Origin: a virus
Taxonomy: Duplodnaviria > Caudoviricetes
IMG/VR virus record: IMGVR_UViG_3300025124_000038
Location: 1 to 24,720 of that record
Length of the DNA: 24,720 bases
Strand: one strand, 5' to 3'
Position numbers and translations under genes: made by a program. How positions within the stretch are numbered: the stretch's first letter is position 1; the number at the start of each line of letters is the position of its first letter. Of the stretch, positions 1 through 24,720 are shown piece by piece. Below the pieces are notes generated by a model, which was given only the letters and a program-made list of their open reading frames with translations, ran no database searches and was not told the origin of the DNA.

Positions 1-333
1 AGACAAGTTATGCCAGCCTGGGGTTTGCGCGTCCAGAATCTGGCGAGGAACAAGCCGTACCGCACCTTTGGTGGAGGTGGCCGCCATGTTGCGCGTGATC
101 TCAATCAGCTTGGCTGGAATAGGCGTCAGGTTGGCGTTGTCCAGGTCTTGGCGTGATCCTGCAACCAATGTCATGGTGGCCGTGGTGTTCATCGCGTCAG
201 GGCGAACCTTGACGATGGCGCGCTGTGCGTCGTTGAGCCAACGCACCAACTCGTTAGCAGGCCAGCGCACACTGGTTTGGTCTTGCAGTAAATCTGTGGC
301 GCGATGGATGAGGGATGATGCGGAAATGGTCAT
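1..333 (-). CDS. Phage virion structural/head-tail adaptor-like protein, 5' part (runs off the left edge)
   Basis: Not in the ORF track. ATG at 333 follows AGGAG. The frame is open to base 1: MTISASSLIHRATDLLQDQTSVRWPANELVRWLNDAQRAIVKVRPDA... The RW..ELVRWLNDAQ pattern and position after the capsid gene are typical of podovirus head-completion proteins. Confidence 0.7.
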   Translation of the reverse strand, partial: MTISASSLIHRATDLLQDQTSVRWPANELVRWLNDAQRAIVKVRPDAMNTTATMTLVAGSRQDLDNANLTPIPAKLIEITRNMAATSTKGAVRLVPRQILDAQTPGWHNLS

Positions 334-348
334 GATGACTCCTATGAA

Positions 349-990
349 CTAAAACCCGAAGGCACGTGGCTGCACCCGAATCGTTCCTGGCACACGGTCA
401 TGCGCCTCTTCAATCCGGGTGTTCAAAATGGCTTTGTCAAAATTGGCGCGGTAGTAGATGGACAACTCTGTGTTGGTCCATGGCACGCCAGGCATGGCCA
501 TCAAACGGGCTTTGGCGCCGCTTGCAATGGCATCTAGGTGTCTTTGCCCAAGAAAGTCGGGCAGGCTGGTGGCGCTCATCATCGGCACATAGCTCGCGCG
601 AACTACCATGGCCTGGCCTGTCACTGCGGTGGGGGTCGGGTAGACCCGCAACAGTGGCAATTCGCCTGCCATGTTGTAGTAGCTGGGCTCACTGCCTTTG
701 GCGCTTAGCCAGTCAGGCATCGCGTTTTGCAGTCCAGACATCGTCACGGGCTGCAATCGGTGACTGCCGATCCAGACATCGCGCACCGTTTGCACATAGG
801 CGCCAGTCGGGACGTCAATTTCATATTCATTGACCCCCTCAATCAGGATGATTGGGTCTTGGCTCTCAGTCCAGGCCTTGGTCTCACGGCAGAATTCAAT
901 CGCCGTCAGCAACAAGGCCTGATCAAGTGTTGGGTAGGGGCAGCCAATCACCTCGGTCGCAACAAAGGGGTGGAAGTTGGAGAGCAACAT
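349..990 (-). CDS. Putative phage head-completion/adaptor protein (213 aa)
   Basis: Clean ORF in the late operon downstream of the capsid gene. GCP...L...AIEFC N-terminus and MPGVPWTN motif resemble podovirus virion proteins (recognition only). Confidence 0.6.
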   Translation of the reverse strand: MLLSNFHPFVATEVIGCPYPTLDQALLLTAIEFCRETKAWTESQDPIILIEGVNEYEIDVPTGAYVQTVRDVWIGSHRLQPVTMSGLQNAMPDWLSAKGSEPSYYNMAGELPLLRVYPTPTAVTGQAMVVRASYVPMMSATSLPDFLGQRHLDAIASGAKARLMAMPGVPWTNTELSIYYRANFDKAILNTRIEEAHDRVPGTIRVQPRAFGF

Positions 991-1004
991 GATTGGCTAC
1001 CTGC

Positions 1005-1346
1005 TTACTCAGGCACTGCAGAGAAGGCGTAGCGAGGGCGGTCGGTAGCGACTTGCTTCCCGCCAACATTGGCGTAGGCCGTTGTCACCGAATTGCGCAA
1101 AATATCAACCACTTCCTCTGGCACCAGGTAGGGTTTATTGCGCGGAATCTGATAGGCGTAGCCGTTCAGCCCAATGAAGACAGCTTCTTGGCCATCTGCC
1201 TCAGAACCCGAATAAATGGTCAGCAGCTCATACTTTCCGGTGCCACCCTCGAGGGCGCGGGCGCGCTGCACGTTTGCCGTATCTTCCGCAGCAGAATTTG
1301 GTTGCGCACTGTCTTCCAGTGTGCTGATTTGGGATTTCGTTGCCAT
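1005..1346 (-). CDS. Hypothetical phage structural-region protein (113 aa)
   Basis: AGAGG RBS; co-oriented and closely packed with neighbours; VFIGLNGYAYQIPR...VPEEVVDIL core. Confidence 0.65.
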   Translation of the reverse strand: MATKSQISTLEDSAQPNSAAEDTANVQRARALEGGTGKYELLTIYSGSEADGQEAVFIGLNGYAYQIPRNKPYLVPEEVVDILRNSVTTAYANVGGKQVATDRPRYAFSAVPE

Positions 1347-1390
1347 GTGGTTACCTCTTGAAAACAGAAAAGGCCATCAAAGGCCCAAAG

Positions 1391-1422
1391 AAAAAGCCCC
1401 TGGGGATTCCTCCTCAGGGGCT
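1391..1422 (-). terminator. Intrinsic terminator downstream of major capsid gene
   Basis: Minus strand reads AGCCCCTG-(12 nt)-CAGGGGCT followed by TTTT, 30 nt after the capsid stop. Confidence 0.7.
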
Positions 1423-1451
1423 TGAATCAACCCTTTGCGGGTCAACCAGGT

Positions 1452-2435
1452 TTAAGCTTCGACAGCAGCTTCAACAATTGCGATCCATGCGTCTTGCAAG
1501 ATCACGCAGGTTTGCATGCTCTTCCAGCCAATGTGGCTGCGCTGTGCCAACGGGTCAGAATCCGAAGGCTTGGCGTTGACCACCATTGGTGTCACGGAGT
1601 ACTGACCCTTAAGAGCCACAATGCCGTAGGCATCACGACCCAAAAAGATCACCGGGTACACGTCGGCCGAAGTTCCAGACGTCGACAACATGGCGCCCTT
1701 GATGCCACCGGCATCCGGGTAGGGCTCGACGATGGTGGTGCACAAATAGCGCACGTCATCAATCTTGCCAATTTCGTTTTCCCATGGGCTGATTGAGCCA
1801 TACTTTTCAGCCGGTGTGAAGCCTGGTGCAGCACGCAAGGCACCCTCCATGTCAGGGTGAATGATGCCAACATAACCAGGGGCAACGTTCTCGGTGCCGT
1901 AGCTTGGCGTCGAGCGCACGATCGAGGTGATCGGGCGTGCGTTCTGGCGCTTCAAGGCGCGAACAGCTTTACGTTGCAGCGCCACAGTGAATGGTGTATT
2001 CACGGCAGAACGGACTGTGCCGTTGGCAAACGTCTTGTTGGTAGCAGCTTTCAAAACGCCATAGCGCATCTTCTCGATCATCTGTGCAGCTTGCTCGCCC
2101 AACAACTCAAGAGACTCGTTCAAAACGGGGTCTTCAATCGTATCGGTGACCACATCAGACACGGTAATCAAGTCGCCGTACTGCACCAAAGTGGCAGTAA
2201 CGTCAACCTTTTGCAGTGTTTGCGCAGTGGGAGTCACGCCCTCGGTCAGCTCCTTCGGGGTGGTCGGCAATGCTGTAAAGCGCCGAAACATTTCGAGCTT
2301 GCTGGAGTTGCTAGGCAGGTTTTTAGCCTGGCCGAACTTCTCAAAAACAAGGTAGGGGATGCCACGCTTGAGCAATTCCTTGCATGCATAGGCAGAGGTA
2401 CGCGGTGAAATATCACCATAAGCAGTAGTAGCCAT
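1452..2435 (-). CDS. Major capsid protein, N4-gp56 family (327 aa)
   Basis: TTAYGDISPR start, LTEGVTP, QYGD, NEIGKIDDVRY and SDPLAQR..IGWK motifs of this family; TAAGGA RBS; lies after portal and scaffold. Confidence 0.9.
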   Translation of the reverse strand: MATTAYGDISPRTSAYACKELLKRGIPYLVFEKFGQAKNLPSNSSKLEMFRRFTALPTTPKELTEGVTPTAQTLQKVDVTATLVQYGDLITVSDVVTDTIEDPVLNESLELLGEQAAQMIEKMRYGVLKAATNKTFANGTVRSAVNTPFTVALQRKAVRALKRQNARPITSIVRSTPSYGTENVAPGYVGIIHPDMEGALRAAPGFTPAEKYGSISPWENEIGKIDDVRYLCTTIVEPYPDAGGIKGAMLSTSGTSADVYPVIFLGRDAYGIVALKGQYSVTPMVVNAKPSDSDPLAQRSHIGWKSMQTCVILQDAWIAIVEAAVEA

Positions 2436-2675
2436 GATTTTTCCTTAAGATAAAAAAACAAAAAGCCCCTTGCGGAGCCATATCAAAAGGAGCGAACTGA
2501 CGCTTTAATGCCGTATGCAGCCCAGGCCATGCCTTTGGGGAGTCTTTTGACTTATCCCGCATGCACCCGACAGCGCGACCGGTGTCGTGCTCCGAAAATG
2601 CTCAGTGATAACGCTCACTGTGCGAAGCGACCAGGTAACCAACTTGGTAATGGTCTCGGCTTTCGCCTGAAATCT
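2436..2675 (-). promoter_or_regulatory. 240-nt hairpin-rich untranslated leader of the capsid gene
   Basis: No plausible minus-strand ORF. Hairpins at 2658-2667 (GGC-GAAA-GCC), 2603-2620, 2541-2552 and 2464-2479 (GCAA loop followed by a U-tract). Confidence 0.45.
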
Positions 2676-3644
2676 TTATGCGAATTCGGCCCATGCAGCT
2701 TCGTAATCATCTGCCTTGGCAGGCTTCTCCGGGATCTTCAAACCAGCCGAGCGCACGCCTTCAGCAGCGTCCATGGCCGACTCATCCACAGGGCTTTGAT
2801 CGGCTTGCGGTTCGGTCTTGATGCTTTCTTTGTAGGCACTCAGCAAAGCATTGATCTGCTTGGCGCTGCCGCCGTGAATCACCTGCATCGCCTGCTCTTG
2901 TTCAGAGCCAGGCAGGCTATCCACATAGCCCTTGAACTCTGCGCTGGCGGCCACATCCATAAAGTCTGGGTGGGCATCTGAAATCATCTCGTAGTGCGCT
3001 TTCTCTTTCTCGTTGCGCAGTTCGCCAACCAGTCCGTCAAGCTCACCGCGCACCGCGTTGGCACGCTCATCAGCCACTTCACCGCCAATGCGCTTGGCAA
3101 TCACGCTAAGCATGCGTGCAAAGTCCGGGCCAAAGTCAGACTCCAGCGTCTTCATGGCCTGCTCAAAGGTCAACTCTCCGCTGTCAACCTTGTCCATCGC
3201 ATCTTCCATCGCCTCAGTCGTAGTGGCCTCAGCAGACTCTTCGGCTGGCGTCTCAGCGGGTTCATGCGCCTTCAAAGCCTCCTCGCGTGCCTTGAGTTCA
3301 GCCTCCTTGGCTTTGAGCCTCCCCATCCACGACTTCTCGCGCTGAACATCCTCCGGGCTCATCACCTCCACGCCTTGATCTTGGGCGCCCGGCTCTACTG
3401 CCACGACCACCGAAGTCTCGTCAGTCGGACCAGCATCGCCAGCTTCTGCACCAGCGGTATCCGTTGGCGCTTCGGCAGGCTCTTGTTCTGCTGGCTCCTC
3501 GGCCACCTCAGCCTCGGTTTCATCCGGGGTTTCAGGGTCAGGCGTCAGGCCAAAAGCCTCATCCTCGGTCATCTCCTTTTTTTGCATATCCTCGTCAAAA
3601 GAGGCGGCAAATTCATCTTGCTCGGTTTGGTCATTGGGTTTCAT
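2676..3644 (-). CDS. Putative capsid scaffolding protein (322 aa)
   Basis: Very acidic, coiled-coil-like, with an AHPDF motif; located between portal and capsid genes; GAAAGGA RBS. Confidence 0.7.
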   Translation of the reverse strand: MKPNDQTEQDEFAASFDEDMQKKEMTEDEAFGLTPDPETPDETEAEVAEEPAEQEPAEAPTDTAGAEAGDAGPTDETSVVVAVEPGAQDQGVEVMSPEDVQREKSWMGRLKAKEAELKAREEALKAHEPAETPAEESAEATTTEAMEDAMDKVDSGELTFEQAMKTLESDFGPDFARMLSVIAKRIGGEVADERANAVRGELDGLVGELRNEKEKAHYEMISDAHPDFMDVAASAEFKGYVDSLPGSEQEQAMQVIHGGSAKQINALLSAYKESIKTEPQADQSPVDESAMDAAEGVRSAGLKIPEKPAKADDYEAAWAEFA

Positions 3645-3746
3645 AGCGTTTCCTTTCGGGGCAAAAAAAGAGCCCTTGCGGGACTCGGACTGTCCGGACG
3701 AAACAAAGCCGCAATGAAGCGGCTCAATCAGTCACGGGGTTGAGAA

Positions 3747-4001
3747 TCAAATCTTTGGCACGTCCTGGCCTTCATCGGCCACAATCGCGCGAATCGCATA
3801 GGTCTGCTTGATGGCCGCTTGCAATGCGACCAAGCCATCCGGTCGCACATTGACCAAATCGGTCACATAGCTGCGTCCCAACACGTCAAGCAGCTCAATC
3901 AAATGGCGCGAACACTCGCTACCAGCGTATTGGCGCACTGTGCGCGACGCCTCGATCAAGCGTTCATGCATCAGTTGCTCTTCGGTTTTTTTAGTTGTCA
4001 T
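3747..4001 (-). CDS. Small hypothetical protein downstream of portal (84 aa)
   Basis: Start overlaps the portal 3' end; a small helical gene between portal and scaffold is common in podoviruses. Confidence 0.65.
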   Translation of the reverse strand: MTTKKTEEQLMHERLIEASRTVRQYAGSECSRHLIELLDVLGRSYVTDLVNVRPDGLVALQAAIKQTYAIRAIVADEGQDVPKI

Positions 4002-6246
4002 TCATCACCGCTGTTTCCATACCCGCATTCAGGCCAACACGGCCAGAATCTGGCTTGTCTAGCTCTTTGGTCGGGTCAAACACAGGCCGCTCTTGCACTG
4101 GCTGGCCACTTATCTGGGCGATGCTCGGGTTCGGCGTTGCATCAGCCCAACCGGCGCTACGCAAAATCTCATCGCCCGCGGGTGCGACATGCGGATTCTG
4201 GGTAGCTGCACCACCCGCTTGTAATGCTGCAAAAACAGAGCCTACCTTGGTCTCGGTTGCCCTGGCTTTGACCAATTCGACTTCAGCCATCGCCTTGGCT
4301 GCTTGTGCAGTCAATAAGGCCACCTTCTGCTGCAATTCAGCCATTGTCAATTGCATCTGCGCCTGCTGAATCTGTTGTTGTTGTGCGGCCTGCTCATTGT
4401 TTTGCTCAGCCATCACCTCTTCCTCAGTCTTGATCACGTCCGAGAGCTCATGCGCCTCGGCGCGTTGGCGAAGCAAGTGGTCACGCTTGATAAAAGGCGC
4501 ATCCATCGGATTCGCCACAGCCAGACTAAAGGCATCAAGCTGCTGGGCTCGAACTTCACGCGCCACCAGGCTTGATGACCCGCGCGCCTTGACGTCAAAA
4601 TCACCCTTAATCGCTGCATCCGGGTGAAACTGCATATTCCAACGGTACATACCGGTGATGAATGAGCGCGTGATGCCCTCATCCCAATTGCTCACCAAGT
4701 CCTTGATCATGATATTGGCAGCACCCATCAGCATGCTCATGCCGCTGGCTGTGCCGCCTGCGCCAGAGGCCACGTTTTCCCCGGTCATATACCTGGGTAT
4801 CGCGCTCACCTCATCGGCATTGTTCTCAAACCTGTCTGCCAGACCGCTCAGATCGCCCAAGCGAGACGGCAACTCAATCGCGCGCACCGCAGGTGTTCCC
4901 GGGCTGGTTGAGTTGCGCAAAAATACTTTCCACGGCTCAATCTCTGTCCCCTCTTCCATGCTCGACAGCAAGCCCGTTGCCACTTCAATCATTGCGCCAG
5001 AAGTGATCGCGCCGTTGTCCAGCATCAGCCTGGTGGCCGCATTCATCATCGTCTGGTCATCACGCATCACGCTGGCCAAACCCTCACCAAAGAACGATGT
5101 TTCGTCCTTATCAAAGTAGTACACATGGTAAGGCCAGGTCACACCGTTAATCGGCTGCAGCACAGCTTTGACCACCTCACCATTGGGCAGCATCCAGATG
5201 TTGCTAAAAAAGCTCTCATGGCTGCGGTCATCCGCCACCTCTAGCCCGGCCGACCTCAAGTCCTCGCCAGATACATAACCCCAGCGCTCCAGCACCTCAT
5301 AGCGGCCGTCGTTGTCACCTTGTTTTGACTGTCTATCGCCGATGCTCTTAAGCTCGCCGTCAATGAACTTTACCGTGCACTCACCATTTGGGTGTGATCT
5401 CAAGTACTCGACAATGATGTCCTTTCGAAAGCTCTTGCGTTGCGCCAGCTCAGCCAGGTCGGTGTGCGTCATCTGGTGGCGCTCATAGATATAGCGGCAG
5501 TTGTCCAGCGAATCCGCACCCATGTCCGGATAGAAGCGCCACAGCGGCACAAAATCTACAAACGGCACGACATAGCTCTCGCTCTTCTCGACCCATTTGC
5601 CCTTCTCTTGCACAAATTTAGATCGAATGCGGCGCTCAACCAGCGGCCCCTTCAAAATGCCCGTGCCAAACAAGTGCCCAGAATTCACCACCTTTTTGCA
5701 AATCTGCTTGTAGCGCACTTCGCTCAATTGGTCATCAATAACCTTGGCCATGCCTTTGGCTGACTCTTTGCACAGCTTCAAAACGGCATCATCCACCATC
5801 TTCTTGCTGATGTAAGGCGCTGGCATTTTCTGCCCTTGCTGCGCGGCCTGCTGCGCCATCTGCTGCAGCTGCTTGATCACACCCTTGCGCACATCATCGG
5901 ACACCGTAGGCACAGGCGTCGTATCCACTTCCCAATTCTTTTCCGAGCCCGCAGGAAACAGCAAGTCCTCCACGCGACTGTTCGCAGTCTTGACCTTCAC
6001 CCGGGTCTTGCGCACAAACGCACGCGACCGCTTGGGGCCAATCGCTGCCAGCACCTCTGGGTCGTACTGGCCCTTGAACTGCCGCAAATCCTGCAGCCAA
6101 CGCAACTCGGTGGCGTAACGATCCTCTTCGGCCGTCGAGAACTCACGCAACAGCTTCACGCCCAAAGCGCTCATCACAGACGTGGTCGTGCCGTTGTCCC
6201 TAAACGCCTCCCGAGAGGCCATCTCGTATTGGATATCGTCGCTCAT
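3991..6246 (-). CDS. Portal protein (751 aa)
   Basis: Size, position after terminase, GTGILKGP segment, GTASGMSMLM motif and Gln-rich C-terminal coiled coil typical of P22/N4-like portals. Confidence 0.85.
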   Translation of the reverse strand: MSDDIQYEMASREAFRDNGTTTSVMSALGVKLLREFSTAEEDRYATELRWLQDLRQFKGQYDPEVLAAIGPKRSRAFVRKTRVKVKTANSRVEDLLFPAGSEKNWEVDTTPVPTVSDDVRKGVIKQLQQMAQQAAQQGQKMPAPYISKKMVDDAVLKLCKESAKGMAKVIDDQLSEVRYKQICKKVVNSGHLFGTGILKGPLVERRIRSKFVQEKGKWVEKSESYVVPFVDFVPLWRFYPDMGADSLDNCRYIYERHQMTHTDLAELAQRKSFRKDIIVEYLRSHPNGECTVKFIDGELKSIGDRQSKQGDNDGRYEVLERWGYVSGEDLRSAGLEVADDRSHESFFSNIWMLPNGEVVKAVLQPINGVTWPYHVYYFDKDETSFFGEGLASVMRDDQTMMNAATRLMLDNGAITSGAMIEVATGLLSSMEEGTEIEPWKVFLRNSTSPGTPAVRAIELPSRLGDLSGLADRFENNADEVSAIPRYMTGENVASGAGGTASGMSMLMGAANIMIKDLVSNWDEGITRSFITGMYRWNMQFHPDAAIKGDFDVKARGSSSLVAREVRAQQLDAFSLAVANPMDAPFIKRDHLLRQRAEAHELSDVIKTEEEVMAEQNNEQAAQQQQIQQAQMQLTMAELQQKVALLTAQAAKAMAEVELVKARATETKVGSVFAALQAGGAATQNPHVAPAGDEILRSAGWADATPNPSIAQISGQPVQERPVFDPTKELDKPDSGRVGLNAGMETAVMNDN

Positions 6247-6773
6247 TAACGCGCAGTCAGGTTCGGCCGACCATTAGCGTGGAACTTGGCTTTACCCACT
6301 TGGGTGTCGTCATTGAGTTTGGCCTTGATTGAATCCACCGCATCCTTGACAAAAGTGTTGCCATAGATTGTTGGCTTGGCTTTTTCAGCATCCTTGTTGG
6401 CCACTGGCAACTGCGACTCAGCACTAACCACTTTAGTCACCTTGACCACATCGGGCTTAGCCTTCATCTCGCTCTTGAGTGCCGTTGTGAACTTCTTGCC
6501 GTTGAACTCAAACACCTTTAATCCGCTCTTTCGTGCATGGGCGAAGGCATCTTTAAAGTTCGCAGGCGCAGCAGGTTTAACAGGCGCATCAGACGCGTTA
6601 AAAGCCTCACTGAACAGCTTTGCATCTTCATCCTCAACTGGTGCGCTTGCAGCCTCTTTGACGGGCTCCATTGGCTCCAGATCAGGCGCAGGCGGCTTTG
6701 GGTCATCGGCCGTAGCCTCAGCAAAGCTGTCGGCATACTCTTTAGCACGTTGGCGGGTTTCTTCATCAATCAT
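6246..6773 (-). CDS. Hypothetical protein between terL and portal (175 aa)
   Basis: Stop overlaps the portal start (TAATG); low-complexity Pro/Ala/Lys sequence with an FKDAFAHARKSGLKVFEFNGKKFTT module. Confidence 0.65.
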   Translation of the reverse strand: MIDEETRQRAKEYADSFAEATADDPKPPAPDLEPMEPVKEAASAPVEDEDAKLFSEAFNASDAPVKPAAPANFKDAFAHARKSGLKVFEFNGKKFTTALKSEMKAKPDVVKVTKVVSAESQLPVANKDAEKAKPTIYGNTFVKDAVDSIKAKLNDDTQVGKAKFHANGRPNLTAR

Positions 6774-6789
6774 GATCTGCTTTCAATTT

Positions 6790-6815
6790 AGGGAGGGTAC
6801 CGGGTACCCTGCCTC
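6790..6815. repeat. Palindromic repeat, copy 1 (AGGGAGGGTACCGGGTACCCTGCCTC)
   Basis: 26/26 identical to 10338-10363 and 25/26 to 19450-19475; overlaps the terL stop codon. Confidence 0.95.
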
Positions 6816-8334
6816 AATAACCGGCCGATGTGGCCGCTGGTCTCACTCTTGTCGGTCTGGCGCCACGACTCGAATCGCGGTAGCTCACCGGGATAGCAAA
6901 TGTCAGCGCCATAGCGTCTGCGCCGTCGGGCGACCTGACTTGCCTGGCCTTCATGTGCTCTTTCTTTTCCAGCAACTTCCTGCCGTTTGAGCTCACCTTG
7001 GGCTGAGGTGCTGTCAGATCACTGATCAGTGCCGCGTTATTCGGTATCCGGCACGGTTTATCAGCGAACCACTCACTCATCAGCCACCACATCTCGGCAC
7101 GGATGTTCTCGTAACGCTCTGAATCTGTAGCACGTTGGGCGCTGTTGATGCCAATAACAGGCACATTAAGCTCATTTAGCCTGTCATAGACACCAGCGCC
7201 CAAACCGCCCTTGTCAATGATCAAACCGTCTGGTTTGTGCTCGGTGTTGTACTGGCTCAGTAGGCCAGCAATCTGCATCGTGTCCAACCCCTGGTGATAT
7301 TCCATGCGAAACACCGTGCGCCCACGCCTGAAACAAATCGCAGTCCTGTCAGCGTCCTCAATCCCATCGCCCGCTGGATCACAGCCAATGATCAGCGGCG
7401 CATTCATGTCTGCTGACGTGCTGTTGACCGCAGCCATCACATTGCTTGGGTTGATCAGCGGGTTCCCAACTGCAATCACAAACGCTTCGGCTGCACAGTT
7501 CGGGAACTCCTGCTGGAACAGCCACGCAAAACCGTCGCCATACGAGCTAATCTTGTTGCGCCGGAACTGCAGTTGCTCGTTGTCTAGCCCGTAAGTCTCG
7601 GCCAACAAAATCTCTTCAGCAGTTTTAATGAAGTCCGCCGCCACCGTAGAGCGGTAGCTATCATCCCAAAACCATGGTGTAAAAATCGCAATGAACTCGC
7701 CGTTGCCAGCTTCAGCCTCTTGCCACAGGTTATGAAACCCGTTGCCAATTCCGTTCGCAGTGGACTCAAGCACAAACTCAGTGCCATCCACATTGCCAAC
7801 CACATTCCCCAGGCCTGCCATGTGTTTTTGCGGGTTGCGCCAGTAGGCGTATTCTGAGCCGTGGATCAACTGGGCTGTATTGCCTCTCCCAACATCATCA
7901 GTACCAGCAGTAGCCAACTTATAGCCACAATCCATCTGCTTAAAAATCAACTCTTTCGCGTTCGATGCCTTGGTGCTTGGTGCTACCGGGTTATTGATCT
8001 GATATCGTTGAACGATCTCAAACAACCCCGTCGTGGCCAAATCCTCATGCGCCACAATAAAGGCTGACCGCCCCTTAAACACAGCTTTGTGATAGAACCT
8101 GGCCGCGATATATGTCGATGCGCCCTGCTTACGCCCCTTCAAAATGATAGCTCTGACTTTGCCGGTATTTTTGAGCTGCTCCTCGAGCTTCTCATGAATG
8201 TGTCTTTGCGCCCGGTTCAGCACAAGCGGCTTCAGGTCACCAGACTTGTCCTTGATTTTCAGGCACTGGCAAGCAAACAACTCCAGGTTGTCGCGCAACT
8301 TACACAGCGCAATCTCGCGTTCTTCATCAGTCAT
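6814..8334 (-). CDS. terL: Terminase large subunit (506 aa)
   Basis: Walker A LKGRKQGAST, Walker B-like LIHGSE, coupling motif ESTANG, nuclease motifs IIGCDPA and SPDGADA. Confidence 0.92.
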   Translation of the reverse strand: MTDEEREIALCKLRDNLELFACQCLKIKDKSGDLKPLVLNRAQRHIHEKLEEQLKNTGKVRAIILKGRKQGASTYIAARFYHKAVFKGRSAFIVAHEDLATTGLFEIVQRYQINNPVAPSTKASNAKELIFKQMDCGYKLATAGTDDVGRGNTAQLIHGSEYAYWRNPQKHMAGLGNVVGNVDGTEFVLESTANGIGNGFHNLWQEAEAGNGEFIAIFTPWFWDDSYRSTVAADFIKTAEEILLAETYGLDNEQLQFRRNKISSYGDGFAWLFQQEFPNCAAEAFVIAVGNPLINPSNVMAAVNSTSADMNAPLIIGCDPAGDGIEDADRTAICFRRGRTVFRMEYHQGLDTMQIAGLLSQYNTEHKPDGLIIDKGGLGAGVYDRLNELNVPVIGINSAQRATDSERYENIRAEMWWLMSEWFADKPCRIPNNAALISDLTAPQPKVSSNGRKLLEKKEHMKARQVRSPDGADAMALTFAIPVSYRDSSRGARPTRVRPAATSAGY

Positions 8335-8957
8335 TCGGACGCCGCGTTGATCTTAGCCAGCAAAGCATCCACGCTCGACTGGCTTTTGTCACCCTCGGCG
8401 TCAAGCTTGAGAATCTTGCGCTGCATCGGGATATAAACACCGTGCGCTGCCGCAATCTCTTTACTCAGCTTTACCCGCCCAGCTAGGCTGATGATGTACT
8501 GGTACAACTCATTAGCTTTATCAGAGCGATTCTCAGTGCTCTTATCATTAGCCTCGCCAAGCGCGACAAGACGCTCTCGAAACTCCGGATCGCATAGTAT
8601 GGCAACCTCCTCAAGCTGCGACCGAGACACCTTCATTGCCAGTGTGACATCATCTCTTTGAAGCAACTCAACAGCTGCCGAAGCCTCGGCATAAGCCTTT
8701 ACGGTTGCCGCATCCGACAGTTTGGTTTCCGTGGCAACCAGTTTGGCAACCACTTTTGTGGCAACTATGCTTTGCGTTGTTTGTTGTATCTTTTGTGTAA
8801 GGTCTCTCTCCCACCCAAACTTAGTCGCTCGCTTCTGAATGGCTGTGTGTGACACGCCATACTCAATAGCAAGTTGCCGAACTGTCTTAACGCCTGCCCT
8901 ATAGTGCCGTTCAATCAGCTCCCAGTCTGGGCTGCTTTTTGTTTTTTCATTATTCAT
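8331..8957 (-). CDS. terS: Terminase small subunit, putative (208 aa)
   Basis: N-terminal HTH DWELIERHYRAG...YGVSHTAIQKRA..GW; ATGA overlap with terL. Confidence 0.75.
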   Translation of the reverse strand: MNNEKTKSSPDWELIERHYRAGVKTVRQLAIEYGVSHTAIQKRATKFGWERDLTQKIQQTTQSIVATKVVAKLVATETKLSDAATVKAYAEASAAVELLQRDDVTLAMKVSRSQLEEVAILCDPEFRERLVALGEANDKSTENRSDKANELYQYIISLAGRVKLSKEIAAAHGVYIPMQRKILKLDAEGDKSQSSVDALLAKINAASE

Positions 8958-9036
8958 AGCAGTTGAATCTCCTCAAGCTTTTAACTGCTTGGTGAAATTG
9001 AATCCATATCAATCCCATCGATCACGCAGGGAGCAT

Positions 9037-9069
9037 AAAAAAAGCCCCTGGAGTTACCTCAACAGGGGC
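9037..9069 (-). terminator. Intrinsic terminator between Q-like gene and terS (tR'-like)
   Basis: Minus strand reads GCCCCTG-(12 nt)-CAGGGGC followed by T7. Confidence 0.7.
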
Positions 9070-9231
9070 AAAGTCCATTGCTGGACACAGGGAGAAAAGT
9101 AACTCACTCGCCAAGAGTACTGACACTTGGTGAGTGAGTGTTGTTTGGCGCTGCGGCAAGAGGCACTTGTCCCCTGAAAAAACCGCTTGTTTTAGTGCCG
9201 GGGCTGTCTGTCCGGCTATGTAGCTTCTTGT

Positions 9232-9259
9232 AATGTAACAGAAAAAATAACTTTTGCAG
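9232..9259 (-). promoter_or_regulatory. Candidate late promoter (pR'-like)
   Basis: AT-rich tract after the Q-like gene; minus strand CTGCAA-16 nt-TACATT with an extended -10 TG; lies upstream of the 9037-9069 terminator as in lambdoid late control. Confidence 0.35.
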
Positions 9260-9369
9260 TAAAGTGAACAATTATTTTAAAGACCACCCAAAGATATGGT
9301 AGCGCCTTTTCCCCACATACAAGAACAGACCCCATCTAAAAAACATCTTTGGGCTTTGCCAAACGAATC

Positions 9370-9921
9370 TCACAGCAACTCCAAGTCTTTTCGAAGCTCT
9401 CTAGCCATCTCGCCAAAAACCATTTGGCACAGTGTGTCAATCTCTCCACTGAGCCAGTAAGCGTCATCCACGTACTCAGTGCGCACCAGGCGGTTAAGCG
9501 GTATGTGGCCAGACCCCAGGCAGGCTGGGCACTCACGGCTCTCGTCGATCACTGGTGAATTAGGAATCAGCGGATGACCATGCCCGCCGCAGGTCAAGCA
9601 AGCCGGGTGGCGCCACCACTTCAGCACGGCCATTGCTACGTCTTTGGCGGCCAGCTCTGGCATCGTCTTGCCATCACGCGCAAAAGAGCGCTTCCTGAGC
9701 CACCTGCCCATCATCTCAGCCACTTCATTGGCTCCCGTCATGTGGTCTGAGACCAACACCCCCCACACCGCCAGTGCCACGGACTTGCGCTCACTGCGCT
9801 TTGCAACGATACCTGCAGCAATCAGCACATCAGCACTTCCAATGCGGTCAGGGGTCAATCGCAAGTCGCTGGTCGTGCGTGCGCCAAAGTAGCGCTCCTG
9901 CATTGAGCGTCCGGTAGCCAT
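9370..9921 (-). CDS. Late antiterminator Q-like protein (183 aa)
   Basis: Two CxxCxGxG zinc-binding motifs (CLTCGGHG, CPACLGSG) as in lambda Q; sits between a RusA-like gene and a promoter/terminator/terS region. Confidence 0.65.
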   Translation of the reverse strand: MATGRSMQERYFGARTTSDLRLTPDRIGSADVLIAAGIVAKRSERKSVALAVWGVLVSDHMTGANEVAEMMGRWLRKRSFARDGKTMPELAAKDVAMAVLKWWRHPACLTCGGHGHPLIPNSPVIDESRECPACLGSGHIPLNRLVRTEYVDDAYWLSGEIDTLCQMVFGEMARELRKDLELL

Positions 9922-9983
9922 CAGGCAACACCCTTATCGGCTACAGCCAGGGCTTTTTTGTTAATGTGCTGCCTGTGTGTCAT
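9921..9983 (-). CDS. 20-codon mini-ORF MTHRQHINKKALAVADKGVA
   Basis: Start overlaps the RusA-like stop (ATGA), stop overlaps the Q-like start (TGATG); GAGGAG upstream. Confidence 0.4.
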   Translation of the reverse strand: MTHRQHINKKALAVADKGVA

Positions 9984-10399
9984 ACGCTCTCCTCGTAAGC
10001 GGTCAATCGAACTTTGATAAAACCACCAATTTGATCTTTGACAAAAGGCCTGAGAACAAACCTCTTGTCATCAATCCCCAGCGCCAGCGCCAGCCCATCG
10101 CGCCCCGCCTTGAAACTGGCGATTATGTTGTCGTCATCGCGTGCACGGCGATCTGGCGGGTAAACATCAAGCCACAGCGCGATCCTTTGTGAATCCGGAG
10201 CCACCATCCCAGCCTGTTTGCAAAGCGCCCAGCAAACCTCTTTGTAGGCCTTGGTCAACTTTGACTTAGCTGCCCAATGAAGCCTGGCGTTTGGGCTCAG
10301 CCCTTTGGGTGGCCACGGCAAAGTCAGCTCTTTTTTGAGGGAGGGTACCGGGTACCCTGCCTCTTTTTCAAGCGTTGCTGCGTTTAAGTTGTTTGGCAT
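9980..10399 (-). CDS. RusA-family Holliday junction resolvase (139 aa)
   Basis: LPWPP..LSPN, PPDRRARDDDN..K...DG and DD motifs of RusA-like endonucleases. The exact start is uncertain. Confidence 0.8.
   Translation of the reverse strand: MPNNLNAATLEKEAGYPVPSLKKELTLPWPPKGLSPNARLHWAAKSKLTKAYKEVCWALCKQAGMVAPDSQRIALWLDVYPPDRRARDDDNIIASFKAGRDGLALALGIDDKRFVLRPFVKDQIGGFIKVRLTAYEESV
10338..10363. repeat. Palindromic repeat, copy 2
   Basis: Identical to 6790-6815; lies in the 5' end of the RusA-like ORF. Confidence 0.95.
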
Positions 10400-10432
10400 A
10401 GGGCTAATTTTACTTTAAAATTCAGCTGTGTG

Positions 10433-10462
10433 TTGCTGTACTACAAACATTTGATATATAAT
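10433..10462 (+). promoter_or_regulatory. Sigma70-like promoter driving the structured RNA region
   Basis: TTGCTG (10433-10438), 18 nt spacer, perfect TATAAT (10457-10462). Confidence 0.6.
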
Positions 10463-10497
10463 TCTTTCCGTCAAGTGTTGCACCACACGACTACTTG

Positions 10498-10573
10498 AAG
10501 CCGTTTTCTCATGCGTTAGCCCGAAAGGGTTCCAGTGGTGCAACACTGGAGCGCAGCAGAAAACGGCTTTTTT
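10498..10573 (+). ncRNA. c4/CI-like antisense RNA cloverleaf, putative
   Basis: 12-bp closing stem AAGCCGTTTTCT/AGAAAACGGCTT plus U-tail; inner stem TGCGT/GCGCA; hairpins GCCC-GAAA-GGGT and TCCAGTG-GTGCAA-CACTGGA; 10535-10547 is the exact complement of 10474-10486. Confidence 0.55.
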
Positions 10574-10997
10574 GCTTTTCGATTGCGCCACTTGACCGTC
10601 AGGGCGCGTTAGCACATCGGGCAGCAATCTCCCAGTACCCACCAAATGACACACCCAGAAGCAGTCCGCAGTCTGGTGATGTTGATGGACTTATCCCCTG
10701 TGACCCGCAGGTCGGAGTAGCGAAAGCGAAACGGATATAGACAACGCCGCAAGGCGATTAACCAGCCCCAGCAATGGGGAATGTGGAAGTCCCAACAGCA
10801 ATGCTGGGTGCCCGACCCGGGGGCCACCATCCTCCCGGCATCGACAAGTTCCAAGGTAGCGGAGCGCCAGCCCGAAAGCCCAACCGGGCGCTGGTTTGTC
10901 GTAAAGGAGCCTTTGCACCGCAAGCCACCGGACATCCGGGTAGGTAGGTTCAAAGGGTAAGTGGAAGTGCGCGTGTCGTTTTAACCAAAGGAAACCC

Positions 10998-11333
10998 ATG
11001 GAATCCTTGCAACCCATTGACCATCCGCTTGCGCACCTTTCACACACACGGGAGTCTTCCTACGGAAGTCTCCAACGCGCGCACGTAGTTCCTGCTTCGC
11101 AGGGACTTCACGGATGCGCACGACCCAAGGGTTGCACTGGCCTCGCCCCACTGACTTGTCTTCCCGCGCCCAGGCGACTGGATAGAAACGCGCGACCCTC
11201 GTTGCACACAAGCCCACACACGCCTTCGCACACACTCACGCATCGTGCCCACGCAGTCTCCGACTTGTGCATGCACCATGCGCATAGGTCATGCGCAAGC
11301 ACATCGCGCGAGGCCAAAACGCAATACCCCTAA
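10998..11333 (+). CDS. Doubtful ORF (111 aa) inside the structured region
   Basis: Leader TTAACCAAAGGAAACCCATG resembles the early-gene leaders, but the His/Pro/Arg-rich product looks non-globular and the DNA is hairpin-rich. Confidence 0.25.
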   Translation: MESLQPIDHPLAHLSHTRESSYGSLQRAHVVPASQGLHGCARPKGCTGLAPLTCLPAPRRLDRNARPSLHTSPHTPSHTLTHRAHAVSDLCMHHAHRSCASTSREAKTQYP

Positions 11334-11409
11334 AGTTTGCTCAAGTTTACAAAACACGCCGTTTTCATTGGTGAACTGCACACTTTTGTTGCCGTTTTAG
11401 CATGATGAC

Positions 11410-11439
11410 TTGACACAATGTTTGCTTTACGGCTACACT
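11410..11439 (+). promoter_or_regulatory. Sigma70-like early promoter
   Basis: Perfect TTGACA (11410-11415), 18 nt spacer, TACACT (11434-11439); upstream of the early gene cluster. Confidence 0.65.
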
Positions 11440-11716
11440 TCATCCCATCGAACGGCATCGTCCGGATCGCCAGACCAGCAAAAACGGTCACCAGCTCTGC
11501 ACTCGGAGCTAACCAAAATAAACGGGTGGCACTTAGACCTGATGCATGCCAATGCACAGCGAGTGGGCTGGGAGAAGGTAACTGCGCCACCGATTGAAGC
11601 CGCAGTGAGGGTTAGCCCCCAAGAAAAACAAAACCGCAGGCGTCCAGGGGGCGCCGCCAGTTCTCTGGTGCAAGTGTATGGATGTGCACTTACACCAGCG
11701 TATTACTTAACTAGCA

Positions 11717-11743
11717 GCCACCTCGTAACGGTGGCATTTTTTT
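11717..11743 (+). terminator. Terminator-like hairpin just before the first early gene
   Basis: GCCACC-(7 nt)-GGTGGC followed by ATTTTTTT. Confidence 0.6.
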
Positions 11744-11758
11744 AACCAGGAGAAAACC

Positions 11759-11923
11759 ATGACACGAAAACACTTTGAAGCTTTGGCTCATGAAATTTCG
11801 AAACTTCCGCTTGCTAGTGAGAGGTTAGCCGCAGCCTTTGCTGTGGTAACAGCCTGCAGCCAGTTCAATCTGGCGTTTGATCCGCAGCGTTTTTACAAGG
11901 CATGCCAAGTGACGGATATCTAA
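11759..11923 (+). CDS. Small early phage protein (54 aa)
   Basis: Below the ORF-track cutoff. AGGAGAAAACC-ATG leader; MTRKHFEALAHEISKLPLASERLAAAFAVVTACSQFNLAFDPQRFYKACQVTDI. Confidence 0.8.
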   Translation: MTRKHFEALAHEISKLPLASERLAAAFAVVTACSQFNLAFDPQRFYKACQVTDI

Positions 11924-11924
11924 C

Positions 11925-12143
11925 ATGCACGACCGCCACACCCCACCGCCCACCAACCTGCGGGTCATCGGCCACACACCTGGCAGCCAGCCGCTGCATG
12001 CTTGGGATGAGGGCGAGCGCAGCTTCGAGCAGCGCTACGAAAGATTCACCGCACAGTCAGGCATCAAGTACGGTGTCAGCCTAGTTTACGAAGTCACCGC
12101 CGAGCGCCGCCTGGCTGCGCTGCAGTCCAACCAAATCGCCTAA
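11925..12143 (+). CDS. Hypothetical protein (72 aa)
   Basis: Starts 1 nt after the upstream stop and fills the gap to the next leader. Confidence 0.6.
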   Translation: MHDRHTPPPTNLRVIGHTPGSQPLHAWDEGERSFEQRYERFTAQSGIKYGVSLVYEVTAERRLAALQSNQIA

Positions 12144-12176
12144 AGCAATGCGCTTAGTCTTAACCAGGAGAAAACC

Positions 12177-12536
12177 ATGAGCTCATATGCAAGACGGCTT
12201 GAAGAAGCGCTTGAAAAACAACACCAAATCAAAGGCGAAATTGAATTCTTGCGGCTTCTGATCAAGAAAGAGAAAAAACAGACGGCTTGGTGCAGCAAGT
12301 CGCCAGACATCAAGGAACTCAAGAAAATGATGCCAAACCACTGGATAGACAACTGTGCTGGGCTGACTTACTTCGGAGTCACCTTGGAATGCGATGAGCG
12401 CATCACTCTTCCAGATGGTTGGGTGCATTTTGATAACGAAGTATGCGACACCAGCACGCTGGCTTCCCCCGTGTGTAAAAAATACAAAAAACACGGCGTC
12501 CCCATCCATGTGTACATCAACCAAAAGGTGTGCTAA
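12177..12536 (+). CDS. Hypothetical protein (119 aa)
   Basis: Conserved leader TTAACCAGGAGAAAACCATG. Confidence 0.75.
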   Translation: MSSYARRLEEALEKQHQIKGEIEFLRLLIKKEKKQTAWCSKSPDIKELKKMMPNHWIDNCAGLTYFGVTLECDERITLPDGWVHFDNEVCDTSTLASPVCKKYKKHGVPIHVYINQKVC

Positions 12537-12613
12537 ACCATGGAGAAGGCAGGCTTTGTTAAACCCATTTTGGTTTAACTAGCGTGTTAAACATTCAGCA
12601 TAAACCGCAAAAC

Positions 12614-12640
12614 AAAGCCTCGCAAGTCGGGGCTTTTTCT
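12614..12640 (+). terminator. Terminator-like hairpin in early operon
   Basis: AAAGCCTCG-CAAGT-CGGGGCTTT followed by TTCT. Confidence 0.6.
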
Positions 12641-12663
12641 TGTGCTTTAACTAGGAGAAAACC

Positions 12664-12942
12664 ATGGTTCGATACGACCTACCGTTTGCTGGTGACAGCG
12701 GCGAATTTTATGTTCCAGAAACCAGGGCTTACTTCACTTTCCGACCAGCGTCTGATGAGTGGGCGGCCAAGCACGACCTCATCCATGCGATTGACGTGCT
12801 CGACGGTATCCGCTTTGGCATTGTCCGCAAGGGTGTTGCCTACATCGCTATAGATGAGGATGCTTATGGACACCCGGTGCTGGAACGCTGGAGCATCACA
12901 AAACGCGTCACATATCGGTCTAACAAGTGTTTTTTTAACTAA
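12664..12942 (+). CDS. Hypothetical protein (92 aa)
   Basis: Leader TTAACTAGGAGAAAACCATG. Confidence 0.75.
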   Translation: MVRYDLPFAGDSGEFYVPETRAYFTFRPASDEWAAKHDLIHAIDVLDGIRFGIVRKGVAYIAIDEDAYGHPVLERWSITKRVTYRSNKCFFN

Positions 12943-12951
12943 GGAAATGCA

Positions 12952-13107
12952 ATGTTTATCAGAGAACAAATGGCTCAGTGGAGAGAGTTGCGTCAAGCTT
13001 ATTGCGAAGGCGAATTTCTTGATTATTACGTCTGGTCTCCAGTTTCGTGCAGGCACTCTTGCTGGACGATGCAGCCAAACCGCTACGGAAAATTGCTGTG
13101 GATTTGA
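12952..13107 (+). CDS. Small hypothetical protein (51 aa)
   Basis: Not in the track. TTAACTAAGGAAATGCA-ATG leader; MFIREQMAQWRELRQAYCEGEFLDYYVWSPVSCRHSCWTMQPNRYGKLLWI. Confidence 0.5.
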   Translation: MFIREQMAQWRELRQAYCEGEFLDYYVWSPVSCRHSCWTMQPNRYGKLLWI

Positions 13108-13187
13108 TGAGCCATTGATAACGCTCGATATGGCTTGTACATACGCCAGTCGATATTTCGCCAAACAACTTCACCTAGGAGAAAACC

Positions 13188-13709
13188 ATGGGTTGGTCAT
13201 TTGCATGTTCACCGCGCCACGACAAAAAAGCTTGTGTGGCCGAGCTCACCCGGCCCGGACGTTACAGCCCTGGCTACACCATGCTGCGCCATAGCGTAGT
13301 TGGCAACCACCTCTGGACACTCATCAAGTGCCCGGACGGCCGCACCATCATCGGCCTGGACCTGTTGGCCGGAGGCGGCAAGCATGGCATGGGCTGGGGT
13401 TACAAGAGCATGGACGAAGAGTCTAGCCCTTTCGTCTACGACTGCCCTCTTTCATTCCTCGATGCGGCCAGCGAGCCCAGGGGCTACGCCATCGAATGGC
13501 GCCTCAAAGTCAGGGAACACCACGCCCGCAAAACCAGCCACAAAGCCTTCGCCGGATAGGTAGTCTCTTACGGCAGCGACACCTACACACTGGTCGCCCC
13601 GGCCGGTCCTCGCAAGGGCTGGACGGTCACCAACAGCAGCGGCTGCCGCTACCGCATGAATGTCAAACAACTCGCCCAGGCCACCTGGGTCAACACGGAG
13701 GTCGCATGA
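13188..13709 (+). pseudogene. DUF6927-like protein interrupted by an in-frame TAG at 13557-13559
   Basis: Leader CCTAGGAGAAAACCATG; MGW start and GWGYKSMDEES.PFVYDCP motif. The frame stays open 49 codons past the TAG and ends in an ATGA overlap with the next gene. Confidence 0.6.
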
Positions 13710-13819
13710 AATACATCGTCAACGGCAAGCGCAAGTTTGCCACCCTGGCAGCGGCACTGGCTTATGCCGGCCGCATTTATCAACGCACCGGCAACATTGT
13801 TGCCGTGGAGGCATTATGA
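13706..13819 (+). CDS. Small hypothetical protein (37 aa)
   Basis: GGAGG RBS and ATGA overlaps at both ends; MKYIVNGKRKFATLAAALAYAGRIYQRTGNIVAVEAL (3' part of track ORF 13496..13819). Confidence 0.7.
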   Translation: MKYIVNGKRKFATLAAALAYAGRIYQRTGNIVAVEAL

Positions 13820-14055
13820 GAATCATCGCATACACCTATGACGCAGATGTGCATTGCCCAGCCTGCACCAAGAAAGTATCCCAGCGCATGCTGCTCGATC
13901 ACCACCACCCCTATGCCATGGGGACATCCATGAAAGATGATCACGGCCTTGAATATGACCTGGTTGACAGCGAAGGCAACCTGATCCATCCCGTGTTCAA
14001 CATCGACGAGCACGGCTTCACCCACTGTGGCGACTGCCACAAGGCACTGACATGA
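13816..14055 (+). CDS. Small putative zinc-binding protein (79 aa)
   Basis: GGAGG RBS; HCPAC...HCGDC; ATGA overlaps (3' part of track ORF 13660..14055). Confidence 0.7.
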   Translation: MRIIAYTYDADVHCPACTKKVSQRMLLDHHHPYAMGTSMKDDHGLEYDLVDSEGNLIHPVFNIDEHGFTHCGDCHKALT

Positions 14056-14252
14056 TCACCATCCACCAATCCAACCACGGCAAAGGCACCAACCGCTGGG
14101 TCGAACGCAACGGCGCCATCATCGCCACCATCCACCAGCATGCACCCTGGCCCAAGATGCCAGACAAGTGGAGCGTCAACTGGATGAGCGGCCGCGTCGA
14201 TTGGCACAACTCACTGGCAGATGCCCGTGACAACGCACTCAAAGGGATCTGA
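14052..14252 (+). CDS. Hypothetical protein (66 aa)
   Basis: ATGA overlap with the upstream gene; phage-like codon usage. Confidence 0.65.
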   Translation: MITIHQSNHGKGTNRWVERNGAIIATIHQHAPWPKMPDKWSVNWMSGRVDWHNSLADARDNALKGI

Positions 14253-14387
14253 CTCCAGCGTGCTGCACCGTGACAGGGTGCAGTGCAGTGGTGTCAAAAT
14301 GCTACTGCGCCAATGGTCGTAAACCATCACCGCCTGCAACCGGCCAGTTGCATCGCCCCGGCGAATCCGTGGATTAGGAAACTTATC

Positions 14388-14660
14388 ATGGCACAAGCTA
14401 ATCTTGCTCAAATTGTTCGGAACATTCAAGTCGGTATCTGGGACAACTTATCAGAAGTCATCACGGTTTACCCAGACCGAACACTTGTAAAGTCGTACAC
14501 AGTACGCTGGGTGAACAACAGCGGCTCATTGAAGCCAACTAACAAACGCATTACTGGCGCTCAGCACGTAGCCATCCTCCAGGCTATAAAAAACGCCGAA
14601 GCCGATGAGGTTGACCCAGAAGACTACATCATGGAAGTGATGGAGCATTACTACTACTGA
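14388..14660 (+). CDS. Hypothetical protein (90 aa)
   Basis: TAGGAA RBS before ATG 14388 (MAQANLAQIVRN...); acidic C-terminus. Confidence 0.65.
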   Translation: MAQANLAQIVRNIQVGIWDNLSEVITVYPDRTLVKSYTVRWVNNSGSLKPTNKRITGAQHVAILQAIKNAEADEVDPEDYIMEVMEHYYY

Positions 14661-14694
14661 AACGACCATGCCTCTGGAGTGATAGCGCCACAGC

Positions 14695-14720
14695 AAAGCC
14701 ACCTACGGGTGGTTTTTTTT
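14695..14720 (+). terminator. Terminator-like hairpin upstream of ardA
   Basis: AAAGCCACC-TACG-GGTGGTTT with T8; cUACGg tetraloop. Confidence 0.7.
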
Positions 14721-14782
14721 CGTTCAAAAACAGGAGAAAACATGGGATCAATCTGGCACACCACCTTACTAAGGAGCACATC

Positions 14783-15295
14783 ATGACCACACCACGCGTC
14801 TACGTCGGCACATACGCAAAATATAACAGCGGGTCGCTCGAAGGCAAGTGGCTTGACCTCGAAGACTACTCTGGCATAGACGAGTTTGAAGAGGCGTGCC
14901 AAGAGCTGCACGGCGACGGAGAGCACGAATTCATGTACCAAGACTGGGAGGGTATCCCCGGCCAGTTCATCAGCGAATCGCACCTTGATCCGGAGGTCTG
15001 GGACGCATGGGTCAACCTGGATCAGGACGACAAAAATATTCTTGAGGTGTACCTTGATTCGATTGATTCATCCGGCACGCTTGACGCAGCAAAAGAAGCC
15101 TTCTTAGGCGAGTTTGGCAGTGAAGAAGATTGGTCTCAAGACTATTGGGAATCATCTGGCATGCTGTCTGGAATACCCGAAAACCTGCGCTACTACATTG
15201 ATCACGCAGCCTACGCAAGAGACTGTCGTATGAGCGGCGACGTCACGTTTGTCGAAAAGGGTGGAATGGTTTTTGTCTTCAGCAACAACGGTTGA
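14783..15295 (+). CDS. ardA: Antirestriction protein ArdA (DNA mimic, type I R-M inhibitor; 170 aa)
   Basis: VYVGTYAKYNSGSLEGKWLDL N-terminus, QDWEGIP, LRYYIDHAAYARD C-terminus; strongly acidic; TAAGGAG RBS. Confidence 0.92.
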   Translation: MTTPRVYVGTYAKYNSGSLEGKWLDLEDYSGIDEFEEACQELHGDGEHEFMYQDWEGIPGQFISESHLDPEVWDAWVNLDQDDKNILEVYLDSIDSSGTLDAAKEAFLGEFGSEEDWSQDYWESSGMLSGIPENLRYYIDHAAYARDCRMSGDVTFVEKGGMVFVFSNNG

Positions 15296-15316
15296 TCCAC
15301 ATCCCAACATCACCAT

Positions 15317-15344
15317 AGCCACTGTTTTGCAGTGGCTTTTTTTT
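15317..15344 (+). terminator. Terminator-like hairpin downstream of ardA
   Basis: AGCCACTG-TTTTG-CAGTGGCT followed by a T-run. Confidence 0.7.
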
Positions 15345-15374
15345 GGTCCAACTATTCCATCTAAGGAACACATC

Positions 15375-15629
15375 ATGCAAATTGACACCCGTATTGCAGG
15401 CATCCCCTGCATTGTTGACGTCACCTACTACGAACCCGTCATCCCTGGCAGGCGCTGGGGAAACATTGACAACTGGGAACCCGATACCGGTGGCGATTTG
15501 GACTATGTCATCTGCGACCGTCGTGGCCGCGAAGCACCGTGGCTCGCTCGCAAACTCACCGACAGCGACGCCGAGAAGCTCGAAATCGAAATCTTGCAAC
15601 ACATCGAAGAGGCTCAAGATGAATACTAA
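15375..15629 (+). CDS. Hypothetical phage protein (84 aa)
   Basis: TAAGGA RBS; MQIDTRIAGIPC...DRRGREAPWLARKLT. Confidence 0.75.
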   Translation: MQIDTRIAGIPCIVDVTYYEPVIPGRRWGNIDNWEPDTGGDLDYVICDRRGREAPWLARKLTDSDAEKLEIEILQHIEEAQDEY

Positions 15630-15885
15630 CCTGCACCCAGTCTTCGCCCAGGCGCTGGCGCCTTTCCTTCACTCACCTGCGCCAATGGTGCGCAGGGTTC
15701 GCCACCCCAACCTGACACGTAGCGAAGACCAGCTACTCGCAGCACTGCAGCTCATGAAAAACTGGGTCATCTCCCACGCCGAACCCTGTGTTTCTGGGCG
15801 CGGCGACATGTACGCCAGCCTCCAGCGTGACCTTGCCATTGCAGAAGAAGCCATCCAAGAAGCAACATCAGGAAACGAAAAATGA
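15619..15885 (+). CDS. Hypothetical protein (88 aa)
   Basis: AGAGG RBS; MNTNLHPVFAQALAPF start; overlaps neighbours. Confidence 0.7.
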   Translation: MNTNLHPVFAQALAPFLHSPAPMVRRVRHPNLTRSEDQLLAALQLMKNWVISHAEPCVSGRGDMYASLQRDLAIAEEAIQEATSGNEK

Positions 15886-16151
15886 AAAATATCAAAATAC
15901 TGGCCGCAAACATGCGCCGGGCTTTTATCGATCGTGAGTCCGTGACCATCGGAGGTGGAAGATTTACACCAGAAGAACTCAGGGATGGTGGCATTGCGCT
16001 CAAAGCATTCCCTGATTTACTTGATGCCTTGCATTTAGCCCTGCCTTTACTTGAAGACTGTGCAGAAGACGACTGCTACAAGCCAGGCTATGTCGGCAAG
16101 ACGCTTGACAAAATCAAGGCAGCCATTGAAAAAGCAGGAGAAACCCATTGA
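15882..16151 (+). CDS. Hypothetical protein (89 aa)
   Basis: ATGA overlap; AFPDLLDAL...AAIEKAG pattern common in small phage early proteins. Confidence 0.7.
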   Translation: MKNIKILAANMRRAFIDRESVTIGGGRFTPEELRDGGIALKAFPDLLDALHLALPLLEDCAEDDCYKPGYVGKTLDKIKAAIEKAGETH

Positions 16152-16363
16152 ACAAACTCATCGACAACGGCAACTACACCATGCGTCTGCAAGTCAGCAA
16201 ACTTGATTCGCCACTGGATTATTTTTGGGTCAGCTTCACCTCGGAGCTGGCCACGGCAAAAAAACCCAAAGACCAACAAACCCTATTTACCACCCTGCTC
16301 GATCGCACACAATTCACAAAGCTGCGTGATCTGATCGACCTGCAACTCCTGGAGACAACATGA
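16148..16363 (+). CDS. Hypothetical protein (71 aa, TTG start)
   Basis: AGGAGAAACCCA-TTG leader; overlaps both neighbours by 4 nt. Confidence 0.65.
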   Translation: MNKLIDNGNYTMRLQVSKLDSPLDYFWVSFTSELATAKKPKDQQTLFTTLLDRTQFTKLRDLIDLQLLETT

Positions 16364-16545
16364 TCAAAGTGATCTTAAACGCACTGCGCAAACCCAGTGC
16401 TCAAACCATCGCAGCGCAAGAGCTCGAAGAAGCCAAGCGCGACCTGCTATTAGCCCAATCAGCGGCCGAATACGCAACCCAAATCAGCCAGTATCACCTG
16501 GCCAGAATCAAGCGTCTCTCTGAGTACACAAAGGAGCCCCAATGA
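16360..16545 (+). CDS. Hypothetical helical protein (61 aa)
   Basis: GGAG RBS; ATGA overlaps. Confidence 0.7.
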   Translation: MIKVILNALRKPSAQTIAAQELEEAKRDLLLAQSAAEYATQISQYHLARIKRLSEYTKEPQ

Positions 16546-17441
16546 CACCCATTTTTTACGACCCACGCCAAAGCATTGACTCCATCAAGAGCTACAGCAA
16601 AAGCGCCTCCAAGCCACGCAGGTTTGTAGAGCTCATGCAGCACTTTGCGTATCACAACTATGGCCCACAGTCCCTTGGCACTGTTGTTCCCGTCACCAAA
16701 AAAGACCTTTGCCTTGTCCATAGCAAAGATTACATTCATGATCTGTTTGCACTGCGAGTGCCAAACGGCTTTGGGGACTGCAACCCCGATCTCCCTGAAT
16801 CCTGCTTATGGACTGTTGGGTGCTTGCTCTCAGCAGCACGGCATGCCATGAAGTACCCGGCAATTCCCGTCTGTGCACCAGTATCTGGCTTTCATCACAG
16901 CGGGTACGATGAGGCTGCAGGTTTTTGTACAGTCAACGGCCTGATCATCGTCGCTGCCAAACTGATTCAAGAAAACCCAAATATCCGAATCGGCATCATT
17001 GATGCAGATGCGCACTATGGGGACGGCTCGGCCGCGCTCCTCAAACGCCACAAGCACATTGGCAAGCAGGTGCTGCACTTCACATCAGGCCAGCACTTCT
17101 ATGGTAACGAAAAACAAGAAGATGCCCTTGACTTTCAGGCCTGGCTGCACAGCGCCATCAAAGAGACAAATGCATTCAACCCAGACCTGGTTCTCTACCA
17201 GGCGGGCGCCGATGCATGGGAGCATGATGACCTGGGCAGCGGCTATCTATCCAAAGAGCAGTTGGCTCAGCGCGACCGTGATGTCTTTCGCGGCATCAAA
17301 GCGCCCGTAGCCTGGGTACTGGCAGGCGGTTATGCCAAGTCATCAGACGGCACCATCTTCACCGACCCCGTCCTTGATATCCATCACAACACCCTGCGCG
17401 AATCTGATGCCAGCGTGTCTTTTAGAAAAGAGCAATTATGA
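16542..17441 (+). CDS. Zn-dependent histone deacetylase-family protein (299 aa)
   Basis: Ordered HDAC motifs LVHS..Y, SGFHHS, GFC..N, IIDADAHYGDG, YQAGAD....D.LG and LAGGY; AAGGAG RBS. Confidence 0.9.
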   Translation: MTPIFYDPRQSIDSIKSYSKSASKPRRFVELMQHFAYHNYGPQSLGTVVPVTKKDLCLVHSKDYIHDLFALRVPNGFGDCNPDLPESCLWTVGCLLSAARHAMKYPAIPVCAPVSGFHHSGYDEAAGFCTVNGLIIVAAKLIQENPNIRIGIIDADAHYGDGSAALLKRHKHIGKQVLHFTSGQHFYGNEKQEDALDFQAWLHSAIKETNAFNPDLVLYQAGADAWEHDDLGSGYLSKEQLAQRDRDVFRGIKAPVAWVLAGGYAKSSDGTIFTDPVLDIHHNTLRESDASVSFRKEQL

Positions 17442-17785
17442 ACACCCGCGACAAATTCCACGCCTGGCTCGCCACCCAAGGTTACCGTGATGACATCAAA
17501 CCCTTGCCCTCGGGCAGCTACTACAGCGAGCGTGTCGACTCCCTATGGAGATGCTGGCAGGCCGCCCACAACCTCTTTGAACAAGAAGCCCCCTTAACTT
17601 TAAGCCAAATCCGGCACAACTTGGCCTGGACGCAAGAGCGCATGGCCATGGAACTGGGCATCAGCCTGCGCACATATTGCCGTAACGAAAAATCTGGGGG
17701 TTCAAAAACTTTGCAGAAAATGGCATCATTGATTTACGTCAGCTTTTCAAAAGACAAAGCGGCTCAGAATCAAGACCTGCCTTAG
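17438..17785 (+). CDS. Protein with C-terminal XRE-type HTH (115 aa)
   Basis: LSQIRHNLAWTQERMAMELGISLRTYCRNE; ATGA overlap with the HDAC gene. Confidence 0.75.
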   Translation: MNTRDKFHAWLATQGYRDDIKPLPSGSYYSERVDSLWRCWQAAHNLFEQEAPLTLSQIRHNLAWTQERMAMELGISLRTYCRNEKSGGSKTLQKMASLIYVSFSKDKAAQNQDLP

Positions 17786-17882
17786 CAAATACCATGTCGT
17801 TGGAACCACCTCGCAAAAACCACCCAAAAGCCAAGTCTTCAGCAATGGCTTGTGGCGCATTGCAGCAACTTTAAAAAGCCAT

Positions 17883-18053
17883 ATGACCCCAACCAAACTT
17901 AACCAGGTATTCCCCAGCTTCGAGGCAGTACATGTTGCCTCCAAAGAGGACGTCATTTTCATCCATCAGGGCGGTGCAACTATCACTATCCCATCCGCTT
18001 TGGTGGCGCAACTCATTGATGCGCTAGAGCTGGCGCACAGGGGCGACCTCTAG
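17883..18053 (+). CDS. Hypothetical protein (56 aa)
   Basis: MTPTKLNQVFPSFEAV...; stop overlaps the cI stop; weak RBS. Confidence 0.45.
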   Translation: MTPTKLNQVFPSFEAVHVASKEDVIFIHQGGATITIPSALVAQLIDALELAHRGDL

Positions 18054-18733
18054 CCAGCCCGCCAAAGCAAACGGCCCAGCACCCTGATCTCCTGTGTCTG
18101 CTCTGGCGAAAGCGCCTCCTCTGGGTAAGCCCGGTTGTCTGAGCGAATGAACAAGCCGCCGTCAAAGCGCTTGCTCAATCGTTTGATACGTGTCTCATCG
18201 CCATAGGCAATGGCATATACATCATTGTCTTTGATCTCAGACTGCCCTGTATCAATCAGCACCAAGTCTTTGTCCATCAGATAAGGCTCCATGGAGTCTC
18301 CGTGTACAGTCAGAACCCGCAGGTTTTTCTTGGCTGTTACACACTTCTGCTGCAACCAGTCGTGGCGAAAAGCCAGCGGCGGCAAGAGCAACTCTTGGCT
18401 CACCACACAGCCGTGGCCTGCTGACAAGCTCACCTCTATCCGGGGCACCAGCGCATACACCCCTGGCTGCAGATCATCCGGCACGCTCCAGGCCGATACC
18501 GCACTGGGCGCACCCTGATCACCGTCCAAGTAGTTGGTCGGCATACTCAGCGCCAGCTCTAATTTCCGGGCGGTCTTTTCACCAAAAAAGCGCTCCGGCT
18601 TAAACAGCAAACTCACATAGCTGCGGCTCAAGTCTGCCGCCGTTGCCACGTCCGTTTGCGTTTTTTTGTACTTGTGCATCCAGGCCGTCAGGTTTTCCCG
18701 ACGCCGCGCAGCCATTTCTTTTGACTTGTCCAT
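18050..18733 (-). CDS. CI-like repressor (XRE HTH + S24 autopeptidase; 227 aa)
   Basis: N-terminal HTH, Ala-Gly cleavage site LSAGHG, catalytic GDSMEP serine and RIKRL lysine; AAGGAG RBS. Confidence 0.9.
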   Translation of the reverse strand: MDKSKEMAARRRENLTAWMHKYKKTQTDVATAADLSRSYVSLLFKPERFFGEKTARKLELALSMPTNYLDGDQGAPSAVSAWSVPDDLQPGVYALVPRIEVSLSAGHGCVVSQELLLPPLAFRHDWLQQKCVTAKKNLRVLTVHGDSMEPYLMDKDLVLIDTGQSEIKDNDVYAIAYGDETRIKRLSKRFDGGLFIRSDNRAYPEEALSPEQTQEIRVLGRLLWRAG

Positions 18734-18790
18734 AAAGACTCCTTTTGTTTGCTTTACACTTGAGTAATTTCAAGCTTAAAGGCAAATTAC

Positions 18791-19042
18791 ATGCAAAACT
18801 TTTCGAACTGGCTCAAAAACAATCGCGGCATGGCCTCGCACCTGGCTCGTACCTTGGGGATCAGCCCCACCAACGTCACCAATGTGTGCACGGGACGCCT
18901 CCTCATGCCTACCGCATGGATGCCCACCATCGTCAAACTGTCAAAAAGGAAACTCTCCTATGCCACCCTGGTTACAGAGCGCGAAGGCCACCGCCGAGCA
19001 AAAGAACAAGCGCGGGCTAGATCAACATCTTCGCACAAATAG
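18791..19042 (+). CDS. Cro-like HTH protein (83 aa)
   Basis: Divergent from cI across 57 bp; SHLARTLGISPTNVTNV HTH. Confidence 0.75.
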   Translation: MQNFSNWLKNNRGMASHLARTLGISPTNVTNVCTGRLLMPTAWMPTIVKLSKRKLSYATLVTEREGHRRAKEQARARSTSSHK

Positions 19043-19048
19043 TACATG

Positions 19049-19072
19049 AATGTTTGTTCGGTAGCAAACATT
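19049..19072. promoter_or_regulatory. Inverted repeat AATGTTTG-N8-CAAACATT, candidate operator
   Basis: Perfect 8-bp arms between cro and the ParB-like gene; related sites at 10430-10449, 11419-11430 and 18746-18757. Confidence 0.5.
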
Positions 19073-19108
19073 TAGTACGGTTTCCTCAAATAAAACAAAG
19101 ATGACGCG

Positions 19109-19957
19109 ATGCCAATACAGAAAATTTACACTTTAAAGCAACACCCACTTTCGGCCGCTTGGCCTGCCATGAGCGAACAGGAGTACCAGTCGCTCAAAGA
19201 CAGCATCGAGGTCATCGGGGTGCAAAACCCGATCACCCTGTTTGAAGGCATGGTCATCGATGGCTGGCACCGCTACCGTGCAGCAACCGGACTGGGCATG
19301 GATTGCCCATCAAAGGCGCTCGGCGACACTGACCCGGTTGACTTTGTCAAATCACAGAATGATGCCCGTCGTAACGTCACCGCCTCGCAGCGCGCCCTGG
19401 CCATCACCGCTATTTATGCCTGGCATCCAGTCGGTGCTAACAAATATTCAGGGAGGGTACCGGGTACCCTCCCTCAAAAAACCAATGCCGAGCTAGCCGC
19501 CATCGCAGGCACCAGCATCAAGACCATCAAACAAGCCAAGGTCGTGCACGCTGCCACGCCAGAGGTGCAAGACGCTGTACGCAACGGCACCCTCTCAGTC
19601 AAAAAAGGTGCGGCCACAGTCAAGCCGCCTGTCACCAAGCCGCCTGTCACTACGCCATCGGTCGAGCCCATAGTCAAAGAGCAAGAACCGCCCGAATACA
19701 GCGCACTCGACGACGCACTTGACCAGATTCAAGAACTGCAGTCCCGCCTTGCCATTGGCTTTATGGACGGCACACCTGAAGACAAAGCCCAGTCCAGTGA
19801 CCTCATCGCTTCACTGCGTGCCCAGGTTCGCTCGCTAGAGATCAACCTCGAGGCCGTCACCCGTTCGCGTGACCAGCTGCAAAACGAATGCGCAGCGCTC
19901 AAAAAGCAATGTGTCTCCCAGCAAAACAAACTCAAAAGGTTAAAAGATGGCCATTGA
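19109..19957 (+). CDS. ParB/Srx N-terminal domain protein with HTH and C-terminal coiled coil (282 aa)
   Basis: HPLSAAWPAM, LKDSIEVIGVQNPI, VIDGWHRYRA (GxxR box), SQNDARRNVT.SQRA, followed by an HTH-like TNAELAAIAGTSIKTIKQAK. Confidence 0.8.
   Translation: MPIQKIYTLKQHPLSAAWPAMSEQEYQSLKDSIEVIGVQNPITLFEGMVIDGWHRYRAATGLGMDCPSKALGDTDPVDFVKSQNDARRNVTASQRALAITAIYAWHPVGANKYSGRVPGTLPQKTNAELAAIAGTSIKTIKQAKVVHAATPEVQDAVRNGTLSVKKGAATVKPPVTKPPVTTPSVEPIVKEQEPPEYSALDDALDQIQELQSRLAIGFMDGTPEDKAQSSDLIASLRAQVRSLEINLEAVTRSRDQLQNECAALKKQCVSQQNKLKRLKDGH
19450..19475. repeat. Palindromic repeat, copy 3 (perfect 12-1-12 inverted repeat) inside the ParB-like gene
   Basis: AGGGAGGGTACC-G-GGTACCCTCCCT at 19450-19474; encodes GRVPGTLP. 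Confidence 0.95.
19621..19650 (+). repeat. 15-bp tandem duplication (CAAGCCGCCTGTCAC x2) in the ParB-like linker
   Basis: Exact direct repeat encoding KPPVT-KPPVT. Confidence 0.85.
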
Positions 19958-21437
19958 AGAACGCCAATACCAGCAAGACGCTATCGAGAGCCTGCGCCAA
20001 GGCTTTCGCGTAGGTCACCGTCGGCAAGTGCTGTCGGCCAGTACCGGCGCTGGCAAGAGCGTGATCATGCTGCAGATGATCAAGGCTGCCCAGGACAAGG
20101 GCTCCAAGATCGTTTTCATCTGCGAGCGCCGGGTGCTTGTCGAACAGTTTTCCAAACACCTCGACGCTGCCCGTATCGACCACGGGGTGCTGATGGCCAA
20201 GCACTGGCGCTTCCGCCCCGACGCCCAAGTCCAGGTGGCTACCGCGCAAACGCTTGAGCGCATGGAAACCTGGCCTGCGTTTGACATCTGCTTTGTGGAT
20301 GAAATACACGCATGCCTACGCACATCTCTAAAGCGCCTATTCAACAACCGTCCTGACCTGCGCGTCATCGGCGCTACCGCAACGCCTTTTCATCCTGAGA
20401 TGGGGCATTACTTTTCTGCCGTCACCTCGGTTATCACCATGAAAGAGCTGGTGGACAAAGGCTACCTGGTTCCCTATCGTGTCTTCATTGCCCACGAGAT
20501 CGACACCGCGGGCGTCAAAGTTGTTGCGGGCGAATGGCAAAAAGATGAGCTCGAAAAGCGCGGCCAACAGATCGTCGGGGACGTGGTTGCTGACTACATC
20601 CGTATCTCCAACGAAGTCTGGGGCGAACAACGTAAAACCATTTGCTTCTCTTGTGGCATTGCCCACGGTGCGGAGCTGGTGCGTAAGTTTGTCGAAGCTG
20701 GCATCAACGCAGTGCAAATATCCTCCAACGACGAGGACGAGTACCGCGCCGAGGTGCTGGCTGACTTTGCCAAACCAGACACCGACATCAAAGTCATCGT
20801 CTCGGTCGCCATCCTATCACGGGGTTTTGATCAGCCCGACGTTCACCACGTCATCCTGGCGCGTCCGCTCAAAAAGAGCTTCTCAGAGCACGTTCAGCAG
20901 ATGGGCCGGGTGGCTAGACCCTACCCAGGGAAAGCATTCGCCATCGTGCAAGATCATTCTGGCAACTACCTGCGGTTTCAGGCCTCTTTTGACAAGCTCT
21001 ACAACGAAGGCGTCAAAACCCTTGACGGAGAAGAAGACAAAAAGAGCCGAGAAGAACCCACTCCAAAAGAAAAAGAGGCGTCCAAGTGCCCGGCATGTGG
21101 ACACCTTTGGGGTGGCGCAGACGTTTGTACACACTGCGGCCATGTACGTACCCGGCGCAACGACGTTGTCTCTATTGCTGGGGTCATGAAAGAGATCACA
21201 GTCAGCAATGCCAAACCGCAAGTAGACCAGATCGACTGGTACGCCCAAGCCATTGGCTACGCCGAAGAACACGGCAAAAAGCCAGGCTTTGCCTACTACA
21301 AGTTTAAAGAAAAATTCAAGACAGACCCACCGGCTATCAAGCCTGCGCCCAAGTACCCGACGCCTGCTGTAGCGAACTGGTTCCGCTCACGGGCCATTGC
21401 CTACGCCAAGGGCATGGCCAAGGGGCGCATGCAATGA
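19947..21437 (+). CDS. SF2 DEAD/DEAH-box helicase with C-terminal zinc ribbon (496 aa)
   Basis: RQYQ Q-motif, STGAGKS, DEIH, TAT, LSRGFD, QQMGRVAR, CPAC...CTHC. Confidence 0.92.
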   Translation: MAIEERQYQQDAIESLRQGFRVGHRRQVLSASTGAGKSVIMLQMIKAAQDKGSKIVFICERRVLVEQFSKHLDAARIDHGVLMAKHWRFRPDAQVQVATAQTLERMETWPAFDICFVDEIHACLRTSLKRLFNNRPDLRVIGATATPFHPEMGHYFSAVTSVITMKELVDKGYLVPYRVFIAHEIDTAGVKVVAGEWQKDELEKRGQQIVGDVVADYIRISNEVWGEQRKTICFSCGIAHGAELVRKFVEAGINAVQISSNDEDEYRAEVLADFAKPDTDIKVIVSVAILSRGFDQPDVHHVILARPLKKSFSEHVQQMGRVARPYPGKAFAIVQDHSGNYLRFQASFDKLYNEGVKTLDGEEDKKSREEPTPKEKEASKCPACGHLWGGADVCTHCGHVRTRRNDVVSIAGVMKEITVSNAKPQVDQIDWYAQAIGYAEEHGKKPGFAYYKFKEKFKTDPPAIKPAPKYPTPAVANWFRSRAIAYAKGMAKGRMQ

Positions 21438-21503
21438 GTGCTCATCACAACAAAAACGACCCGTTTCGTCCTAGTTGCTGCCAATTTAATACCGAGAGGA
21501 TTT

Positions 21504-22562
21504 ATGCCCATCAAAGCCGATAAACACCTACGGGCGTACTACAACGAAATAGACCCAAATGCTGCGCAATGGTTGCGCAATTTGATGGATGAAGGATGGA
21601 TTACCAAGGGGGATATAGATGAACGAAGTATTGAAGACGTTCGGCCAAATGAGCTTGCTGGATATGACAGAACACACTTCTTTTCAGGAATCGGAGTTTG
21701 GGACTACGCACTTAACCAGGCAGGGTGGGGAAGCCGAAAAGTATGGACGGGAAGTTGCCCCTGCCAACCTTTCAGCGCGGCAGGCAAAGGAGCGGGGTTT
21801 GCTGATGAGCGGCATCTGTGGCCAGCCTTCAACCACCTCATCCAAGAGTGCCGCCCTGACATTGTCCTTGGCGAACAAGTTGCAAGCAAAGACGGCCTCT
21901 CTTGGCTCGACCTTGTACTCACTGACCTGGAAGCACAGGGCTACGCCGCAGGGGCGGTTGATACCTGCGCTGCGGGCTTCGGTGCGCCGCACATCCGTCA
22001 ACGACTTTACTGGGTGGGCAAAGCCAGCGGCACGGGATTGGCGCAGCGCATCAGGGACACCGGAATTGTTGGCGAGTCGGCTGAAGAACCCCAGAGAGAA
22101 GCCGTTGAGCGAACAAGCGTACACATTAGCGGGTTGGATGACACCAACAACGACAGATATACAAAGGACAAACCCAGAAGCTCACGAGAAGCGAAGGAAG
22201 TACAGGGAGTCCATTGGACGACAGAGTTTAGCGCCGGGGAATTTAGGGGAGCAGGTGGCGATTTATTCGGGTTGGCCGACACCAACAACGACAGATGCCA
22301 GCCGAGGTGTGAAAGAAGCAAGGCCGTGGGACACGGGAAAACCGCTAGGACAGATTGTTGCACTGATAGTACCAGCCCGACTAACGGTTTCTGGCGAGAT
22401 GCTGACTGGCTTGGATGCCGGGATGGTAAGTGGCGGCCAGTTGAACCCGGCACATTCCCGCTGGTTAATGGGACTGCCAGCAGATTGGTGCGCCTGCGCG
22501 CCTACGGAAACGCCATCAACGCTCCGGCGGCGCAAGCGTTTATTGAGTGTGTGATGCAATGA
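21504..22562 (+). CDS. C5 DNA cytosine methyltransferase, catalytic polypeptide (352 aa from ATG 21504)
   Basis: GAGAGGA RBS; [21 protein letters not shown] (catalytic PC), [14 protein letters not shown] and RLRAYGNAI motifs. Confidence 0.9.
21619..22554 (+). CDS. Nested alternative-frame polypeptide of the methyltransferase (beta-like; true start uncertain)
   Basis: 311 open codons fully inside the MTase gene in another frame; three GW.[KT]P...D repeats and [15 protein letters not shown] (motif IX-like). Confidence 0.65.
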
Positions 22563-23485
22563 AAGACATCGAATCTGCTCTTGCTTTCATTCCAGCTGAC
22601 GAGCGCAGTACCTGGGTTTCTATGGCGATGGCCGTCAAAAGCGAACTCGGTGACAGTGGTTATCCGATCTGGGATCAATGGTCGCAAACCGCGCACAACT
22701 ACAACGCCAGATCAGCCAAGGCCGTCTGGAAGTCATGCAAAGGAACTGGGCTGACCATCGCTACCCTGTTCCACGAGGCGCAGACCTGCGGCTGGAAGCG
22801 CACTGAGCCCTACACACCACCGAGCCAGGCGCAGATTGAAGCGCGCCGCCGAGACGTCGAGGCCAGGCAATCAATAGAAGGTCGTGAGCGCGCTAAAAGA
22901 GGTCAGCAAGCGGCGCAAAAGGCCGACTGGATACTGGGGCAGTGCCAGATGGAAACACATGCTTACCTGCAGTCCAAAGGCTGGCCTGAACTCAAAGGAC
23001 TGGTTTGGCGTCCTGATGAAGAAACCAACCTGCTGTGCATTCCAATGCTCATCAACGGCCAGTTGTCGAGCCTGCAAATGATCGACCGAAATGGAGCCAA
23101 GAAGTTTCTCACCGACGGCATCACTGCCAAGGCCGAGTTTCTGCTGGATGCCCATGGCACAGATTGGTGGGTTGAGGGGTGGGCTACTGGCTGGAGTCTC
23201 AAGCTCTGCCTGCAAGCGCTCAAGCTACCCTATCGCATTCATATTTGTTTCTCTGCGAACAACCTCAAGCGTCTGGCGCACAGCGGATTCGTCGCGGCCG
23301 ACAACGACACCAGCAAGACCGGCGAAAAGGCAGCCATCGACACCGGCTTGCCCTATTGGATAAGCGAAGTCGAAGGGGAGGACATCAACGATCTATACCG
23401 TCGAGTAGGACTTTTCAAGGCAAGCCAAATTCTTAGGAAATGGCTTCAGTCGCAAAGAGTAAACCAAGCCAACGGGAGCACCTAG
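22559..23485 (+). CDS. Primase-like protein, PriCT-2 + TOPRIM (308 aa from ATG 22559)
   Basis: IESALAFIPADERSTWVSMAMAVK...WDQWSQ (PriCT-2); SLQMI, VEGWATG, AADND and DIND (TOPRIM); ATGA overlap with the MTase stop. Confidence 0.85.
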   Translation: MKDIESALAFIPADERSTWVSMAMAVKSELGDSGYPIWDQWSQTAHNYNARSAKAVWKSCKGTGLTIATLFHEAQTCGWKRTEPYTPPSQAQIEARRRDVEARQSIEGRERAKRGQQAAQKADWILGQCQMETHAYLQSKGWPELKGLVWRPDEETNLLCIPMLINGQLSSLQMIDRNGAKKFLTDGITAKAEFLLDAHGTDWWVEGWATGWSLKLCLQALKLPYRIHICFSANNLKRLAHSGFVAADNDTSKTGEKAAIDTGLPYWISEVEGEDINDLYRRVGLFKASQILRKWLQSQRVNQANGST

Positions 23486-23808
23486 TGCATAAGCAAGTGG
23501 ATGTCAATGACCACGGCGAACCGCTCGATCGCTGGTGTTGGCCACACAGCGAGGCCATGAATGGCGCCGAGATCAAGCTGTTTCTTGGCCGTGTCAATGC
23601 ACTGCAGCGATACACCGACAACGCTGAGAGCGTGGCAGACCAACTCATGCGCCGCGACCGCGACCCGTTCGATGACCGCAAGATTTGCCTGGCCTGCAAA
23701 AACCTCAATGGCGACTACTGCAAGCAGCGTTACGCCAGCAAAGCCAAGAATTTTCAACCCGTCAAAACCGTCTTGTGGCGGTGCGACTATTTCAAACAAA
23801 AAGGATGA
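23440..23808 (+). CDS. Hypothetical protein with Cys cluster (up to 122 aa)
   Basis: RRDRDPFDDRKICLACKNL...C...C; fills the gap between primase and ligase; start uncertain. Confidence 0.65.
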   Translation: MASVAKSKPSQREHLVHKQVDVNDHGEPLDRWCWPHSEAMNGAEIKLFLGRVNALQRYTDNAESVADQLMRRDRDPFDDRKICLACKNLNGDYCKQRYASKAKNFQPVKTVLWRCDYFKQKG

Positions 23809-23811
23809 TTC

Positions 23812-24720
23812 ATGAAGTTAGCAGTTGTCGGGAAACTGATTTCAATCGAAGACATTGCAGGCGCCGACCGCATCAAGAAAGCCACGGTTGTCTGCGGCAG
23901 CTCTGGCAAGTGGACGGGGGTGGTCGGCCTGGACCATCAGGTGGATGAACTCGTTACCGTCTTTTTGCAAGACGCCATCCTGCCGCCAGACCCGCGCTGG
24001 GCCTTCATGGAAAAACACCAATGGCGCGTGCGCATGAGCCGCTTCAAGGGCTGCCCGTCCGAATGCGTCATCATCCAGGGCGCCCCTGATCTGCCGGTGG
24101 GCACCGACCTCACCGAAGCGCTGGGCGTCACCAAGCACCACAAACCCCTGCCAGCGAGCATGTCGGGCGAAGCCATTGGCTCGTTCCCGTCCTTCATCCC
24201 CAAGACCGACGAGCCCAACTTCCAGACCGTGCCTGAGCTCGTTGAGCGCATGGCCACCGAGCCCTGGGTGGCCACTCTCAAGTGCGACGGCACCAGTTGC
24301 ACCGCCTGGAACGACGACGACGGCCTGCATGTGGCCAGCCGCAACCTGGAGTTGCGCGAGTTCACCAAGACGGGCGCCGGAAACAGCTACTGGCGTGCGG
24401 CCCGCAAGTACGACATGAGCAAGATTCCAAAAGGCTGCGCGCTGCAGTTCGAGGTGGTCGGTCCCGGCATCCAGGGCAACCCCATGGGTCTGGCTGATAT
24501 TGAGGGCCGGGCCTTTACGCTGTATGACTACAAAACCCATGAGCGCATGGGGGTTGACCAGCTCGACCACATCTGCGTCAACCTGATCGGGATTCCCATT
24601 GCCGATCGCGTTGCCATGGGTGGTGGTGTTGCGCACACCGCTAACACGCTACGCAAGATGGCCGAGATCAAGTACCCCAACGGTAAACACGGTGAGGGCA
24701 TTGTCATTCGAGATGTTGAA
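23812..24720 (+). CDS. ATP-dependent RNA ligase, DRB0094/Rnl5-like (partial, runs off the right edge)
   Basis: Not in the track. AAAGGA RBS; MKLAVVGKLISIEDIAGADRI N-terminal module; FPSFIPKTDE, motif I KCDGTS, SRN, FEVVGPGIQGN and EGIVIR. Confidence 0.88.
   Translation, partial: MKLAVVGKLISIEDIAGADRIKKATVVCGSSGKWTGVVGLDHQVDELVTVFLQDAILPPDPRWAFMEKHQWRVRMSRFKGCPSECVIIQGAPDLPVGTDLTEALGVTKHHKPLPASMSGEAIGSFPSFIPKTDEPNFQTVPELVERMATEPWVATLKCDGTSCTAWNDDDGLHVASRNLELREFTKTGAGNSYWRAARKYDMSKIPKGCALQFEVVGPGIQGNPMGLADIEGRAFTLYDYKTHERMGVDQLDHICVNLIGIPIADRVAMGGGVAHTANTLRKMAEIKYPNGKHGEGIVIRDVE

Follow-up and report, generated by a model that had tools for sequence, protein, structure and literature searches.

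A self-complementary leader/loop RNA switch in a groundwater phage and its relatives: a probable trans-acting attenuator, possibly gating primer-type RNAs of replication origins

In a tailed phage from aquifer (groundwater) metagenomes, we describe an RNA switch in which the leader site AGTGTTGCACCAC (10474-10486) is complementary, over its whole length, to GTGGTGCAACACT (10535-10547), a word exposed in the loop of a terminator-forming three-way junction downstream of it. Related RNAs, likewise three-way junctions ending in a terminator, form a family estimated at about 200 IMG/VR stretches in which, as judged by sequence comparison, loop and leader site change together. These switches are probably trans-acting attenuators. 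The fuller reading, according to which an attenuator tripped by its own short product gates a primer-type RNA at a replication origin, we consider to be close to evenly balanced, with a slight leaning in its favour.

The stretch of DNA that was analysed, here called the window, is 24.7 kb in length and represents about 30% of the phage genome (CheckV estimate). The switch lies at the left end of a 1.3-kb gap separating two gene blocks: leftward from 10399 run head and terminase genes, a Q-like ORF and RusA, and the rightward block holds a cluster of small early ORFs with ArdA, an S24 repressor, a Cro-like ORF, a helicase, a methylase and a primase. Within the early cluster (10976-13191), a leader of approximately 21-25 nt with a strong ribosome-binding site is found in five to seven copies before the small ORFs; the cluster has its own promoter (11410-11439) and includes a histone-deacetylase-like gene in addition to ArdA. 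The S24 repressor (18050-19042) is transcribed head-on toward this cluster, unlike the lambda layout, while across the DNA methylase region two long open frames of one strand overlap (21438-22562 and 21619-22554) and possibly represent a frameshift pair. No replication initiator was found in the 24.7-kb window; phrog_270 had no match in G000 (estimated to be 30% complete), nor was a stand-alone initiator domain found in that portion. Neither an 81-aa ORF across the switch, which is taken as spurious, nor a 111-aa ORF at 10998 matched any family. Contigs of RNA runs span the switch and the neighbouring genes alike and are flat across the genes, these being assembled contigs only. The features on which the following account is based are:

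10433..10462, + strand: putative sigma-70 promoter with a weak -35 box (TTGCTG, 10433-10438), an 18-nt spacer and a -10 box (TATAAT, 10457-10462), from the sequence
10470..10488, + strand: leader with a conserved GTCAA word and the specificity site (10474-10486), able to fold as a small hairpin
10498..10569, + strand: three-way junction, from the fold and a stem alignment of 39 sequences
10535..10547, + strand: anti-leader word, exact complement of 10474-10486, from the sequence and family covariation
10568..10573, + strand: U-run closing the intrinsic terminator, from sequence and fold, conserved in alignments A1 and A4
10576..10990, + strand: downstream non-coding, hairpin-rich stretch (the putative gated RNA), with a shared first module at 10596-10613
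19947..23485, + strand: replication module of SF2 helicase, DNA methylase and primase, from Pfam and PHROGs

A preliminary description, made from the letters of this DNA, had noted a promoter, a leader hairpin, a cloverleaf with a U-tail and a perfect 13-nt upstream complement at this site, and these observations held. The 13-nt complement is far beyond chance: among perfect inverted repeats of the window whose arms lie 20-100 nt apart it is the longest, and none of eight first-order Markov copies of the window contained one of 13 nt. Folding of 10466-10580 yielded -48.8 kcal/mol (z -5.45; none of 200 shuffles was as stable) and returned the leader hairpin, the three-way junction at 10498-10569 and the U-run at 10568-10573. 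The basal stem P1 is the terminator stem and contains a conserved CA/G(C/T) internal loop, P2 (10518-10531) carries a GAAA tetraloop and P3 (10532-10549) bears the anti-leader loop, which the terminated fold leaves exposed. The TATAAT box is present and a -35/-10 pair is clear in relatives at the same distance from the switch, whereas the window's -35 box is weak and its promoter was not called by a consensus promoter scan. Transcription would start near 10468-10470.

Members of the family were collected using a stem-based pattern without the loop word, which listed 120 stretches, 59 of 100 distinct ones passing a filter for pairing and a U-tail; a tighter pattern recovered at least 120 of the estimated 200 stretches, and 118 of those listed, in addition to the window, passed the filter. 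An initial pattern scan was rejected, most of its 95 matches being chance inverted repeats. In 39 sequences P1 was 98.7% paired and 10 of its 18 pairs had changed on both sides, six invariant pairs being fixed by the search pattern itself. Some members possess an unpaired junction word instead of P3, and the switch is present as one copy per locus within the 10-kb flanks searched. In GTDB the pattern produced 108 matches, of which 11 passed the pairing filter (two of these looked coding) and only about nine are members, one from an isolate genome; 11 other matches, when inspected, were coding chance matches. BLAST of the locus against GenBank phages returned nothing, while for two relatives one search returned nothing and the other a partial match.

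The pairing between loop and upstream site that had been proposed for the window was substantiated among its homologues. At least seven Watson-Crick pairs were present in 46 of 47 cognate loop/leader pairs as compared to 6.3% of mismatched (non-cognate) pairs, and the longest match was 9.7 nt for cognate versus 4.9 nt for non-cognate combinations, a result reached in none of 10,000 permutations. Locus L178 has the two words exchanged, and at L100, the orthologous locus, the word pair is another one. The 37 specificity words are nearly orthogonal, given that 9 of 666 word pairs share 7 nt. Stepwise folding of the window's transcript gave a leader:loop probability of 0.86-1.0 up to position 10560, the terminator taking over by 10564; across the family, leader:loop pairing dominated before the terminator arm emerged in 79 of 79 cases and the terminator dominated at full length in 72 of 79. 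The predicted order of folding corresponds to the logic of a kinetic attenuator, and together with the covariation it supports the loop-leader switch previously suggested for the window. When the transcript takes the read-through fold, the released 3' strand base-pairs to the tail in 46 of 75 cases. A contact between the 5' end and a word beyond the U-run was weak (-7.6 versus -6.9 kcal/mol; 3 of 5,000 permutations) and is not relied on.

Based on these findings, we propose that in the nascent transcript the leader would pair with the P3 loop ahead of terminator formation, allowing the polymerase to read through, while the terminated RNA of about 105 nt would expose the same loop and capture the leader of new transcripts in trans. 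The terminator of a transcript captured in this manner would then form, resulting in negative feedback specific to phages that share the word. The pT181 attenuator (PMC3753616) offers one comparison. It reads through by default and terminates when induced by an antisense RNA, as is predicted here, but that RNA is a separate transcript and its target is a rep gene. Another comparison is with CI of satellite phage P4 and IsrK of Gifsy-1, where, according to PMC4825925, a short and a read-through form of one transcript exist and the short form acts on the long one in trans. The likeness to these two RNAs, the exposed loop and the diversity of words suggest trans action for the present family also. 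P4 CI acts by premature termination and controls replication genes; it differs, however, in being processed and in requiring seqA and seqC, and IsrK differs in that it switches translation on (same sections of PMC4825925). The switch family is unlike both in having no downstream site and in that its gated product is mostly non-coding RNA.

Concerning this product, the first gene behind the switch varies (short initiator, terminase, RecE, PAPS reductase, Tgt or HNH) and the invariable part is 200-400 nt of non-coding sequence. Of 94 members, 77 are followed by an RNA of one of four modelled classes, while the other 17 include Betaproteobacteria-1-like stretches, a fifth class, direct ORFs and the window. 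Class C has covarying helices with compensatory changes and many G-U pairs; for class B, RNAalifold yielded only five pairs from a poor alignment. As a group the elements did not exceed their shuffled versions in stability (mean z -0.24, n = 60). They are mildly G-rich (skew 0.11 versus 0.07 for genes), and third-position skew, which is uninformative as an origin test, revealed no clear switch at the element.

The stretch behind the switch in the window itself had no match to the modelled classes beyond the first module (10596-10613) and was not more stable than shuffles (z -0.61). In a sister phage it is swapped for another stretch, with boundaries at 10575, just after the U-run, and at about 11166, and both versions were found in RNA runs X19 and X20. 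Its relatives amounted to one chance match in viral contigs and, in metagenomes, to near-identical copies or the sister module only, and for this reason no covariation was obtainable for it. Side by side, the sister phages of this aquifer present an identical switch with two unrelated downstream modules, that of window positions 10576-11165 and that of L373, L526 and L529.

A number of individual arrangements were noted in or near the slot behind the switch. A PemK-like ORF replaces the element body in L375 (10063-10533) with both ends kept, a tRNA is inserted inside the element in L222 (1608-1673; = L325), and in L415 the element body is deleted before the short gene. The Rfam motif int-alpA is located just past the element in L191 (1906-1973) and L546 (1915-1987), and in L386 the first switch is directly followed, in tandem, by a second promoter and switch-like unit. 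Upstream of the short initiator gene, L573, L543, L549, L537 and L538 have other leader/loop/U-tail switch designs that are unmatched in Rfam. The fifth, unmodelled class of long structured element, recognised by one shared word, occurs in L553, L555, L556, L558, L563, L607, L612 and L383. The Rfam motif Betaproteobacteria-1 (RF02932) fills the element slot before short initiator-like genes in L190 (1575-1696), L535 (1035-1159) and L538 (1246-1375); it thus resembles the present elements in its position behind such switches, but constitutes one class of gated element and not a switch, and it found no match in the window's element.

Many members encode a protein of 115-120 aa which matches the C-terminal part of phrog_270 and which PHROGs names a replication initiation or primosomal protein. 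It aligns to residues 124-257 in 14 longer proteins (217-313 aa), of which one has an N-terminal DUF1376. Its structural model had a pLDDT of 69.7, and structure searches, in which a DnaD/DnaT-like helicase-loading domain was the candidate fold, yielded nothing clear (best Z 4.1; DnaD domain 3.1; SPP1 G39P 3.4). In lambda O, the N-terminal half binds DNA. Loci were fetched by the short protein alone, and in the best 80 of 396 there were 61 non-duplicate loci with at least 1.5 kb of upstream sequence; including three from a separate fetch, 64 of 64 scored loci have the short initiator as a stand-alone gene. An element was present in 58 of the 61 (52 upstream and 6 downstream), as opposed to 0 of 67 control loci with full-length DUF1376-type initiators in phages with shared neighbour genes, both being locus counts uncorrected for kinship and scored with class profiles for which this phage group had supplied part of the training set. 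Of the upstream elements 47 belong to a modelled class and five to the fifth class, scored by its one word, while the six downstream elements sit behind their own promoter and switch; one of the three loci without an element had only 6 nt of downstream flank. The family model of the switch matched 22 of the 61 stand-alone loci versus 0 of 39 control loci. On the protein tree (53 rows) the element class changes at least 18 times, even between identical proteins. At L320 the switch stands immediately in front of a full-length initiator, and there no element is present. In the relatives, a structured non-coding transcript with its own promoter is seen where the origin-binding initiator is missing.

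Since the RNA is present wherever the N-terminal half is missing, and on either side of the gene, a primer-type origin fits best, and the contrast between the two initiator types points to a ColE1-like, RNA-primed origin under antisense control. The read-through RNA would open the DNA and prime replication in the manner of ColE1 RNA II, replacing the origin-binding half of a lambda-O-like initiator, and the switch would set replication timing, copy number and the exclusion of kin. This priming role is a weaker proposal than capture in trans. According to PMC5043065, ColE1 needs no origin-binding initiator, its origin being opened and primed by RNA II; the lambda origin, by contrast, is part of the O gene, whose product binds it (section 8). 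The likeness to ColE1 RNA II/RNA I (PMC5043065) would comprise a non-coding RNA, transcribed from a promoter of its own, that stands in for an origin-binding initiator, and control by a small cloverleaf-like RNA with variable loops. The present family is unlike ColE1 in that the putative inhibitor comes from the same strand, as the 5' product of termination, with complementarity between leader and loop and no counter-transcript; control is predicted to occur at termination, the carriers are tailed phages with a stand-alone initiator C-domain, and priming is an assumption of the model. The window's element may be regarded as an origin by family analogy only, because its own stretch is unclassed, no short initiator is present in the 30% of the genome examined and a helicase-primase module is used. 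Such a module was found in the window phage, in 2 of 28 other carriers searched, and also in L302 and L018.

It is conceivable that the switch is indeed an antisense attenuator while the downstream RNA is a long leader which controls the genes behind it, through processive antitermination, processing or translation control, with no origin involved. In its favour, many elements stop at a ribosome-binding site or immediately ahead of a start codon, class A elements are often followed by terminase or other late genes, and the cassette stands at the start of operons for replication, recombination or late functions; in L320, L065 and L039 the switch directly precedes an ORF. Some carriers also encode full-length initiators, DUF1376 being encoded in 5 of 28 carriers and one carrier having a full-length phrog_270 match. 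A long leader does not, however, account for the six loci in which the cassette lies behind the short initiator gene, for L314, where only convergent genes follow the cassette, or for L300 and L323, where a new promoter follows, and it leaves the difference between 58 of 61 and 0 of 67 loci unexplained. We therefore consider this explanation unlikely, if still deserving of weight.

The preliminary description had assigned the switch to the c4/CI type and had suggested a second, RNA-based layer of immunity or attenuation, with further targets downstream and no recognisable icd or antirepressor gene behind it. In architecture the resemblance to P1/P7 c4 (RF01695; NC_005856; PMC5320573 and PMC12197685, in the parts cited) is genuine: a three-stem junction of about 75 nt lies inside its own leader, P2 bears a stable tetraloop, and a variable specificity loop, which falls into specificity groups, is complementary to an upstream site. 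Membership was not upheld. The window had nothing at the gathering score against Rfam, only chance matches occurring at E <= 10, and the C4 covariance model (RF01695) matched neither the window, nor sets of 18 and 19 related loci, nor five genomes (E <= 1), while P1, the positive control, scored 68.8 bits. The c4-2 model (RF02944) matched none of five genomes and appeared in no Rfam scan, where no positive control responded; c4-a1b1 had no match in the Rfam scans; and the model of the switch family did not match P1 c4. The family differs further from P1/P7 c4 in that the basal stem itself is an intrinsic terminator, one word covaries, and there is no downstream a2/b2 and no icd/ant gene; in P1, a2 and b2 follow directly behind c4 (NC_005856 annotation). 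The switch works like P1 c4 and P4 CI but is not a member of their kind, and the family is outside the Rfam catalogue. No description of it was found in the literature, although an unnamed entry may exist in the alignment files of Fremin and Kyrpides 2023 (PMC10690425, cited in part) or in the supplementary texts of Weinberg 2010/2017, which lay outside the search.

The loop-complementary words reported at 10913, 11131 and 11201 are present, and with four such 7-mers in 1 kb the window has the highest count among 52 members. Across the family, however, cognate words were not enriched downstream, either within 300 nt (5.11 versus 5.10 nt, n = 46) or within 1 kb (1.19 versus 1.23 6-mers, n = 52), and a sister variant is without two of the three named sites; as targets these words may serve in the window phage only, and are not a family feature. 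A strict immunity RNA, which would pair with upstream and downstream sites and silence an antirepressor or early operon in the lysogen, could call upon the shared three-stem topology, the S24 repressor of the window and these four 7-mers. It is difficult to reconcile with the Rfam results, the lack of downstream enrichment and the gene context: as had been stated for the window, no icd/ant-like gene was found, in this case in the gene context of 80 loci or in a PHROGs scan of the 100 commonest neighbour families. A tyrosine integrase was present in 1 of 12 near-complete carriers, as was an S24 repressor, which speaks against a general second immunity layer of temperate phages. We consider the strict immunity RNA improbable.

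It could also be argued that the pairing acts in cis only and serves as a kinetic timer, governed by the speed or pausing of the polymerase and needing no small RNA that acts in trans. Both folds and their order are fully explained in this way, but neither the presence of 37 nearly orthogonal words on a scaffold that does not vary nor the loop exposed in the terminated fold would be accounted for; cis pairing alone would not need such words, and their existence favours trans action, leaving the cis timer, to our minds, a very slim prospect. That the downstream RNA is a trans-acting scaffold on which the short initiator domain or host proteins assemble, the switch setting its amount, might agree with the conserved non-paired nucleotides, the tolerated insertions (the tRNA of L222/L325) and the varying position of the element relative to the short gene, but is scarcely credible given that at least five unrelated sequence classes serve identical or near-identical proteins, a situation hard to square with specific RNA-protein binding.

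With the attenuator gating a primer-type RNA as our preferred reading, we tentatively extend it, at a little short of even confidence, to the wider group: in a widespread set of freshwater and groundwater phages the DNA-binding half of the lambda-O-like initiator may have been replaced by interchangeable primer RNAs that open the origin, Betaproteobacteria-1 being one such primer, and a self-made attenuator with dozens of orthogonal words may count sibling genomes and set replication without repressor or integrase. Apart from the question of the origin, the family provides at least 37 natural, nearly orthogonal predicted antisense attenuators on one scaffold of approximately 105 nt, while the engineered antisense attenuator set described in the cited parts of PMC3753616 reached 7 x 7. 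If the extended proposal is correct, the orphan Rfam motif Betaproteobacteria-1 would gain a context, short orphan initiator genes would be halves completed by RNA, and phages would possess a protein-free route by which to sense their kin and time their replication.
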